A stretch of DNA of 64,000 nt from Chlorobiota bacterium (GCA_044228685.1 JBGAUL010000011.1:13886-77885), one strand, 5' to 3'. Shown: positions 1 through 64,000, counted from the first letter of the stretch. Notes: generated from the letters alone by a model not told the origin. Made by a program: numbers and translations.

Positions 1-866
1 ATAACCGTGTCGCGAATAACCGGTTTCGATGTTGGAATCGTCACGCGAATGGACATACCTGCTCGAAAGAAGCGAGCGTTCCACATCTTGTCTTGAACAA
101 GATTGTTGAGTGGCAATTGATAGAACACTTCCGGCACGAGCGCAAAGCGTTTTGTCAGACGGATGTTGTACGACAAGCCGGTGAGCGCGTAGTACTGAAA
201 ATGTGAGTAGTTAGGAATCTGATCTTCATAGACCGTACGCTCAGAATTTCCCTGTAGAAAATGCACGCCCAGTGGATCAACGATGCTTTCACTTTGCGAG
301 AAATTGGCGGTGTGTACGTAGGCAATTTTTGTTCCCACGTGCAGACGAAGGTTCTTGTAAAACGGAGGCGTAAACTCAGCCATCGGTTCTATACCGTACG
401 AAGCAAAATTGGTTTTCAAGGTTGTGACAAAGCTGCCATTAACAGGTACACCATTTTGAATGAATACGGTTGGTTCGTTTGCGGTCATGCTTGAGCGAAA
501 CACGTCAAATCCAAAACGCAAACCCAAGTGAAATGCAGCGGTCGTATTTGTTGCTTTGAAGATTGACGAGAGCGGTGAATTCACTTCACCACCAAAGCTT
601 ACGATATCTCCGGTTGCATCGCCGAATGGTGTTGCGGGACGACTGAATAATCCCAACTGCGTAAATCCATTGCTCAATTCCCAGTTCTTGCCAACATGTG
701 CATACACGCCAAACTGGATTGGATTGGTTGTGTCGATGACGACTTGTGCGCGAAGACTTATTGCTGAAAACAGCAGAACTCCGACCATCAACAGGCGTCT
801 CGAAACACTAGCCCTAGTTTTTCTTGATGTAGTACTTGTGAAGGTGCGATCCATCGTCTTATTCAT
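1..866 (-). CDS. Secreted outer-membrane beta-barrel-like protein (partial, 3' end beyond window)
   Basis: Minus-strand frame open from the ATG at 864-866 to the window edge; it is missing from the ORF track because no stop lies inside the window. Translation begins MNKTMDRTFTSTTSRKTRASVSRRLLMVGVLLFSAISLRAQ (signal peptide), followed by alternating hydrophobic beta-strand-like segments. It lies 8 nt downstream of a T9SS cargo gene on the same strand. Confidence 0.5.
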   Translation of the reverse strand, partial: MNKTMDRTFTSTTSRKTRASVSRRLLMVGVLLFSAISLRAQVVIDTTNPIQFGVYAHVGKNWELSNGFTQLGLFSRPATPFGDATGDIVSFGGEVNSPLSSIFKATNTTAAFHLGLRFGFDVFRSSMTANEPTVFIQNGVPVNGSFVTTLKTNFASYGIEPMAEFTPPFYKNLRLHVGTKIAYVHTANFSQSESIVDPLGVHFLQGNSERTVYEDQIPNYSHFQYYALTGLSYNIRLTKRFALVPEVFYQLPLNNLVQDKMWNARFFRAGMSIRVTIPTSKPVIRDTV

Positions 867-874
867 GTGGTGAT

Positions 875-3070
875 TTAATTCTCAACAACTACCGGCGTGA
901 CCATGCTTGTATTGCCAATTGCAAAGCGCAGATAATACACGCCCGGTTGCATTGTATCGGTATTCAGCTGGAAGCGCGCTGAACCTTTGAACGGAGTGAC
1001 TGATGAGTTCAGGTCTTGAATCTGCTCTCCCATGCTGTTGTACAGAATCATTGTAGGAGCATCGTTGACTCGAAGAGTAGAACTGCAGTTGATAAATGCT
1101 CGCCCATGCACCGGGTTCGGCGTCACTTCAATACTCAAATCGCCGGGATTCGGATTTACCAATCGAGCTCCGGTTGTGTCGTGCCAAACGTTTGAGACGC
1201 TGAACTGACCTCGGATATCATTGATGGCTAAAGGAATCTGCGATTTGTCGCTGTTGTACCAGCTTAGGTTGGAGACTTGCAGATCACAGTGCTCAGCATC
1301 GCCAAGACCGCAGATCATTTTAATCGAAAGCAATTCGCGGGCTGATCGCAGTGTTGTGAGCGTGTCGCTGACGTGTATCGTTTGAACACCATTCAGTATC
1401 GGTCCTCGAAGTGAACTCTCAGCCGGCGTCAACATTGTAGAGTTGAAACACAGGTCAAAGGAAAATGACGACGGCTGGAGTCCAAGAATTGCCGGAGGCA
1501 TGAGAAGCGAATCGATCAGCACTCGAACAAGGACGGTATCACCTACTCGCGCACTGCAATCAGGCACGCGCAAGTAAGGTTTCATGTAGGCACGAATTGG
1601 ATACTCTTGGTCGGGCGAATGAACGATCATTCTGTCCGTACTCAACGAGAATACCGTAGCACTACAAGCACTATCGCATGTCAGAGAGTGAATACCATCG
1701 GAGACCTTTCGTAGATAGTACGAGTAGTCGCTGCCACTAACTTCAACGAAACCGGTTTCAATCGGTTCGCGGTCAAACTCAAGCGACTTTTTTGCATTAG
1801 TCGGAAGACAAACGAGCAAGTATTGCGAGCCATAAACACGAATACCGGAACTACGAATCTGCGGTGCACAAACCACGTGCGAGTTTGTCCATGAGGATGT
1901 TGAAGGAACTGTAAACATAGCTGTGTTACCGAGAGATGTCTGAACATCAGTCGATGACTGCGTGTATTGAACACAGTTGATGGCAGAGCTTCCTTCAACA
2001 ACAACAGCATCATCCAGACCTAGCTCGAATGGTACTCCTGCATCGAGAACAGCCTTTTCTACGCCATTGATTTTGAGATGCGTTTGATCTAGCGCCGCAT
2101 AGATGCGTACATACTGTTTCGTCGTCGAACGAGCATTCTCTGAAACTTTCAACGGCACTAATACAGCCTTGTCGCCCCATCGCTCAACCGGATCACATTG
2201 TTGATACACCGTTCCGGTTTGCGTGTTTGGATAAATACCGTTATCGGCACCCGGACTTACTGCAGACTGATGTCCGGAAAAGACAGCTATTGGTTTTGTG
2301 GCTTTGATAATCACACCACTCATGTCAGTGCGAACACTTGTGCCTTCAATTGCAGATTGAATGAAATACGCTTCGCCTTTATTGAGGCTTATGCTGATCT
2401 TACCTTCTGATTCGTGCGAGGTTGGACCGTGAAGTTGTATGACGATATCGGTTGCATCATCGCGAGCAATGACCGCACATTGCGATGGCGTGGACTTGGT
2501 CCAATCCACATCACTGCTACCGGACTGTGGATGCACCAATGTTGAAGGCAGTGAACTGAGGATGTAACTGCGACCGAGGATTGATGTCGGTAGAACTAGA
2601 GTTGCAGCATCGCCGTTTTTGCTATGCGTAACCATGACGCACTGCACCGCGGAGTCTGCGTGAATAGCAAGTACCTGCGAACTAAGTATTGTCTCGGCTT
2701 GATCTGATGCTTGATAAACGCTGTCCACTAGACGACCGCGTAACTCTATGTTGGAATATGGAAATGATACCGTGCTTGAGCGACGAGGATCGATAATGCG
2801 GAATGTCTGATGAATGACCTTGCCGTCGTAACCACGAACGTCAATCGTCCCACTCGCATAATACTGCGAGCTGAAAACCAGACTCAGTGAATCTCCATTT
2901 TGATGAATCGCAGGTAAATAAGTCAGAAGAAAATCTGTCCCTGCGTTTGTGGCTGTAGCGTCTGTATCTGATGCTACAAGTCCGGTACCGAATGCCAACG
3001 CAACGAGAAGACGTAGAGTCCAAACTCGAGTGGCAAAAGCAGCTGCACTAACAATGCGAGCTCTGCACAT
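875..3070 (-). CDS. Secreted protein with type-A Por/T9SS C-terminal sorting domain (function unknown)
   Basis: 731 aa with an N-terminal signal peptide. C-terminus ...VTPNPVHGRAFINCSS...ILYNSMGEQIQ...LNTDTMQPGVYYLRFAIGNTSMVTPVVVEN matches the TIGR04183-type CTD pattern (PNP..., G.Y.v motif). Confidence 0.6.
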   Translation of the reverse strand: MCRARIVSAAAFATRVWTLRLLVALAFGTGLVASDTDATATNAGTDFLLTYLPAIHQNGDSLSLVFSSQYYASGTIDVRGYDGKVIHQTFRIIDPRRSSTVSFPYSNIELRGRLVDSVYQASDQAETILSSQVLAIHADSAVQCVMVTHSKNGDAATLVLPTSILGRSYILSSLPSTLVHPQSGSSDVDWTKSTPSQCAVIARDDATDIVIQLHGPTSHESEGKISISLNKGEAYFIQSAIEGTSVRTDMSGVIIKATKPIAVFSGHQSAVSPGADNGIYPNTQTGTVYQQCDPVERWGDKAVLVPLKVSENARSTTKQYVRIYAALDQTHLKINGVEKAVLDAGVPFELGLDDAVVVEGSSAINCVQYTQSSTDVQTSLGNTAMFTVPSTSSWTNSHVVCAPQIRSSGIRVYGSQYLLVCLPTNAKKSLEFDREPIETGFVEVSGSDYSYYLRKVSDGIHSLTCDSACSATVFSLSTDRMIVHSPDQEYPIRAYMKPYLRVPDCSARVGDTVLVRVLIDSLLMPPAILGLQPSSFSFDLCFNSTMLTPAESSLRGPILNGVQTIHVSDTLTTLRSARELLSIKMICGLGDAEHCDLQVSNLSWYNSDKSQIPLAINDIRGQFSVSNVWHDTTGARLVNPNPGDLSIEVTPNPVHGRAFINCSSTLRVNDAPTMILYNSMGEQIQDLNSSVTPFKGSARFQLNTDTMQPGVYYLRFAIGNTSMVTPVVVEN

Positions 3071-3146
3071 ATCCGTATGTTCCTTGAAATTGGTGGTGAA
3101 TGCTCTTAGAATTCAATTCTTAAGAGTCATCATATTTCAAGTCACG

Positions 3147-4265
3147 TTATCGGACTACTTTTCGGGAATCTATAATTTGTTCACACAAATTCATCATTTT
3201 CCGGGCCTCTTCATCCCAGGAAAAGCTCCTCGCCCACTCCACAGCACCCTGCGAAAGTTGTGCTCGAACTGAGCTATTTGAACAGAATTCAGACAAAACG
3301 CTGCTCAATTCCTCAACATTGCCGTAGCTATACAGCAATCCGCTCTGTCCGTTCGAAACGGAGTCGCGCAATCCCGGAACATTTGCCGCAATTGCCGGCG
3401 TTCCACAGGCATTTGCCTCAATATTGGTAATGCCCCAGCCTTCTTTCATGGAGGTGTTCACCACACACCAGGCGGCGCTGAGTAGCTCAATTTTCTGTTC
3501 TTCGCTGACCCGTCCAAAGAAGGTCACTGAAGACTCCACACCGAGCTCTCGACTCATTTTCTGCAATTCCGGGACGAAATCTCCGCTCCCCATGAACCAA
3601 AGCTGCGCCTTCGGATAGGTTTTAAGCAAGGGCACAAAAGCGCGCAAGAGATGATCCGGACTTTTGTATTTCTTGACGCGACTGAAGTAGCAAATGATTG
3701 GATCCGATGACTTTTCAGCCACTTTCATGGGAAAATGACGGTGTTCGACTGCATTGCGGATTATGCTGAGTTGGGAATCGCGAAAGCCGCGTGCAAGAAA
3801 CTCTTGTCGAGTGCTCTCTGAAACAACAGCGAAGTGTGTGGACTTATAGACCAAATTCACGAGCATTTCCGACACATACACATAGCTGGCACTTATAAAA
3901 TCCGCTTCGCGATAGATACTCTTTCCAAAGAAATGATGGGAGATGGCGAGCAGCGGTTCTTTGACGTAGAGCGGTGTGTAAAAAGGAATCTTGTTGACGT
4001 CGTCAATGACAAGGTCAAATCCTTCACGAGATAACTGCTTGTATGCCGAAGGGACGAAGAAGTTGAAGGTGTTACGGGCTCCACGACGAACAATGCGTAT
4101 TCCGTCGATGATCTCTTCCGAGGCTGCGCCTTCAAAGCCGCAACTGAGTTGTACGACGGTGTGTCCGGCTGCAACAATGCGCTTGAAGATCTCATGACAA
4201 TGGACTTCCGCCCCGCCTCCAAGCGGATTACGAATGTCCTGCCAGTTGATAACGAGAATCTTCAT
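3147..4265 (-). CDS. Glycosyltransferase family 4 (group 1 glycosyltransferase)
   Basis: 372 aa with the EGWGITNIEANACGTPAIA motif (GT4 E-X7-E region) and a Rossmann GT-B-like N-terminus. Confidence 0.75.
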   Translation of the reverse strand: MKILVINWQDIRNPLGGGAEVHCHEIFKRIVAAGHTVVQLSCGFEGAASEEIIDGIRIVRRGARNTFNFFVPSAYKQLSREGFDLVIDDVNKIPFYTPLYVKEPLLAISHHFFGKSIYREADFISASYVYVSEMLVNLVYKSTHFAVVSESTRQEFLARGFRDSQLSIIRNAVEHRHFPMKVAEKSSDPIICYFSRVKKYKSPDHLLRAFVPLLKTYPKAQLWFMGSGDFVPELQKMSRELGVESSVTFFGRVSEEQKIELLSAAWCVVNTSMKEGWGITNIEANACGTPAIAANVPGLRDSVSNGQSGLLYSYGNVEELSSVLSEFCSNSSVRAQLSQGAVEWARSFSWDEEARKMMNLCEQIIDSRKVVR

Positions 4266-4267
4266 GA

Positions 4268-4306
4268 AATAAAAAATGGACTCAATCTGTTAGAGTGAGT
4301 CCATGA
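4268..4306 (-). terminator. Rho-independent terminator downstream of secG
   Basis: 9-bp perfect inverted repeat atggactca / tgagtccat (4277-4305). On the minus-strand transcript it is followed by UUUUUUAUUU, which abuts the GT4 start codon. Confidence 0.55.
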
Positions 4307-4326
4307 TTCGTCAATGACGAAGAATA

Positions 4327-4737
4327 TTACTTGCCACCTTGCGGAGCTGGCTGCTGTTGAGCAGGTGCCGCTTGACCCTGTGCAGGTGCTGCTTGTTGTT
4401 GAGCCGGAGCCTGTTGTTGAGCAGGTGCTGCCGGAGCTGCTGCAGGAGCTGAAGGTGTTGATGTTTGGACGTTTTCGAATGGGTTTACAGTGTTATCCTC
4501 TTTACCCACTTTGAAAATTGTATTCGCGCTCAGTGATAGAATCATGATTGCGATAGCCAAACCAATAGTCGTTTTTACGATAAAATCAGCGGCACGGCGC
4601 ATGCCAATCATGGAGCCGAATTGTCCGCCAACACCACCAAAGCCAGCAGCCATATCGCCCTTGCCCGGTTGAATAAGAACTGCGCCGATCAGAAGAAGAC
4701 CAGCAATGCAGCTCAAAATCACAATGATTGTAAACAT
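4327..4737 (-). CDS. secG: Preprotein translocase subunit SecG
   Basis: N-terminal region ILSCIAGLLLIGAVLIQPGKGDMAAGFGGVGGQFG is the typical SecG signature. It carries an unusually long Pro/Ala/Gln-rich C-terminal tail. Confidence 0.8.
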   Translation of the reverse strand: MFTIIVILSCIAGLLLIGAVLIQPGKGDMAAGFGGVGGQFGSMIGMRRAADFIVKTTIGLAIAIMILSLSANTIFKVGKEDNTVNPFENVQTSTPSAPAAAPAAPAQQQAPAQQQAAPAQGQAAPAQQQPAPQGGK

Positions 4738-4836
4738 GATTCGAAGGTACAGTGATTAAGTGAACAACAAATATAGGACGAATCAGTCATGTGCCAAAGT
4801 GTGTCACGGTGAAAAAGTGTATCTTGCTATACGCCT

Positions 4837-6891
4837 ATGACGGAGCCACTCGACGAACAAGAACGTCCACTTTCGCTATCCCTGAAGGAGAAAATTGCCT
4901 CCTTGCCTACTCGTCCAGGCGTCTATTTTCACAAAAACGACGAAGGAAAAGTCATTTATGTTGGAAAAGCAAAGAACATCCGTAACCGCGTTCGCCAGTA
5001 CTTCGACCATAACCGTCAGGTCGATGCCAAGACCAAAGTCCTAGTTTCCAAAATCGCCGACGTCGACGTCATCGTAACCGACTCAGAAGCTGAAGCACTC
5101 ATCCTCGAAAACAATCTCATCAAGCAACACAAGCCACGCTATAATGTGTTGCTGAAGGACGATAAGAGTTATCCCTATATCCGCGTTACAAACGAAGAAT
5201 TCCCTCGAGTCTTCTCAACGCGGAAGGTGATTCGTGACGGGAGCAAGTACTTCGGACCATACACCGACCTACGATACATGTATTCGCTGTTGCGAACACT
5301 TCGCTCGCTCTTCCCCCTTCGTAGCTGCGATCTGCCATTGACTGAAGACACGATTGCTATGCAGAAGTACAAGGTGTGCTTGGACTATCATATCAAGAAA
5401 TGTGAGGGTCCTTGTCAGGCCTTTGTCGACCGTCTGCACTACAACGAGCACATCCGTCAATCAGTGCAAATCCTCAACGGTCGCACTCGTGAAGTCGAGA
5501 AACAGCTTGAGGAACAAATGATTATTCTCGCTGAAACGCTGCGCTTCGAAGAAGCTGCACAAGTGCGAAATCGTTTGGAAGTGCTGCGAGAATATTCTGA
5601 GCGACAAAAAGTCGTGAGTACCGATGAGTTCGATCGTGATGTCTTTGCTCTTTCGCGCGATGACCACGATGCGTGCACGGTGATTTTGTCCGTGCGCGAC
5701 GGCAAGCTCATTGCCAAGCGTCATTTCTACGCGTCCAATGTCCTGCATCAAACAGACGCTGAGATCATTGAAGGAGCGATGTCGCGCTACTACATGGAAT
5801 CGGATTTCATTCCTCCGGAGATCTTCCTTCCCTGCGACATTATCAACGATGATTTCATGATCGACTGGCTCTCCAAGAAGCGAAGCGCGGCTGTCGATCT
5901 CGTCGTACCGAAAATTGGCGAGAAGAAGAAGCTCGTCAATATGGCAACCGCAAATGCTGAATTCTTACTTCGCGACTTGCAATTGCAACACATGAAGCGT
6001 GAAGAATCGGTGCCTCGTGCAGTGGCTTCATTGCAACGCGATTTGCAGCTGAGCCGTGCACCGCGTCGAATTGAGTGCTTTGACAATTCCCACCTTCAAG
6101 GCACAGATTACGTGTCGTCCATGGTTGTCTTTGTTGATGGACGTCCGCGCAAAGCTGATTATCGCAAATTCAAAATCAAAAGTTTTGTTGGCAACGATGA
6201 CTTCGCCGCCATGCGTGAGGTTGTGGAACGTCGTTATCGTCGCTTGCTGGCTGAGAACGGTCACTTACCCGATCTCATCATCATCGACGGCGGTAAAGGA
6301 CAGCTCTCCTCTGCAGTCGAAATTCTCACTCGACTGGATCTCTACGGCAAGATCCCGATCATCGGTCTTGCAAAGCGTCTTGAAGAAGTCTTTGTCCCTG
6401 AACAAAGCGACGCCGTCATTCTCCCTCGCAGCTCCAGTGCACTTCGTCTGCTGCAACAACTACGCGATGAAGCTCACCGCTTCGCCATCACCTTCCATCG
6501 TGAACTGCGCTCGAAGCGAACGCTTCAAACTGAGCTCACTGCTATTAAGGGTCTGGGCGAAAAATCCGCCCAACGTCTACTCACCGAACTCGGCTCCGTC
6601 GAAGCCGTACGCAACACCAGCGAAGAAGGCATCGCCGCAATCGTCGGTAAGAGTTTAGCAAAACGAATCCGGGAGTATTTCGATACGAGTACTGACACGG
6701 CAACTTCAGGGATCGACAATCACGATGCTCAAGATGCGATTGTCGAAGAATTCTCACATCGCGATTTGGAAGAGGTTCATGTACCGGACGATGAAAGCAT
6801 GGACGAATCAGCTCGTTCTCACGAAAATGAAGATTCTCAAAGCCAGGATATTTCTGAAGACTCACTGAGTAACGGGCAGCAATCCAACTAA
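4837..6891 (+). CDS. uvrC: Excinuclease ABC subunit C (UvrC)
   Basis: GIY-YIG motif GVYFHKNDEGKVIYVGKAKNIRNRVRQYF, a UvrC/RNase H-like core, and a C-terminal HhH (IKGLGEKSAQRLL). It has an extra roughly 70-aa acidic C-terminal tail. Confidence 0.9.
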   Translation: MTEPLDEQERPLSLSLKEKIASLPTRPGVYFHKNDEGKVIYVGKAKNIRNRVRQYFDHNRQVDAKTKVLVSKIADVDVIVTDSEAEALILENNLIKQHKPRYNVLLKDDKSYPYIRVTNEEFPRVFSTRKVIRDGSKYFGPYTDLRYMYSLLRTLRSLFPLRSCDLPLTEDTIAMQKYKVCLDYHIKKCEGPCQAFVDRLHYNEHIRQSVQILNGRTREVEKQLEEQMIILAETLRFEEAAQVRNRLEVLREYSERQKVVSTDEFDRDVFALSRDDHDACTVILSVRDGKLIAKRHFYASNVLHQTDAEIIEGAMSRYYMESDFIPPEIFLPCDIINDDFMIDWLSKKRSAAVDLVVPKIGEKKKLVNMATANAEFLLRDLQLQHMKREESVPRAVASLQRDLQLSRAPRRIECFDNSHLQGTDYVSSMVVFVDGRPRKADYRKFKIKSFVGNDDFAAMREVVERRYRRLLAENGHLPDLIIIDGGKGQLSSAVEILTRLDLYGKIPIIGLAKRLEEVFVPEQSDAVILPRSSSALRLLQQLRDEAHRFAITFHRELRSKRTLQTELTAIKGLGEKSAQRLLTELGSVEAVRNTSEEGIAAIVGKSLAKRIREYFDTSTDTATSGIDNHDAQDAIVEEFSHRDLEEVHVPDDESMDESARSHENEDSQSQDISEDSLSNGQQSN

Positions 6892-6932
6892 GCACTCAGA
6901 TCTGACTTTAGTCGAGTTAGCGCGCTTCCCAC

Positions 6933-7991
6933 TCAGTCACGCACCACTCTCTCCAGTTGATATCGTTCCAATCTCGGATGAACCAATCGCCGAAATAATG
7001 GAGGCGCAAAAGCTATAACAAGCATACCGGCGTATCCGGTCGGCATGCGCGGAGATTCCGGCGTGAATTGCAGCGCCTGATAGCGCCGTAACGGATTTAG
7101 ATGGTGATCTGAATGTCGTTGAAGCTTGAACAAAATGCAATTGGTAATGCGCGCCGTTGCTTCCCATGAGTGTCGCTCGCTCACTTTCTCGTACTCGCCA
7201 TTTGCTTTCTGACTGCGTATAAGACCATAGTGCTCGATGTAGTTCACCGTTTCGAGTAGCGTGATTGCTACCAAAGCTTGAGCGAAGAAGAAAAGAATTC
7301 CCTTGATACCAAAAGCCGCGTAAACAGCAACAACACAAAGGAGCTGAACGAACATCCATGTCAACACACGATTGCGGATGCCCCAAGCGCTGTAGGAATT
7401 GTTTTGACATCGACGAGTTTCAATCTGCCATGCGCTTACAAAAGATGAGGGAATAACGCGAATCAGAAAGCGATACAAACTTTCATTAAAGCGCGCTGTT
7501 GCCGGATCGTTCGGCGTCGCAACTCGTGCATGGTGTCCGGCAACGTGCTCAATGTGAAAGTGCATGTACAGCACACTCGCCAACAATGCATCGCCGAAGA
7601 AGCGTTCTAATCTCGATTGTTTGTGGACGAGTTCGTGCGCCACGGTTATGCCAATTGCGCCAGTCATGAATCCGACGGAGAGCACTAAGCCGATCGTTTG
7701 GAATGCGCTCAGCTCATTGTGAGAGAATGATATCAAGGACCAGATCAATAGAGTGAATTGCAGAAGGGTCCAGATGACTGGTATAAGCCGAAAGGACCAT
7801 CGCGCCTCAAGACTCTCCATCTCATCTGCAGAGTGATTTGCGTAGTCTTGTTTTACTGCGATTTCAAGTATTGGAAGTATGACTATTGCCAAGAACGGCG
7901 TCAGCCAGTAGTTCATGATGCTATACTGAAGACTCAGTCCGACGCTGAGCGGCATGAAGAAGACTCTGAAGTATGGTATCAGTTCACGCAT
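6933..7991 (-). CDS. AlkB-type integral-membrane di-iron hydroxylase / fatty-acid desaturase family protein
   Basis: Histidine boxes HELVHK, EHVAGHH, NYIEHYG and LQRHSDHH, plus multiple TM segments, typical of the alkane-1-monooxygenase/desaturase superfamily. Confidence 0.65.
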   Translation of the reverse strand: MRELIPYFRVFFMPLSVGLSLQYSIMNYWLTPFLAIVILPILEIAVKQDYANHSADEMESLEARWSFRLIPVIWTLLQFTLLIWSLISFSHNELSAFQTIGLVLSVGFMTGAIGITVAHELVHKQSRLERFFGDALLASVLYMHFHIEHVAGHHARVATPNDPATARFNESLYRFLIRVIPSSFVSAWQIETRRCQNNSYSAWGIRNRVLTWMFVQLLCVVAVYAAFGIKGILFFFAQALVAITLLETVNYIEHYGLIRSQKANGEYEKVSERHSWEATARITNCILFKLQRHSDHHLNPLRRYQALQFTPESPRMPTGYAGMLVIAFAPPLFRRLVHPRLERYQLERVVRD

Positions 7992-8194
7992 TGTTCGGAC
8001 TAAGCTTTGAAGGAATCCGACCTAAACAGCAGCGCATGAAAGTTCTCATGCAGCATGAAGATTGTCATGGACGAATCTCGCTGCGGAATTTGGATTGTGC
8101 AAACTCAGTTGTGAGCAAAGGAGTTATCACTCGAGCTCGAATGTCGTGCAGAACTTGAAAAAGCGACTTCGACAGAGCTGTCGAATTCGTGTGC

Positions 8195-9304
8195 TTATCC
8201 CAGACCGTTAATGTTCTTGCGGCGGTTGCGGATATAATCGACGAAGAGTGTCTGACCGAGGTCGTTGAGACCGGAGTAGAAGGCGCGTCCTTTGTTGGCG
8301 CGTGTCAATTCTTCGACGAACCGTCGCAAGTACGAATCTTGCGCGACCATGAAGGTTGAAATCGTGATTCCATCGCGACGACACGCAACGGCTTCGTCGA
8401 GGGTTTTGTTGACGATGCGGGCATCGAGACCGAAGGAGTTGAGGTACAGACGACCATTCTCATCGAACATGGCTGAAGGCTTACCGTCGGTCACCATGAA
8501 GATCTGCTTGTTCAGTCCACGCGTGCGCTTGAGTAGTTGTCGCGCAAGACGCAATCCATCACGAGTATTGGTATGGAAGGGTCCAACTTCGATGAAGGGA
8601 ATATCTCTCACCGAAACTCTTCGCGCTTCATCGCCAAAGACCAATACTTCCAGCACATCCTTCGGGAATTTCGTGCTGATGAGTTCTGCCAATGCCAGTG
8701 CAACTTGCTTAGCAGGTGTAATACGATCCTCGCCGTAGAGAATCATGGAGTGCGAGATATCAATCATCAACACCGTGGCACAAGAGCTCAAGTGCTCCGT
8801 TTCGTGCACTCGGATATCATCTTCATGAAGTTGAAATCGATCGAGCTCATTCTCGCGCAGCAAGGCATTGCGCATGGTTTGGGTAACGTCAATGTTCGAA
8901 GCCTGATCGCCGAATACAAAGTCCCTGGTTTCGGGTAAACGTTCCACGCCACGACCAGAGTTCGGCACTTCGTGAGCGCCGAACTCTGATTTCTTCAAAT
9001 GACGGAATACTTCGTTTAGTGCATCGGATCTGAGTTTGCGAAGGGCTTTGGCGCTTGCTTTGACTTTACCATCTTCGCTTTCATCCAACATTCCTTGTTG
9101 ACGAAGGAGATTGATGTAATCGTCCATCGTCATGTCCGACAACAGGCCATAGCGTTCATTCAACTGACGGAGAATCTCAAGTGCTTCATCTGCATCAGCA
9201 TTGACTTGCAGAAGAACATAACTGAACAAGTCCATGAGTTTTCGAACTTTTTGCTCAGCAGTTTCTGAGTCATCTCGCCATTCTGAATATCGAACTTTTA
9301 TCAT
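8195..9304 (-). CDS. von Willebrand factor A (VWA) domain protein, CoxE-like architecture
   Basis: 369 aa. N-terminal roughly 170-aa helical region followed by a VWA domain with MIDAS motif DISHSM...TDG. Located directly downstream of hslU. Confidence 0.6.
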   Translation of the reverse strand: MIKVRYSEWRDDSETAEQKVRKLMDLFSYVLLQVNADADEALEILRQLNERYGLLSDMTMDDYINLLRQQGMLDESEDGKVKASAKALRKLRSDALNEVFRHLKKSEFGAHEVPNSGRGVERLPETRDFVFGDQASNIDVTQTMRNALLRENELDRFQLHEDDIRVHETEHLSSCATVLMIDISHSMILYGEDRITPAKQVALALAELISTKFPKDVLEVLVFGDEARRVSVRDIPFIEVGPFHTNTRDGLRLARQLLKRTRGLNKQIFMVTDGKPSAMFDENGRLYLNSFGLDARIVNKTLDEAVACRRDGITISTFMVAQDSYLRRFVEELTRANKGRAFYSGLNDLGQTLFVDYIRNRRKNINGLG

Positions 9305-9405
9305 CGAAGTATCACTTTCTGTAGTGTCGTGACTTGGCCTAGCAGACTGTTCAATTCGGAGTAGTAAATGTCATCCTCATTGCAAGGTCTTCTTACGCTG
9401 GACTC

Positions 9406-10836
9406 TTAGAGCATGTACTTGCTCAAGTCCACATTGTGTACCAGCGAAGCCAGTCGTTCTTGCACCATCGTCTTAGTGACGATCACGTTATTGTCGGCTA
9501 TGAGATCAGGTGCGTCAAAAAGAACCGGATCCAGCAAAGCAGACATCATTGTTTGCAATCGTCGTGCTCCAATATCGGCAATTTGATTGTTCACCGTCGC
9601 AGCCGTCTCTGCCAGCTCGCGAAGGGCTTCGTCTTCAAACACAATATTGACTCCTTCAACTGCCATCATTGCCTGCATTTGCTTGGTAAGAGCGTTTTCA
9701 GGCTGAGTGAGGATCTTGTAGAAGTCTTCAGCATGCAACGACTCAAGCTCTACACGAATTGGGAATCGTCCTTGCAACTCCGGAATGAGATCACTTGGTT
9801 TGGATACATGAAATGCACCGGATGCAATGAAGAGAACGTGGTCGGTCTTGAGTGCTCCATACTTCGTATGCACGGTCGAACCTTCAACGATTGGCAAGAG
9901 ATCACGCTGAACGCCTTCGCGGGAGACTTCGGGTCCGGACGACGCTGAGGACTTCGACGCGATCTTGTCGATCTCATCGATAAACACAATGCCGTTGTTC
10001 TCTGCTCTGCTTAGCGCTTCGCGAACCACAGCGTCCATGTCGATCAATTTTTCCGACTCTTCTTCTTCCAACAACACACGTGCTTCCGCGATGCTCATCT
10101 TCTTACGCTTGTTCTTCTTTGGCATCACGCCGGAAAACATCTCCTGAAGATTGATGCCCATGTCATCGAGTCCAATTGGTCCCATCACATGCATCGACGG
10201 CATCTGGTCCATCTCGATATCCAACTCTATTATTCGATCATCCAGCATTCCTTGCTGATACATGTGTCGCATGAGCTCACGAGTTTGCTCCCGATCCTCG
10301 TCGTTTTGCAACGCACTCACATCAAAGGATGCGTGCGGAATTGGAGGCATCAAAAGCTCAATAATCCGATTCTCGACGGCGAGAATTGCCTCGCGGTGCT
10401 TCTCGGCGCTGCGTTCGGCTCTCACCATTGCGACAGCCGTTTCGGCAAGATCTCGGATCATGCTCTCAACGTCTCGTCCAACATATCCGACCTCGGTGAA
10501 CTTGGTTGCTTCAACCTTCACAAAAGGTGCAGCTGTGAGTTTTGAGAGCCGTCGAGCGATCTCGGTCTTTCCCACTCCTGTTGGTCCAATCATCAAAATG
10601 TTGTTTGGAATAATCTCATCGCGCAAGTGACCACTGACCTGCTGACGACGCCAACGATTGCGCAAGGCAATTGCTACGGCGCGCTTGGCTTGATGTTGAC
10701 CGATGATGTACTTGTCTAGTTCATCGACGATCGCTCTTGGGGTCAATGATTTCGAAACATCAACGGTCTGCTCACTCACAGAGCTCGAATTCACTTCGTC
10801 GTTGATGTTATTGGTACTGAGTTCAATACTGTTCAT
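9406..10836 (-). CDS. hslU: ATP-dependent protease ATPase subunit HslU
   Basis: IGQHQAKRAVAIALRNRWRR...MIGPTGVGKTEIARRLSKL...FVKVEATKFTEVGYVGRDVES. ClpX-like AAA+ protein with an inserted I-domain. Confidence 0.92.
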   Translation of the reverse strand: MNSIELSTNNINDEVNSSSVSEQTVDVSKSLTPRAIVDELDKYIIGQHQAKRAVAIALRNRWRRQQVSGHLRDEIIPNNILMIGPTGVGKTEIARRLSKLTAAPFVKVEATKFTEVGYVGRDVESMIRDLAETAVAMVRAERSAEKHREAILAVENRIIELLMPPIPHASFDVSALQNDEDREQTRELMRHMYQQGMLDDRIIELDIEMDQMPSMHVMGPIGLDDMGINLQEMFSGVMPKKNKRKKMSIAEARVLLEEEESEKLIDMDAVVREALSRAENNGIVFIDEIDKIASKSSASSGPEVSREGVQRDLLPIVEGSTVHTKYGALKTDHVLFIASGAFHVSKPSDLIPELQGRFPIRVELESLHAEDFYKILTQPENALTKQMQAMMAVEGVNIVFEDEALRELAETAATVNNQIADIGARRLQTMMSALLDPVLFDAPDLIADNNVIVTKTMVQERLASLVHNVDLSKYML

Positions 10837-10919
10837 TTGATTTCAATTGTAATGCTGCAGGAGCGGCAGCAGCGATGGATGAAGAAGTTCCTCACGCGAA
10901 AGAGCGTGCGGAACCATGA

Positions 10920-11480
10920 CTACAATTCTTCTATACAAAGCTGATCATTGGTGTACACACAAATATCTGCTGCGATTTTTAGCGATTCCTCAACAATCTG
11001 TCGTTCCGTCATTGGTGTATGTTTCATCAGCGCTCGTGCGGCAGCAAGAGCGTAGTTGCCTCCGGAACCAATAGCAATGACGTTATCGTCCGGCACAATC
11101 ACATCCCCCGTTCCGCTCATCAAGAGCAACTCGCTGGAGTTCATCACAACCAGCATTGCCTCGAGCTGACGCAAGTACTTATCTGTTCTCCATTCTTTGG
11201 CTAGTTCAACCGCGCTGCGATAGAGTTGCCCGCGATGCAATTCAACCTTTTCTTCAAAGCGTTGAAGCAAGGTAAAAGCATCTGCCGTGGCTCCAGCGAA
11301 ACCACAGAGTATCGAGTTGTTGTGGATGCGTCGCACTTTCCGTGCACCGCGTTTGAGTACAGTTTGGTTAAAACTCACCTGACCATCAGCGCCCATACAG
11401 GCTTTGCCATCACGCAGCACAGCAACAACCGTGGTTGAACGAACAATGAGTTTTTCATCGGAAGCAGTAAATGCATTCAT
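10920..11480 (-). CDS. hslV: ATP-dependent protease subunit HslV
   Basis: N-terminal TTVVAVLRDGKACMGADGQVS (Thr1 N-terminal nucleophile protease), 186 aa, immediately upstream of hslU. Confidence 0.9.
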   Translation of the reverse strand: MNAFTASDEKLIVRSTTVVAVLRDGKACMGADGQVSFNQTVLKRGARKVRRIHNNSILCGFAGATADAFTLLQRFEEKVELHRGQLYRSAVELAKEWRTDKYLRQLEAMLVVMNSSELLLMSGTGDVIVPDDNVIAIGSGGNYALAAARALMKHTPMTERQIVEESLKIAADICVYTNDQLCIEEL

Positions 11481-11627
11481 GTGTCTGGTTGTTGTATTGT
11501 TTGTGATGCAACTCGTGTGACTAAGACGCTAAACAGGGTGATTCATTGGAGCGAGATACTTTGAGCAGGATCACATGGATTTCTGGATGAATTGGGTCAA
11601 ATTTCCCAATTCCCCGGGTTTTCTATC

Positions 11628-11999
11628 TCAACGTCTGCCTCGGAACAGAGGCCAAAGCATGAGAATTGAAAGGATAAACAAAACGCTGAGGAGCACGGCG
11701 ATTTGTTCGCGTTCCTGCCTGCCGTCCCAGACCTGACGCCAAACTTCCAGCGCACGCCAGGCAAAGCTGAGACTGAAGACACCGATGGTGGTTTGTAGAG
11801 CGGGTCCGGACCACACCACTGCACGTCGGTACAAGACTGCGAGTCCGCCCAGTACCAGCGCCGCGCCAATCCCACCAGCCAAAGCCGGAACAGCGTGAAG
11901 CGGACTAATCACAAAAGCAGAACAACCGCCGGCGAGCAGTAGCAATGCGTAGAGCATGACAAACAACGATGTGGTCTTTCTATTCACCGTAAGCTCCAT
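11628..11999 (-). CDS. Small hypothetical membrane protein (3-4 TM)
   Basis: 123 aa, hydrophobic segments only, no recognisable motif. Downstream of the ABC ATPase gene on the same strand. Confidence 0.35.
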   Translation of the reverse strand: MELTVNRKTTSLFVMLYALLLLAGGCSAFVISPLHAVPALAGGIGAALVLGGLAVLYRRAVVWSGPALQTTIGVFSLSFAWRALEVWRQVWDGRQEREQIAVLLSVLFILSILMLWPLFRGRR

Positions 12000-12090
12000 T
12001 GCAAACTCTGTACTCTGCCTCGTCGTGCTGATCGCGTTTCATGCTTTTAATGTTGATTTCGATTCTCTCACTCATATGATCAATTCACTT

Positions 12091-12789
12091 TCATGCTTGA
12101 GCAGCGCTCATAATTCTCCCGTCTCGCATCTGAATAATGCGCTGCGCTGACGCCGCTATCTCTGCGCTATGGGTTGCCACGATCATCGTCAATGAACGTT
12201 TTGATCGAATGTCCAAGAGAATCTCGAGTATGCTCATCGAATTAACGGAATCAAGATTACCCGTCGGCTCATCGGCAAAGAGGATTTCAGGATCATTGAT
12301 CAGCGCTCGAGCAATAGCGACGCGTTGTTGTTCACCTCCGCTGAGCTCTGATGGCTTGTGTTCCAAGCGATGACTCATTCCTACGCTCTCGAGCAACGAG
12401 GTAGCTTTGATCTGCGCTTCTTTCATAGCGGCACCGGCAATGAGCATGGGCATCATCACGTTTTCGCAAGCGGTGAATTCCGGGAGAAGTTGATGGAATT
12501 GAAAGATGAAGCCGATGTGCTTGTTGCGAATCTTTGAGAGCTCGGATATGGGAAGTTCAGTAATTCTAAGCGTCTCGGAGCCAATTTGCAGATCAATCGT
12601 GCCGCTGTCGGCTTTGTCGAGTGTTCCTAAGAGGTGTAGTAAGGTACTCTTTCCTGCACCTGATGGACCAACCAACGCCACAAACTCTCCTTTTTCAATA
12701 TCGAGCGATACCTCGCGTAAAACAACGGTATCGTTGGGTTGCAGGAGAGAATATGACTTGAATAGCTTTTCAGCGCGAATAAACGACAT
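12091..12789 (-). CDS. ABC transporter ATP-binding protein (LolD/FtsE/MacB-type)
   Basis: Walker A GPSGAGKSTLLHLLG, ABC signature LSGGEQQRVAIARAL, Walker B ILFADEPTGNLD, 232 aa. Confidence 0.85.
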   Translation of the reverse strand: MSFIRAEKLFKSYSLLQPNDTVVLREVSLDIEKGEFVALVGPSGAGKSTLLHLLGTLDKADSGTIDLQIGSETLRITELPISELSKIRNKHIGFIFQFHQLLPEFTACENVMMPMLIAGAAMKEAQIKATSLLESVGMSHRLEHKPSELSGGEQQRVAIARALINDPEILFADEPTGNLDSVNSMSILEILLDIRSKRSLTMIVATHSAEIAASAQRIIQMRDGRIMSAAQA

Positions 12790-12861
12790 GTTGGGTCCAG
12801 GTAGAGCAAAGCAAATTTAGTCAGCACCAGTATTTTTGTCCGTACTCAAATCAAACACTGT

Positions 12862-14253
12862 GTGAATCCTCCTTCTCTTCTCGGTCATAGCGCTCAATTA
12901 CTCCGCATCATTCGCAAGTCGCCACAACCGGCAGATGTTCTGACCTCGGGCTATATGCGCGACCATAAGTACATCGGTGCTTCCGATCGCCGCTTCGTGT
13001 CCGCGATGGTTTTTATGTGTCAGCGACTACTCGGCAGCCTGGACATCATCACAGAAGAAATTTTACGCAGCGATACTCGCTTTAGCGGCGTTGAAATCAA
13101 TCACTTGCAAGTCGCCTCGGCGGCTGTTTTGCACACTGATTTGGGACACAGTGCCTTTCATTCAGAATCGTCGCGCACTGCAGAGCAAAACAGCAAGCTC
13201 AGTGAATTTGTTGCTGAATTCCTTGTGCAGCGATGTTCCCTCGACCCTGAAGTTGCCAAGGGTTTTATCTCCGTCGCCGAGCAGAGTTTGGAGCGTATTC
13301 TGGGAAGAAATGATGATGTATCTCAGGTCTGTCGGCACGCAATGCCGCTGTGGATCATCAAAGCACTTGGACGTATCTACGATGAGTCCACGGTTTTGTC
13401 TCTATGTCGAAGCTTCCTACAGCCTGCGCCACTCTTTCTTCGCGTCAATACTCTGCAAATCAGTCGTGATGAGGTATTGCGTCGACTGTCGGACAACGGC
13501 ATTGCCGCCGAGGCCGGTCGTTATTCTCCTTACGCTATTTGTATCCACGAGCGAACCCAATTGACACAGACGGAGCTCTACGCGAGTGGAGCGATTGAGG
13601 TTCAGGATGAGGGATCGCAAATCGTCAGTTTGGCTCTTGATGTTCACGAACATGCTTCAGTGCTCGATGCATGCGCCGGTGCCGGTGGTAAGAGTTTGCA
13701 CATTGCAGTTCTTCAGCACGACAACGGTCGTATCGTGGCATCTGATCGTGAACCCAAGCGTATGCGTGAATTGCAGCAACGTGCTTCGAAAGCAGGACTG
13801 AAGTCTATCGAGCTAAAGGCTTTGGCTTCTGCAGATCCGCCCGCTAATCCTCGTCAATTGTTTGATTATGTCTTGATTGACGCACCCTGCAGTGGCATGG
13901 GAACGATCCGTCGTTCGCCTATGCTGAAATGGCGCTTAAGCGAAGATGCTCTGCGTCGTATAAACGAACGTCAATTTGAAATCATACAGCAGTATGCAGC
14001 TTGGTTGAAACCAGGCGGTGTTTTGGAATACTGCACCTGCTCTATTCTGCCGGAAGAGAATGAAGATATTGTGCGAAGATTCATGACAGCTCAACCAAGC
14101 TTTTCGGCCGATGCTGTTAAAGTGCATCTTAGCGCTCATCAATGCGAGATTCCTGAGCTGACGGACCAAGACTTCGAACTGCGTCTTGATCCTCTGCATC
14201 ACCAAAGTGATGGCTTTTATATTGCGCGATTACTCAAGAACGCTGAAGAATGA
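12862..14253 (+). CDS. rsmB: 16S rRNA m5C methyltransferase, NOL1/NOP2/Sun family (RsmB-like)
   Basis: SAM motifs DACAGAGGKS and DAPCSGMGTIRR, with an N-terminal NusB-like region. Confidence 0.8.
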   Translation: MNPPSLLGHSAQLLRIIRKSPQPADVLTSGYMRDHKYIGASDRRFVSAMVFMCQRLLGSLDIITEEILRSDTRFSGVEINHLQVASAAVLHTDLGHSAFHSESSRTAEQNSKLSEFVAEFLVQRCSLDPEVAKGFISVAEQSLERILGRNDDVSQVCRHAMPLWIIKALGRIYDESTVLSLCRSFLQPAPLFLRVNTLQISRDEVLRRLSDNGIAAEAGRYSPYAICIHERTQLTQTELYASGAIEVQDEGSQIVSLALDVHEHASVLDACAGAGGKSLHIAVLQHDNGRIVASDREPKRMRELQQRASKAGLKSIELKALASADPPANPRQLFDYVLIDAPCSGMGTIRRSPMLKWRLSEDALRRINERQFEIIQQYAAWLKPGGVLEYCTCSILPEENEDIVRRFMTAQPSFSADAVKVHLSAHQCEIPELTDQDFELRLDPLHHQSDGFYIARLLKNAEE

Positions 14254-14882
14254 GCACAGATCTATCAAGGCCGCTGAATGCCGAAGAACGCCGTCAATTC
14301 CCTATCCTCATGTTTGATCTTGGTGGCGTGCTCTATCACATCAATCTCAAAAGAACGAGTGATTGTTTTTCCCTGTTGGCCGGTCGTCCCGTCGATTTCT
14401 CACTGACCGCCCAGCACGCTGTTTTCGATGCATTTGAACGTGGCGAGCTCGATGCCAGAGCCTTCCGATCTGCTTTGCGAGACGCTTATGGTTTTAATGC
14501 TTCTGATGAGGAAATGGATGCTGCATGGAACGCACTACTGGTTGGACTTGATGATCGTTCCTGTGCTTGGCTGGATGCTCTGTCGTCAAATCATCGCATC
14601 ATTCTACTCTCAAACATCAACGAGATACATCATCGAGGGATTGCGGATGAATGTGCCGGACTCTTCTCTCGTTTTGAGCATTTGTTTTTGTCTTATGAAA
14701 CAGGTCATCGCAAACCGGAGGCCGAGATCTACCAGCTCGTGCTTCGTGAGATGAACTGTCCTGCATCAGACATTCTCTATTTCGACGACGCGCCTCAACA
14801 CGTTGCTACTGCACGATCATTAGGTATTCATTCCGTGCAGGTTCCTTCCATCGACTCTATGCCTCAGATTCTTGCATTGTAG
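14250..14882 (+). CDS. HAD-superfamily hydrolase (subfamily IA-like)
   Basis: Motif I FDLGGVL, ...LLSNIN..., and FDDAPQHV (motif IV-like). The start overlaps the rsmB stop (ATGA). Confidence 0.65.
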   Translation: MSTDLSRPLNAEERRQFPILMFDLGGVLYHINLKRTSDCFSLLAGRPVDFSLTAQHAVFDAFERGELDARAFRSALRDAYGFNASDEEMDAAWNALLVGLDDRSCAWLDALSSNHRIILLSNINEIHHRGIADECAGLFSRFEHLFLSYETGHRKPEAEIYQLVLREMNCPASDILYFDDAPQHVATARSLGIHSVQVPSIDSMPQILAL

Positions 14883-14895
14883 CCGCATTCAACTT

Positions 14896-15714
14896 TTACT
14901 TAGCCGGAAGTAGAATACTGTAACTCATATAGGTCAGAGTTGCGCTAAAGCAGAAGTGAAAAATCAGTACGCCGAGAGCGTAGCCGAGACCGACAATAGG
15001 ACGACGATTTTGAAAGGAACTGGCTGCTACGCCTATTGCAGCATACTGCCAGACCAAGAACACATCGAATTTTGATACTAAGTCGTTGAGAAATGGATGC
15101 TCTTGAAATGGAAAGAGAAACCAGAACGAGAAGCTGGCATTGATGTTATGCATCGACAACTGAAGTCCGGTCGTCAGGATTAAACCAATCATGTTGATGC
15201 TCAAACTATAGGAGGTCATACCTACAAAGGCGAGCATGCGAATAGGTTGCTGACTCACCACGCGATGCACAAGCCAAAAGACTATAGCAATGATTGCAAC
15301 GCCTACAAATCCAGTTTGAATCAGACTATTGGCTAAGCGTTGTGTGAACTGGAAGTCGTTTTCGATAGCGTGTAACTGAGCACCGGCAAGCTTCGGAATG
15401 AAATTGAGACAAAACAATGCCTGCTCGCGCAACTCTTGATTGGACCAACGAAGCCACTGCGAAATACAGTACACGATGGCATTCAGAACAGCACCTGAGA
15501 CGAAGATCTTGTAGACATTAGCACCGCGCAGTGCATCAAGCTCATGTGGTTTGGTGAGGATTTGAATAAATCCCGGCCACCACGAACCCATCTTTTGTTT
15601 GGTATTACTCTCTACGCCAATCATGCTGTCGGAGCCCATGCTGGATGGTCCCGGGGCTTGCGTGCCCTCTGGCAAATCGTGTTCCGGATGCGATTGCGAT
15701 TCTAATTCACTCAT
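14896..15714 (-). CDS. Multi-pass membrane protein (Yip1-like)
   Basis: 272 aa with an N-terminal hydrophilic region then about 5 TM helices. The start overlaps the stop of the upstream amidotransferase gene by 4 nt. Confidence 0.35.
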   Translation of the reverse strand: MSELESQSHPEHDLPEGTQAPGPSSMGSDSMIGVESNTKQKMGSWWPGFIQILTKPHELDALRGANVYKIFVSGAVLNAIVYCISQWLRWSNQELREQALFCLNFIPKLAGAQLHAIENDFQFTQRLANSLIQTGFVGVAIIAIVFWLVHRVVSQQPIRMLAFVGMTSYSLSINMIGLILTTGLQLSMHNINASFSFWFLFPFQEHPFLNDLVSKFDVFLVWQYAAIGVAASSFQNRRPIVGLGYALGVLIFHFCFSATLTYMSYSILLPAK

Positions 15715-16463
15715 GCCGATTGTTCCTCCCCGGTTGCTTTGAAGTAGTCTCGTCCTTTCATCAGCGCCTCGTAACTCTCACATTCAAAACAGAAGAATTC
15801 TGCTACAGAATGACTAAATGGGTTCTCGAATTCTAAGCGCTCAGGATGCCATTGCACTGCGAGAATTACTGAAGTACCAACAAACTCTGTTGATTCAAAG
15901 GCTTCGATGATGCCGTCGCTGGAGCGCGCCGAAACTTGGAAAACATCGGCGAGTTGATCGACGGCTTGGTGGTGGGCTGAATTGACTTCGCCTTCGAGTT
16001 GACGACAGATTTTCTTGAACAAGGATTCAGGTTCCACCGAAAGATCATGTCGGGAATCATGGTGATTATGCGCGGCATGCTGGAGTGATCCCGGTCGATC
16101 GCTTGGTATATCCACAATCAAAGTTCCGCCAAAGGCCACATTCAACATTTGCGCACCACGGCACACACCGAGTATCGGCAGCTTCAATTCGCGAGCGTGG
16201 TGAACAAGTTGAAACTCGAATTCATCGCGCTCGGGATCGACGTGACAACGATGGTAGTCTTCGGCGCGACCATAGCGCTCCGGGACAACATCTGCCCCAC
16301 CTGTGAAAACAATTCCGCTGCACTGCTGCAGAATGTCACGATGCTTTGCCGGATCAATCTCCGCCATGTCGAAGAACTCGAGATCCGGTCGCACTCGATG
16401 CATCCACTCTGCATAACGAAGGTACTTTGGAGATCCTGATGCTTTTGATAATGCTATTTTCAT
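15711..16463 (-). CDS. Class I glutamine amidotransferase-like / peptidase C26 (gamma-glutamyl hydrolase family)
   Basis: Catalytic triad context LPILGVCRGAQMLNVAFGGTL ... H..., 250 aa. Overlaps the lpxK stop by 4 nt. Confidence 0.7.
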   Translation of the reverse strand: MKIALSKASGSPKYLRYAEWMHRVRPDLEFFDMAEIDPAKHRDILQQCSGIVFTGGADVVPERYGRAEDYHRCHVDPERDEFEFQLVHHARELKLPILGVCRGAQMLNVAFGGTLIVDIPSDRPGSLQHAAHNHHDSRHDLSVEPESLFKKICRQLEGEVNSAHHQAVDQLADVFQVSARSSDGIIEAFESTEFVGTSVILAVQWHPERLEFENPFSHSVAEFFCFECESYEALMKGRDYFKATGEEQSA

Positions 16464-17524
16464 GCTTTGTTTGTGTTCTGGAACGAATGAAAAACCTCGC
16501 CCATGAGTTTAGCCCACCCGTCGGAATTCTCAATTGCCATTTTGATGCACAAGACCCGCAGATCGAGTCCAGCGTCTTTAAAAATGCCTGCAAACTGTTC
16601 TAGCTTAACCGCATCTTTTTCGGTGCACACGAGTGTCGATGCTCCAACCGACAACGCTTCTGCAACCAACTCATTGCAATCGCTTTCACTAAAAAAATGA
16701 TGGTCGCGAAAATACCGCTCAGCACCGCAATCAATATCTTCAGCCTCAAGTGTGGCACGAAACCTCTCAGGTTGTGCGATCGCACAAAAAGCAAACACAG
16801 TTCCGCTTGGCGCACTTGTCGTTTGACCCTGAATATCGGTCCAGCGATCAACAACAGTTCTACATGGAAACAAAGGTGCTGTCGTGTATTCGCGAACTTC
16901 TCCGGAGTCAACACTTTCTCGAAGCAGCACGCACGAAGCGCGTTTTAAGTTCTTCAATGGTTCGCGGAGTAGGCCTTGTGGCAGAACCTGTGAGTTATCC
17001 AGGGTAGCACGATCTACGATCACGATGTCGAGGTCCCGTCCGAATTGTCGGTGTTGGAACGCATCATCAAGCACGATACAATCCACCTCAAACTCGCGAA
17101 TCGCTCTGGTTGCGCCGTGAAAACGGACTTCAGCGGCAATTACTACACATCCCGGAAGTGAATGTGCGAGCATGGCTAGTTCGTCGCCGGATTGATCTAC
17201 CTCGACCAAAGGCGCGAGACCGTCACTGACCACCACGACCCCACGTGAACTACGCCGATAGCCTCTAGATATAAGCGCCGGACGATGTCCTAGTCTCTGC
17301 AATTCGCGAACAATAGCCGCCACGACAGGCGACTTTCCGCTTCCACCTACGCTCAGATTTCCCACGCTGATGACCGGAACTGCAACACGACGCACTCCTT
17401 TGCCGCGATTGTAACGCGCGTTGCGAAAGGCGACGAAGCCGGAGTAAAGTGTTCCAAGAAGTGGACGGAGCATCTGGCTGTTTTGAAGAAAATCTCTTAG
17501 TGAATGCGCATGAAGTGCATGCAA
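16460..17524 (-). CDS. lpxK: Tetraacyldisaccharide 4'-kinase LpxK
   Basis: P-loop SVGNLSVGGSGKSPVV, characteristic of LpxK, 354 aa. Confidence 0.85.
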   Translation of the reverse strand: MHALHAHSLRDFLQNSQMLRPLLGTLYSGFVAFRNARYNRGKGVRRVAVPVISVGNLSVGGSGKSPVVAAIVRELQRLGHRPALISRGYRRSSRGVVVVSDGLAPLVEVDQSGDELAMLAHSLPGCVVIAAEVRFHGATRAIREFEVDCIVLDDAFQHRQFGRDLDIVIVDRATLDNSQVLPQGLLREPLKNLKRASCVLLRESVDSGEVREYTTAPLFPCRTVVDRWTDIQGQTTSAPSGTVFAFCAIAQPERFRATLEAEDIDCGAERYFRDHHFFSESDCNELVAEALSVGASTLVCTEKDAVKLEQFAGIFKDAGLDLRVLCIKMAIENSDGWAKLMGEVFHSFQNTNKA

Positions 17525-17593
17525 ACTACGACCAATACACGCGAGTCTGAAATCTGCTTGACTCGGCAGCGGCTAATAGTGTAGATTGACCTT

Positions 17594-18103
17594 ATGTCCA
17601 CGCCAACTACTCCATCGTCGTCTCATCGTCCCAAATCACAAATCACTTGGATTTGTCAGCACTGCAGCGAACTCAGTGCTCTTGAGCTTCTGCGCATTCT
17701 TCAGCTGAGAGCTGATGTATTTGTTGTGGAACAAGAGTGCATTTACGAGGATCCGGATCACTTCGATGCCGATGCTTTGCATCTGCAAGCATTTGAAAAC
17801 AATATGCTTGTAGCTTACGCTCGTTTACTCCCACCACGTACCAGATTCGCTGAAGCAAGTATTGGTCGTGTGCTCACACGTCGCAGTCATCGTGGTCTCG
17901 GACTTGGTCGTAAACTCATGAAAGAAGCAATGGAACGCTGTACAATGGCCTACCAATGCAACGAGATTCGACTATCTGCACAGGTCTATTTGTTGAAATT
18001 CTACGTAGATCTCGGCTTTGTAGAGCAATCCGCGCATTATTTGGAGGATGGTATTCCACATGTGGAAATGCTGTGGAAAAGTCAGGAATCGAAACAGGCT
18101 TAG
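17594..18103 (+). CDS. GNAT family N-acetyltransferase (ElaA-like)
   Basis: LRILQLRADVFVVEQECIYEDPD...DADALHL... and the RGLGLGRKLM acetyl-CoA-binding motif. Confidence 0.7.
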   Translation: MSTPTTPSSSHRPKSQITWICQHCSELSALELLRILQLRADVFVVEQECIYEDPDHFDADALHLQAFENNMLVAYARLLPPRTRFAEASIGRVLTRRSHRGLGLGRKLMKEAMERCTMAYQCNEIRLSAQVYLLKFYVDLGFVEQSAHYLEDGIPHVEMLWKSQESKQA

Positions 18104-18153
18104 ATCAGAAAGCTGCACTAGCATATCGACAAGCGTCTTCTTCAAAGCGAACA

Positions 18154-19107
18154 CTAGAATCGCAGATTGTACCGAAGACCCGCAATTACAACGAGTTGTG
18201 TTGATTTTGAAAGTGCATTGCTATTGCCTTTGAGCACCTTGAGCAGATCTCGTTGAAAAGAGACGAGGATTGTTGGATCCAACGAAACACTAAATCCAGA
18301 GCCCAGATTGTAGTCAGCGTATAGATCGATACTCGTGGAGCTAATTCCCTTCACATTCAGGGTCCCGCTCAACTTCACGCCTTTATACTTGTATTTGGAT
18401 GACGAGTATGCTATTGAAAATCCGGGAGTTAAAGAAAAGCGCTCTGCTTTGTCTAGGGTGTAGGTCTTTGACAATACAAGGCTAAGATAATTCGCGCTTG
18501 GTACACCGAAATAGTGATCCAAACACAGACTGATATCTATGAAGTCAGGATAGAAGTCAGCAGCAAAAGACATGATCACCGGATTCGATGCCAGTGCGTT
18601 GATGGTATCATTGGGAAATCGATTGAGCGTCAGGTCAGCACTGAGATCACACCAATCTGCCGCAGAAAAGGTGTAGCCGCCATTGATTGTTGTTTGTTGA
18701 TATTCCGCGTTGGATCCAAAGCGTTGCGTGCCGGTTATCGAAGCGTACAGTCCACTCTCATGACTGAGTTTGAGCGAGAAATCTCCGGTTGGTGCATTTC
18801 CACTTAGGTCTACCCCGTCGTGCTGCTTTTGGGTGCTAAAAACTGTCTTTGCCTGCGCTTTCCATTTGTGATGCACTACCGGTTCCGATATTTCAGCACT
18901 GTCAACTGAAGAGTCGCTTTCTGTTGAATCGACATCCTCGGTCTCTGTTGCCGTTGAATCTGTTTGCATAGAGTCTCTGAGATTGTAGAACGCTAGTGGC
19001 GCAGCATGACGGAAAGCTACAGCTTGGGTCTGCAGCTGCAAGAGACAGAAAAGAAGCAGAAAGACAAAGCAGGACGAAGTGTATTTGATCATGAGCGTGT
19101 GGACCAT
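18154..19107 (-). CDS. Putative outer-membrane beta-barrel protein with acidic Ser/Asp/Glu-rich N-terminal region
   Basis: Signal peptide, a roughly 50-aa acidic low-complexity segment, then amphipathic beta-strands, and a C-terminal ...GLRYNLRF ending in an aromatic residue. Confidence 0.45.
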   Translation of the reverse strand: MVHTLMIKYTSSCFVFLLLFCLLQLQTQAVAFRHAAPLAFYNLRDSMQTDSTATETEDVDSTESDSSVDSAEISEPVVHHKWKAQAKTVFSTQKQHDGVDLSGNAPTGDFSLKLSHESGLYASITGTQRFGSNAEYQQTTINGGYTFSAADWCDLSADLTLNRFPNDTINALASNPVIMSFAADFYPDFIDISLCLDHYFGVPSANYLSLVLSKTYTLDKAERFSLTPGFSIAYSSSKYKYKGVKLSGTLNVKGISSTSIDLYADYNLGSGFSVSLDPTILVSFQRDLLKVLKGNSNALSKSTQLVVIAGLRYNLRF

Positions 19108-19204
19108 TTAAACTTTGTCGGCAAAAGTTGGATTTGGGTTTAACACGCCCTTACATTTTTCCGCCGCACTGATAATCAATGCCGGACGTACGAATGCACT
19201 TGGA

Positions 19205-21214
19205 TCAATACTCTTGTTGGAGGATCAGGTAGTAATTCTTGGATTGACCGCAGAAAATGACGGTGTAGGCCTTGGCTGCGATGAGTGTGACGGGATATTC
19301 CGGACGGTATATCTCAGTTTGCGAATTCGCCAATCCAATTACAAAATTGATGCGATGAGCTCGAGCTTCTGAGCGAATACCGGAAACCACACCGTAGGCT
19401 TGGTTGTCAGCGTAGATATTAGGCTTGTAAACCGTGTCGGATGGATTAAGCGAGTCAACTGCAAAGCAAACGCTTGGAACATCGAGACATGCGTTCAAGT
19501 AACGACTTTTCGAGGTGTCGGGTGTTGGACCCATACTTGGACGATTAATCTCAATCAAATCAGGCTTCGAGGCATCTCCGCTCAGCACAATCGTCAATCG
19601 CTTCTCAGCCTCAGCAGTAACATTCCTGGTCAAGCTACCGGCATTTATGGGATAGGTACCCGGCGGTACAACCGTCGCAATGGAGTTGGTAAAGCTCACA
19701 CTTGTCGATCCAACCATGCTACCCATGCTTATGTTGATTGTAGCCTTATCTGCCCGTGCGTTGACCATCTGGGTGAATACGCCGTGAGGAAGTGCTTGCA
19801 CGCTTGCATTCTCTTGCGTGGACTCAACGACGTTGAGTTGCAGACTGCCATCTGTGGCACGATCGACTATCAAAATGTAATCATGGCCGCCTTGGAAGCT
19901 GCCCGTAAACGATCCCAGCAAACTCTCCGGTTGACTTGGATTGTTACTAAGGATGGTAATCGGTGCATAGCCCGGAGTTAAGCGCTTCAATGCGGAAACC
20001 GAGCCATAGGATACGTTCTGACTGATGACTTCCCCATTACGGAAAATTCCAGCTGCATCTGAGCGTGCTCCAAAGCGCACTCGAATACTCTCACCACTCG
20101 TTAAAGCGTTGACAACTCTAAAACTTACGGAATCATTTCCTGTCGGGGTAATTGGAGGTTCAACGACGGCCATGCGAGAGGCTGGATTTGAACCGCCTAC
20201 AGTATCAAAGCTGACGATTGAATAGCGAGCTAGTACGCCAACCGATGTCTGCAGTTTCTGGTGAGCAGTACCGGCGGAATAGAGTTGAAACTCGTCTTTG
20301 AGATCGGATGCACATGCCGTAATCTGCTTGTATGAACCGATTGCACGTCCTGCAAGATTCGACTCCAAAAGCACACCGCCTGTTGCAGTAATAGAATCGA
20401 TGCTGGTATTTGAGATATTTATACTGCGCACAAAAGAAACTCGTTCAACGACTGGAACTGTTTGAGCGCCTTGTAAGGCTGAAGAAGTGGGATCGAGTTC
20501 GTCGAGAACACGAACCATGACTTTGCCTTTATACTGGGATGCGAAAAAGGAGTAATATCCGAATTCTTTGAGCGTGAGTTTATAAATTCCAACGACTTGC
20601 TGTCCGTGAAGAAGTGACACGACGAAGCTCCCGTAGGGTACGCTGATATAGGCAGATGACTGTCGAGCACTAACTGCGGTACCGAGATAACTACCATTCG
20701 GACAACCCACAGCGAGCTGGAAGGACGAAGACGAATCGTCAGCCGGCACGATGAGACGCAACGAAGCGTATCCCTTTAACGACGAAAGAAGGCGCGACGT
20801 AGAAAAATGCAGTACCGTATCCATGGAGCGTTTTACAGCTGCACTAGGAAGTGAAGGAACGGCGACGAAGAGTTCGGTTGAATTCTTGGAGAAGTGCTTA
20901 CGTCCACTGACCGAAAACACGCTCCCATCGGATGAGGTTACGTTGACATAGGAAGAATCCGATGGCGCGGTAACCAGTGGAGCGGCAGTTGAATCTGCGG
21001 TGGAAGCGGTCGTTACTTTGCCATCCAAGCTCATGCTTCGAGCTTGACCGTCACCACAAAAATTGACAAAGCGCACGAGGATACTGTCTCCGCCTTGAGG
21101 AGGATCAACCAATCCCCAATTCTCTTGTTCGCAGCCATTGGACGCTAAAACGACCAGACCAAGCACGAAGCACAGCGCAAAAAATCTCATATCCTTCATG
21201 GAGTGTACACTCAT
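19205..21214 (-). CDS. Large secreted lipoprotein with internal repeats (DUF4397-like)
   Basis: Lipobox ...VLASNGC. Repeated modules of the type (I/F/V)RVVN...d..v.v (ILVRFVNFCGDG..., VMVRVLDELDP..., FRVVNALTSGESIRVRF...). Confidence 0.45.
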   Translation of the reverse strand: MSVHSMKDMRFFALCFVLGLVVLASNGCEQENWGLVDPPQGGDSILVRFVNFCGDGQARSMSLDGKVTTASTADSTAAPLVTAPSDSSYVNVTSSDGSVFSVSGRKHFSKNSTELFVAVPSLPSAAVKRSMDTVLHFSTSRLLSSLKGYASLRLIVPADDSSSSFQLAVGCPNGSYLGTAVSARQSSAYISVPYGSFVVSLLHGQQVVGIYKLTLKEFGYYSFFASQYKGKVMVRVLDELDPTSSALQGAQTVPVVERVSFVRSINISNTSIDSITATGGVLLESNLAGRAIGSYKQITACASDLKDEFQLYSAGTAHQKLQTSVGVLARYSIVSFDTVGGSNPASRMAVVEPPITPTGNDSVSFRVVNALTSGESIRVRFGARSDAAGIFRNGEVISQNVSYGSVSALKRLTPGYAPITILSNNPSQPESLLGSFTGSFQGGHDYILIVDRATDGSLQLNVVESTQENASVQALPHGVFTQMVNARADKATINISMGSMVGSTSVSFTNSIATVVPPGTYPINAGSLTRNVTAEAEKRLTIVLSGDASKPDLIEINRPSMGPTPDTSKSRYLNACLDVPSVCFAVDSLNPSDTVYKPNIYADNQAYGVVSGIRSEARAHRINFVIGLANSQTEIYRPEYPVTLIAAKAYTVIFCGQSKNYYLILQQEY

Positions 21215-21308
21215 TCAACGTAAACAACTTCCTGTTATTTCAAATTACGGGTTGAGCAACAGACAGCCAGTACAATTATCTTTGTGATTCCACAAACGCA
21301 AAGCTTTT

Positions 21309-22394
21309 ATGCAGGACAAAGTTTCGTCCATTCTCGAACGATTTCGATTAGTTGAAAATCAGCTGAACGATCCCACTGTGACCAACGACGCCGCACAGTT
21401 TCGTTCTTTGTCAAAAGAATACAAGAATCTTCAGCCGATTGCCAACGCAGCCGAACGCTATTTGCGTTTGATGCGGGATATGCAGTCTACCCGTGAAATC
21501 ATCGATGATCCCGCTACCGACTCCGAATTGCGCTCCATGGCCTATGACGACCTCAAGTCGCTGCAGGCTCAGGTAGAGCAAAGTGATGAAGAGCTCAAGA
21601 TTCTCCTTCTCCCCAAAGACCCGAACGATACCAAGAACTGCACGGTCGAAGTTCGAGCCGGTACCGGTGGTGACGAAGCCGCAATTTTCGCAGGCGACTT
21701 GTACCGCATGTATATGCGCTATTGTGAGCGCAAAGGCTGGCGTCTGCTGCTGCTCGATGAAAACGAAAGCGAGCGCGGAGGCTACAAGGAAATCTCTTTT
21801 GAAGTTCAAGGCGACGGAGCCTACGGTTTCTTGAAGTTTGAAAGTGGCGTGCACCGCGTCCAGCGAGTTCCGGAAACAGAAGCGAACGGTCGTATCCACA
21901 CTTCAGCGGCAACCGTTGCCGTATTGCCGGAAGTTGACGATGACATCGTGATTGAAATCAATCCAGCCGACCTGCAAATCGACACTTTCCGCTCAGGCGG
22001 TAAGGGAGGTCAGAACGTAAACAAGGTGGAAACCGCTGTGCGTATCACCCACAAACCTTCCGGATTCGTGGTTGGTTGTCAGCAGGAACGCTCCCAGCTC
22101 CAGAACCGCGAACGCGCCATGAAAATGCTTCGCGCAAAACTCTACGAGCAAGAACTGGAAAAGCGGAGTTCAGCGCTTGCCAGCACGCGAAAGAGTTTGG
22201 TGAAGAGTGGTGACCGCTCGGATAAAATCCGTACCTATAATTATCCTCAAAATCGAGTGACAGATCACCGCATCGATGGCGATGGAAAGAACACAGCTTT
22301 GCAGCAAGTGATCGACGGAGGCTTGGATGGAATTATCGAACAACTTCGTCTGCAAGAGCAGACAGAATTGCTACAAAACAGTGCAGCCGGTTGA
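21309..22394 (+). CDS. prfA: Peptide chain release factor 1
   Basis: GGQ motif in [28 protein letters not shown], an RF1-type tripeptide region [17 protein letters not shown], 361 aa, no frameshift. Confidence 0.88.
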
Positions 22395-23564
22395 TTGGAT
22401 TGATCGGCGATCTGTTGTTTGAGGCGTTTGCGAACAACTCTGAATAACAGCCTCAATTCCTCTGCACTGTTGTTCGTATGAATACTGCTCTCGAATACCC
22501 TGCTGCTGAACCAGTGCACGGGCTTTGCACTCGGCATAGTGAGATCGCAGGTAGTTCAATGCTCGAAGGAAATCCTCGGTGTCCATGGGTTTAAACAACA
22601 GTCCGCGCTGACCCTCAGCTAACAGCTCAACGCTGCCACCCGAGCGCGTTGCGAGCACCGGACAAGCACTCATGAGTGCTTCAAGAGTCACCATACCATA
22701 AGTCTCACTACGCGTCGCCATAACCAGTGCGTCGATAGCGTGATAGCAGACTGCCGGATCGTCCATGAAGGGTCGAAAATGTACCCTATCGCTCATTCCT
22801 AAGTCGCGAACTCGTTCTTGAAGCAGCACTTCGTAATCGTGCGACATACCACGCGTTGCTTCCCCTATCAACACCACATGCGGCGCGTTCTCTTGACCGT
22901 TGAAACGTTCCAACGATTCTATGACAAATCGCTGTCCTTTGGCTTCGTCAAAACGACCCACGATTCCAAGCACGAAGGTCTTTGGATCCAGTCCGAGCAA
23001 TTCGCGAGCCTGCTGACGATCCATGTGCAGCGGAAAAGCACGGGTATCTACCCCAAGCGGAACTACGTGTATGCGTCCAGCATCATAGTTGGTTCGCTGA
23101 CGAACCTCTGCAGCCAATGACTCTAGAGGAGCAATCCACGAATCCAGTGCGGCGTAGCGTCGGGTGTGAAGGATATCGCGCTTATCTACCCCAATGCCCA
23201 TCTGCTGAACGAAGTGAAAGCTCAGTCGGGCAGCACAGAATTTTCGCAGCCATGCGGCAAGACTCAGATCATGATTTTGGAAGAACAGCAGCGCTGTTAA
23301 TGAGGGAGATTTTAGTAAGCGCGAAATCTTCCATGCGCAAGCCACATCGCCATACTTCCATGGCTTTTCGATGGGTACCCAGGGAATGTCGTGACGGGTT
23401 GCTTCGAGACTGATGCGAGAATCCGCAACGCAATAAATGCAAACACTTGTCCCGCGTTCGATGAACCAGCGAGCAAGTTTGACCATATTCATCTCTAATC
23501 CACCCCAGGCGACGGAACTGTTGATAAATGCGAGAGAATGCATGGATTGAGATTCGAATTTCAT
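22371..23564 (-). CDS. Glycosyltransferase family 4
   Basis: [24 protein letters not shown] (GT4 E-X7-E). The likely true start is the internal [17 protein letters not shown] (about 23543). The 3' end overlaps the prfA 3' end by 24 nt. Confidence 0.7.
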
Positions 23565-23669
23565 TCGACTATTGAATGACGGTACTTTACAGCGTATTTG
23601 TACGACGCTTTGATCCCTTTAATATTTCGTGCTGGCGTAGATTTGTAATCACATCAATACCTGACTATC

Positions 23670-24962
23670 ATGATCGAACGCTATACACGTCCTGAAATGG
23701 GCGCCATCTGGAACGACGAAAACCGCTTTAAAATTTGGCTGCAGATTGAAATCCTCGCTTGCGAAGCTCAATGCGAATTGGGCATCGTGCCTCGCGAAGC
23801 TCTAGAAGAAATCAAAAGCAAAGCTGCCTTTGAAACAGCACGCGTGCTTGAGATCGAGGAAACGACGAAGCATGATGTGATTGCGTTTTTGACGAATGTG
23901 GCTGAGCACGTCGGACCCTCTTCGCGCTTCATCCATATGGGCATGACGTCAAGTGACGTTCTTGATACGTGTCTATCAGTTCAACTTCGTCAAGCCGGCG
24001 AACATTTGCTGGCACAACTTAACCAACTCAAAGAAGTTCTTGGACGTCGTGCAGTTGAGTTCAAGAATACTATCTGTGTTGGTCGTTCCCACGGCATTCA
24101 CGCTGAACCAACAACCTTTGGCTTAAAGCTCCTGCTTTTCTACGAAGAATCTAAGCGTAACATCGAACGTCTCGAGCGCGCTATCGAAGTCATTTCTTTT
24201 GGTAAGATCAGCGGCGCCGTCGGCACTTTTGAACACATTTCGCCCAGCGTTGAGACCTATGTCTGCACACGATTGAATCTCAAACCTGCACCGGTTTCAA
24301 CTCAAGTCATCCAACGTGATCGTCACGCTGAATACCTCAGCACATTGGCAATCATCGGTTCCTCGTTGGAGAAGATTGCACTTGAGATTCGTCACTTGCA
24401 GCGCACAGAAGTTCGCGAGGCTGAAGAGTTCTTCTCAAAAGGACAAAAAGGATCCTCCGCAATGCCGCACAAACGCAATCCCATTGTATCAGAGCGCATC
24501 TGTGGTCTGGCTCGTCTTCTTCGCGCCAATGCTCATGCAGCAATGGAAAACAACGCTTTGTGGCATGAGAGAGATATATCTCACAGCAGTGTTGAGCGCG
24601 TGATTTGTCCGGACTCGACCATTACTCTCGACTACATGCTAAGCCTTTCCATTCGCTTGATTGACACACTGCTCGTCTATCCGGAAAACATGGCTGCCAC
24701 TATCAGCCGTTCACACGGTCTGGTCTTTTCACAAACTGTCTTGCTTGAATTAGTTCGTAAAGGATTGACGCGCGAAGATTCCTATGCCATCGTGCAATCA
24801 GCAGCAATGCGTACCTGGAACGAACAGCGTTCGTTGATGGATACTTTGTGGGAAAGCGACGATCTACGCAAGCACATTAGTCAAGATGAGCTTCGTGAAT
24901 TGTTCAGCGGCAAGAAGTCTCTACCGCATGTGGACGAAGTGTTCAGTCGCTGCGGATTGTAA
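23670..24962 (+). CDS. purB: Adenylosuccinate lyase
   Basis: [14 protein letters not shown]... N-terminus and fumarate-lyase family signature [11 protein letters not shown], 430 aa. Confidence 0.9.
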
Positions 24963-25036
24963 GGAAGCGTTTGTTAGACTAAGGACAGAGCTGAAGCGAA
25001 TCTGAGGTCAAGATCGGTAAACGGATCGGCTCTCTA

Positions 25037-27700
25037 TCACGCGTCTTTGTTCTGAATCTCCCGTCGAGCCAAGGCAGCTGCTACGCGCAGCTCGGCAAAA
25101 TCAATACGTGAACCTATTTCCGCTCGCAAGTCTTTTAGCAAAGCTCTGGGATTCTTTCTCAGGGCTTTTTTTACATCGAAAAATACATCGCTGCTAATCA
25201 GCGAAGCAACATTGAGTTCTATTCCAAGTTCAATTGCTTCTTGAAGATGAGCTGCAACCGTACCGGCGCTGAGACCACGGAGCTCAGCGGTTGTTTGCAA
25301 ACTGTTACCGCTTTGAATACTTTCTACGCTAGCTCTCGCACTACCGGACAAAGTCTTTTCCGGTGCTTTCGTCATGCTTGGATCTTTAGCCTGCGCACGA
25401 CGAATTGCTCGTAGAAAATCTTGAGCATAGCGGCGGATAAAGAAATCGCTTACGCCTGGCATGCGCTGCAATGCACTGAGTGAATCAGGCAGCTCGCGCG
25501 CAAGCCAATGCATTTGCTCGTCGGTGCAGATGAGATGAGCGGACACGGAATTTCTCGACGACAATTCCGAGCGCAGAAGACTAAGTGCTTGAAGTACTTC
25601 CTGCGGCTCATCGCTTTGCGGACGTGGCGCTGAGGCAGCTCGAAGACGCAATGGTTTTGTTGGCGAATCACCAAGCAGCAAACGTCCCTTCTCTCTCAAC
25701 TTCAAAATGGGATACACATCCGCAGACAGTTGCAAGTAATGTTGAAACACAGCTCTATCAACCCGCTCTAGTACATCGCGCAAAGCAACGTGCTTAAGTG
25801 ATGCGTAAGTGCTCACACGGTGAAGGCCATACGAAACAATTTTCGGCGATGATTGAGCACACAGAATTTGGGCAATGAGCACACGTCCAAAACGCTCTGA
25901 ACATTCATGAACAGTTTTGACGATCTGGGTTGTGATGTAGAGCTCTTGTTCGCTTTGCTTTGGTTCATCGACTACCGGTGCGACGCAGGAGCTACAGCGA
26001 CCGCACACTTCCTTTTGCTCTGCAGCTTCAAAGTACTCGAGTATGAAATTGCGTTTGCAGGAATTTGTTCGCGCATAGCGTTCAACTACATCCAGTTTTG
26101 CAACTGCTCTCTCACGGCGTTTTACCACATCATCGTAGTTGATCGGCAACGCATCCACACTCAACCGTTCCATGAGCAACACAATTCCGCCCTGCGCCGT
26201 TGCCGGTGTGTAGCGCATCAGACGAGAGTATTCAAAGGCGCGGATAGCTTTGTGAAATTGCTCGAAGGGGATGTCGTACTTGCGGACGAGTTGTGCTAGA
26301 TCCAAACTCACCGCGTTACGCAATGCCTCGGGTCCAACGCCTCGCAACAACGCTTCCAACACTTCCCTTCTCTCCGGCGTGGTCTGATGGAAATATTCTC
26401 TCAATCGCTCCGGCGGTGCAAGCAGATGCAGGGTTGATTGATTGTTTGCATTTCCGCGACGAATGATATCACATCGCTCTAGCAGATTCAAAACCCCATT
26501 CACACTAGCCGATGGAAGATTGAGGCGATGAGCTATGCCGACGTTGTCCATGAACAAGGGCAACTGACTACGCTGTCCTTTCGCCACACCCATGGTGTCA
26601 TAGAGAAAAGTATAGACACTTCGAATGGTGTTGAGTTCAGGATATGTTGAATGAATAAAGAACTCTTGCAGACTGCGATCCTGAGAGTTGTACAACAAGA
26701 TGCAATCAGAATCCAAGCCATCACGTCCTGCCCGACCGGCTTCTTGGTAATAGGCTTCAAGAGTGAGCGTAAAATCAGTGTGAATCACCCGTCGAACATC
26801 AGCTTTATCAACGCCCATGCCGAATGCCGAGGTGGCACACAGCACCGGCACTTGTCCGCTGATAAACTTCTCTTGAATATCCGTTCGCAGCACTTCATGC
26901 ATTCCGGCATGGTAGGCTTCGGCGTTGATGCCACTGCGTTTTAGTGCTTGGGTTGTTTCTTCGACGCGACGACGAGATCCGCAATACACGATCGAGGTTC
27001 CGTCAATCTTCTGTTTGAGTAACTCGAGTACGCGGGTCATTTTCATATCACTGGCTTCGGTGATATAGCGCAGATTGGGTCGATCAAAACCGCGGACGAT
27101 AGTTCTCGGTGCGTGTAAATTCAATGCGCGTGTGATGTCATCGCGCACTTCGGGAGTTGCTGTTGCGGTAAGTGCAATAACCGGGACGCGCTTTGTGTGC
27201 TCAAAGAGCTTTGGAATGTTCGTGTAGGATGGACGAAAGTCATGTCCCCACTCACTAATGCAATGCGCTTCATCGACAGCAAGAATGGACAGCGGTATGT
27301 GCGCAATGTCTTCTAGAAACTGCGCGCTCTCTAAACGTTCCGGAGCAACGTAGATCAGTTTGTACTGTCCACTTCGAGCAGCTTGCATGCGCTGCTGAAT
27401 ATCTTTAAACGAAACAGCAGAGTTGATGAAGGTGGCAGTGACGCCCGCGCGATGCAGCGCATCCACTTGATCCTTCATGAGTGCAATCAATGGAGAAATA
27501 ACAAGTACTGTTCCCTCTCGAAGCAGGGCGGGTATTTGATAGCAAAGAGATTTACCACCACCGGTTGGCATGACCACGAGAGTATCGTGGGCATGGAGAA
27601 TTGATTCGATGATTTCCCATTGTCCCGGACGGAAATCATCGTAGCCAAAGTATTGCCGCAGAAGATCCTGAGCACGTGCACGTTCGTTTGGGTGACTCAT
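25037..27700 (-). CDS. recQ: ATP-dependent DNA helicase RecQ (with RQC, HRDC and C-terminal HTH extension)
   Basis: FGYDDFRPGQWEIIESIL...VVMPTGGGKSLCYQIPAL, DEAH box LAVDEAHCISEWGHDFRP, a zinc-binding Cys cluster, and an HRDC-like segment. 887 aa. Confidence 0.9.
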   Translation of the reverse strand: MSHPNERARAQDLLRQYFGYDDFRPGQWEIIESILHAHDTLVVMPTGGGKSLCYQIPALLREGTVLVISPLIALMKDQVDALHRAGVTATFINSAVSFKDIQQRMQAARSGQYKLIYVAPERLESAQFLEDIAHIPLSILAVDEAHCISEWGHDFRPSYTNIPKLFEHTKRVPVIALTATATPEVRDDITRALNLHAPRTIVRGFDRPNLRYITEASDMKMTRVLELLKQKIDGTSIVYCGSRRRVEETTQALKRSGINAEAYHAGMHEVLRTDIQEKFISGQVPVLCATSAFGMGVDKADVRRVIHTDFTLTLEAYYQEAGRAGRDGLDSDCILLYNSQDRSLQEFFIHSTYPELNTIRSVYTFLYDTMGVAKGQRSQLPLFMDNVGIAHRLNLPSASVNGVLNLLERCDIIRRGNANNQSTLHLLAPPERLREYFHQTTPERREVLEALLRGVGPEALRNAVSLDLAQLVRKYDIPFEQFHKAIRAFEYSRLMRYTPATAQGGIVLLMERLSVDALPINYDDVVKRRERAVAKLDVVERYARTNSCKRNFILEYFEAAEQKEVCGRCSSCVAPVVDEPKQSEQELYITTQIVKTVHECSERFGRVLIAQILCAQSSPKIVSYGLHRVSTYASLKHVALRDVLERVDRAVFQHYLQLSADVYPILKLREKGRLLLGDSPTKPLRLRAASAPRPQSDEPQEVLQALSLLRSELSSRNSVSAHLICTDEQMHWLARELPDSLSALQRMPGVSDFFIRRYAQDFLRAIRRAQAKDPSMTKAPEKTLSGSARASVESIQSGNSLQTTAELRGLSAGTVAAHLQEAIELGIELNVASLISSDVFFDVKKALRKNPRALLKDLRAEIGSRIDFAELRVAAALARREIQNKDA

Positions 27701-27701
27701 G

Positions 27702-28355
27702 TTATCCTGCTAAGGTAAAATACTCGAGCTGCTTGTCGGTGTAGATGTTCAACACGTCTGCCCGCACAAGTCGCACCAGTATCTGAGAGGAGCGTCGCAA
27801 GGAAATATTCACTAGGTCGGCAAACTCACTGACGGTAATACGCTGATGCTCTTCCAAATACTGAAACAAGCGCTTTTCTCTATCGCCAATGTGTAGAGTC
27901 ATTGGTCTTGTGTGCACATTTCGTCCGGACATCAGCCGCATCATTTCCTTCGACGCCAACACTGACTGATCTGCGCTACGTATATAAGCTCTGCGCTCGG
28001 TTTGTTGATTTTGATCGGGATCGTTTTTTAGCATGTGTGGTTTGTTGTCGCTCTCAGGTACGTGTACGACAACAATTTCCTTCCAATCGCACTCAATACA
28101 CTCAATCAAGCAGTGTACCGGTGGATCGAGATAGAACTCGGCGGCGCTTAATACTAATTCAATTTGTTCTTTTTCACTATCTACACCGACGATGCTTCCG
28201 TCATCGTCAATTCCAACGAGCAAGGTGCCTCCGCGCGTGTTGGCAAATGCAGAGATCTCCTTTGCGAAGCGCTCGAAGGACGAGAATTTTCGTTTGAATT
28301 CAACAGTAGCGCCTTCGCCCTGTCGAATCATTTCACGGAGTTCACGACGATGCAT
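27702..28355 (-). CDS. AlbA_2 (Schlafen-like putative DNA-binding) domain protein with C-terminal winged HTH
   Basis: ATVEFKRKFS...ISAFANTRGGTLLVGIDDDGSIVGV is typical of PF04326-type domains, with a C-terminal HTH-like segment. Its stop codon is 1 nt from the recQ start codon. Confidence 0.55.
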   Translation of the reverse strand: MHRRELREMIRQGEGATVEFKRKFSSFERFAKEISAFANTRGGTLLVGIDDDGSIVGVDSEKEQIELVLSAAEFYLDPPVHCLIECIECDWKEIVVVHVPESDNKPHMLKNDPDQNQQTERRAYIRSADQSVLASKEMMRLMSGRNVHTRPMTLHIGDREKRLFQYLEEHQRITVSEFADLVNISLRRSSQILVRLVRADVLNIYTDKQLEYFTLAG

Positions 28356-28390
28356 GGTGATTCAGAAGTGTGGTGCAGAAGCAGAAAAGA

Positions 28391-30151
28391 TCACTGCATC
28401 ATCGATGACTGCAAATGCTTGGGGATGAACCACTCGGTGATTTCGTATCCAGGACGTACCGGATAGGTGTTCGCGCGAGCAACTCTTTTGTTTGCCAAAT
28501 TGAGCACGCCTGGCGTCCATAAGAATGTGTAAGGCGCTTCTTCGTGCACAATTCGTTGAAACTCACGCATGAGCTTCGTTCTCTCGTGAGGATCAAACTC
28601 AACGCGGTTTCGTTCCATCAACTCATCTGCCCGCTTGTTCTTGAAGCCCACATAATTGGATCCTTCGTTATCAGCTTGTGATGAATGCCAGAGCTGATAG
28701 GGATCTGACGGGATGTTGTCATTGATCCAGGAGCCTATGTAGGAATCAAAAGCATGGGTTGAATTTTGCTTGAGAAAGACTGACCATTCAACCCGCGAAA
28801 CGTTGCACTTTATTCCCAAGTTCTTTACTTCGTTGCTAAATAAAATGGCAATGTTCTCTCGTGCTTCATTACCGGCATTGACGTTCATGTTGAATTCGAA
28901 TTTGACCAGCTGACCATTAACCATCTTGTCGAGAATTCCGTCACCGTCGCTATCCTTCCATCCAGCCTCAGCCAACAACTCTCTGGCTTTTTGAGGATTG
29001 TAGTCGTAGCCGGTGATGGCTGAATCGTATTCGGGACGATTCTTGTACACCGGACCTTCAATCGTCGAAGCATAGCCTCGCAGAATTGCTTTCATGAGGT
29101 AATCGCGATTGAACAAATGACACAGGGCTTGTCGAACTCGTTTGTCGTTGAACAAAACCTTCCGCGTATTCCATCCCACATAGGAATAGATGCTTTGATC
29201 ACTTGAAATCTTGCGCACATAGGATATGCGGCTCGTGTCGATCTGCTCGTCGAACAATGGCGGAGGAACATTTTCAAAGAAATCAATATCCTCTGTTTTC
29301 ATCGCGCTCAATGCCGCATTGCGGTCATTGATGATGACGCCAACAACCACATCCACGTGTGCTTGACGCCACGCACAGGGTGTTGCCCATGCTTTCTTGT
29401 TTCGGTGCAGAACAATCTTCTCACCGGTTTTCCATTGTTGGTAGACATAAGGTCCGCTGCCAATCAACAACTTCGGATCCCGCTTCATTTCCGCACTTCC
29501 AAACCAATCTGCGAACTGCTGAATAGCAGGATTCTTCTGAATAGCATTGGTGTCGTTTGTTTCGGCGAAGGTGTATTGATCCGTGAGATTCTTTGGATCC
29601 AACACATGCTTTGGAACGATGCGCAAATCACCGAGCTGAATTTCAGCCATGAAGTATGGTTTCTTCATGTGGACGACGATGGTGTAATCGTCGGGTGCTT
29701 GCACATCTGTCACATCATCGAAATAATTTCGCAGTGCTGACGCATCTAGAATGAGCGGATTCTTGATGGTTTTGAAGCTAAAGAGTACGTCTGCGGCAGT
29801 GAGAGGATGTCCGTCAGAAAAGACCACATTCTTACGCAGATGAAATGTGTACTGCAAGTGATCCGCACTCAGCTCAGGCATTGACTCAGCGAGACTCGGA
29901 ACAAACTCTGTGGTTTTCGGATCCTGCTCCAGCATGCTGTCGAAAATGAGCGTAAACAGCGTCTTGGCTGAATTGTCATTTGTCGTGTAGGGATTCAATC
30001 CCTGCGGATCAGACAGTTCGTGATGAAAGACCATGTCGCCCGTCACCGGATCGCCCGGATTATCAAAATCATGAGCGTTGTGTCGATTGACGTTGCAAGA
30101 CATACATAGCAGCAAACTGCTAAGTACTATTTTTACTGCTAGAGATTTCAT
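28391..30151 (-). CDS. ABC-type peptide/nickel solute-binding protein (family 5), lipoprotein
   Basis: Lipobox LLLCMSC. SBP_bac_5-like motifs ...YTFHLRKNVVFSDGHPLTAADVLFSF.... 586 aa. No permease or ATPase genes adjacent. Confidence 0.75.
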   Translation of the reverse strand: MKSLAVKIVLSSLLLCMSCNVNRHNAHDFDNPGDPVTGDMVFHHELSDPQGLNPYTTNDNSAKTLFTLIFDSMLEQDPKTTEFVPSLAESMPELSADHLQYTFHLRKNVVFSDGHPLTAADVLFSFKTIKNPLILDASALRNYFDDVTDVQAPDDYTIVVHMKKPYFMAEIQLGDLRIVPKHVLDPKNLTDQYTFAETNDTNAIQKNPAIQQFADWFGSAEMKRDPKLLIGSGPYVYQQWKTGEKIVLHRNKKAWATPCAWRQAHVDVVVGVIINDRNAALSAMKTEDIDFFENVPPPLFDEQIDTSRISYVRKISSDQSIYSYVGWNTRKVLFNDKRVRQALCHLFNRDYLMKAILRGYASTIEGPVYKNRPEYDSAITGYDYNPQKARELLAEAGWKDSDGDGILDKMVNGQLVKFEFNMNVNAGNEARENIAILFSNEVKNLGIKCNVSRVEWSVFLKQNSTHAFDSYIGSWINDNIPSDPYQLWHSSQADNEGSNYVGFKNKRADELMERNRVEFDPHERTKLMREFQRIVHEEAPYTFLWTPGVLNLANKRVARANTYPVRPGYEITEWFIPKHLQSSMMQ

Positions 30152-30226
30152 TGCTGCCGTAGCGAAAGGAACGGAATTCCGACGAGCGGAAGGATTAGAG
30201 CTTTATCGCAAAATACACTTTGACTT

Positions 30227-31327
30227 GTGCTTAGCATTCAAAAATTGTACGCACAAATAGGTAGAATTCTCGCGCTTCTGTGCGTATTCGCCCTAAGTCT
30301 TTGGCACTCGTCATGTACCCAAAGCACCGAACCCGAACCAACCCAAGCACCTCGTCTTCGCGGTATTTCATATACCTCCTTTGGCAGCTCTGATTTTCAA
30401 AGTGGTTCCGCTTCTCAGCAATTGTTGGCAGCGCGCAATGAGTTAGCGGCTGACATAGTAGCGCTCAATGTGTTTCTGGAGCAGGATTCTATCAATTCAA
30501 CAAGCATCCATCCTTCTCTCAACAGCTCCACAGATGCAGATATTCTGCAAGCAATTCGTGACGCGCGTGCGAATTCAATGCGGGTCATGTTGAAGGTTAA
30601 CATCGATGTGCACAATGGACCGTGGCGAGGCTATATCGTTCCCGACAACCAAGGACAATGGTTCGCCGCTTATACAAACACCATGCAGCACTACGCACAG
30701 TTAGCAGAGTCGCAAAACGTCGAGTACTTCTGCATCGGCTGCGAACTCATCCGTGCAACATCACCCGAATACGATCTGAAGTGGCGTCAAGTCATCAGCA
30801 CTATTCGCGGTATCTACCATGGCAAGCTCACCTACGCAGCGAACTGGAATGGTCTGGGAACAGCTCACAACTACGTTGCAGAATTCGAACAAATCGGCTT
30901 TTGGGACGCTCTCGATTACATCGGAGTTGATATCTACCAACCTGTAGCCAGTTCCGACAGCGAGTTTCCTATGCTGAGCGAAGCAGTTATTCGTCTTTCT
31001 GCGCTGCGCTCTAGTCTGCAGTCGATTGCAAATCAGTATGCAAAGACGGTGATTGTCTGTGAATCCGGTGCGCAATCGGTACATGGATGTCTTAGTGCGC
31101 CATATGATTACTCTAAAGCGCTAGCTCCTGGTGCGTTGGAAGACGATGCAGCGCAGAATCTCTACATTCGCGCAATCATTGGCTCTTTTGGTGTTCAACC
31201 CTGGTGCGAAGGCGTCATGTGGTGGAATTGGGAAAGCGTTCAATCCACTCATTGGAATCTGAATTACACGCCTCGTCAAAAAACGGCGGCTACTACCATT
31301 CGTAACTGGTACCGTCTTCCTTCATAA
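30227..31327 (+). CDS. Putative GH-A clan TIM-barrel glycoside hydrolase (GH113/GH5-like), lipoprotein
   Basis: Signal/lipobox ...LWHSSC. Candidate acid/base in YFCIGCEL and nucleophile in VIVCESG, with aromatic-rich W..WNW near the C-terminus. Confidence 0.4.
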   Translation: MLSIQKLYAQIGRILALLCVFALSLWHSSCTQSTEPEPTQAPRLRGISYTSFGSSDFQSGSASQQLLAARNELAADIVALNVFLEQDSINSTSIHPSLNSSTDADILQAIRDARANSMRVMLKVNIDVHNGPWRGYIVPDNQGQWFAAYTNTMQHYAQLAESQNVEYFCIGCELIRATSPEYDLKWRQVISTIRGIYHGKLTYAANWNGLGTAHNYVAEFEQIGFWDALDYIGVDIYQPVASSDSEFPMLSEAVIRLSALRSSLQSIANQYAKTVIVCESGAQSVHGCLSAPYDYSKALAPGALEDDAAQNLYIRAIIGSFGVQPWCEGVMWWNWESVQSTHWNLNYTPRQKTAATTIRNWYRLPS

Positions 31328-31400
31328 AATCTCGTTAAAAATCTTGATGAGTTTGATTTGCTGCGTAAATTAGCAGCGTTCACAATCATCCGACACAACT

Positions 31401-31679
31401 ATGGCCAAGAACATCAAAGGTATCAGCACCACGTCGAAGAAGGTCACTTGGGATTTCCCCTATGACCGTACAAACTTCCTCATGTTCGGTGCAGGTGTGC
31501 TCGTAATCATTGTGGGCTATTTGCTCATGGCAACGGGTATTACCGATGATCCGGCCAAGTATCAGACAACGTGGAACAATCCATTGGCAACATCAGTAGC
31601 ACCAATCGTGCTTGTGATTGGCTACTGTGTGATCATTCCCATGGCAATTATCCGTTCGTTTAAGAAGAAGAGCGAGTAA
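31401..31679 (+). CDS. Small two-TM membrane protein (DUF3098-like)
   Basis: 92 aa: a basic N-terminus, two hydrophobic helices, and a KKKSE tail. The pattern resembles small membrane proteins conserved in Bacteroidota. Confidence 0.4.
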   Translation: MAKNIKGISTTSKKVTWDFPYDRTNFLMFGAGVLVIIVGYLLMATGITDDPAKYQTTWNNPLATSVAPIVLVIGYCVIIPMAIIRSFKKKSE

Positions 31680-31735
31680 TTCTGCTCGGCTCCTCTATTC
31701 CGGAATAGCAACCGCACCGTTGCTACCTACACCAC

Positions 31736-32128
31736 ATGAAGGCTAAAGAATTTGCTCGCCACATTGCACCTCTGGGTGATGACCTAGAAGGACGTGAGCT
31801 TGAGGTACACGAGAACATTGGATCAAAACTCAATTCCCTGAGTTCGTCTAAACCAACGCGTGCGCTTCGCAATCTGTTGATGAATGTTAAGACCTTGTAC
31901 GACATTCTTCGCGATCGTGAATTCCGTATCCGCCTCTCATCAAAAGCAATTGTCGTCGCTGCACTAGCCTACTTCATTTTGCCCTTTGATTCTATTCCCG
32001 ATTACATTCCTTTTGTTGGCTACATAGATGACGGAATGGTGATCGGCTATGTGGTTAAAACTCTTGCCAAAGAAATACGCGAGTATCACATCTTCCGACG
32101 CGAACGACTCGAAGCTCTGAGCGCTTAG
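31736..32128 (+). CDS. DUF1232 (YkvA-like) membrane protein
   Basis: Motif ALAYFILPFDSIPDYIPFVGYIDDGMV is characteristic of DUF1232. Confidence 0.55.
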   Translation: MKAKEFARHIAPLGDDLEGRELEVHENIGSKLNSLSSSKPTRALRNLLMNVKTLYDILRDREFRIRLSSKAIVVAALAYFILPFDSIPDYIPFVGYIDDGMVIGYVVKTLAKEIREYHIFRRERLEALSA

Positions 32129-32261
32129 TACATCTCCTCCCTGTGTCATAAGACCGTCGCCGAGCAACCGTCCTCACTCTCTACTAATCCACTTATGCAC
32201 TCATGCATTGACTTCGTGCGCTCCATTCTCGAGTGCGTAGACATTGTGTAAGCAACGACAT

Positions 32262-32300
32262 TTAAAAACAAAAGCCAATCGTGTGATTGGCTTTTGAATA
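32262..32300. terminator. Bidirectional rho-independent terminator between convergent genes
   Basis: Perfect 11-bp inverted repeat aaaagccaatc-gtgt-gattggctttt (32270-32295), flanked by an A-run upstream and a T-run downstream. It gives a U-tract on both strands, stronger on the minus strand. Confidence 0.6.
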
Positions 32301-32332
32301 GATCGATGGTGTGCTGGAGCACAGCGTAGTTC

Positions 32333-33997
32333 TTACCAGCGACGACGCTTTGGTGGTTGATCGTTGCCATATCCAAAGGAATTGCCGTCGCGACGATTTC
32401 CTTCATTGGGGTTTGGGCGACCGAAGTTGCGGTTTGGACGAGGTCCGCGATTGAATCCCGGACGCTTGTTGTAACCATTACCTTCACGCATTGCGTTTTG
32501 GTCGAAGCGTGAATAGTTTGCTCCTTCACGATTACCAAAGTTCTCGCGACGATCGTAGCTCTCGTCGTAGAAGCTGTTTGTGCTTTCTGCTTGATTGGTA
32601 GCCGGTTGTTGCTCTTCACGAATTGCATTTGGTGGTGCTTCACGATCATCGCGGAAGCCCGGACGATAGCGACCATTATTGCGATTGTTTCTGTAACCGT
32701 TGTTGTTTGAGCGACGATTGTTGCCTTGGTTATCCTGACGATTGTTGCCGTGTGAACGGTAGCCTCCGCCATTGTTTGGTGGAACGCCTTCAGCGCGAGG
32801 TCCATCGTAGCGTGGTTGCTCCGGACGTGGTGCATCGCCATCGCGAGGAGGACGATCGCCGTTTTGGAATCGACGGTTGTTGTTGTTGTTATTATTATCC
32901 CAGCGACGCTTGTTGTTCCAACGACGTGGGCCATTATTGTTCCAGCCTCCGCCGCGTTCACGATAGCCATCACGACCACCATGTTCGCGTTGCGGTTCGC
33001 GTTGTTCTTCACCTGCTTCGCCGCCTTCGAACATTTGCTCAGCATCGCCTAAAACACTGACCGGCTCATAATCATCGATGCTAATTGGACGTGGTGCATC
33101 GTCATCGGATTCCGGAACCGGAATGGCTGTAACGACTTCTTCCAGCGGATCAGCGTCGGTAGATGCACGGATCAAACGTCGAACTGCAGGACGCTGTTGT
33201 TGCTCTGTTGAGTCTTCTTCTCTCTGTGCGCTCTGCTCCTGTGTTGCAGTGCTAGCTTGAACACGTTGCTCAGCATAGACTTCGACATCATCAAACACTT
33301 CAGAAGAACCTTCAATGACGATTACGTATTCGCCGCGGAATTTGTGCTCTTCAAAATGGGCTTCCAATTGCTTCAATGAACCGTATTGATGTGCCTCCGA
33401 ACTCATGGTGAGGTTGCAACCAACATAGGCTTGACGATCCGGCATTACTTCAGCGAGAGCAGCGAGTATGGTCTTGAGACGATATGGTGTATCCATCAAG
33501 ACAATTGTTCTATTCTCACGAGCAAGCTTGCGGATCTCGCGATCACGCTCTTCGTTTTTGCGGCTCAGAAAACCTGCATAGATGAACTGACGTGTATTAA
33601 AAGTGCTACGTACGAGTGCGGTGAGCACGCTCGATGCACCGGGTAATACGCGCACATCAATGTTGTACTTAACAGCAGCTTTGACCAGGATATCACCTGG
33701 ATCTGCCAACAGTGGTGTACCTGCATCGCTGATGAGCGCAAGTTTCTTTCCTGCTGTTAAGAGCTTCATGCATTCGACGCTTGATTCAGTGTCATTGTGC
33801 TCATTAAGCTCAATAATCTCCTTCTCCATGTCGTAGTGCTTTAACAAGCGAATCGCCTCTTTTGACTCTTCGCAAACGACAACGTCTGATTCTTTGAGTG
33901 CTTCAAGCGCTCTCAGCGTAATGTCGCTATAGTTGCCGATCGGCGTCGCAACGACCGATAATGTTCCGGCTGCCTTGGGTGTGGCAGATTTTTTCAT
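32333..33997 (-). CDS. rsmI: 16S rRNA 2'-O-methyltransferase RsmI fused to a long C-terminal low-complexity (acidic then RG/N/Y-rich) tail
   Basis: N-terminal roughly 230 aa GTLSVVATPIGNYSDITLRALEALKESDVVVCEE...LISDAGTPLLADPG (tetrapyrrole-methylase fold, RsmI signature). A further roughly 320 aa are rich in D/E, then R, G, N, Y (RRWNNKRRWDNNNNNNNRRF...GYRNNRNNGRYRPGF). Confidence 0.8.
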   Translation of the reverse strand: MKKSATPKAAGTLSVVATPIGNYSDITLRALEALKESDVVVCEESKEAIRLLKHYDMEKEIIELNEHNDTESSVECMKLLTAGKKLALISDAGTPLLADPGDILVKAAVKYNIDVRVLPGASSVLTALVRSTFNTRQFIYAGFLSRKNEERDREIRKLARENRTIVLMDTPYRLKTILAALAEVMPDRQAYVGCNLTMSSEAHQYGSLKQLEAHFEEHKFRGEYVIVIEGSSEVFDDVEVYAEQRVQASTATQEQSAQREEDSTEQQQRPAVRRLIRASTDADPLEEVVTAIPVPESDDDAPRPISIDDYEPVSVLGDAEQMFEGGEAGEEQREPQREHGGRDGYRERGGGWNNNGPRRWNNKRRWDNNNNNNNRRFQNGDRPPRDGDAPRPEQPRYDGPRAEGVPPNNGGGYRSHGNNRQDNQGNNRRSNNNGYRNNRNNGRYRPGFRDDREAPPNAIREEQQPATNQAESTNSFYDESYDRRENFGNREGANYSRFDQNAMREGNGYNKRPGFNRGPRPNRNFGRPNPNEGNRRDGNSFGYGNDQPPKRRRW

Positions 33998-35079
33998 ATA
34001 AAAACTGTGAGGTATATGTGTGTGGATGTATTAATCTTTTTGTCTGTTGTTGTAGCTGCTACAGTACCAAAGCTTAGTGAATACGGTACAGCTTCACCTA
34101 TTATTCTTCTTCTCTTCACCCTTTTTGAGTATTGACCTTGAAAGTTGCTTCTCAAAATTCTTGACTTGCGATTCCAATCATGACTATTCTAATTCTTTCC
34201 GAAGCGGTCACATGCGCTGCTTAAACCGGCTCTGACTTTTTTGAAGTGCCTCTCTGTTCCAGCGTCTGCTAGTTTGGTCTAGTCTCAGCTAGTCTTTACT
34301 GCACCTTGCAATGCATGCTTTCTGGATTTCATTAGCATCACTCATGATCACTCATGGAAGCCTTTACAGATTCCCGATGCTACCGTCAATTGATTCTGCA
34401 CTCTCCGTGTGCTGACTTTTGTGTGGATAATCACACCCTATTTTCTTCTCTACACTGAAGCCAATGGCAATTGTTACCGTGTACTATCTAGTACCGAATC
34501 GTCGTCATTTCTAGCTGTTCATGCCCTTAATGAAGTCAGATTCTGACCAACGATGTGCTTAGCTATCCGAGGTGGAAAGCGGTAGATTACCCCTTGAACT
34601 TCGAGAACTAACTACGAACTGCAAACTTGGAAATGAGCGTGTGACTCATCAGTCCAACGCTGTCAATTCATTTGAGCGAATTGAAGCTCCTTCACCTTCC
34701 ATTATCAAACCTACAGTGCTGCTGTCTGAGGCATGGAAGTCCGCCGTTCATGTTGTACATCTTGTATCAACCTTCCGGCACTGAGAGACAGATCAAAGTT
34801 ACAACATCAAACTACAATCTCCAACAAAAACACGATGTTGTTTGTTCGGTTACAAATCGGAGTTTATTAACTCAATACCTCATTGACCAATTTCATCACT
34901 ACATCAGTATCAGCTATGAGAGCATCCTCTTCTCAACATGTACTCGGGTTGTCACGAATAAAATCTATCGACGAGGACTAGGCAGGTACTTGGTGATTCT
35001 CGTGGTGTCGGCGTTATGAAAGATTCAGACTTTCAGCTCAACGCGCTGCATTTCTGTTGCAATATACGAATAAGGGAGC

Positions 35080-35120
35080 TTAGAAAAACGAACAGCCATC
35101 CGAGAGACGGATGGCTGTTG
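35080..35120 (-). terminator. Rho-independent terminator downstream of the thioredoxin-like gene
   Basis: Perfect 12-bp stem aacagccatccg / cggatggctgtt with loop agaga (35091-35119). On the minus transcript it is followed by CGUUUUUCU. Confidence 0.6.
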
Positions 35121-35145
35121 AAAATATTTGCTGTTGGTGTGAGAC

Positions 35146-35787
35146 TTACTTCTTTGCCCACTTGATACTACAACCTACTGCCTTAACAAAATCTGGACTC
35201 GGCATGCTTCCCTTGTTCAGCGACGAGATAGCGTTTGCAACATAGTGTTCCTTTGCTGCCTTTTCGTCGTCTGCATTGTCGTCGATAGCTCCGATGTAGC
35301 GAACAACGAATGAGTTACCGCTTTTCTGAACAAGAAAGACGTGTGGTGTACGTGTTGCACCGAATGCCTTTGCTACATCTTGACTTGGATCGATGAGATA
35401 TGGGAAAGGAAAACCCTTGTCATGTGCACGTGTAATCATGTTGCCCCATGAATCCTCAGGAACAGTCGTTGTGTCATTTGGATTGATTGCAATAACAGGA
35501 TAACCGGCTTCCGCATATGTCTTGTGAAGCGCGATAATACGGTCTTCGTATGCCTTTGCATAAGGACAGTGATTGCATGTAAAGACAATGATGTATCCCT
35601 TAACGTTTGGATTGCTATTGAGCGAAACCATGCGTCCGTCGATGTTCTTCAAGTTAAAATCTTGAACGACGTCTCCGACCTTATAACCACCTGCCATTGC
35701 GTGAACAGTGGCAAGTACAAGTACCAAGACTACTGCAATTTTATTCTTCATGTCGTGAATTGAATGATGATGAAACAAGCTTCTCAA
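35146..35787 (-). CDS. Thioredoxin-fold protein (TlpA/redoxin-like, CxxC)
   Basis: CNHC active-site motif in IIVFTCNHCPYAK. The probable true start is the internal MKNKIAVVLVLVLATVHA signal peptide (about 35751). Confidence 0.65.
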   Translation of the reverse strand: MRSLFHHHSIHDMKNKIAVVLVLVLATVHAMAGGYKVGDVVQDFNLKNIDGRMVSLNSNPNVKGYIIVFTCNHCPYAKAYEDRIIALHKTYAEAGYPVIAINPNDTTTVPEDSWGNMITRAHDKGFPFPYLIDPSQDVAKAFGATRTPHVFLVQKSGNSFVVRYIGAIDDNADDEKAAKEHYVANAISSLNKGSMPSPDFVKAVGCSIKWAKK

Positions 35788-36322
35788 GTTCTGTTTGGGT
35801 CAGTTCACCCTCGTGAAAGATACGAAAGTGCGCTGCGTTGTTGATGATAAGGGTCGCGGGTATCGAGCCGGACCATTCTTTACTGACGGAATCGATCCAG
35901 TCTGAGACCTTATGGTCTGAAAATAGAACCACTTGCGGCCGTATATGCTTGGCAGCGACGAAGCTGCGGAGCTTGGATTGTAAGTCTTTGACAAAATCTA
36001 AACTGACAAGCACTACTCTCACCTTCTGTGAACTTTTGGCCAGACTACTATCAAAAGCCAGAAAAGCGGGCATCTCCTCGACACATGGCTTACACCAGGT
36101 TGCCCAGAAATTTATCACATAGGTCGTATCACTCTGTTTCTGTAGCAATTGCTTGTTCAACATGGCAAAATCCCACTGCTCAATGTGATCGGCAGAACTT
36201 TGAGCTTTGGTTGAAACCATGAGTGATAGAAGCGTCATGACGACAAGTGACCATCGCAAAGCATCGCGAAAATGCTCTGAGGATGCGCCAATGAATTTGA
36301 AGCGGGTATTTTGCATGTTCAC
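35741..36322 (-). CDS. Thiol:disulfide oxidoreductase, TlpA/ResA-like
   Basis: WATWCKPC active-site motif and a signal peptide, 193 aa. Confidence 0.7.
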   Translation of the reverse strand: MNMQNTRFKFIGASSEHFRDALRWSLVVMTLLSLMVSTKAQSSADHIEQWDFAMLNKQLLQKQSDTTYVINFWATWCKPCVEEMPAFLAFDSSLAKSSQKVRVVLVSLDFVKDLQSKLRSFVAAKHIRPQVVLFSDHKVSDWIDSVSKEWSGSIPATLIINNAAHFRIFHEGELTQTELEKLVSSSFNSRHEE

Positions 36323-36330
36323 GTAGACGA

Positions 36331-37563
36331 ATGAGTAGAGAATTTATGAAGAATTGGTCGCGTACTGATTATCACTACCACCTCCCCGATGAACGAATCG
36401 CTCGCTTTCCCCTCCAGGAACGCGATTCGTCGCGATTGTTGGTAGCCGATGTCAATGACCAGTCGCTCGAACACTCTCAAGTGCACGACCTGCTCAGGCA
36501 TCTTCCAAAGAACTGCATCATAGTACTGAACAACTCAAAGGTCATACCCGCGCGCATCCACATGATGAAGGAAAGCGGTGCGGCCATAGAGCTCTTGCTA
36601 CTCGAACCAGCCAACGACATTTCGGCAAATCAAAGTCTTCAAAGCAATTCCCCCGTTCGTTGGAACTGTATGATTGGCGGAAAGAAAGTTGTTGAAGGGA
36701 TGCAGCTCATCAATTCTCAATCAAATCATGCTCTTCGCGCCGTCGTTGTTAGTCGACACGAGAAACAAGGTGTGATTGAATTTCAATGGGACGAAGAGAT
36801 TGTATTTGCAGATATTCTACACGCCATTGGCAAAGCGCCACTGCCGCCATATATGCATCGCGAAGCCGAAGAACTTGATAATGAACGATACCAAACGGTG
36901 TTTGCACGCGAAGATGGATCGGTTGCCGCGCCAACCGCGGGATTGCATCTTAGCGAAGGATTGTTGAATGATTTTCGTTCTGCCGGACATACAGTGCTTG
37001 AGTTGACGCTGCACGTGGGACTCGGGACGTTCTCCCCCATGAACGCCGACGACATCCGCGACCACGACATGCACCTTGAAAAAGCATCCTTCGATCGTCC
37101 TTTCATTGAAGCCCTGCTCTCACAACTTCGCAGCGGCAATGATAATGTGCTGTGCATCGGAACAACGTCTCTGCGCTGCCTGGAGTCGATGTATTGGCTA
37201 GCCTACTCACTCAACGGGAACGATGTCCAGGTGCTTCCACGCGAACTACTTGTCGATCAGTGGGTTTGGACATCACAAACAAAACAGCTCTCTGCAATCG
37301 ACGCTCTCGATGTGCTCTTGAGTTATATGCAAACACATGAGCTCGAACGCTTGAACTTTTCAACTCGATTGATGATTGGTCCGGGATATTCGTTTCAACT
37401 TTGCAGACACCTTCTCACGAATTTCCATCAGCCGGACAGTACACTTCTCGTCTTGGTGAGCGCTTTTTGTGGGATTGATTTTCGTCGGAAGTTATATGAT
37501 GAGGCTCTAGCGCAGGACTACCGTTTTCTTAGTTATGGCGACGCAATGTTGTTGCTTCGCTGA
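36331..37563 (+). CDS. queA: S-adenosylmethionine:tRNA ribosyltransferase-isomerase QueA
   Basis: YHYHLPDERIARFPLQERDSSRLLV (QueA N-terminal signature), 410 aa. The true start is possibly the internal MKNWS... (about 36346). Confidence 0.8.
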   Translation: MSREFMKNWSRTDYHYHLPDERIARFPLQERDSSRLLVADVNDQSLEHSQVHDLLRHLPKNCIIVLNNSKVIPARIHMMKESGAAIELLLLEPANDISANQSLQSNSPVRWNCMIGGKKVVEGMQLINSQSNHALRAVVVSRHEKQGVIEFQWDEEIVFADILHAIGKAPLPPYMHREAEELDNERYQTVFAREDGSVAAPTAGLHLSEGLLNDFRSAGHTVLELTLHVGLGTFSPMNADDIRDHDMHLEKASFDRPFIEALLSQLRSGNDNVLCIGTTSLRCLESMYWLAYSLNGNDVQVLPRELLVDQWVWTSQTKQLSAIDALDVLLSYMQTHELERLNFSTRLMIGPGYSFQLCRHLLTNFHQPDSTLLVLVSAFCGIDFRRKLYDEALAQDYRFLSYGDAMLLLR

Positions 37564-38497
37564 TTTCTGATCGACGAGTAATGCGCTGATAATGGCTCAG
37601 CTCCGGCGGTTGTATACTGAGAACGCGAAGTGGGATATTGGAACGAATCTGCGGAACAACAGTACCGGTTGTATCGCGTAGCAATTGTGAGTACTCAACT
37701 GTTGCGTGAATATCATCTCTTCCAAGTTGTTCCAGTTGCTCGATTCCTCCTCGTACATAGACAGAAATGCTCGTCGGATGAATGATCTGATTAAAGTTAG
37801 CCGGCGCGCCAATGACTTGTACCGGAATATCATTCACACGCATTTCCGCGCTGCGTTGGATATCTACCTCATACATCGCATTCGTCGGTTCGACTTGAAG
37901 AATGGCCGACAGAGAATCGTTCATAGCAACTCGTCCGCTTGCTTTTTCTCGTAAGTCGTGCAAGCTCAAAGCCGAGGTTTTCCATTGACGTATGTTGTTG
38001 AGCAGTGCGACGTTGCCGCGGAGTGTGACGGAATCAGGCCAGAGATGCACAGAGCCGATTTGCATACGACCCGGTGCAGCTTGAATTTGAATTGCAGATA
38101 CCAAGGGCACTCTCTTCTCGCCAACCGTTCCCATTTGTACGGTCAGCGCATTGCTCAGCACTTCAATCACTGTGATAGGAACCGAACAGCGAAAGCCCTG
38201 CAACAGCTCGGTTGTGCTCACGGTCGCTTGCGAACTGTGTTTGGACGACAGATCTACTACACAATGCAAATCAGCACTGAAGTACAACACATTGAGTAGA
38301 TGCCAGCCGGTGGAACGAATTTTCATCGCTACACTACGTGGCACTTCGGTTTCAATGCTGTGATTGTCGGGAAGGATGTATTCAACTCGAACCGGCGTGA
38401 CGACTTCATAACTGGCTTTCAGACTCACAAAAGTCCACAGCGCCACTGCTAACACAGTAGAGAAAATCGCCGTCCGTATGGAAAATCCGGTTGTCAT
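37529..38497 (-). CDS. YbbR-like domain membrane-anchored protein
   Basis: N-terminal TM helix followed by repeated beta-rich segments of YbbR-like composition. Weak assignment. Confidence 0.35.
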   Translation of the reverse strand: MTTGFSIRTAIFSTVLAVALWTFVSLKASYEVVTPVRVEYILPDNHSIETEVPRSVAMKIRSTGWHLLNVLYFSADLHCVVDLSSKHSSQATVSTTELLQGFRCSVPITVIEVLSNALTVQMGTVGEKRVPLVSAIQIQAAPGRMQIGSVHLWPDSVTLRGNVALLNNIRQWKTSALSLHDLREKASGRVAMNDSLSAILQVEPTNAMYEVDIQRSAEMRVNDIPVQVIGAPANFNQIIHPTSISVYVRGGIEQLEQLGRDDIHATVEYSQLLRDTTGTVVPQIRSNIPLRVLSIQPPELSHYQRITRRSEISEATTLRRHN

Positions 38498-38530
38498 GAA
38501 TTACAAATACACCCCAATGAAAGCCGAGGT

Positions 38531-39487
38531 TTAGGAAACTGTTGAACGTCGCACCAAGTACTCAAACAAAGCCTTGTCGAAAGGCGTTGCTGTACTGATC
38601 TGAATAAAGTCAACATTCAAATGAAAACACTCGCGTTTGAGCGAGCTGATAAAATCTTTCATCGCCGTTTTATAGGCCTGCTGAATCTGAAATGGCTGCG
38701 TGATCATTTCCTCGCCTGATTCCATGTCACGAAAATTTGCAGCCCAACCAAAATCGAAATCGAGCTCGCGAGGATCAAGAATCTGCATCACCAGCACATC
38801 GTGCTTCTGATGTCGAAAGTGCTTGAGAGCTGCAGAGATCGAAGCAGGATCATCGAAGAAGTCGCTGAGAATAATTACAAGACTACGACGCGAGATGCGC
38901 TCAGCCAATCGATGCAAGGCCGTCGCTGTTCCACTTGTGGAAGCCGGTTTGGTTGAATCAAGTGTTTGCAGAATCTCTTGTAAGTACGAGATCTTTGCTC
39001 GAGGCGGTAAGTACTTGCGAACGTCGTTGTCGTAGAGCGCAAGACCGGCCGCATCCTTCTGCTTCATAATGAGCAGAGATAAAGCAGCGGCGAGATAGGA
39101 TGCGTATTGGAACTTGGTCAAGTTGCCTTCTGATGCAAAACCCATGGACGCGGAACTGTCGACGGCGATCACGGAGCGGAGATTTGTTTCTTCCTCGAAT
39201 TGCTTGACGTAGTAGCGATTGGTTCGAGAGTAGATTTTCCAGTCGATGTACTTGATTTCGTCGCCCGGACGATACTGACGGTGCTCGGCAAACTCCACGC
39301 TGAAACCGTGAAAGGGCGATCGATGGAGTCCGGTGATAAAGCCTTCGACCACTAGACGAGCCCTCAACTCGAGACTTTCGAGCTGAGCCACGACATTTGG
39401 CTGAAGATATTTCAATGTTTGGTCCATGTTCCCTTCACCTAATTCCGCTGCCTTAACGCATTGTGTACTGCGCAAGATAGCACGCAC
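38531..39487 (-). CDS. DUF58 domain protein (MoxR-associated family)
   Basis: RSPFHGFSVEFAEHRQYRPGDEIKYIDWKIYSRTNRYYVKQFEEE is the canonical DUF58 core. Confidence 0.7.
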   Translation of the reverse strand: MRAILRSTQCVKAAELGEGNMDQTLKYLQPNVVAQLESLELRARLVVEGFITGLHRSPFHGFSVEFAEHRQYRPGDEIKYIDWKIYSRTNRYYVKQFEEETNLRSVIAVDSSASMGFASEGNLTKFQYASYLAAALSLLIMKQKDAAGLALYDNDVRKYLPPRAKISYLQEILQTLDSTKPASTSGTATALHRLAERISRRSLVIILSDFFDDPASISAALKHFRHQKHDVLVMQILDPRELDFDFGWAANFRDMESGEEMITQPFQIQQAYKTAMKDFISSLKRECFHLNVDFIQISTATPFDKALFEYLVRRSTVS

Positions 39488-40150
39488 TCACTATTTTTGT
39501 GTATGATCAACAATGACGCTTCCTCGGTCGACCATAATTCGGCTGAGTATTGGTCGCAACGCTATCAGTCCGGCGACAATCCATGGGATCTGGGCAACGA
39601 GAGCGCTGTGTTTAGCTCTCTGCGACGCAGTCATCCCGATTTCAGTGTACATGCAGGACAGCATCTTAGTCTCTTGGTGCCTGGTTGTGGCTTCGGTCAT
39701 GACGCTGTAGCCTTCGCGCAAGCAGGATTTGAAGTAACCGCGCTCGACTTTGCAGAAGAACCTTTGTTGTACTTGCAGGAGCACTGCGCCAGTGTTGGTG
39801 TACAGCTTCGGACCCTGCAACGCGATGTGTTCACTTTATCTTGGGACATGCCATCAAGTTTTGATCGCATTATCGAGTACACCTGCTACTGTGCTATTGA
39901 TCCATCACGGCGTCAGGAGTACATCACGACTCTCGCTGAGGTGCTAAAACCCGGCGGCATCATGGCCGGTTTATTCTTCCCTATGGATGAGCTCGAGCGA
40001 ACAGCTCCTCCGTTTACGGTTCATGAAGACGAGATCAGGCACCAATGTGAATTAGCCGGATTAGTTCCCATGAGCTCAGAGTTGCCACGGGAGTCGCATC
40101 CTGCCAGAGCCGGACGGGAACGACTGATGATTTTCAGAAAGAATGTTTGA
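39461..40150 (+). CDS. SAM-dependent methyltransferase, thiopurine S-methyltransferase (TPMT/TehB-like) family
   Basis: YWSQRYQSGDNPWDLG and GCGFGHDAVAFAQAGFEVTALDFAE. The true start is probably the internal MINND... (about 39503). Confidence 0.65.
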   Translation: MCTAQDSTHSLFLCMINNDASSVDHNSAEYWSQRYQSGDNPWDLGNESAVFSSLRRSHPDFSVHAGQHLSLLVPGCGFGHDAVAFAQAGFEVTALDFAEEPLLYLQEHCASVGVQLRTLQRDVFTLSWDMPSSFDRIIEYTCYCAIDPSRRQEYITTLAEVLKPGGIMAGLFFPMDELERTAPPFTVHEDEIRHQCELAGLVPMSSELPRESHPARAGRERLMIFRKNV

Positions 40151-40181
40151 GAGAATATCCATCTATAACTGACACAGACTG

Positions 40182-40502
40182 ATGATACCGACAATCGACG
40201 TAGCTACATTAAAACAGAAATTTGCTAACAATGACGACTTCTTCTTGCTGGATGTGCGTCAACCACATGAGCATGAAGCCATTCGTATCCAAGATGGAGT
40301 GCTTATTCCATTAGGTGAACTTCCTGACCGCGTGCAGGAATTAGAAGCACATCGCAACAGAGACATCGTCGTGTACTGTCGCAGTGGCGCTCGCAGCGCG
40401 CAGGCAACATCCTTTCTGCATCAACTTGGTTATCGCTGCTTTAACTTGAGCGGCGGCATCCTATCGTGGTCAGCATCCTCAGGACAAGCGCATGAAGGCT
40501 GA
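40182..40502 (+). CDS. Rhodanese-domain sulfurtransferase
   Basis: Active-site loop VVYCRSGARS, 106 aa, single rhodanese domain. Confidence 0.8.
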   Translation: MIPTIDVATLKQKFANNDDFFLLDVRQPHEHEAIRIQDGVLIPLGELPDRVQELEAHRNRDIVVYCRSGARSAQATSFLHQLGYRCFNLSGGILSWSASSGQAHEG

Positions 40503-40917
40503 AGTGCATCGCGTCGAGTACCATCATTTTGAAGGTCGAGACGATAAGGGCATCGTAACGCATTTTGATTCACGTTCAGACGGACAGCCGCCACAAGGCG
40601 CCTCGCCTGTTAGTGTGATGCTGCAATCTCTGGCCTCGTGCACCGGAATCGACGTCGTTGACATTATCCAAAAGAAGCGGCGTCAAGTCGACCAGCTCGT
40701 CGTCGTCGCCGAAGGAGAACGTGCCGAAGAACATCCTCGCGTCTTCACCAAAGTCAATCTGCACTTCCGTCTCACAAGTCCTGATGCCACTGAGGGCGAA
40801 CTTCAACGAAGCATTGACCTGTCGCAAAACACCTACTGCAGTATCTCGGCAATGTTCAGCCGAAGCGGTTGTTTGATTACAACCTCACAGGAAATTCTCC
40901 GTCCCGATCATGGCTGA
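40492..40917 (+). CDS. OsmC/Ohr family protein
   Basis: OsmC-like fold signature with a conserved Cys (LASCTGIDVVDI), 141 aa. Overlaps the rhodanese stop by 11 nt. Confidence 0.7.
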   Translation: MKAEVHRVEYHHFEGRDDKGIVTHFDSRSDGQPPQGASPVSVMLQSLASCTGIDVVDIIQKKRRQVDQLVVVAEGERAEEHPRVFTKVNLHFRLTSPDATEGELQRSIDLSQNTYCSISAMFSRSGCLITTSQEILRPDHG

Positions 40918-42535
40918 TCAATTTCAAGCCTTGGAAGAGCTTGAGAAAGCATTGCGCGAACGCGATCGGAAGATGAGTTCCGACACTTTGCGTATCCCCC
41001 GTCTATGGACGGCTCCCTGGACAGACAACGGCGAAGTTACTATCGAACGTGCATCGCTGCACTGCGCCAATTTCATTCGTTCTATCCGCGAGAGTTCGAC
41101 GCCACCATCAGAACGTGCGAAGTCACTGCTTGATCGTTTTCTGTACTGCCTACTTCCTCGCTTTAGCAGTGCCTATCGTCAGCAGGGTCCGCATTCGACA
41201 CAAATCTCAAGCGACTGGAAAAGCAGCGGCACTTTTCTCAAGTGTCTGCTCATGCTCCCATATCTGCGTTCGCTGGGCATAGATACAATCTATCTACTGC
41301 CCATCAACCGCATTGGTCGGGTGCCTCGTAAAGGAAATGCCGGCTCACTCTATGCCATCCGCGACTTACTTGCTCTTGATGATTCACTGAGCGAAGATCA
41401 GCTAGAGTGTAGTATTGACATTCAATACGCTGCCTTTGTTGAAGCGGCGCACGCACTAGGTATGTCCGTACTGATGGAATTCACCTTGCGTACAGCAAGT
41501 CGAGACTGTGATTGGGTGCAAGAGCATCCCGAGTGGTTTTATTGGGTGTATGAGCAAGGCAACGAGGATACCCTGATTTCACCTCCACACTTTTCGGATT
41601 CAGATCTAGAGACAATTCATCATAAAGTTGAGAATCAGGATTTCCGTCACTTACCGCAGCCAAGTGAAGAATACAAGAGATTGTTTGCCGCTATACCACT
41701 CAGTCTGACAAAAGATGAGTTCGGAATGTGGGTTGGCTTCGATGCTGAAGGTCGTCGTTGTCGCATTGCAAGCGCCTTTGCTGATTACCCACCTAACGAC
41801 ACGCAGCCACCTTGGAGTGACGTTACCTATTTCAGGATGTATCAGCATCCTGACTTCAATTACGTTGCCTACAATACTATTCGCATGTACGACGAAGTCC
41901 TGCGCCAAGAAGGCTCAGCAACGTCTGAACTCTGGGATCGACTTAGTTCAATTCTACCCATGTACTGCGAACGCTATGGAATCGACGGCGCTGTGCTTGA
42001 TATGAGTCATGCATTGCCTCACGAGCTGCGCGATCAGATCATTCGCAAAGTCAGAGAAATCAAATCTGATTTCATTCTCATCGAAGAGAATTTCTTCATG
42101 CGCAAGTCATCGCGCGACCTAGGTTTTGATGCTGTGCTTGGCAATGCTTGGCAACACAGTTCGAGTGTCGCCAAATTTTCTGCACTTCGTGATCAACGCT
42201 CTGAAGCCGATACCGAAATTGCCTATATCGCAAGTCCGGATACACACAACACGCCGCGCGCTGCAGCTCAAGTTGATGCAAGTGAGCTGTGCTCCATTCT
42301 GTCAATTGCACACGAATTCCGCAATGGCGTACCAATGCTTTTAAGTGGGACGGAGCTCGGTGAAAAACGACCGATCAATACCGGACTTGGTTTTTGCGAG
42401 GAAGATTTGAATCGCTACAGCGAGTATGATCTCGCTCTCTTTTCGACCTGTTGGTTGAATTGGAAGGATGCTCCGACAAACTACCTGGATTGTATTCGCG
42501 CTGCCAGACAGCAGCACCTGAAATCCAAAGTTTAA
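40910..42535 (+). CDS. GH13 alpha-amylase-family protein related to GlgE-type maltosyltransferases
   Basis: GTF...LPYLRSLGIDTIYLLPINRIG...KGNAGSLYAIRD and ...DCDWVQEHPEWFYWVYEQG...ISPPHFSD resemble the GlgE catalytic core. GH13 regions GIDGAVLDMSHALP and FILIEEN. Overlaps the OsmC stop by 8 nt. Confidence 0.55.
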   Translation: MADQFQALEELEKALRERDRKMSSDTLRIPRLWTAPWTDNGEVTIERASLHCANFIRSIRESSTPPSERAKSLLDRFLYCLLPRFSSAYRQQGPHSTQISSDWKSSGTFLKCLLMLPYLRSLGIDTIYLLPINRIGRVPRKGNAGSLYAIRDLLALDDSLSEDQLECSIDIQYAAFVEAAHALGMSVLMEFTLRTASRDCDWVQEHPEWFYWVYEQGNEDTLISPPHFSDSDLETIHHKVENQDFRHLPQPSEEYKRLFAAIPLSLTKDEFGMWVGFDAEGRRCRIASAFADYPPNDTQPPWSDVTYFRMYQHPDFNYVAYNTIRMYDEVLRQEGSATSELWDRLSSILPMYCERYGIDGAVLDMSHALPHELRDQIIRKVREIKSDFILIEENFFMRKSSRDLGFDAVLGNAWQHSSSVAKFSALRDQRSEADTEIAYIASPDTHNTPRAAAQVDASELCSILSIAHEFRNGVPMLLSGTELGEKRPINTGLGFCEEDLNRYSEYDLALFSTCWLNWKDAPTNYLDCIRAARQQHLKSKV

Positions 42536-42555
42536 ATTTCGAAGGTGCTTAGGCT

Positions 42556-43500
42556 TTACTCTGCACAATGTACAATGAGACAGCGCTTCACAAACGACGC
42601 ACTTCGTAGCTCGCACACAAAGGTTTGTGTGGAATAGGCACTTAAGTCTACATCGATTGAGTTGTTTGAACTGCTGATGATACTCTTGCGTACAACAGCT
42701 TGACCACTCAATGACCACAGACTAATCTGAAGCATCGATCCTGATGCTACATTGTTCCAGCTAACTCGTACGATATTACCCGCTGGCTGAGGTGAAACCT
42801 CTATACTCTCAGACTCTTGCTCACTGACATCTGACAGACTTGCAAAGAACTCTGCACTCTCGCGCCAGCATTGATTGACGGAATCAATTGCGCGAACCTT
42901 GTACCAGCCATCTTGAAATATCTGTTGCTGCGTTGTTTGAGGTCCGCCTATGATCAGATCGTTGTAATACCACTGATAGTGACATCCCTTAACCGCATTC
43001 ACAACCACCATGTTTTTGACTTGTTGTATGGTAGGCGCTGCAGGACGATTACTTACGATCACATGAAGTGTATCAGAATACCAAAGATGTCCGGCTTGGT
43101 CTTCCACTTCCACCCAAAGCGGTATGTCGCCAGCTAGCGCAAAGAGAATATTCTCAACGGAATCCATACGACCATTCATCCAACGATAGGCATTGAAGCC
43201 ACTTGTGCAATGTACGCGTACGGTAGTGCTGTCGCAGATGTGTAAGCCTCCATCAACGACAATCGTTGGGCGCTCGATTACTTGTACAGTCTGAGCTTGT
43301 GTAAAAACCGTACAGAAAATGACTAAGACGCATAAGAGTGACAAACTGAAAAGTTGTCGTGACAGTTCTGAGACTGGTTTTGATACGAAGCTAAAACTTC
43401 GAAGCTGAGCGTACGTGTCAATTGATGTATTTGACTGCGTCTCGTATTGCACTGAACTTCTCTGTATCTGTTTAATATTCTTCATTACAATTGTCTTCAT
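42556..43500 (-). CDS. Secreted hypothetical protein with probable T9SS C-terminal domain
   Basis: Internal signal peptide LFSLSLLCVLVIFCTVFTQAQT, so the annotated start is probably too far upstream. C-terminal roughly 80 aa (IEVSPQPAGNIVRV...FVCELRSASFVKRCLIVHCAE) is CTD-like. Confidence 0.45.
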   Translation of the reverse strand: MKTIVMKNIKQIQRSSVQYETQSNTSIDTYAQLRSFSFVSKPVSELSRQLFSLSLLCVLVIFCTVFTQAQTVQVIERPTIVVDGGLHICDSTTVRVHCTSGFNAYRWMNGRMDSVENILFALAGDIPLWVEVEDQAGHLWYSDTLHVIVSNRPAAPTIQQVKNMVVVNAVKGCHYQWYYNDLIIGGPQTTQQQIFQDGWYKVRAIDSVNQCWRESAEFFASLSDVSEQESESIEVSPQPAGNIVRVSWNNVASGSMLQISLWSLSGQAVVRKSIISSSNNSIDVDLSAYSTQTFVCELRSASFVKRCLIVHCAE

Positions 43501-43621
43501 GACTAGTCTACTACCTTCCTTGAGAACTGGGCTGATGCACTGTGTGCATCATCTTTACAATTTTCAACTCTCACAAGCTGTGCGGACTCTGCCCAAAGTA
43601 TCGTCAGCATTGTCATAGTTA

Positions 43622-45676
43622 TTAGTGGACGACCATTAGCTGCTGCACATAGCTTCCACTGCGCGTTTCCACCAGAACTTGATAGGAACCTGTAGCAAGC
43701 TCAGAAACATCTAGATTTAGGCGATTATCGACATTTTGAGCCTGCACTGCGAATTCCTTCACTACACGTCCCATCATATCAGACAAGCGCACCAGAGTAA
43801 TGGTTTCATTCTTTGAATTCAGGGCTAGATGAAGCACTGAGGCTGCCGGATTTGGATGGAAAAAGAGTCGATCCGACGATTCTTCTGAAACTGCTGCGGG
43901 AAGAAGCTTTGCGCTGTAATAGATACCGGAGCCGTTAGAGGCTGTAAGAACGTTTGGATCAGAAAGACCAACTGCGGTACAGTATTGATTATCTAGACCA
44001 GCTTTGTGTTGAGTCCAGGTAGACGCATTGTCTGTACTTGACCACACAGCATTACCAAATGTCGCAGCATAGAGTGTGCCTTCATCTCGACACACTGCAC
44101 TGACTCCAGTTTGCAATATGGAATTCAGAGAGCGGTGTTCCCAGCTAGAACCTTCGTAATTACTGAAATAGATGTCGTCGGTGTAAGTACTTGCGATGAT
44201 CTTGTCGTTCGTAATGACCAACGATTGAATTGACAAGCTACTATCACGAAACACAAGCTGCCATGACTTTGTTGTGTCAACTGAGCGGTAGATGCAGCCT
44301 TCGCTACTTCCAGCGAAGAGATTGCCTCGCACTCTGACGAGACAGAGAATTGTTGATGAAGCAATACTCGGTCTATCGAATGATTCACCGTTATCAGTTG
44401 TTACATACAACCCACTATCGAGCGAACCAAAGATCTCATGACCGGCAAAGCTGATTCCACAATACAATGTGCGACCTGATAAGAAGAACTGATTCCAAGA
44501 ATCGCCGTTATCGGAAGAGTAATAAAATCCGTCATCTGTCAGTGCAAGGACGATTCCGTTGTTCGCGCTTATCTGATACACCATACCACTGAAATCCAAC
44601 CATTCCCAATTCATACCACCATCGTTTGATCTAAGTATTCCATCGCCTGCCGCAAAGCAGCTCGAATTGTTTTGACAAAATGAATACATAGGTGCTGCCG
44701 TCAATCCATCGCTGCAGTCTGTAAAGCTCAAGCCGTTGTCAGATGAATAGTAAACGCCATAGTCATAGCTTCCGGCAAATACCTCAGAGCCATTGTAACA
44801 AAGTGCATACACGGTCATTTGGCTTAAGTCTGAATTCTGCCATGCTCCTGTTCCAACGCGAGAGATGACGCCCGAAGTATCGGTACCGACGAAGATTCTA
44901 TCTGCATGCAGCATGAGCGACCAGACTGATTGAGCTCCGATACCGGAATTCGTCCACGTTTTGGCACCATCGACACTTCTAAACAATCCTTGCTCTCCAC
45001 CTACATACAGCTGAGTTGAATCTCCGCATACAGCGTACAAGCCCTTCTTGCTGACAAGTCCGGTCTTTGTCCAGGTTTTACCATTGTCTTTTGAACGATA
45101 CAAACCACTCTGGTCAGCCAGCGCATATATCTCGGATCCAATGATGCACACGGAGTAAACCGTCTCACCTTTCAGACCTTGAGTCCACTCTGCACCATCA
45201 CTACTACAAAACACTCCGTTTGCATCGGTACCAACACATATAAGATCAGTTGTTGCTGCAACACTCCAAACATATTCTGAGGTGAGATTCTTCGTCCATG
45301 TCGAACCACCATCCAAGCTCTTGAACACACCACCGGAACCGTCTTCATCTGAATATCCAATCCCGGCATACACTGCTTTACCATCTGTGCAGAGCGCATT
45401 TATACTGGCTGAATGTATTCCTTCGCTCAGCCAGTGCTTTCCGGCATCGGTTGATATAAAGAGACCAACCTCGGTTCCGGCGAGCATCGTATTGGCATCA
45501 AGTGTGACGAGCGAAAGCACGGTTCCACCATCACCGCCACTACTATGATTCCACTGGAGTTGTTGTGCTTGGAGATTCACTGTCGTCACGAGACAGAGTG
45601 CAGCACACAAAACAAATGAGTAAAAGATGGCTTTCATGACAGTACGGAATATTTGTAAAGCGATGCGCTGGAGCAT
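43622..45676 (-). CDS. BNR/Asp-box repeat beta-propeller protein with T9SS C-terminal sorting domain
   Basis: About 11 S-x-D-x-G-x-T-W repeats (TDAGKHW, LDGGSTW, SKDNGKTW, SVDGAKTW...). C-terminus FHPNPAASVLHLAL...LATGSYQVLVETRSGSYVQQLMVVH. The likely start is MKAIFYSFVLCAALCLV (about 45637). Confidence 0.6.
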   Translation of the reverse strand: MLQRIALQIFRTVMKAIFYSFVLCAALCLVTTVNLQAQQLQWNHSSGGDGGTVLSLVTLDANTMLAGTEVGLFISTDAGKHWLSEGIHSASINALCTDGKAVYAGIGYSDEDGSGGVFKSLDGGSTWTKNLTSEYVWSVAATTDLICVGTDANGVFCSSDGAEWTQGLKGETVYSVCIIGSEIYALADQSGLYRSKDNGKTWTKTGLVSKKGLYAVCGDSTQLYVGGEQGLFRSVDGAKTWTNSGIGAQSVWSLMLHADRIFVGTDTSGVISRVGTGAWQNSDLSQMTVYALCYNGSEVFAGSYDYGVYYSSDNGLSFTDCSDGLTAAPMYSFCQNNSSCFAAGDGILRSNDGGMNWEWLDFSGMVYQISANNGIVLALTDDGFYYSSDNGDSWNQFFLSGRTLYCGISFAGHEIFGSLDSGLYVTTDNGESFDRPSIASSTILCLVRVRGNLFAGSSEGCIYRSVDTTKSWQLVFRDSSLSIQSLVITNDKIIASTYTDDIYFSNYEGSSWEHRSLNSILQTGVSAVCRDEGTLYAATFGNAVWSSTDNASTWTQHKAGLDNQYCTAVGLSDPNVLTASNGSGIYYSAKLLPAAVSEESSDRLFFHPNPAASVLHLALNSKNETITLVRLSDMMGRVVKEFAVQAQNVDNRLNLDVSELATGSYQVLVETRSGSYVQQLMVVH

Positions 45677-45747
45677 CGTACAGAATCCTGCAAACTACGG
45701 GTCAATTGACCTTTGGACGCTAGGAAGATTTTCCCCAGAAATCGGCT

Positions 45748-45786
45748 ATAAAAAAGACAGGGTGAGCATCTCATGCCCACCCTGAA
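45748..45786 (-). terminator. Rho-independent terminator downstream of aspS
   Basis: Stem cagggtg...caccctg with an internal gcat/atgc extension (45758-45784). Followed on the minus transcript by UCUUUUUUA. Confidence 0.55.
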
Positions 45787-45826
45787 GTATTTGTAATCAA
45801 AGGCTGAAAGCTGCGCTCGTTTAAGC

Positions 45827-47656
45827 TTAGCTTTGCTGATTGATCAAGCTCAGCGCAAGTTCATTGAGTTGACGAGAATCAACGACTGAGGGGCATCCGT
45901 CCATCAGCGACAGACCGCTCGTCGTCTTTGGAAATGCAATCACGTCACGGATATTATCCGTTCCACACAACAACATCACCCATCGGTCAAAACCCAGCGC
46001 AATACCACCGTGCGGTGGCGCACCAAATCTCAATGCACCGAGCAAGAAGCCAAACTTGGCTTCCGCATCTTCTCGTTCAAATCCCAAAAGATCGAACATG
46101 CGTTGCTGAATATCGCTTTGATGAATACGCATACTACCGCCGGCAATCTCGTAACCATTGCAAACCAAGTCATGAGCTTGCGCGCAGGCTTGCGTCGGAT
46201 CAGTGTTCAGCAGCTCCACGTCTCGATCCAATGGCGCTGTGAACGGATGGTGTCGAGCGATATAGCGTTTCTCTTCTTCACTGTATTCCATCAAAGGAAA
46301 ATCCGTTACCCAGAGGAAGCTGAATTCATTGCGAACGGATTCCAAAACTCCACTACGCTTTGCTACTTCAACACGTAGCGCACCGAGAATGGTGTAGCAG
46401 CGTTCAAATTCATCGGCAACGAAGAGCAGCATGTCGCCTTCTTCCATTGCACAACGCTTGCGTATGGCTTCGATTTCCTCAGGACTGAGGAACTTTGCGA
46501 TTGGCGAATTGATTTCACCATTTACAAGTTTCATCCAAGCCAAGCCCTTTGCACCGTACTTCTTTGCGTGGTCGGTTAGCTCATCAATTTGCTTGCGCGA
46601 AAATCCTGCGCAGCCCTTGGCATTGAGAACTGCGACGACGCCGTGCTTCTTAGCCAACACATCGCTGAAAGCGCTGAAGCCCGTGCCGGTGAGTAGATCA
46701 CTGATGCTGCAGAGTTCCAGACCATAGCGCATGTCCGGTTTGTCGGAGCCAAAGCGCGTCATGGCTTCATGCCAGCTGATACGTGGAAAGGGAGCCTCGA
46801 TGCTATTGTTTAGTACTTCCTTCCAAACGCGCTGGGTGAATCCTTCGACCAGAGCAATGACGTCGTTCTGTTTGACGAAGGACATTTCGATATCGACTTG
46901 AGTAAACTCAGGTTGACGATCCGCACGAAGGTCTTCATCGCGGAAACATTTGACGATCTGCATGTAGCGATCGAATCCGCTCACCATCAAGATCTGCTTG
47001 TAGAGTTGTGGTGATTGCGGAAGCGCGTAGAACTTGCCTTTGTTTATGCGACTCGGAACCAAGAAATCGCGAGCACCTTCCGGCGTCGACTTCATCAGCA
47101 CAGGCGTCTCAACTTCCAAGAAGGAGTGCTCAGCAAAGTAGTTGTGCGTGATTTGGTAGAGCTGGTTGCGAACGATGAAGTTGTTGAGCAGACTCCGACG
47201 ACGCAAGTCAAGGAAGCGATACTTGAGACGTAGCTCCTCGTTGGCCGTTGATGATTCTTCGTGTTCAGTGAGTTCAAATGGTGGCAGCTCAGCACGGTTG
47301 ATGATCTGAATCTCTTCCACCACAACTTCAATCATTCCGGTGGGAATCTTTGGATTGGGATTGGAACGCTCACGAACATCACCGATAATGGCAACCACAA
47401 ACTCGGATCGAAGTTCTTTGGCTGTGTTTTGAATATTCTCGGCGGCATCAGATTGTACAACCGCTTGCGTAATGCCATAGCGGTCACGTATATCGACAAA
47501 ATAAACCCCGCCAAAATTCCTGATGGCGTTAACCCACCCGTTCAGTGTTACTTTCTGCGAAACATTCGCTTGAGTGAGCTCGCCGCAATTATGGGTACGT
47601 TGATGAAAAGACATAGTAATAGGTGTATAGTCAAAATTGATGAGATACAACGACAA
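45827..47656 (-). CDS. aspS: Aspartate--tRNA ligase
   Basis: MSFHQRTHNCGELTQANVSQKVTLNGWV...GGVYFVDIRDRYGITQ N-terminal anticodon-binding domain, class II motifs, and the GAPPHGGIALGFDR motif 3. The likely start is MSFHQ (about 47614). Confidence 0.9.
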   Translation of the reverse strand: MSLYLINFDYTPITMSFHQRTHNCGELTQANVSQKVTLNGWVNAIRNFGGVYFVDIRDRYGITQAVVQSDAAENIQNTAKELRSEFVVAIIGDVRERSNPNPKIPTGMIEVVVEEIQIINRAELPPFELTEHEESSTANEELRLKYRFLDLRRRSLLNNFIVRNQLYQITHNYFAEHSFLEVETPVLMKSTPEGARDFLVPSRINKGKFYALPQSPQLYKQILMVSGFDRYMQIVKCFRDEDLRADRQPEFTQVDIEMSFVKQNDVIALVEGFTQRVWKEVLNNSIEAPFPRISWHEAMTRFGSDKPDMRYGLELCSISDLLTGTGFSAFSDVLAKKHGVVAVLNAKGCAGFSRKQIDELTDHAKKYGAKGLAWMKLVNGEINSPIAKFLSPEEIEAIRKRCAMEEGDMLLFVADEFERCYTILGALRVEVAKRSGVLESVRNEFSFLWVTDFPLMEYSEEEKRYIARHHPFTAPLDRDVELLNTDPTQACAQAHDLVCNGYEIAGGSMRIHQSDIQQRMFDLLGFEREDAEAKFGFLLGALRFGAPPHGGIALGFDRWVMLLCGTDNIRDVIAFPKTTSGLSLMDGCPSVVDSRQLNELALSLINQQS

Positions 47657-47882
47657 CGGTATTTATGCGAAAACGAAAGATTAGTGCCCTTTCGGGCAAT
47701 CAAGGTCTGCTGACAACGATGCTGCTGTCAGTTTGCGGTGGGAACATGCTGCGTTGCCTGTTGTCATAACTGCTTTATAATAGGCAAATATACACCGAAG
47801 CAGAATGTGCGCAATATTGGGGCCATATCGATAGAGACTGAGTACGATGACTAGGCTCAATTACTCGATTCTCCTCTTTCAA

Positions 47883-48908
47883 TCAGCGCATCATCTCTTT
47901 AACTGCCTTCATAACATCCTCTACCGAGATGCTCGTTAATCCATTCTCATTCGAAGCAATAAGATCTCTGTACTCAACGCCGTAGGGAAACCATGGGAGT
48001 CGATGAGGATGCGGTTGGGCGTAGAGCACGACACAAGGCAATCCACAACCCGCTGCCATGTGCACAAGCGAGGTGTCCGGTGAGAGGAGCATTCTTGCAG
48101 AAGAAACTCGTAGTGCGAGTTCGTCCAAACTCGCCGCAGGTGACAAGGCTGTTAGACCCGTTCGATCACAAATCTCCTTTAGCTCCTGAATTTTCTCCTT
48201 ACCCGCACCAACTGCAATCTTGAGAGATGGTTGTGATTTCTTTAACTCTTGCAAAAGCTCAACGAATCGCTCAGTTCCCCACCACAGCGACTCCTTGGAA
48301 CCGTTGAGATGGACGTAGAGATCATATACTTTTGTCTGCGATGAAGTAGCATTACTGTCATTCGCAAAAGGATACGAGAGATCAACTTTAGTAGTCTTTG
48401 GATTAATGCCGAAGGGTTGCAGAAGCTGCATCATGCAATCGATGATGTGGACTGTTGATCTGTCTGGCAGTGTGACGCTATGACTAACGCGCGCTGCTTC
48501 TTCGTGTGCAAAGCCAACGCTATTGCGGGCATTGACATAGTTGAGGATAAGGCCACTGGTTCGGGATGCGTTGTCCATCATGTCGATAACCACGTCGTAG
48601 CGTTGACGTCGAAGCTGCCACATCAGCGGCAAAGCCGACCACAAGGATTTGCGGTAGACCCATGTTTTGTCGACGATGCGCTCAAGAGCCGGCTGCATGG
48701 CTTGGTTGTATTGACTCAGCAGCACATCGATACGCATGTTCGGGCAGTGCTTACGGAGTGCACGAAACACCGGGAGCGAAATCAGTGCATCGCCAATTCG
48801 ATCATGGCGCAGAAAGAGCACCGATGGCTTGTCGCCAAGATCGAGCAGCTTTGATTTGTTCTGTGGTTGAGCGTCGGACATGGAGTACCGGTACAGTTTG
48901 CGGTGCAA
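47883..48908 (-). CDS. Glycosyltransferase family 9 (LPS heptosyltransferase-like)
   Basis: N-terminal ...VLFLRHDRIGDALISLPVFRALRKHCP..., characteristic of the GT9 N-terminus, 341 aa. Confidence 0.7.
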   Translation of the reverse strand: MHRKLYRYSMSDAQPQNKSKLLDLGDKPSVLFLRHDRIGDALISLPVFRALRKHCPNMRIDVLLSQYNQAMQPALERIVDKTWVYRKSLWSALPLMWQLRRQRYDVVIDMMDNASRTSGLILNYVNARNSVGFAHEEAARVSHSVTLPDRSTVHIIDCMMQLLQPFGINPKTTKVDLSYPFANDSNATSSQTKVYDLYVHLNGSKESLWWGTERFVELLQELKKSQPSLKIAVGAGKEKIQELKEICDRTGLTALSPAASLDELALRVSSARMLLSPDTSLVHMAAGCGLPCVVLYAQPHPHRLPWFPYGVEYRDLIASNENGLTSISVEDVMKAVKEMMR

Positions 48909-48922
48909 ACTAGTACATGAGC

Positions 48923-49921
48923 CTATTCCTTAACTGACTGTGCGATAATTCTGCTAAGCACAGAGTCGACGAGCGGGATTATCGTCTCGCTGGCAATATC
49001 ACCAATCTCCCCCGCACTGATATCCGGCTGCGCCACTGCATGCAGAGTGCTCAAAGGATAGAATTTGTAGAGATTCCACAACACGCCGTTGTAGAGTGCA
49101 ACACAAGGAACATCAAAAGCTGAGGCGATGTGTACCGGTGCGCTGTCGGGAGTAACCAGTAGATCTGCACGACTAATCATGGCAACAGTGTCGTGGATAT
49201 TCTCAGCATAGAAGGGTATGACTTTGTCCCAACCAATATCCTGAACAATCTTCTTCGCTGTCTCGTGCTCAGGCGGTGCGGCGAGTATCACGACACGACG
49301 TCCCGGTCGCTTCAAAGTGCGCCCCAGCGTCACCCACTTACTTGCTTGCCAGCTGCGTTCGGCTTGTCCGGCTGAGATATTAAACACGATCGTCAACTCA
49401 TGCGCTTTAGGCTTTGGAACAATATCGAAGGAAGCATTGATAGCAACTCGAGAACATTCCAGACGCGGCCTGCGGTTGTGAATGGGCACGCCTAATGGTG
49501 CTAAGGCTTGCAGATTACGGTCAACTGCATGCAAAGGCGGATCATGCGCGTCGTTCTTTGCAGCCTCGGGAACGGAATAGGTAAAGACTTTCTTATTCGA
49601 TGCATTGAAGCCAATTGAAACTTCGGAACGAATCACGCGCGAAAAGAATGTACTCTCTTGCGAGAAATGATCTTTGGGATCAATGAGGATGTCGAATCGC
49701 TCGCTACGCAATGAGTGAAAGGACTGCATCATGTCGACGAGATTCTTGCGATAAACATGCACGACGTCCACCAAAGACTGATGCTCCAGAATCTCATGAT
49801 TGCGCACTGAGGCTAAGACGTGAATCTCTGATTCGGCATAATGCTCTCGCAAGGCCTGTATCAAAGGCGTTGTGAGAATCATGTCGCCGTAGCGACCAAT
49901 TTGAACTACCAGAATTTTCAC
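48923..49921 (-). CDS. Glycosyltransferase family 9 (LPS heptosyltransferase-like)
   Basis: MKILVVQIGRYGDMILTTPLIQALREHYAESEIHVLAS GT9 N-terminus, 332 aa. 14-nt gap to the downstream GT9 paralog. Confidence 0.7.
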   Translation of the reverse strand: MKILVVQIGRYGDMILTTPLIQALREHYAESEIHVLASVRNHEILEHQSLVDVVHVYRKNLVDMMQSFHSLRSERFDILIDPKDHFSQESTFFSRVIRSEVSIGFNASNKKVFTYSVPEAAKNDAHDPPLHAVDRNLQALAPLGVPIHNRRPRLECSRVAINASFDIVPKPKAHELTIVFNISAGQAERSWQASKWVTLGRTLKRPGRRVVILAAPPEHETAKKIVQDIGWDKVIPFYAENIHDTVAMISRADLLVTPDSAPVHIASAFDVPCVALYNGVLWNLYKFYPLSTLHAVAQPDISAGEIGDIASETIIPLVDSVLSRIIAQSVKE

Positions 49922-50031
49922 GTTTAGTCCTTCGTCAACCGCAGTGTTTATCTCTCGCGGACATTAACTCAATTATCGACAACTCAAGGCACTGTTTTAA
50001 CATTCGAGTGTAGCAGAATCAACTGAATCGA

Positions 50032-50913
50032 TCAGCACTCCTCAAAATTCTTGTATTCGCCCATACGCCAGCCGATTTTGTCTTCGATCCAGTCGCTGAT
50101 AGCCACGCGAAACGACTTTGGCTTCAGCGCCTTTTGGGGATCAAACTGACTCGTCCACAGCTCATCACGCTGCATTCTGTCATGCATGATTGCCGGATGT
50201 GACTTGTCGTAGGGTCTGATATCATAGGACTGAATCTGAAACTCATCCGCCGACGGAATATTTTTCTGCATCCATGAATCATCGTGATAGAGTTTATTCA
50301 TGGCCTGCGTTTTGGCGTATTGGTGACGAGGATGACGCACCCATCCGTAATGGAAGATGCGTGCCTCGGTCTGACGAGCTCGTAGCTTGCGAAATGCGCC
50401 ACTGGTTTCTTTCACACGAAAACCTTGAGCATCTCCCCACGATACAACATTGGGATTGCGTTTGAAAGCACGTATCTCTCGTCTGTACCATTGTCTACCT
50501 GCGCCACGATGACGATACGAACCAAAGAGATGAATCCAACGAAACAACAGAGCTTCAACCTGTGGATCTTGATCTGCTTTGCTCATTTGATCGAGAATGA
50601 TCTTAGTATCCTCTTCATGCAACACTTCATCCCCCTGCAAGTACAAGCACCAGTCGCCTTTGCATTCGCGCAAGGCAATGTCGGTTTGTTGAGCGAGTAT
50701 TTTTCCGCCTTCGCGTAGCGCCTCATCCCAAACGGTATCGATGATGCGGAGTTTGGGGTTAACAAGCGATTCGAGGTACTCACGAGTTCCGTCCTGTGAG
50801 TCGCCAACGGCAAGCACGACCTCGTCACAAATGGCAAGCAAGGACTGCAATGACTCTTGGAATGGATAGCCAAGCGATAAACCGTTGCGAATAAAACTGA
50901 ATCCCGATAGCAT
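50032..50913 (-). CDS. Glycosyltransferase (GT2-like, LPS core biosynthesis type)
   Basis: N-terminal ...FSFIRNGLSLGYPFQESLQSLLAICDEVVLAVGDSQDGT... resembles GT2-like LPS-core glycosyltransferases. 293 aa. Confidence 0.5.
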   Translation of the reverse strand: MLSGFSFIRNGLSLGYPFQESLQSLLAICDEVVLAVGDSQDGTREYLESLVNPKLRIIDTVWDEALREGGKILAQQTDIALRECKGDWCLYLQGDEVLHEEDTKIILDQMSKADQDPQVEALLFRWIHLFGSYRHRGAGRQWYRREIRAFKRNPNVVSWGDAQGFRVKETSGAFRKLRARQTEARIFHYGWVRHPRHQYAKTQAMNKLYHDDSWMQKNIPSADEFQIQSYDIRPYDKSHPAIMHDRMQRDELWTSQFDPQKALKPKSFRVAISDWIEDKIGWRMGEYKNFEEC

Positions 50914-51015
50914 AATTCTCCTAAGACTACGCTATACTACGATAGAATTACGGTCATGTGCAACAAAACATTTTTTCGCGCGCTCCAGCTCCTCTATTTT
51001 CGTACATCGTTTAGT

Positions 51016-51173
51016 AAAGGTGCTTCACTGTATAGCTGAAGAGAATAGGGAATCCCGTTAAATCCGGGAACGGTTGCGCCGCCGTGAAGGTTGACAAACT
51101 GTCACTAAATCCACTGCTTTATTGCGGGAAGGACGACAGTGCGAATGAAACCTGAGTCGGAAGACCTGCCTTT
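51016..51173 (+). promoter_or_regulatory. Cobalamin (AdoCbl) riboswitch
   Basis: GAATAGGGAATCCCGTTAAATCCGGGAACGGTTGCGCCGCCGTGAAGG matches the conserved core (AGGGAA..GGTG.AATCC..GC.G..CCCGCCACUG-like). The B12 box AGTCGGAAGACCTGCC is at 51154-51170. Candidate P1 is AAAGG(51016-20)/CCTTT(51169-73). The downstream leader has hairpins and a T9 run before the ATG at 51322. Confidence 0.8.
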
Positions 51174-51321
51174 GCTACTCATCGTGTCCACATGGACTGC
51201 ACTGCGCCAACAGTGCGATGAGGAAACTTCTTCGTTGTGCACTGCGGTCCTCGCAGCACCTTCTAGTCGTTTCCCCTTTCTTTTTTTCGTCGTCCGGCAG
51301 ACGGCACAACTACATTCTAAT

Positions 51322-52419
51322 ATGCGTATTTCTTTTGCGTCACTCGTGCGAGTGTTGCTTGTCGTATCCTGTCTTGTCGGACTCTATAGCTGCACCGACA
51401 CCATAGCACCGGCCGGCACCGGCAGTACTGTCGCCGACTCATCGGTCATTGTTGTTAATCAAGGGGGTTATCAACAGGACAACTCATCTCTTAGTCGAAT
51501 CCTCCGTCGTAGCGATTCTGTGGATCGTAGCTGGTTCTCTAGTGCCAATTCCGGACGAAAGCTCGGAGCAAATGCAAACAACATGCTCATCGTCGGTGAC
51601 ACCGCCTTCATTAGCGTTACCGGTTCTCATACCATCGAGGTTATCAATGTTCGTACCGGTACTCTTGTCAAAACACTGCACCTCGATAACGACGAACAAC
51701 CATGGGTTTTCACACAAGTCAATAGCAGCCTCGCAGCCGTCTCAACAAATAACGCCGATGGCTTGCGCTTGTTTAATCCTAAAACACTGGAGCTTCTGGA
51801 ACGCGTCACAACAGGACCTGCAACACAAGGCATCGCCGCGACTGCCTCTTCGATCTTCGTTGCCAACTCCGGTGCGGGAAGTCTTCGAGATACTGCTGCA
51901 GGCGCCGGCACGATTAGCGTCGTTGACGCGGTGAGTCGTATGACAACGCACCAAATCAACTGCGGCAAGAACGTCACAGAACTTATTTGCAGCGACGATG
52001 CAAAACGTGTTTACGCCTTTGTATCTGAGCTGTGGCCAAGTAAGAAACAACAAGTTGTTGAATATGATGCCGTGAGTTTTCTTGAACGACGTCGCTGGAC
52101 TTTTACAGCTTTGGGATTCATGAACTACTATCAGAACGCAGTGTACGTTTTGGCAAAAGTTGATTCCAACGATGCTGCTTGGAGTGTGCTACGTATTGAT
52201 GTCTCACAGAGCTCCCCAACGCCAACTGCCCTCTTCACTCTTCCCGCGAGCTTTATGCCGAATGGGATGAATATTCGTCGCAGCGATGGAACATTTTGGA
52301 TCTGCGACGCCGTTGATTTCGCCAGCAATGGCTTTGTCTCGGTCATGGATGCACGTGGCACCCAACTCAAGCGCTTCGGCGTTGGTTTAAACCCAGGCAA
52401 CATTTGCTTTTTCCATTGA
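51322..52419 (+). CDS. Surface lipoprotein with YVTN/YncE-type beta-propeller repeats, BtuG-like candidate
   Basis: Lipoprotein signal MRISFASLVRVLLVVSCLVGLYSCTD, and repeats of the type FVANSGAGSL...ISVVD. The longer ORF from 51139 would run through the riboswitch, so 51322 is the supported start. Immediately upstream of the TonB-dependent receptor. Confidence 0.55.
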   Translation: MRISFASLVRVLLVVSCLVGLYSCTDTIAPAGTGSTVADSSVIVVNQGGYQQDNSSLSRILRRSDSVDRSWFSSANSGRKLGANANNMLIVGDTAFISVTGSHTIEVINVRTGTLVKTLHLDNDEQPWVFTQVNSSLAAVSTNNADGLRLFNPKTLELLERVTTGPATQGIAATASSIFVANSGAGSLRDTAAGAGTISVVDAVSRMTTHQINCGKNVTELICSDDAKRVYAFVSELWPSKKQQVVEYDAVSFLERRRWTFTALGFMNYYQNAVYVLAKVDSNDAAWSVLRIDVSQSSPTPTALFTLPASFMPNGMNIRRSDGTFWICDAVDFASNGFVSVMDARGTQLKRFGVGLNPGNICFFH

Positions 52420-52432
52420 ACCTCGTCAATAG

Positions 52433-54391
52433 TTGAACATTCGAGTTCTGATATTGTGTGCCCTGTGCTTGCTACAGGGTCGACTTGATGCATCCGTTGC
52501 ACAGCGCGACACGAGCAGGTATAAGGTTGCGCCTGTGCAGGTTGAAGCCGCACGAGTTGAGCCCGCTCGATTGGTCTCTGGTTCTAGCCTTGCGATTCTC
52601 AGCGATTCCCAATTCACGCGATTGAATATTCGGCAGAGTTCGGATATTCTTCGCATGCTTCCGGGCGTGTTCATACATGAGTATGGCGGATTAGGTGGAA
52701 TAAAGACAGTGTCGCTGAGAGGCGCAACTGCCGCGCAAAGTGCCATCAGCATCGACGGAATGAGTTTGAATTCCTCGCAGAATTCAATCGTCGATCTCAG
52801 CCTGATTCCAACCGGCATACTATCAGAAGTATCTGTTCACGATATTAGCGATCTCTCCGCATCGAACGCCAATGCAATTGGTGGAACGGTATTGATGCAC
52901 ACTCGGAGTCTATCGGACAGCGTTTCACACCTTCGTGCGACGCTGTCCTATGGTTCATGGAATGAACTCAGTGCGGATATCCGATCAAGTTTTGCTCTTG
53001 GCGCATCGTACTTCGCGGCTCTGGGTTTTATGCATCGCCGATGCGACGGTAACTACTCATTCGCATTCAACAACTTTGGTCGTACTGAAACACTACAACG
53101 ACAGAACGCGGATTTATCTGAGTACCAAGTTCATGCTCAGATTGAAGGTAGCGGTGCCGGAGTGAATACTAAGTCATTGCTCATTGCAACGCAGTCGGAT
53201 CGAGGTGCACCGGGTTCAGTGACACAGGGCAACGTTGGACAAAGCTTTGCTCGACTCAACGATCAGCAAGTTATTCTCATTGAGAAAATCAAATTCAATC
53301 TCGATTCCGAGCAAGCGTTGAGTCTGAGCCTGAGTGCAAAACTGAGCAAACAGGTTTATGCAGACCGGAGCTCGCAGTCAATTGGGGTTGCTTTCACGAA
53401 TACATTTCGTGAGCAAGACTGGGGACTGCACCTGCATACACGAAGAAACGTCCTTTCGTGGCTTCAAGCTGAATCGAGCGCGGACCTCGGTCGCGCAGCA
53501 TTGCAGGGCGACCTTCTTAGCGCCGGCGTTGGCAAGTCCGTGCAACGCATCAATGCAGGTATCGGATTTTCACTGAGTACACGCACATTGCTCGTAACAA
53601 ACTCCTTGAGTCTCACGCCGCTCGTCGGACTGCGCTTCGACGCATTGAGCGATGCTCGTCCTTTTTTATCGCCTCGTGCCGGCCTGATCCTGCAATACAC
53701 CGACATACTTGTAATGCGACTCAACTGGGCTCGCGCCTTTCGTCAGCCTTCTTTCAACGAACTCTATTACCAGAACTACGGGAGCACGAATCTGTCGGCC
53801 GAGACATCAGAGTCAGTGAGTGCGGGTTTCGATCTTCATCTTCCACAAGTCGCTTCCATACAAAGCACACTGGCACTGAGTACATTTCACCGCTACACCA
53901 CTAATCAAATCATGGCTGTTCCCCGAAGTCCTTTGACTTGGAGCGCTGTGAATATTGGCGTGGTTGAAGCAAACGGACTTGAGACTGCTGCTGCTTTATC
54001 ACTCGATAGCATCGTACATATTCGCGTCTCTTACACCTACCAAGACGTTCGCGATGCACGTTCGGGCAGTATTCACGAAGGGCAGAGAATTATCTACACA
54101 CCTGATCAACTTCTGGCACTGAGTGCCGGGTTTGATGTGCTGGGATTTCGCTTCGGAGCACAGTTTAGTTTTGTATCGCGGCGCTATTCACAAGCTGACA
54201 ACGCGCCGGAATCTCTACTCCCTGCGTGCACGACTATAGGATGCAGTGTCGAGCGACGATTCAGATTCGCTCAAGTGTATGCATCGCTACGCTTTAGCCT
54301 CGACAATCTGACCGACCAGCAGTACATCATTATCCCCAATTATCCAATGCCTGGACGCTCCTTTCGTCTTAGTGTTGATGTTGGCTTGTAG
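52433..54391 (+). CDS. btuB: TonB-dependent outer-membrane receptor, BtuB-like (vitamin B12 transporter candidate)
   Basis: Plug-domain motifs ...ILRMLPGVFIHEYGGLGGIKTVSLRGATAAQSAISIDGMSLN... resemble BtuB, with a 22-strand barrel-like remainder. Downstream of the cobalamin riboswitch. Confidence 0.7.
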   Translation: MNIRVLILCALCLLQGRLDASVAQRDTSRYKVAPVQVEAARVEPARLVSGSSLAILSDSQFTRLNIRQSSDILRMLPGVFIHEYGGLGGIKTVSLRGATAAQSAISIDGMSLNSSQNSIVDLSLIPTGILSEVSVHDISDLSASNANAIGGTVLMHTRSLSDSVSHLRATLSYGSWNELSADIRSSFALGASYFAALGFMHRRCDGNYSFAFNNFGRTETLQRQNADLSEYQVHAQIEGSGAGVNTKSLLIATQSDRGAPGSVTQGNVGQSFARLNDQQVILIEKIKFNLDSEQALSLSLSAKLSKQVYADRSSQSIGVAFTNTFREQDWGLHLHTRRNVLSWLQAESSADLGRAALQGDLLSAGVGKSVQRINAGIGFSLSTRTLLVTNSLSLTPLVGLRFDALSDARPFLSPRAGLILQYTDILVMRLNWARAFRQPSFNELYYQNYGSTNLSAETSESVSAGFDLHLPQVASIQSTLALSTFHRYTTNQIMAVPRSPLTWSAVNIGVVEANGLETAAALSLDSIVHIRVSYTYQDVRDARSGSIHEGQRIIYTPDQLLALSAGFDVLGFRFGAQFSFVSRRYSQADNAPESLLPACTTIGCSVERRFRFAQVYASLRFSLDNLTDQQYIIIPNYPMPGRSFRLSVDVGL

Positions 54392-54534
54392 TATCATACA
54401 AAGCCCCATTCCGCCTCAGCTTCGCCATTACTGAGGTCGTCGCAAAGTCATTCCTAACACTTGATTGCAGGGTCATCAATGTCATTCCATTTTGTTGATA
54501 AATTCCTCCACACTTCGTCACCTTCTCACCTATT

Positions 54535-57477
54535 TTGCACGCTTGCATTTTTTCACCGTGCAAATCAGGTAATCCTAGTATGAGCGATTCCGCGGCAGCG
54601 AAGCCGAAGAAATACATCCGAATTGCAAACGCGAGAGTCAACAACCTCAAGAATGTAAGCGTCGATATCGAGCGTCAAGCCCTTACGGTTATTACCGGTT
54701 TAAGCGGCTCGGGTAAATCCTCGCTCGCCTTTGACACGTTATACGCCGAAGGACAGCGTCGTTTTGTTGAGTCGCTCTCAGCCTATGCCCGACAATTCCT
54801 CGAACGTAAGAACAAACCTGAGGTGGATTCTATCACAGGATTACCGCCTGCAATTGCAATCGAGCAAAAGACACTGACGCGTAATCCTCGTTCAACCGTC
54901 GGTACGACGACCGAGGTATATGATTATCTGCGTTTGCTCTATGCAAGAATTGGTGTGACCTTGTGTAAGCATTGTGGACGTGAAGTTCGCAAGGACAATC
55001 CACAATCAATTCTCGACGCGGTGTGGTCGTGGAATGAAGGCGACAGAATCTATATCCTCTTTAACCTCAGCACACAAATCAGCGTTGAAGAGCAGCTCAC
55101 CGAATTGATCCGCGCAGGATATACTCGAGTGATGATTGACGGAAGTTTTGATATCATCGATCTGCAAGAAGAAAGCGTTGATGAATCGATTATGGCTGAT
55201 AAAATCTTCGTTGTAAGCGATCGACTTCTGCTTAGCAAGAACGAAGATGTAAAATCCAGACTCTTTGATTCCATCGACACAACTTACAAGCGCGCGAGTG
55301 GAAGCGTGGTGGTGAGAAATGTGACGCTTGGTGAGACATTCATTTTCAATAACAAGTACGAATGTCCTTACGATCACACCGAGTATCAAGAACCTGAACC
55401 AAGACTCTTCTCGTTCAACTCCCCTTTCGGAGCTTGTCCGACATGTCAAGGATTTGGACGTAGCATCGGCATTGACGAAGATCTCGTCATTCCCGATCGC
55501 ACCAAGACTATACGCAACGGTGCCATCCATCCCTTCAAGGTGCAGTATGCGATGCAGTACAACACGGAGCTCACGAAGCATGCCAAGCGCGTGGGCATTA
55601 ATGTTGATGCTGCTGTTGCTTCGTTCTCGGATAAGGAGTACGAGTGGTTGTGGAATGGTGACAGAGAATATCCAGGACTCAATGGATATTTCAAGGAGTT
55701 AGAAGACAAATCGTATAAAGTCCAAAACCGCGTGATGCTTGCCCGCTATCGCGGCTACACTCGCTGCTCCTATTGCGGCGGATCACGTCTTCGCACCTCT
55801 GCGCGACAAGTCTTTGTCGGTTCAAAGAACATTCCGGCTGTCGTGGCGATGACCATTGACAAGGCTTATGAATTCTTCGTCAAGTTGAAATTGACGCCCT
55901 ATCAAAACAACGTCGCTGGCGTGTTGATGAAGGAAATTGTTTGGCGTCTGAAACTACTCGTGGACATCGGCGTCGGCTATTTGACGCTCGATCGTCTATC
56001 TCACACCTTAAGCGGCGGTGAATCGCAACGACTCAATTTGGCGACCTCGCTTGGCTCCTCACTGGTTGGCACTTTGTATGTGCTTGATGAGCCGAGTATC
56101 GGATTGCATCCGCGCGACACGCAGCGACTCGTAGATATCATGCTTCGATTGAGAAATCTGGGCAACACTGTTGTGGTGGTTGAGCATGATACGGATATCA
56201 TGATGCAGGCGGATAAGATCATTGACATGGGACCTCGAGCTGGCGAGCTCGGTGGTGAAGTGGTGTTCAATGGTACAGCCGAAGAAATCATGTTGCACGA
56301 GAAGTCCCTAACCGGACAATATCTCTCGGGCAGACGTCGCATCGAATTACCCGAAAAACGTCGCAAAGGCAATGGCTCTGCCTTGGTCATTGGCGGTGCG
56401 CATGAAAACAACTTGAAGATAGACGAATTGTCGATTCCTCTCGGCTGCATCTGTGTTGTGAGCGGCGTGAGTGGTTCCGGAAAAAGCACACTCGTTCATG
56501 ATGTGATCTACGCAAACCTCAAACGCTTCAGTGGTGGCTACAGTGGCATTGTTGGTAAATGCGAACGACTCGATGGAATGAATCTCGTGACGGATGTTGA
56601 GATGGTTGATCAATCTCCCATTGGACGATCCTCGCGATCTACGCCGGTTACTTACACCAAAGCTTTCGATTCCATTCGCGAGACATTTGCGGCGACACAG
56701 GCAGCACGCCAGCTTGGTTGGAAGGCGGGACACTTTTCCTTCAACGTCACTGGTGGACGCTGCGAAGCCTGCGAAGGCTCGGGCACCGTGGTCGTCGAAA
56801 TGCAATTCCTCCCGGATATCGAATTGGAGTGCGAAACCTGTCGAGGCACACGTTACAAACGTGAAGCCCGCAACATCCTCTTCCGTGGCAAGTCAATCAT
56901 TGATGTGCTTCAAATGACCATCGACGAGGCTGCGCACTTTTTCAAAGGCATGAAGAGAGTGACTGATCGTTTACAGATTCTGCGGGATGTGGGCTTGGGT
57001 TATTTGCGCATGGGACAGTCCTCATCAGTCTTGTCCGGTGGTGAAGCTCAACGTATCAAGCTCGCGACCCATCTCGACGAAGCGAACCGAAAGAATGTAC
57101 TGTACATCTTCGATGAACCAACAACAGGATTGCACCTCGATGACGTCTCGCGTCTCATAGATTGCTTCCAACGCTTGGTCGATCGTGGAAATTCAGTGCT
57201 CGTGATTGAGCATAATACGAGTGTGATTGCGTCTGCCGATTGGGTTATTGACCTCGGACCAGAAGCCGGCGATCGAGGCGGAGAGATTGTATGTACTGGC
57301 ACTCCTGAGCAAGTAGCCAAAGTCAAGAATTCGTACACCGGCCAAGCACTGAAAGCCCTCTTCGAGGGAATGAAGAAGCAAGATCTCGTCTTACCAAAAG
57401 TCAGTGCTGCAGCAGTTACTACAGAAGCACCGTTGGCAGCTAAGAAAGCCCGTGCGGTCCGTAAAAGTCTCAGCTAA
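54535..57477 (+). CDS. uvrA: Excinuclease ABC subunit A (UvrA)
   Basis: Two ABC modules (GLSGSGKSSLAFDTLYAEGQRR...; VSGVSGSGKSTLVHDVIYA...) and Zn-finger Cys clusters (CPTCQGFG, CEACEGSG). The likely start is MSDSAAAKPKKYIRI (about 54580). Confidence 0.92.
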   Translation: MHACIFSPCKSGNPSMSDSAAAKPKKYIRIANARVNNLKNVSVDIERQALTVITGLSGSGKSSLAFDTLYAEGQRRFVESLSAYARQFLERKNKPEVDSITGLPPAIAIEQKTLTRNPRSTVGTTTEVYDYLRLLYARIGVTLCKHCGREVRKDNPQSILDAVWSWNEGDRIYILFNLSTQISVEEQLTELIRAGYTRVMIDGSFDIIDLQEESVDESIMADKIFVVSDRLLLSKNEDVKSRLFDSIDTTYKRASGSVVVRNVTLGETFIFNNKYECPYDHTEYQEPEPRLFSFNSPFGACPTCQGFGRSIGIDEDLVIPDRTKTIRNGAIHPFKVQYAMQYNTELTKHAKRVGINVDAAVASFSDKEYEWLWNGDREYPGLNGYFKELEDKSYKVQNRVMLARYRGYTRCSYCGGSRLRTSARQVFVGSKNIPAVVAMTIDKAYEFFVKLKLTPYQNNVAGVLMKEIVWRLKLLVDIGVGYLTLDRLSHTLSGGESQRLNLATSLGSSLVGTLYVLDEPSIGLHPRDTQRLVDIMLRLRNLGNTVVVVEHDTDIMMQADKIIDMGPRAGELGGEVVFNGTAEEIMLHEKSLTGQYLSGRRRIELPEKRRKGNGSALVIGGAHENNLKIDELSIPLGCICVVSGVSGSGKSTLVHDVIYANLKRFSGGYSGIVGKCERLDGMNLVTDVEMVDQSPIGRSSRSTPVTYTKAFDSIRETFAATQAARQLGWKAGHFSFNVTGGRCEACEGSGTVVVEMQFLPDIELECETCRGTRYKREARNILFRGKSIIDVLQMTIDEAAHFFKGMKRVTDRLQILRDVGLGYLRMGQSSSVLSGGEAQRIKLATHLDEANRKNVLYIFDEPTTGLHLDDVSRLIDCFQRLVDRGNSVLVIEHNTSVIASADWVIDLGPEAGDRGGEIVCTGTPEQVAKVKNSYTGQALKALFEGMKKQDLVLPKVSAAAVTTEAPLAAKKARAVRKSLS

Positions 57478-57483
57478 GAGCGA

Positions 57484-59772
57484 TTAGTCTCTGTTAAGTA
57501 GCATGATCCGGTTAATGTGGGACTCAGGAATCACAAGACCATAGATTCCCATCGAAAGCTGTGAGCACGCTCGTCGTAAGTTCTCCGCCTTCCCACTCCA
57601 ACGACATTCGCCATCCAGAGCATAGATGTACAATTGACTTTGAGCATACAAAGACGTGAGAGCAAGAGCTTGCTCTAGGGTCAAGATTTGTGTGATCTTT
57701 TCTGATCGCTCATCGTTTCCTACATCATTGATTGTCTCATTCTGGTAGATGCCATAGTAGAGTCCGCTCGTATCCCCAACGGCATAGATGTAATTGTCAC
57801 GAAAAGCTATTCTTCGAACATTCAATTCCTGCAGACCGAAGTTTTCTACGGACCAGTGAATTCCCGCATCGCTGCTGATATAGATTCCATCATGTTTGGT
57901 CCCAATCACACACAGTTCAGCCTTTGCTGCAATACATTGAATCGTAATACTGTCCGGCAGATCTACTCGCTGCCAACTACGACCGCTGTCCGCAGACCGG
58001 TACAACGTATTTGCAAGGCTGTCGTACGCTAAAAGTATCCCTTTTGAACACAAAGTCAGACGCTTGAATTGGTGATTAGGAACATAGACTGAATCTACCT
58101 TTGCCGAAGTCGTCGATGTCATCAGAACTGCACATGCATTTGACGCGGGAATGGATGTGATCGCTGCAACTTGTTTTGATTGAATACTAAAGTCGTCGAT
58201 GGAATTGTCCGCAAAAGCCTTGCTCCAAGTAGCTGTAAAATCATCGCTGATGAATAGCTCTCCGCTTTGGGAATGTAGATAGGCTCTGCCACTGAGGTAG
58301 TCAATCCTCTTCCATTGTGCGTTCGAGGGCAAGGATGGGACTAATTGAGGAAACCAGGAAAGACCGGCGTCGTCGCTGTACGCCAGCTCAGGTCCCTCTC
58401 CACAGCTAATCAATCGACCTTCCACAAAGGCAGCATCATTAACCACCGTCTGCGGCAGCGTCACAGGCAACCACTCATCCATTGAGCGCAAACGCTTTAC
58501 AACATCTCGTCGGTGCGAGATAAAGTCGGTTATGCTACTTGTCGCTAGAATTGAAATTTGAACCGAAACTGGAAGTGCACAAAGATCTAAGACATCCGGA
58601 GTTTTGAGTTTTATGTCATTGACATGACCCTCCGGAGTCACAGCGACGATGTCATTTCGATAAGCGATGGCATAGGTGGCTGTGAACCAATTACCCTGCG
58701 GCAATTTCCATGTATCTCCCAAGTCTGTGCTATACCAAATCCTTGAGGAGTTATCACTCGTATTGGTTCCTTTGACTACACAAAGAGTTGACCAGTCATA
58801 GGTCGACTTAATCTCTGTGTTAGGCGCGACTTGATCAGGACTAATGTTATACCATTTGTTCGTACCACTATCACTTCTTAACAACAGACTGTCACCTGCA
58901 ATGATGATACGCGGCAATGAAACGTAAAGGAATTTGATCTTGGTGCCTGTAGGTGTTTCCCACTTTTTAACCCATGCGCTACCGGAACTTGATCTCTGCC
59001 AAATGAATCCATCGCTGATACAATACAAATCACTTTGACTAGTAGAAATGCAATCGATGTCTTTTTCGGTTGGAGTGGCGGTCGTTGACCAGGAATGCTC
59101 CGTTGCATTCCAAAAGAACAGTGTATGTGAATCTGCAAGAAGGACTATGGTACTGTTCCAAGTGAGGAGCTTTCGTGCGTGGTTATAGCTTAACGAGGAA
59201 CTTGTCCAGTTTTGGGCGCCATCAAGAGACTCCAGCACGATTCCATTTTCGAGAGCGAGTACATAGTGTTTGTCATCCACAACAAAGGTCTCGATGCGAC
59301 CAGCCCTAACACTATCGTGAAGTACTCTCCAACCACCACCGTTAATATGACTTCGAGAGAACACGTGATCGGAAACGCTATAGACGAAGTCTTGATCAAC
59401 TTGTGTTGCTCTCACGGGCTGCGCTAAGGGATTCTGTGGTTGCGACCAATGGATGTGTTGACTGTGAAGTGAGTTCGGGAAGAGAAGGATCATCGCAATA
59501 TTGGCGACGAAGCACAAACGACAAAGGGCAGTCGTAAAACGACGCCCTTTGCTACAGTTAAGAATGTGCTTTACGCGCTCAGTGTTATCAGCGCAAGATG
59601 ACAAAGCGAGTCTGTAGTGGAGTTGCTGAGGGACGTTGCACCAAACACTCGTACACGCCTTCTGCACATTGATCCACATTAAAATGAGCTTCTGATTCAT
59701 GGAATTCAATATCGCGAATGAATTGCTCACCGCGAGCATTAAACAACTGTATGCGATAATGTCCATCGGCAA
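57484..59772 (-). CDS. BNR/Asp-box repeat beta-propeller secreted protein (paralog-like of 43622..45676), possible degenerate T9SS CTD
   Basis: Repeats STDLGDTW, YSDDAGLSW, SDDFTATW, SADSGRSW, SSDAGIHW. The 5' roughly 185 nt of the listed ORF overlap the upstream gene, so the real start is probably internal (about 59493-59580) near the hydrophobic ALCRLCFVANIAMILLF. C-terminus ...LYIYALDGECRWSGK...SMGIYGLVIPES is weakly CTD-like. Confidence 0.5.
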   Translation of the reverse strand: MPMDIIAYSCLMLAVSNSFAILNSMNQKLILMWINVQKACTSVWCNVPQQLHYRLALSSCADNTERVKHILNCSKGRRFTTALCRLCFVANIAMILLFPNSLHSQHIHWSQPQNPLAQPVRATQVDQDFVYSVSDHVFSRSHINGGGWRVLHDSVRAGRIETFVVDDKHYVLALENGIVLESLDGAQNWTSSSLSYNHARKLLTWNSTIVLLADSHTLFFWNATEHSWSTTATPTEKDIDCISTSQSDLYCISDGFIWQRSSSGSAWVKKWETPTGTKIKFLYVSLPRIIIAGDSLLLRSDSGTNKWYNISPDQVAPNTEIKSTYDWSTLCVVKGTNTSDNSSRIWYSTDLGDTWKLPQGNWFTATYAIAYRNDIVAVTPEGHVNDIKLKTPDVLDLCALPVSVQISILATSSITDFISHRRDVVKRLRSMDEWLPVTLPQTVVNDAAFVEGRLISCGEGPELAYSDDAGLSWFPQLVPSLPSNAQWKRIDYLSGRAYLHSQSGELFISDDFTATWSKAFADNSIDDFSIQSKQVAAITSIPASNACAVLMTSTTSAKVDSVYVPNHQFKRLTLCSKGILLAYDSLANTLYRSADSGRSWQRVDLPDSITIQCIAAKAELCVIGTKHDGIYISSDAGIHWSVENFGLQELNVRRIAFRDNYIYAVGDTSGLYYGIYQNETINDVGNDERSEKITQILTLEQALALTSLYAQSQLYIYALDGECRWSGKAENLRRACSQLSMGIYGLVIPESHINRIMLLNRD

Positions 59773-62700
59773 GTCCTAGTGCACGAATTCGCATGCTTCC
59801 CGTTGTTGGATTAGGTTCGACCTGAAGTGAGTTCGCATTGAGCATCGCATCGTCGAAGACGCCGACGTTGTCAGTAAGAACACTCAGGTTTGCCTCAACT
59901 GAGGTATCAGCACCGCAATCACCACTTACAATCACGCGATAACGGCCAATGTCGCTGAAGGAAGTCGACGGAATTGTGTACGTGCTGCTATTAGGTGCGC
60001 CAGGGATATTTACTTTGAATTTCTGCCAGCGATATTGAAGGCCGGTACCGGCAACATCGACGCTAAACGATGCAGCTGATCCATTGTAGACCGTGAGGTT
60101 TTGAATGTTACTCGTGATTTGCGGTGCGAAGAGTGTCGTGACACGAATTGGCTTTGATGTGACGCCGTTGGTGCACGCACCATCAATAACCACTTCATAG
60201 CTCCCTGCTCGACTAACAGTCATCGAACTCACTGAGTAGCTGGAATCTGTTGCTCCATTAATCGCAACTCCATCTTTGCGCCACTGGTAGCTGAGTTGAT
60301 CACCCACTGCCTGAACAGAAAGCGACATCGAGTCGCCGCGACACACCGTTACATCGGCACTTTGAGAAACTACTTTTGGTGCACTCTGGATAGTAAATAT
60401 TCCTGGGTTGAGCACGCGAAGTCCTGTAGCAAGGTGTGTGACGCGCATTCGACATTTTTTCGATGGCGTTTGATTCACAGGTACAATCCACGATGATGCG
60501 CGGGTTGTGATGTTGTTCTTAATGATCGACCAAGTCTGACCATCATCAGTACTCAATTCAACTGCAAATGGGTCGGCAGTTGCAATCTGCGAAGCAGTCC
60601 AACTAATCAACATCGACGCTCCGGTGCAAACTGACAGTGCAGCCGGAGGTGAACCGAGCTGTAGGCTGGAGAAGCACATCTTCGTCAATAAACCATCTTT
60701 TACACCACCAAAGATCGGTTGCACGACGCTGTCAGTTGTTCCAATGTTTGGCGACGAGGTCCATCCACCAACATATGCGCCCAGGTTTTCCGACAAGGCT
60801 AAGCAGTTCAACACGTCTTCTTGATTGGCGCCGTAGTACGTAGCATAGGCGACGGTGTTGTTGCGAAGCTTAATGATAAATGCATCACCGCGTTCAGAGA
60901 TCGTCTGTTGCATCCCGTCACCGGTACAGATTAAGTCATTCGAAAATGTCTCGCCAACCAGATACATAAAACCAGCATCATACTCGAGGTCGTGGATAAA
61001 GTCGTTTCCATTGCCTCCTAAGTATGTCAGATATGGAATCAACGAACCATCGGGTTTGACTTGAGCAACAAAGCCATCAATACCTGCACTTTTGGCTGGT
61101 TGAAATTCTCCGGCAATAGCCAAGTTCGTCGAGAGTGTGGCACCGGCAACAATTGCCATTCCACTCACATCAACGCGAACGCTTGTTGCGTAGTCGTCGG
61201 CATTTCCACCAAGAAAAGTGCTATACACTAAGTCTGAACCACGAGAATTGAATTTCGACACGAAGGCATCAGTTGCATTGTTGACACCGGTGAGATTGAT
61301 CTTTGTTTGAGCACACGCCGGTTGATTAAAGATGTTGAAGGGAGCGAGATTGAAATCATTGGATTTTGTCTCTCCCACAACCACCATGTTCGCGTCGGAA
61401 GGTCCTGATGAGGCGATATCCAATGCGCGATCACGTGAAGCGCCGCCCAAATATGAACCGTAGTTCAAGATTCCCCCACTTGGACTTAAGCTTGCTGCAA
61501 AGCCGTCGCCATTGCCGTATGAGGTGATGCGGTATGAACCTGCTTTTACCATCAAGTTCGAAGACTTCGTCTCGCCACAGAAGTAGACACTGCCACTTGC
61601 ATCTTGCGCAATAGCATAAGCTCGATCTTCATCTGATCCACCATAAAAAGTTGAGTAGAGAAGTCGATCGCCGTTAGCACTTAACTGAAACACAAAGGCA
61701 TCAACAGCGCCGCGGAAGGTTTGTCCGACAACTCCGGACGTAGTTGGAAATGACGTCGAGTTTGTCTCGCCGCACACCGTGATTGTATTTCTACCATCGG
61801 TCGATACTGCACAATCCCATGCGATATCCGACGAGCTTCCGGCAACAGTTGCGGCAAAACGATAGGTTGTGAGTTTCGAGTCATACAACACAACAAACAC
61901 ATCCTCCGCGCCATAAATACTGCTCTGATATGCTCCGGTACTCTTTGGAAAACCAGCTGACGCGAAGTAGCCAACTGCCAACACATCACCGGTTGATGGG
62001 ATAACGCGAATAGCGTTAATAACATCGACATCTTCGGCACCAAGGAAGGTTGTGTAAATCGTGGGATCGATAAGCAAAGCTTGACTCCGATCGTACGATG
62101 CAAGCTTGAGCGTCGCAATGCTTCCTTCGACATGAAATCTACACTCTACGTTTTGCTCCTTGCCTTCAATTATTTGATATGCGCGAATGCCACCTTGCAC
62201 GACGTCACCACATGAAGTGCGGATTCGCAAGGATCCGTCCTTGTCTACGCTCAGTGCATCGGCTCCGTCAATACGCATGCGTATTTCTGCAGGATCTGCA
62301 CCAGGTGCACAGGCAAAATCATAGCGAGGCTTGCCATTTTCTGTACTCAAAAGCAATGCAATACCCGGATACAATTCTTGAAGTTGTAAGGATTGATAGT
62401 GAGCGGCGTGTTGCACCCACTGCGATTGATCAGAACCTGAGTAGTAAAAACGATCACCGCTCAGACGATCATTGGATTGAACGAGAGGTGCTGAGCTATT
62501 CTCAAAACTCATTCGTACCACGTGGTGCTTGACGATGATGTCATCTGTCAACTCGTCGTTCATCGAACGGAATTTTGAGGGACGCACAATTTGTTGTCCA
62601 CTCTTGAATGAATCACCACGTAGATCTAGTGTTATTGCGTTTGAACTAACCCACATTTGGCAGGCTGACAGGCTTGCCTTGAACAGTACTTCGGAAGGAA

Positions 62701-62869
62701 ACTGTCCTTTGTTTTCTACAAATCCCTCGTCAACACGAGGCTGAATAGATTTCGGTTGCTCTCCGGCCGCCAAGATATGTGAACTCGTAACAATGAGAGC
62801 AAGAGTCCACAACAGTCGTTTGTATCGATGCACGGTTCCCCCAAAATTCATTATACTAAACAACACCAA
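59588..62869 (-). CDS. Large secreted SBBP-repeat / Ig-like domain protein with T9SS C-terminal sorting domain
   Basis: 1093 aa. Repeated YSTFLGG..D.A....D.SG.....G.T.S.N segments (SBBP beta-propeller repeats), Ig-like beta-rich modules, and C-terminus LQVEPNPTTGSMRIRALGLADGHYRIQLFNARGEQ...GVYECLVQ...RFVILR. The likely start is MNFGGTVHRYKRLLWTLALIV (about 62851). Confidence 0.6.
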   Translation of the reverse strand: MVLFSIMNFGGTVHRYKRLLWTLALIVTSSHILAAGEQPKSIQPRVDEGFVENKGQFPSEVLFKASLSACQMWVSSNAITLDLRGDSFKSGQQIVRPSKFRSMNDELTDDIIVKHHVVRMSFENSSAPLVQSNDRLSGDRFYYSGSDQSQWVQHAAHYQSLQLQELYPGIALLLSTENGKPRYDFACAPGADPAEIRMRIDGADALSVDKDGSLRIRTSCGDVVQGGIRAYQIIEGKEQNVECRFHVEGSIATLKLASYDRSQALLIDPTIYTTFLGAEDVDVINAIRVIPSTGDVLAVGYFASAGFPKSTGAYQSSIYGAEDVFVVLYDSKLTTYRFAATVAGSSSDIAWDCAVSTDGRNTITVCGETNSTSFPTTSGVVGQTFRGAVDAFVFQLSANGDRLLYSTFYGGSDEDRAYAIAQDASGSVYFCGETKSSNLMVKAGSYRITSYGNGDGFAASLSPSGGILNYGSYLGGASRDRALDIASSGPSDANMVVVGETKSNDFNLAPFNIFNQPACAQTKINLTGVNNATDAFVSKFNSRGSDLVYSTFLGGNADDYATSVRVDVSGMAIVAGATLSTNLAIAGEFQPAKSAGIDGFVAQVKPDGSLIPYLTYLGGNGNDFIHDLEYDAGFMYLVGETFSNDLICTGDGMQQTISERGDAFIIKLRNNTVAYATYYGANQEDVLNCLALSENLGAYVGGWTSSPNIGTTDSVVQPIFGGVKDGLLTKMCFSSLQLGSPPAALSVCTGASMLISWTASQIATADPFAVELSTDDGQTWSIIKNNITTRASSWIVPVNQTPSKKCRMRVTHLATGLRVLNPGIFTIQSAPKVVSQSADVTVCRGDSMSLSVQAVGDQLSYQWRKDGVAINGATDSSYSVSSMTVSRAGSYEVVIDGACTNGVTSKPIRVTTLFAPQITSNIQNLTVYNGSAASFSVDVAGTGLQYRWQKFKVNIPGAPNSSTYTIPSTSFSDIGRYRVIVSGDCGADTSVEANLSVLTDNVGVFDDAMLNANSLQVEPNPTTGSMRIRALGLADGHYRIQLFNARGEQFIRDIEFHESEAHFNVDQCAEGVYECLVQRPSATPLQTRFVILR

Positions 62870-63025
62870 CTAAGTCCAATCCCTACCTGAATTCATCTGT
62901 TTCGGAATCTATACCATTCTACATTTCTACACAAGCACCAGCTTTATGAGTTGATTCTCATACTTGAATTCACAAAGAATTCAACGACATGAGCTTCAAT
63001 TTTTTCAATCGACTTTTGGATTGAA

Positions 63026-64000
63026 TTATACTAATTCGAGAGTCTCAATGATCGATCGCGCATCAATCACAACACCGTTCTTCTGACAAGCTTCGATGAA
63101 GAGTGCATAGTGCTCTGAACTTCGAAGAGTTTGTTCATGACCGATGAGAACAAGCTGCTGTTTCGCACGTGTGATTGCTACGTTAAATTTTCTATCGACT
63201 ACTTCCCCGCCAATACTTCGCAATGACTGAATCAATGACAATGTCTGCGCAGATTCAACAGCCGTCGAAATGATGATCGAATCTCGCTCAGAGCCTTGAA
63301 AGCGCTCTACCGTGTCCACTACTACCACCTGACGAAGCGTCTCGTCAAGCTGGTTTATGATCTCACGAATCTGAACTCTAAACGGAGCAATTATACCGAT
63401 GCTCTTTGAGTTGAGGCTGTCGGCGCGAAGTCCGGCAATACGCCTCGCTATCTCTGCACTGACTTTCGCCTCTTGTTTATTTGTCTTGAGACCTTGCTCA
63501 GCATCAGATCGAATGAAGATCAATCGTTGCTTGGCAAGTACTTCGTCAAGCCAGTTTTCAGACTGCGGGCGCGACCAGAGTTCGTACTGATTGTTCTGAG
63601 ACTCATGGGCAACTCGAAGTCGAGATTGGTAAAACAATTGCGACGCAACGTCCTGAATTCGTTGGTGCATACGTCCTTGCTGTTCAAGCATAGCGTAAGC
63701 ACGCTTCCATTCGTGCTGCTGACACTGTTTGATCAATCGTTCAAAGAGCGAAATGCGTAAATCATCGATGCCAAGCGATGATAAGTCCGCATTTGATATT
63801 AGACACGATGACTCGGATTGTGTGACAATTGCCGGCAATTGTCGCTCGTCGCCTATCATGATGCAGCGTCCAATTCCCGCTGCAATACCCACAATCTGCG
63901 GTTCCAGAATCTGCGCAGCTTCATCAACAATCAGTGTTGAGAACTTCTTGAGTTCGAGTAGTTCGGCGTTGGCGTGAACATATGCCAGAGTTGCCACTAT
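63026..64000 (-). CDS. Superfamily 1 helicase, DNA2/NAM7 (Upf1-like) family, C-terminal part (5' end beyond window)
   Basis: Motifs LIVDEAAQ (II), GDERQLP (III), VERFQGSERDSIIIS (V) and VAITRAKQQLVLIG (VI). The listed Met is probably internal, since the Walker A domain must lie beyond 64000. Confidence 0.65.
   Translation of the reverse strand: MVATLAYVHANAELLELKKFSTLIVDEAAQILEPQIVGIAAGIGRCIMIGDERQLPAIVTQSESSCLISNADLSSLGIDDLRISLFERLIKQCQQHEWKRAYAMLEQQGRMHQRIQDVASQLFYQSRLRVAHESQNNQYELWSRPQSENWLDEVLAKQRLIFIRSDAEQGLKTNKQEAKVSAEIARRIAGLRADSLNSKSIGIIAPFRVQIREIINQLDETLRQVVVVDTVERFQGSERDSIIISTAVESAQTLSLIQSLRSIGGEVVDRKFNVAITRAKQQLVLIGHEQTLRSSEHYALFIEACQKNGVVIDARSIIETLELV

Follow-up and report, generated by a model that had tools for sequence, protein, structure and literature searches.

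A putative BtuG-BtuB-type corrinoid-scavenging operon under a cobalamin riboswitch in an environmental Kapaibacterium-like bacterium

Organization of the Locus

The window analyzed in this work is a 64-kb stretch of DNA (GCA_044228685.1 JBGAUL010000011.1:13886-77885) from an environmental Kapaibacterium-like lineage of Bacteroidota (class Eximiradiia in the NCBI taxonomy). Some Kapaibacterium-like MAGs carry the label Chlorobiota. The locus described here is a two-gene operon located behind a cobalamin riboswitch, with all of its features on the plus strand. The first gene, btuG-like (51322-52419), encodes a 365-aa lipoprotein with a seven-bladed beta-propeller, which would serve as a corrinoid-binding lid, while the second, btuB-like (52433-54391), encodes a 652-aa TonB-dependent transporter (TBDT). 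The two are separated by 13 nt, from the btuG stop codon at 52419 to the TTG at 52433, exactly as an earlier, sequence-only reading of this DNA had stated. Among the scanned ORFs (most ORFs of at least 130 aa), neither btuFCD nor genes for B12-dependent enzymes were found.

A candidate promoter box, TATTTTCG (50995-51002), matches seven of the eight positions of the Bacteroidota-type -7 box TAnnTTTG, a promoter element known from Bacteroides. All eight loci compared have a box of this type, placed 5-6 nt to the 5' side of the Rfam match, and it is exact in the seven others. Since TAnnTTTG is not enriched across the window (18 exact copies, both strands), the support for a promoter box comes from its conserved position.

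The order of riboswitch and btuG recurs in seven further distinct Kapaibacterium-like loci (L002, L003, L007, L008, L009, L012, and L014), so that a cobalamin riboswitch precedes the btuG-like gene in eight of eight. A TBDT gene is adjacent in L002, L003, L007, L008, L009, and L013, and it is present wherever the contig reaches far enough. On the 6.6 kb contig of P0009, a distant DUF5074 relative, no riboswitch or TBDT lies near the gene.

The Cobalamin Riboswitch Aptamer

The aptamer was identified by cmscan at 51001-51187 as a full-length match to RF00174, including the peripheral extension. The match reaches 90.9 bits (E 3.3e-21; gathering score 31.5 bits), covers model positions 1-189 of 189 without truncation, and is the sole Rfam match within the 64 kb. 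The riboswitch proposed by the sequence-only reading is thus strongly supported, and its core motifs are all in place: AGGGAAUCC (51047-51055), AAAUCCGGG (51060-51068), and GCGCCGCCGUGAAGG (51076-51090). The B12 box that it named is also present, as AGUCGGAAGACCUGCC at 51155-51170, the earlier start at 51154 being off by one base. This box and AGGGAAUCC are both invariant across orthologous leaders, whose aptamers score 92-111 bits (the seven further loci, with L004 alongside L003). The P1 strands lie at about 51010-51020 and 51169-51177. Judged by the full-length model match and the B12 box, the aptamer comes closest to class I of RF00174 (AdoCbl type, with a peripheral extension and an L5-L13 kissing loop), and a hairpin 3' of P1 occupies the P13 position.

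The Leader between the Aptamer and the Start Codon

Directly 3' of P1, a three-way junction (51178-51222) is closed by the pairing of CUCAUC (51178-83) with GAUGAG (51217-22) and contains two hairpins, A (51186-51197) and B (51199-51216). Hairpin B, with the loop CGCCAA at 51205-51210, is the candidate P13/L13 regulatory hairpin. Conservation of pairing, compensatory changes, and MFE all point to this structure: 17 pairs are paired in 100% of 6 distinct sequences, compensatory changes occur at 5 pairs (0 in all slid controls), and the MFE is -19.1 kcal/mol (z -2.97). Neither the loop core CGCCA of hairpin B nor the L5 sequence GCGCC varies, which makes covariation uninformative on an L5-L13 kissing loop; L5 (UUGCGCC) shares just the palindromic GCGC with the loop.

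After the junction comes a long, terminator-like hairpin carrying a U tail (51222-51287; MFE -16.9 kcal/mol, z -2.99). Its base stem pairs the purine box GGAAAC (51222-27) with GUUUCC (51269-74) and encloses an inner hairpin (51237-51259), and behind it runs the tail CCUUUCUUUUUUU (51275-87), ending in T7 at 51281-87. This architecture is conserved: at every locus compared, a purine box and a pyrimidine box are predicted to form a base stem, with a non-conserved insert between them. The sequence-only reading had noticed a hairpin with a T9 run as a candidate attenuator; the terminator-like hairpin and its U tail hold, but the run is a T7 inside TTTCTTTTTTT (51277-51287), and it comes after the longer composite stem (51222-51227/51269-51274), not directly after the small hairpin (51237-51259). 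No conserved antiterminator was found in the leaders of the compared loci.

A further conserved hairpin, GUCGUC-CGGCA-GACGGC (51289-51305), was predicted by RNAalifold 17 nt upstream of the start codon. It has 6 pairs and shows compensatory changes, and the GGC of its loop is conserved in a 7-sequence alignment; its stability by itself is ordinary (z -1.64).

The BtuG-like Lipoprotein

The start of the btuG-like gene deserves attention, as the public gene call (424 aa) begins within the aptamer at 51145. The sequence-only reading had pointed to a long ORF running through the aptamer and had placed the supported start at the lipoprotein signal at 51322. The ORF does exist (51139-52419), and the alignment of all eight homologues starts at the ATG at 51322 and shows an invariant Cys24. 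A true gene start at 51139/51145, giving an N-terminal extension of ~60 aa translated through the aptamer, is suggested by the public call and by the frame being open from GTG 51139, but such an extension would overlap a structured RNA of 90.9 bits. The homologues measure 356-403 aa (356-370 aa in six of eight) and align from M1 at 51322, which opens the signal peptide carrying Cys24; the AF2 model has no folded domain before residue 40; and upstream in-frame translation meets stop codons in L002 and L003. We regard the long form as hardly credible. A btuG called from inside the aptamer and named ‘YncE family’ or hypothetical is a recurrent annotation error. The NCBI name of a close homologue is ‘YncE family protein’.

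The kinship with BtuG is borne out by sequence and by predicted fold, the nearest solved relatives being BtuG1, BtuG2, and BtuG3 in both respects. By phmmer, the best PDB relative is BtuG1 (6.8e-15, residues 40-363), and a PDB profile search ranks BtuG1 (2.2e-44), BtuG2 (1.1e-32), and BtuG3 (2.2e-32) ahead of YncE (7e-6). With the AF2 model (pLDDT 88.4, pTM 0.84), Foldseek ranks 1-16 against the PDB are taken up entirely by BtuG1/2/3 or 3DSM (E 9e-22 to 1.5e-19, TM 0.74-0.87), and the next rank, BtuK1, follows at 2.7e-13, over six orders of magnitude behind. Against Pfam PF16819 (DUF5074), the lipoprotein scores 24.2 bits, under the cut-off of 27.2, where BtuG1 reaches 50.0, BtuG2 73.9, and members of the present clade from no score to 27.9 bits. 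As its score is just under the cut-off, ‘BtuG-like’ is the right wording, and DUF5074 at its curated cut-off misses the Kapaibacterium-like BtuG clade. Homology to a family unrelated to B12, such as a PQQ enzyme, had been named as what would speak against the assignment. A PQQ-enzyme identity was rejected, with TIGR03866 at 24.5 bits (cut-off 287) and the YncE model NF052280 at 16 (cut-off 400).

Cys24 is invariant in 9 homologues and aligns with Cys32, the lipoprotein cysteine of BtuG2 (PMC6143338), which points to lipidation at this residue. The residues from Cys24 onward (C-T-D-T) form a weak lipoprotein export signal, a point against surface exposure, but BtuG2 likewise has no canonical one; the presumably lipid-anchored propeller is probably surface-exposed. 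When the corrinoid contacts of BtuG1/2 are mapped by alignment, G48, Y50, N86, Q126, N217, F266, and F333 are kept or BtuG1-like, while the altered positions are E55 to Q47, R133 to W128, N107 to T100, BtuG1 E180 to Q169, and Y316 to N314. In the same mapping, three charged contacts of Bacteroides BtuG are replaced clade-wide, by Q47, W128, and Q169. N54 (BtuG2 N62), in the blade-1 loop, is invariant; it is absent from the contact lists of the papers.

The BtuB-like Transporter

The transporter, read from TTG 52433, carries a plug (PF07715, 1.8e-11) and a barrel domain (PF00593, 2e-29), which fits the architecture of a TBDT with a plug and a 22-strand barrel. The public call uses TTG 52454 and gives 645 aa. 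Its best solved relative in the PDB is B. thetaiotaomicron BtuB1 (E 2.7e-45, residues 6-650), followed by BtuB3 (4e-19), BtuB2 (8.5e-16), E. coli BtuB (6.8e-11), and CirA (1.9e-9). The top relatives are therefore all of the BtuB type, as the sequence-only reading had claimed, and the protein does not group with siderophore receptors, CirA being the sole such match and confined to the plug domain. Among NCBIfam models, TIGR01779 (TonB-B12) ranks first at 99.3 bits, under its cut-off of 599.7, and the BtuB equivalog NF007926 reaches 71.7 bits against a cut-off of 836; both were built around proteobacterial BtuB. The heme-receptor model TonB-hemin scores nearly as high (92.5 bits).

An aromatic residue in the loop EL8 of BtuB destabilizes BtuG-bound B12 (PMC10404256). 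By alignment, W503 corresponds to this residue, which is Trp in BtuB1 and Tyr538 in BtuB3 (Y518 when counted in the 693-aa chain, to which the 713-aa numbering adds 20).

Proposed Mechanism and Alternative Explanations

We propose, with a probability of roughly 85%, that the locus is a two-gene corrinoid (vitamin B12) scavenging operon under the control of a cobalamin riboswitch, functioning as follows. Transcription probably starts just downstream of the TAnnTTTG-type box, and the leader would fold into the full-length aptamer. At high intracellular cobalamin, the ligand-bound aptamer would shut off the downstream genes, an OFF direction that we infer by analogy with the riboswitch class and with the Bacteroides btu loci. 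The bound aptamer may dock the P13/L13-like hairpin B and stabilize the three-way junction, so that the long hairpin (51222-51274) with its U-rich tail (51275-51287) would stop RNA polymerase ahead of the ATG at 51322. Under B12 scarcity, read-through would allow the lipoprotein and the BtuB-type transporter to be made. Corrinoids would then be caught in the central pocket of the seven-bladed propeller, which would cover the transporter like a lid, and the EL8 loop with W503 may help to release B12 from this lid so that it enters the barrel, import being presumably TonB-powered.

Transcription attenuation is the route of shut-off that we consider most likely, although only tentatively. A U run of at least five directly follows the long stem in six of the eight loci, and hardly any structure is predicted for the 40 nt surrounding the ATG (-3.6 kcal/mol), a mild argument against simple sequestration of the start site; likewise, no conserved pairing onto the btuG start region was found in the compared leaders. 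B. thetaiotaomicron btu mRNA levels, moreover, shift ~70-fold with B12 (PMC6143338). The competing explanation, to which we give appreciable weight though less than even odds, is that the riboswitch acts mainly through translation initiation, mRNA stability, or Rho rather than an intrinsic terminator, the purine/pyrimidine helix and the hairpin at 51289-51305 being part of a translational or folding platform. A simple consensus terminator scan made no call on the hairpin at 51222-51287. The U tail is weak at two of the loci, L003 and L012, and in the first of these the putative terminator stem contains an insert of ~200 nt. The covarying start-proximal hairpin, in turn, would have no function if a terminator alone were at work. 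Control of translation is also common among KL-type cobalamin riboswitches, which counts for this explanation.

A different question is whether corrinoids are the substrate at all. The two genes might encode a generic YncE/DUF5074 lid-transporter pair for a non-corrinoid substrate or a restricted corrinoid precursor such as cobinamide, merely co-regulated by the riboswitch. The clade-wide loss of the three charged contacts, the sub-threshold PF16819 score, the failure of TBDT family models to separate B12 from heme receptors, and the isolated P0009 could all be read in this way. Yet a cobalamin riboswitch lies ahead of the pair in every one of the eight loci, both proteins find their nearest solved relatives in the B12-specific BtuG and BtuB, most hydrogen-bonding and aromatic pocket positions map as kept or BtuG1-like, and a change of E to Q retains the capacity to hydrogen-bond to amides. 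We regard this reading as quite improbable. Another reading, in which the BtuG clade is functionally shifted, with altered affinity or corrinoid selectivity after the loss of three charged contacts, appears unlikely but deserves more weight. Such a shift may be accompanied by a lineage-specific expression platform, consisting of the three-way junction, the long purine/pyrimidine-box helix, and the start-proximal hairpin, which would be unlike the described P1- or P13-based platforms.

Comparison with Known Systems

The closest known system is that of the BtuG-BtuB loci 1-3 of B. thetaiotaomicron (Wexler 2018, PMC6143338; Abellon-Ruiz 2023, PMC10404256), especially BtuB1G1 (PDB 8BLW, 8PTD, 8PTF). 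In that species, B12 represses the btu loci through riboswitches, and BtuG joins BtuB in a complex of lid and barrel (PMC10404256, PMC6143338). Similarly, the pair described here has a riboswitch upstream and a predicted lipidated seven-bladed propeller adjoining a BtuB-type TBDT, and BtuG1 and BtuB1 are the best solved relatives of its two proteins. The resemblance to the Bacteroides pairing noted by the sequence-only reading is upheld by homology for the riboswitch, the lipoprotein, and the receptor alike. By alignment, the pocket positions N86, Q126, S183, G184, and N217, together with the aromatics at 50, 266, and 333, match BtuG1, and the EL8 Trp is kept as in BtuB1. The same reading saw the leading position of the propeller gene as a difference from Bacteroides, which it probably is not. 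Locus 2 of B. thetaiotaomicron begins with BT1957, with btuG2 as BT1954 and btuB2 as BT1953; if BT1957-BT1953 are co-directional, as we infer from the locus tags, btuG2 is transcribed before btuB2 there as well.

Differences are nevertheless clear. Identity to BtuG1/2 is just 22%, the fused BtuH domain of the 663-aa BtuG1 is missing from the lipoprotein, and charge-neutralizing substitutions (Q47, W128, Q169) mark the pocket throughout the clade. The operon comprises two genes only, without btuFCD, btuH, btuJ, or btuK, and its host is environmental and Kapaibacterium-like rather than a gut member of the Bacteroidia. In contrast to class I of RF00174, the P13-like hairpin lies inside a conserved three-way junction, which is followed by the purine-box/pyrimidine-box helix and a further hairpin.

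The system, already known from gut Bacteroides, occurs here in a little-studied environmental relative. It is an ordinary, cleanly confirmed B12 switch with uptake genes, and the finding opens no new question. It does extend riboswitch-controlled BtuG-BtuB capture beyond gut Bacteroidia to an early-branching environmental class of Bacteroidota, which suggests an old origin of the lid-barrel design within this phylum. As a minimal two-gene system with natural pocket variants at Q47, W128, and Q169, the locus also offers material for structure-function work.

Two more distant systems share parts of this arrangement. In E. coli, a B12 riboswitch likewise controls the TonB-dependent receptor BtuB (PDB 1NQE), which has plug homology to the present transporter (E 6.8e-11). 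There is, however, no BtuG lid in E. coli, the significant alignment is restricted to the plug region, and the transporter is far closer to Bacteroides BtuB1. The propeller, in turn, belongs to a common superfamily of seven-bladed YVTN-type proteins that includes the YncE and PQQ-associated propellers (TIGR03866, NF052280; PDB 3VGZ, 1L0Q), whose PDB matches are far weaker than those of BtuG (0.096 for 1L0Q and 1.1 for 3VGZ).

The Cobalamin Aptamer and the btuG Start

The leader RNA at 51001-51187 of the forward strand is a bona fide cobalamin aptamer. When the entire 64 kb were scanned against Rfam at the gathering threshold, the cobalamin riboswitch family RF00174 matched this segment at 90.9 bits (E 3.3e-21; gathering score 31.5 bits), and the match, which is the only one at that threshold in the window, is untruncated and spans 189 of 189 model positions. 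The cobalamin riboswitch proposed in the sequence-only reading is thus borne out, and the core motifs quoted there are all found in the window sequence. They include AGGGAAUCC (51047-55), AAAUCCGGG (51060-68) and GCGCCGCCGUGAAGG (51076-90), followed by the B12 box AGUCGGAAGACCUGCC (51155-51170), all on the forward strand.

The btuG gene lies within a six-frame ORF at 51139-52419, and an identical public protein (P0001, 424 aa) is called from window positions 51145-52419, with its start inside the aptamer. Eight homologues (26-49% identity, mostly 356-370 aa) align from the ATG at 51322, all with a hydrophobic signal sequence and with Cys24 invariant. The AlphaFold2 model of the product has nothing folded before residue 40, and in-frame translation upstream of btuG meets stop codons in the related loci L002 and L003. 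The homologue alignment, the model and the upstream stops therefore establish 51322, the lipoprotein start favored in the earlier reading, as the right one, and the public call at 51145 as an annotation error. One close homologue carries the public name "YncE family protein" and nothing more.

A Divergent BtuG Lipoprotein

The closest relatives of the btuG product with solved structures are the BtuG proteins of Bacteroides thetaiotaomicron, lipoproteins that capture B12. A single-sequence search of PDB sequences returned 8PTF/8PTD (BtuG1; 6.8e-15, residues 40-363) and 8BLW_B (BtuG1 in the BtuB1G1 complex; 2e-14), then BtuG2, BtuG3 and 3DSM, the entries being identified as BtuG through published work (PMC10404256; bioRxiv 10.1101/2024.02.16.580637). 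A profile of nine homologues again placed BtuG1 first (2.2e-44), ahead of BtuG2 (1.1e-32) and BtuG3 (2.2e-32). The AlphaFold2 model is an all-beta propeller (pLDDT 88.4, pTM 0.84), for which Foldseek ranks 1-16 against the PDB are all BtuG structures (E 9e-22 to 1.5e-19, TM 0.74-0.87), followed by BtuK1 and an archaeal YVTN propeller at ~1e-13. With the best matches by sequence, profile and structure all being BtuG, the BtuG-like propeller lipoprotein suspected from sequence is confirmed. A PQQ-associated or YncE identity was rejected, as the NCBIfam models gave 24.5 bits against a cut-off of 287 and 16 against 400, respectively, and YncE reached only 7e-6 in the profile search.

The match to Pfam DUF5074 (PF16819) is sub-threshold, at 24.2 bits against a cut-off of 27.2. 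This family scores 50 bits with BtuG1 and 74 bits with BtuG2, whereas members of the window clade range from no match to 27.9 bits; the window protein therefore represents a divergent branch of BtuG on the margin of what the curated family covers.

To map the corrinoid pocket, BtuG1 and BtuG2 sequences were rebuilt from printed alignments, and their contacts were transferred to the window protein by sequence alignment. The numbering was verified at 14 BtuG2 and six BtuG1 positions that the papers mention; residues landing on the expected letters include Cys32, E55, F58, Q93, N107, W149, W194, Q219, Y239, W272, Y316 and Y335. The preprint's BtuG2 Arg135 and BtuG1 Glu139 disagree with our count, in which the Arg is residue 133 and residue 139 is Gln. 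Positions kept or identical to BtuG1 are G48, Y50, N54, N86, Q126, S183, G184, N217, F266 (the W272 position) and F333 (the Y335 position). Among them, Y50 aligns with F58, which stacks on the DMB lower ligand. Three charged contacts of Bacteroides BtuG are lost, with E55 replaced by Q47, R133 by W128 and BtuG1 E180 by Q169 across the close clade, where N107 and Y316 have also changed (to T100 and N314). The pocket is therefore recognizably BtuG-like and less charged, and corrinoid binding by the product may reasonably be predicted from these alignments. In P0009 and P0010, two distant DUF5074 relatives, E, R and E are retained at the Q47, W128 and Q169 positions.

The BtuB-like Receptor

A spacer of 13 nt, as noted earlier, separates the btuG stop codon from a TTG at 52433, which opens a 652-aa ORF with Pfam Plug and TonB-dependent barrel domains. 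Against the PDB, its best match is B. thetaiotaomicron BtuB1 (2.7e-45, residues 6-650 against 13-679), followed by BtuB3 (4e-19), BtuB2 (8.5e-16) and E. coli BtuB (6.8e-11). With BtuB proteins in the top four places and BtuB1 matched over its full length, the earlier assignment as a BtuB-like receptor holds. CirA matched in the plug domain only (1.9e-9), and 9gbc_A, annotated merely as a TonB-linked outer membrane receptor, at 1e-05; the PDB search gave no further siderophore or heme receptor at E <= 1e-3. NCBIfam BtuB models rank top yet fall far under their equivalog cut-offs, and their separation from the heme-receptor model is poor (99 vs 92.5 bits). In the public annotation the receptor begins with a TTG at 52454; the TTG at 52433 appears preferable, as it would give a better signal peptide (MNIRVLILCALCLL...).

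In B. thetaiotaomicron, the tip of extracellular loop 8 (EL8) pushes B12 out of BtuG, and an aromatic residue is conserved there across BtuB3 (Tyr538), BtuB1 (Trp) and BtuB2 (Phe) (PMC10404256). Pairwise alignments place W503 of the window receptor at this position (TWSAVN, compared with IWSMVN in BtuB1 and FYSPVN in BtuB3); the BtuB3 mapping covers Tyr538 only, the numbering being ambiguous for the tip "Ser524-Leu531".

Conservation and Host

The BtuG-like lipoprotein and the BtuB-like transporter form one conserved transcription unit. A block in the order aspS, GT9, GT9, GT2 (divergent), riboswitch, btuG, TonB-dependent transporter (TBDT) and uvrA is shared with two "Chlorobiota bacterium" MAGs (L002/L006 and L003/L005) and a Logan contig (L004). 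The riboswitch-btuG-TBDT segment recurs in "Candidatus Kapaibacterium sp." or "Bacteroidota bacterium" MAGs (L007, L008, L009), and riboswitch and btuG are found on two short contigs (L012, L014). RF00174 scores 92-111 bits just 5' of btuG in every related locus compared, and a downstream TBDT ORF is present wherever the contig allows. A search of genome contigs with the single btuG protein gave no match, nor did metagenome contigs match the platform DNA pattern or alignment A3; the nine homologues, once aligned, had diverged too far to yield a search pattern. P0009 and P0010 were not counted as btuG orthologues because their short contigs carry no riboswitch. These distant relatives (27-30% identity; L010 5001-6098 and L011 2821-3891) differ in their surroundings, one having no adjacent TBDT and the other being preceded by a TBDT and then a T9SS-tail protein.

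Kapaibacterium is placed by NCBI taxonomy in Bacteroidota, class Eximiradiia. BtuG was described as exclusive to Bacteroidetes on the basis of gut genomes (Wexler et al.; PMC6143338), and the present BtuG is within Bacteroidetes/Bacteroidota, yet far from Bacteroidia. In keeping with a Bacteroidota host, the window encodes two large secreted proteins with T9SS C-terminal sorting domains (43622-45676 and 875-3070, both on the minus strand), of which one contains BNR/sortilin-type repeats and the other resembles IgGFc-binding proteins.

The Leader RNA and Its Mode of Control

A TAnnTTTG box, which we take to be a Bacteroides-type -7 promoter element, lies 5-6 nt 5' of the Rfam match in 8/8 loci: TATTTTCG at 50995-51002 (forward strand) in the window, and boxes at L002 5661, L003 5468, L007 3568, L008 3507, L009 3519, L012 1844 and L014 1189. 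This fixed distance suggests that Kapaibacterium-like organisms use Bacteroidota-style promoters. A scan of the leader for sigma-70 promoter and terminator consensus gave nothing useful, and the long composite stem described below went unreported because it falls outside the scanner's rules.

Directly 3' of P1, a three-way junction (51178-51222, forward strand) is formed by a closing stem, CUCAUC/GAUGAG, and two hairpins. The closing stem is invariant in sequence, while both enclosed hairpin stems covary; 17/17 pairs are paired in every sequence, with compensatory changes at 5 pairs, versus 0 in slid controls, and a fold z of -2.97. The second hairpin (51199-51216), with an invariant CGCCA loop core, occupies the P13 position of class-I cobalamin riboswitches. 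Its contact with L5 (UUGCGCC) would involve palindromic GCGC only, and since both loops are invariant and give no covariation signal, the L5-L13 kissing loop is only a candidate.

Farther downstream on the same strand, a purine box (GGAAAC, 51222-27) and a pyrimidine box (GUUUCC, 51269-74) form a base stem around a non-conserved inner hairpin, followed by a U-rich tail. Separate predictions for the individual loci all give this arrangement, and the window's helix has unusual stability (z = -2.99). The tail, weak in L003 and L012, includes a T7 run in the window (51281-51287, inside TTTCTTTTTTT, 51277-87), where the earlier reading had counted T9. In L003 (5690-6001), and likewise in L004, an insertion of ~200 nt lies inside this helix and brings the L003 aptamer-to-start-codon spacer to 310 nt. 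A conserved, covarying hairpin (51289-51305, forward strand) lies 17 nt before the btuG ATG, and the 40-nt stretch surrounding that ATG is essentially unstructured. Whole-leader MFE folds were set aside, being not distinctive (z -1.35 and -1.84) and mixing aptamer and platform pairings.

The mechanism we favor for the expression platform is attenuation, with the long hairpin and its U tail as the site, at a probability of roughly 45%. Control of translation, or by some other route, is a serious rival and nearly as probable. No conserved antiterminator was found in the leaders compared, and a pure terminator model assigns the start-proximal hairpin no role. GCACUG occurs twice in the window leader (51199, 51239), where it might compete to pair with CAGUGC (51211); as a general antiterminator it was dropped, the repeat being missing from L002, L007 and L008. 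By analogy with B. thetaiotaomicron (PMC10404256, PMC6143338) and from general knowledge of the riboswitch class, expression of the operon would be shut down by high B12. When B12 is low, the lipoprotein would capture corrinoids at the cell surface and act as a lid on the transporter, where EL8 (W503) may help to pass B12 into the barrel, from which import would be driven by TonB.

Comparison with B. thetaiotaomicron and Other Features of the Window

In function and architecture, the operon resembles the riboswitch-bearing BtuG-BtuB system of B. thetaiotaomicron. In contrast to the btu loci of that species, it is a minimal two-gene unit without btuFCD, btuH, btuJ or btuK; the ORFs scanned in the rest of the window yielded neither these nor further B12-related genes. 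Its BtuG falls below the Pfam cut-off, unlike BtuG1 and BtuG2, and its host is environmental and early-branching. The sequence-only reading had presented the propeller-first order as a contrast with Bacteroides, but this order is probably shared with B. thetaiotaomicron locus 2, judging from the locus tags, where the first gene is BT1957, btuG2 is BT1954 and btuB2 is BT1953 (PMC10404256, PMC6143338).

Two candidates for B12-related functions were ruled out: an ABC ATPase at 12091-12789, considered as BtuD, is LolD-like, and a TP_methylase match at 32333-33997, considered as a corrin methylase, is RsmI. In the latter ORF (minus strand, 554 aa), the first ~235 residues are the 16S rRNA C1402 2'-O-methyltransferase (TIGR00096, 195 bits), to which a low-complexity extension of ~310 aa with abundant N, R, G, D and Q is fused; such a tail is unusual for this enzyme. 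A stretch of ~1.1 kb (~34000-35090), flanked by the start of rsmI and by a terminator-like hairpin belonging to an AhpC/TSA-family gene (35093-35118, minus strand), contains no ORF of at least 130 aa, no tRNA and no Rfam match at E<=1. At 9406-11480 (minus strand), an HslU-like AAA+ ATPase adjoins a proteasome-type HslV subunit, an ordinary housekeeping pair.
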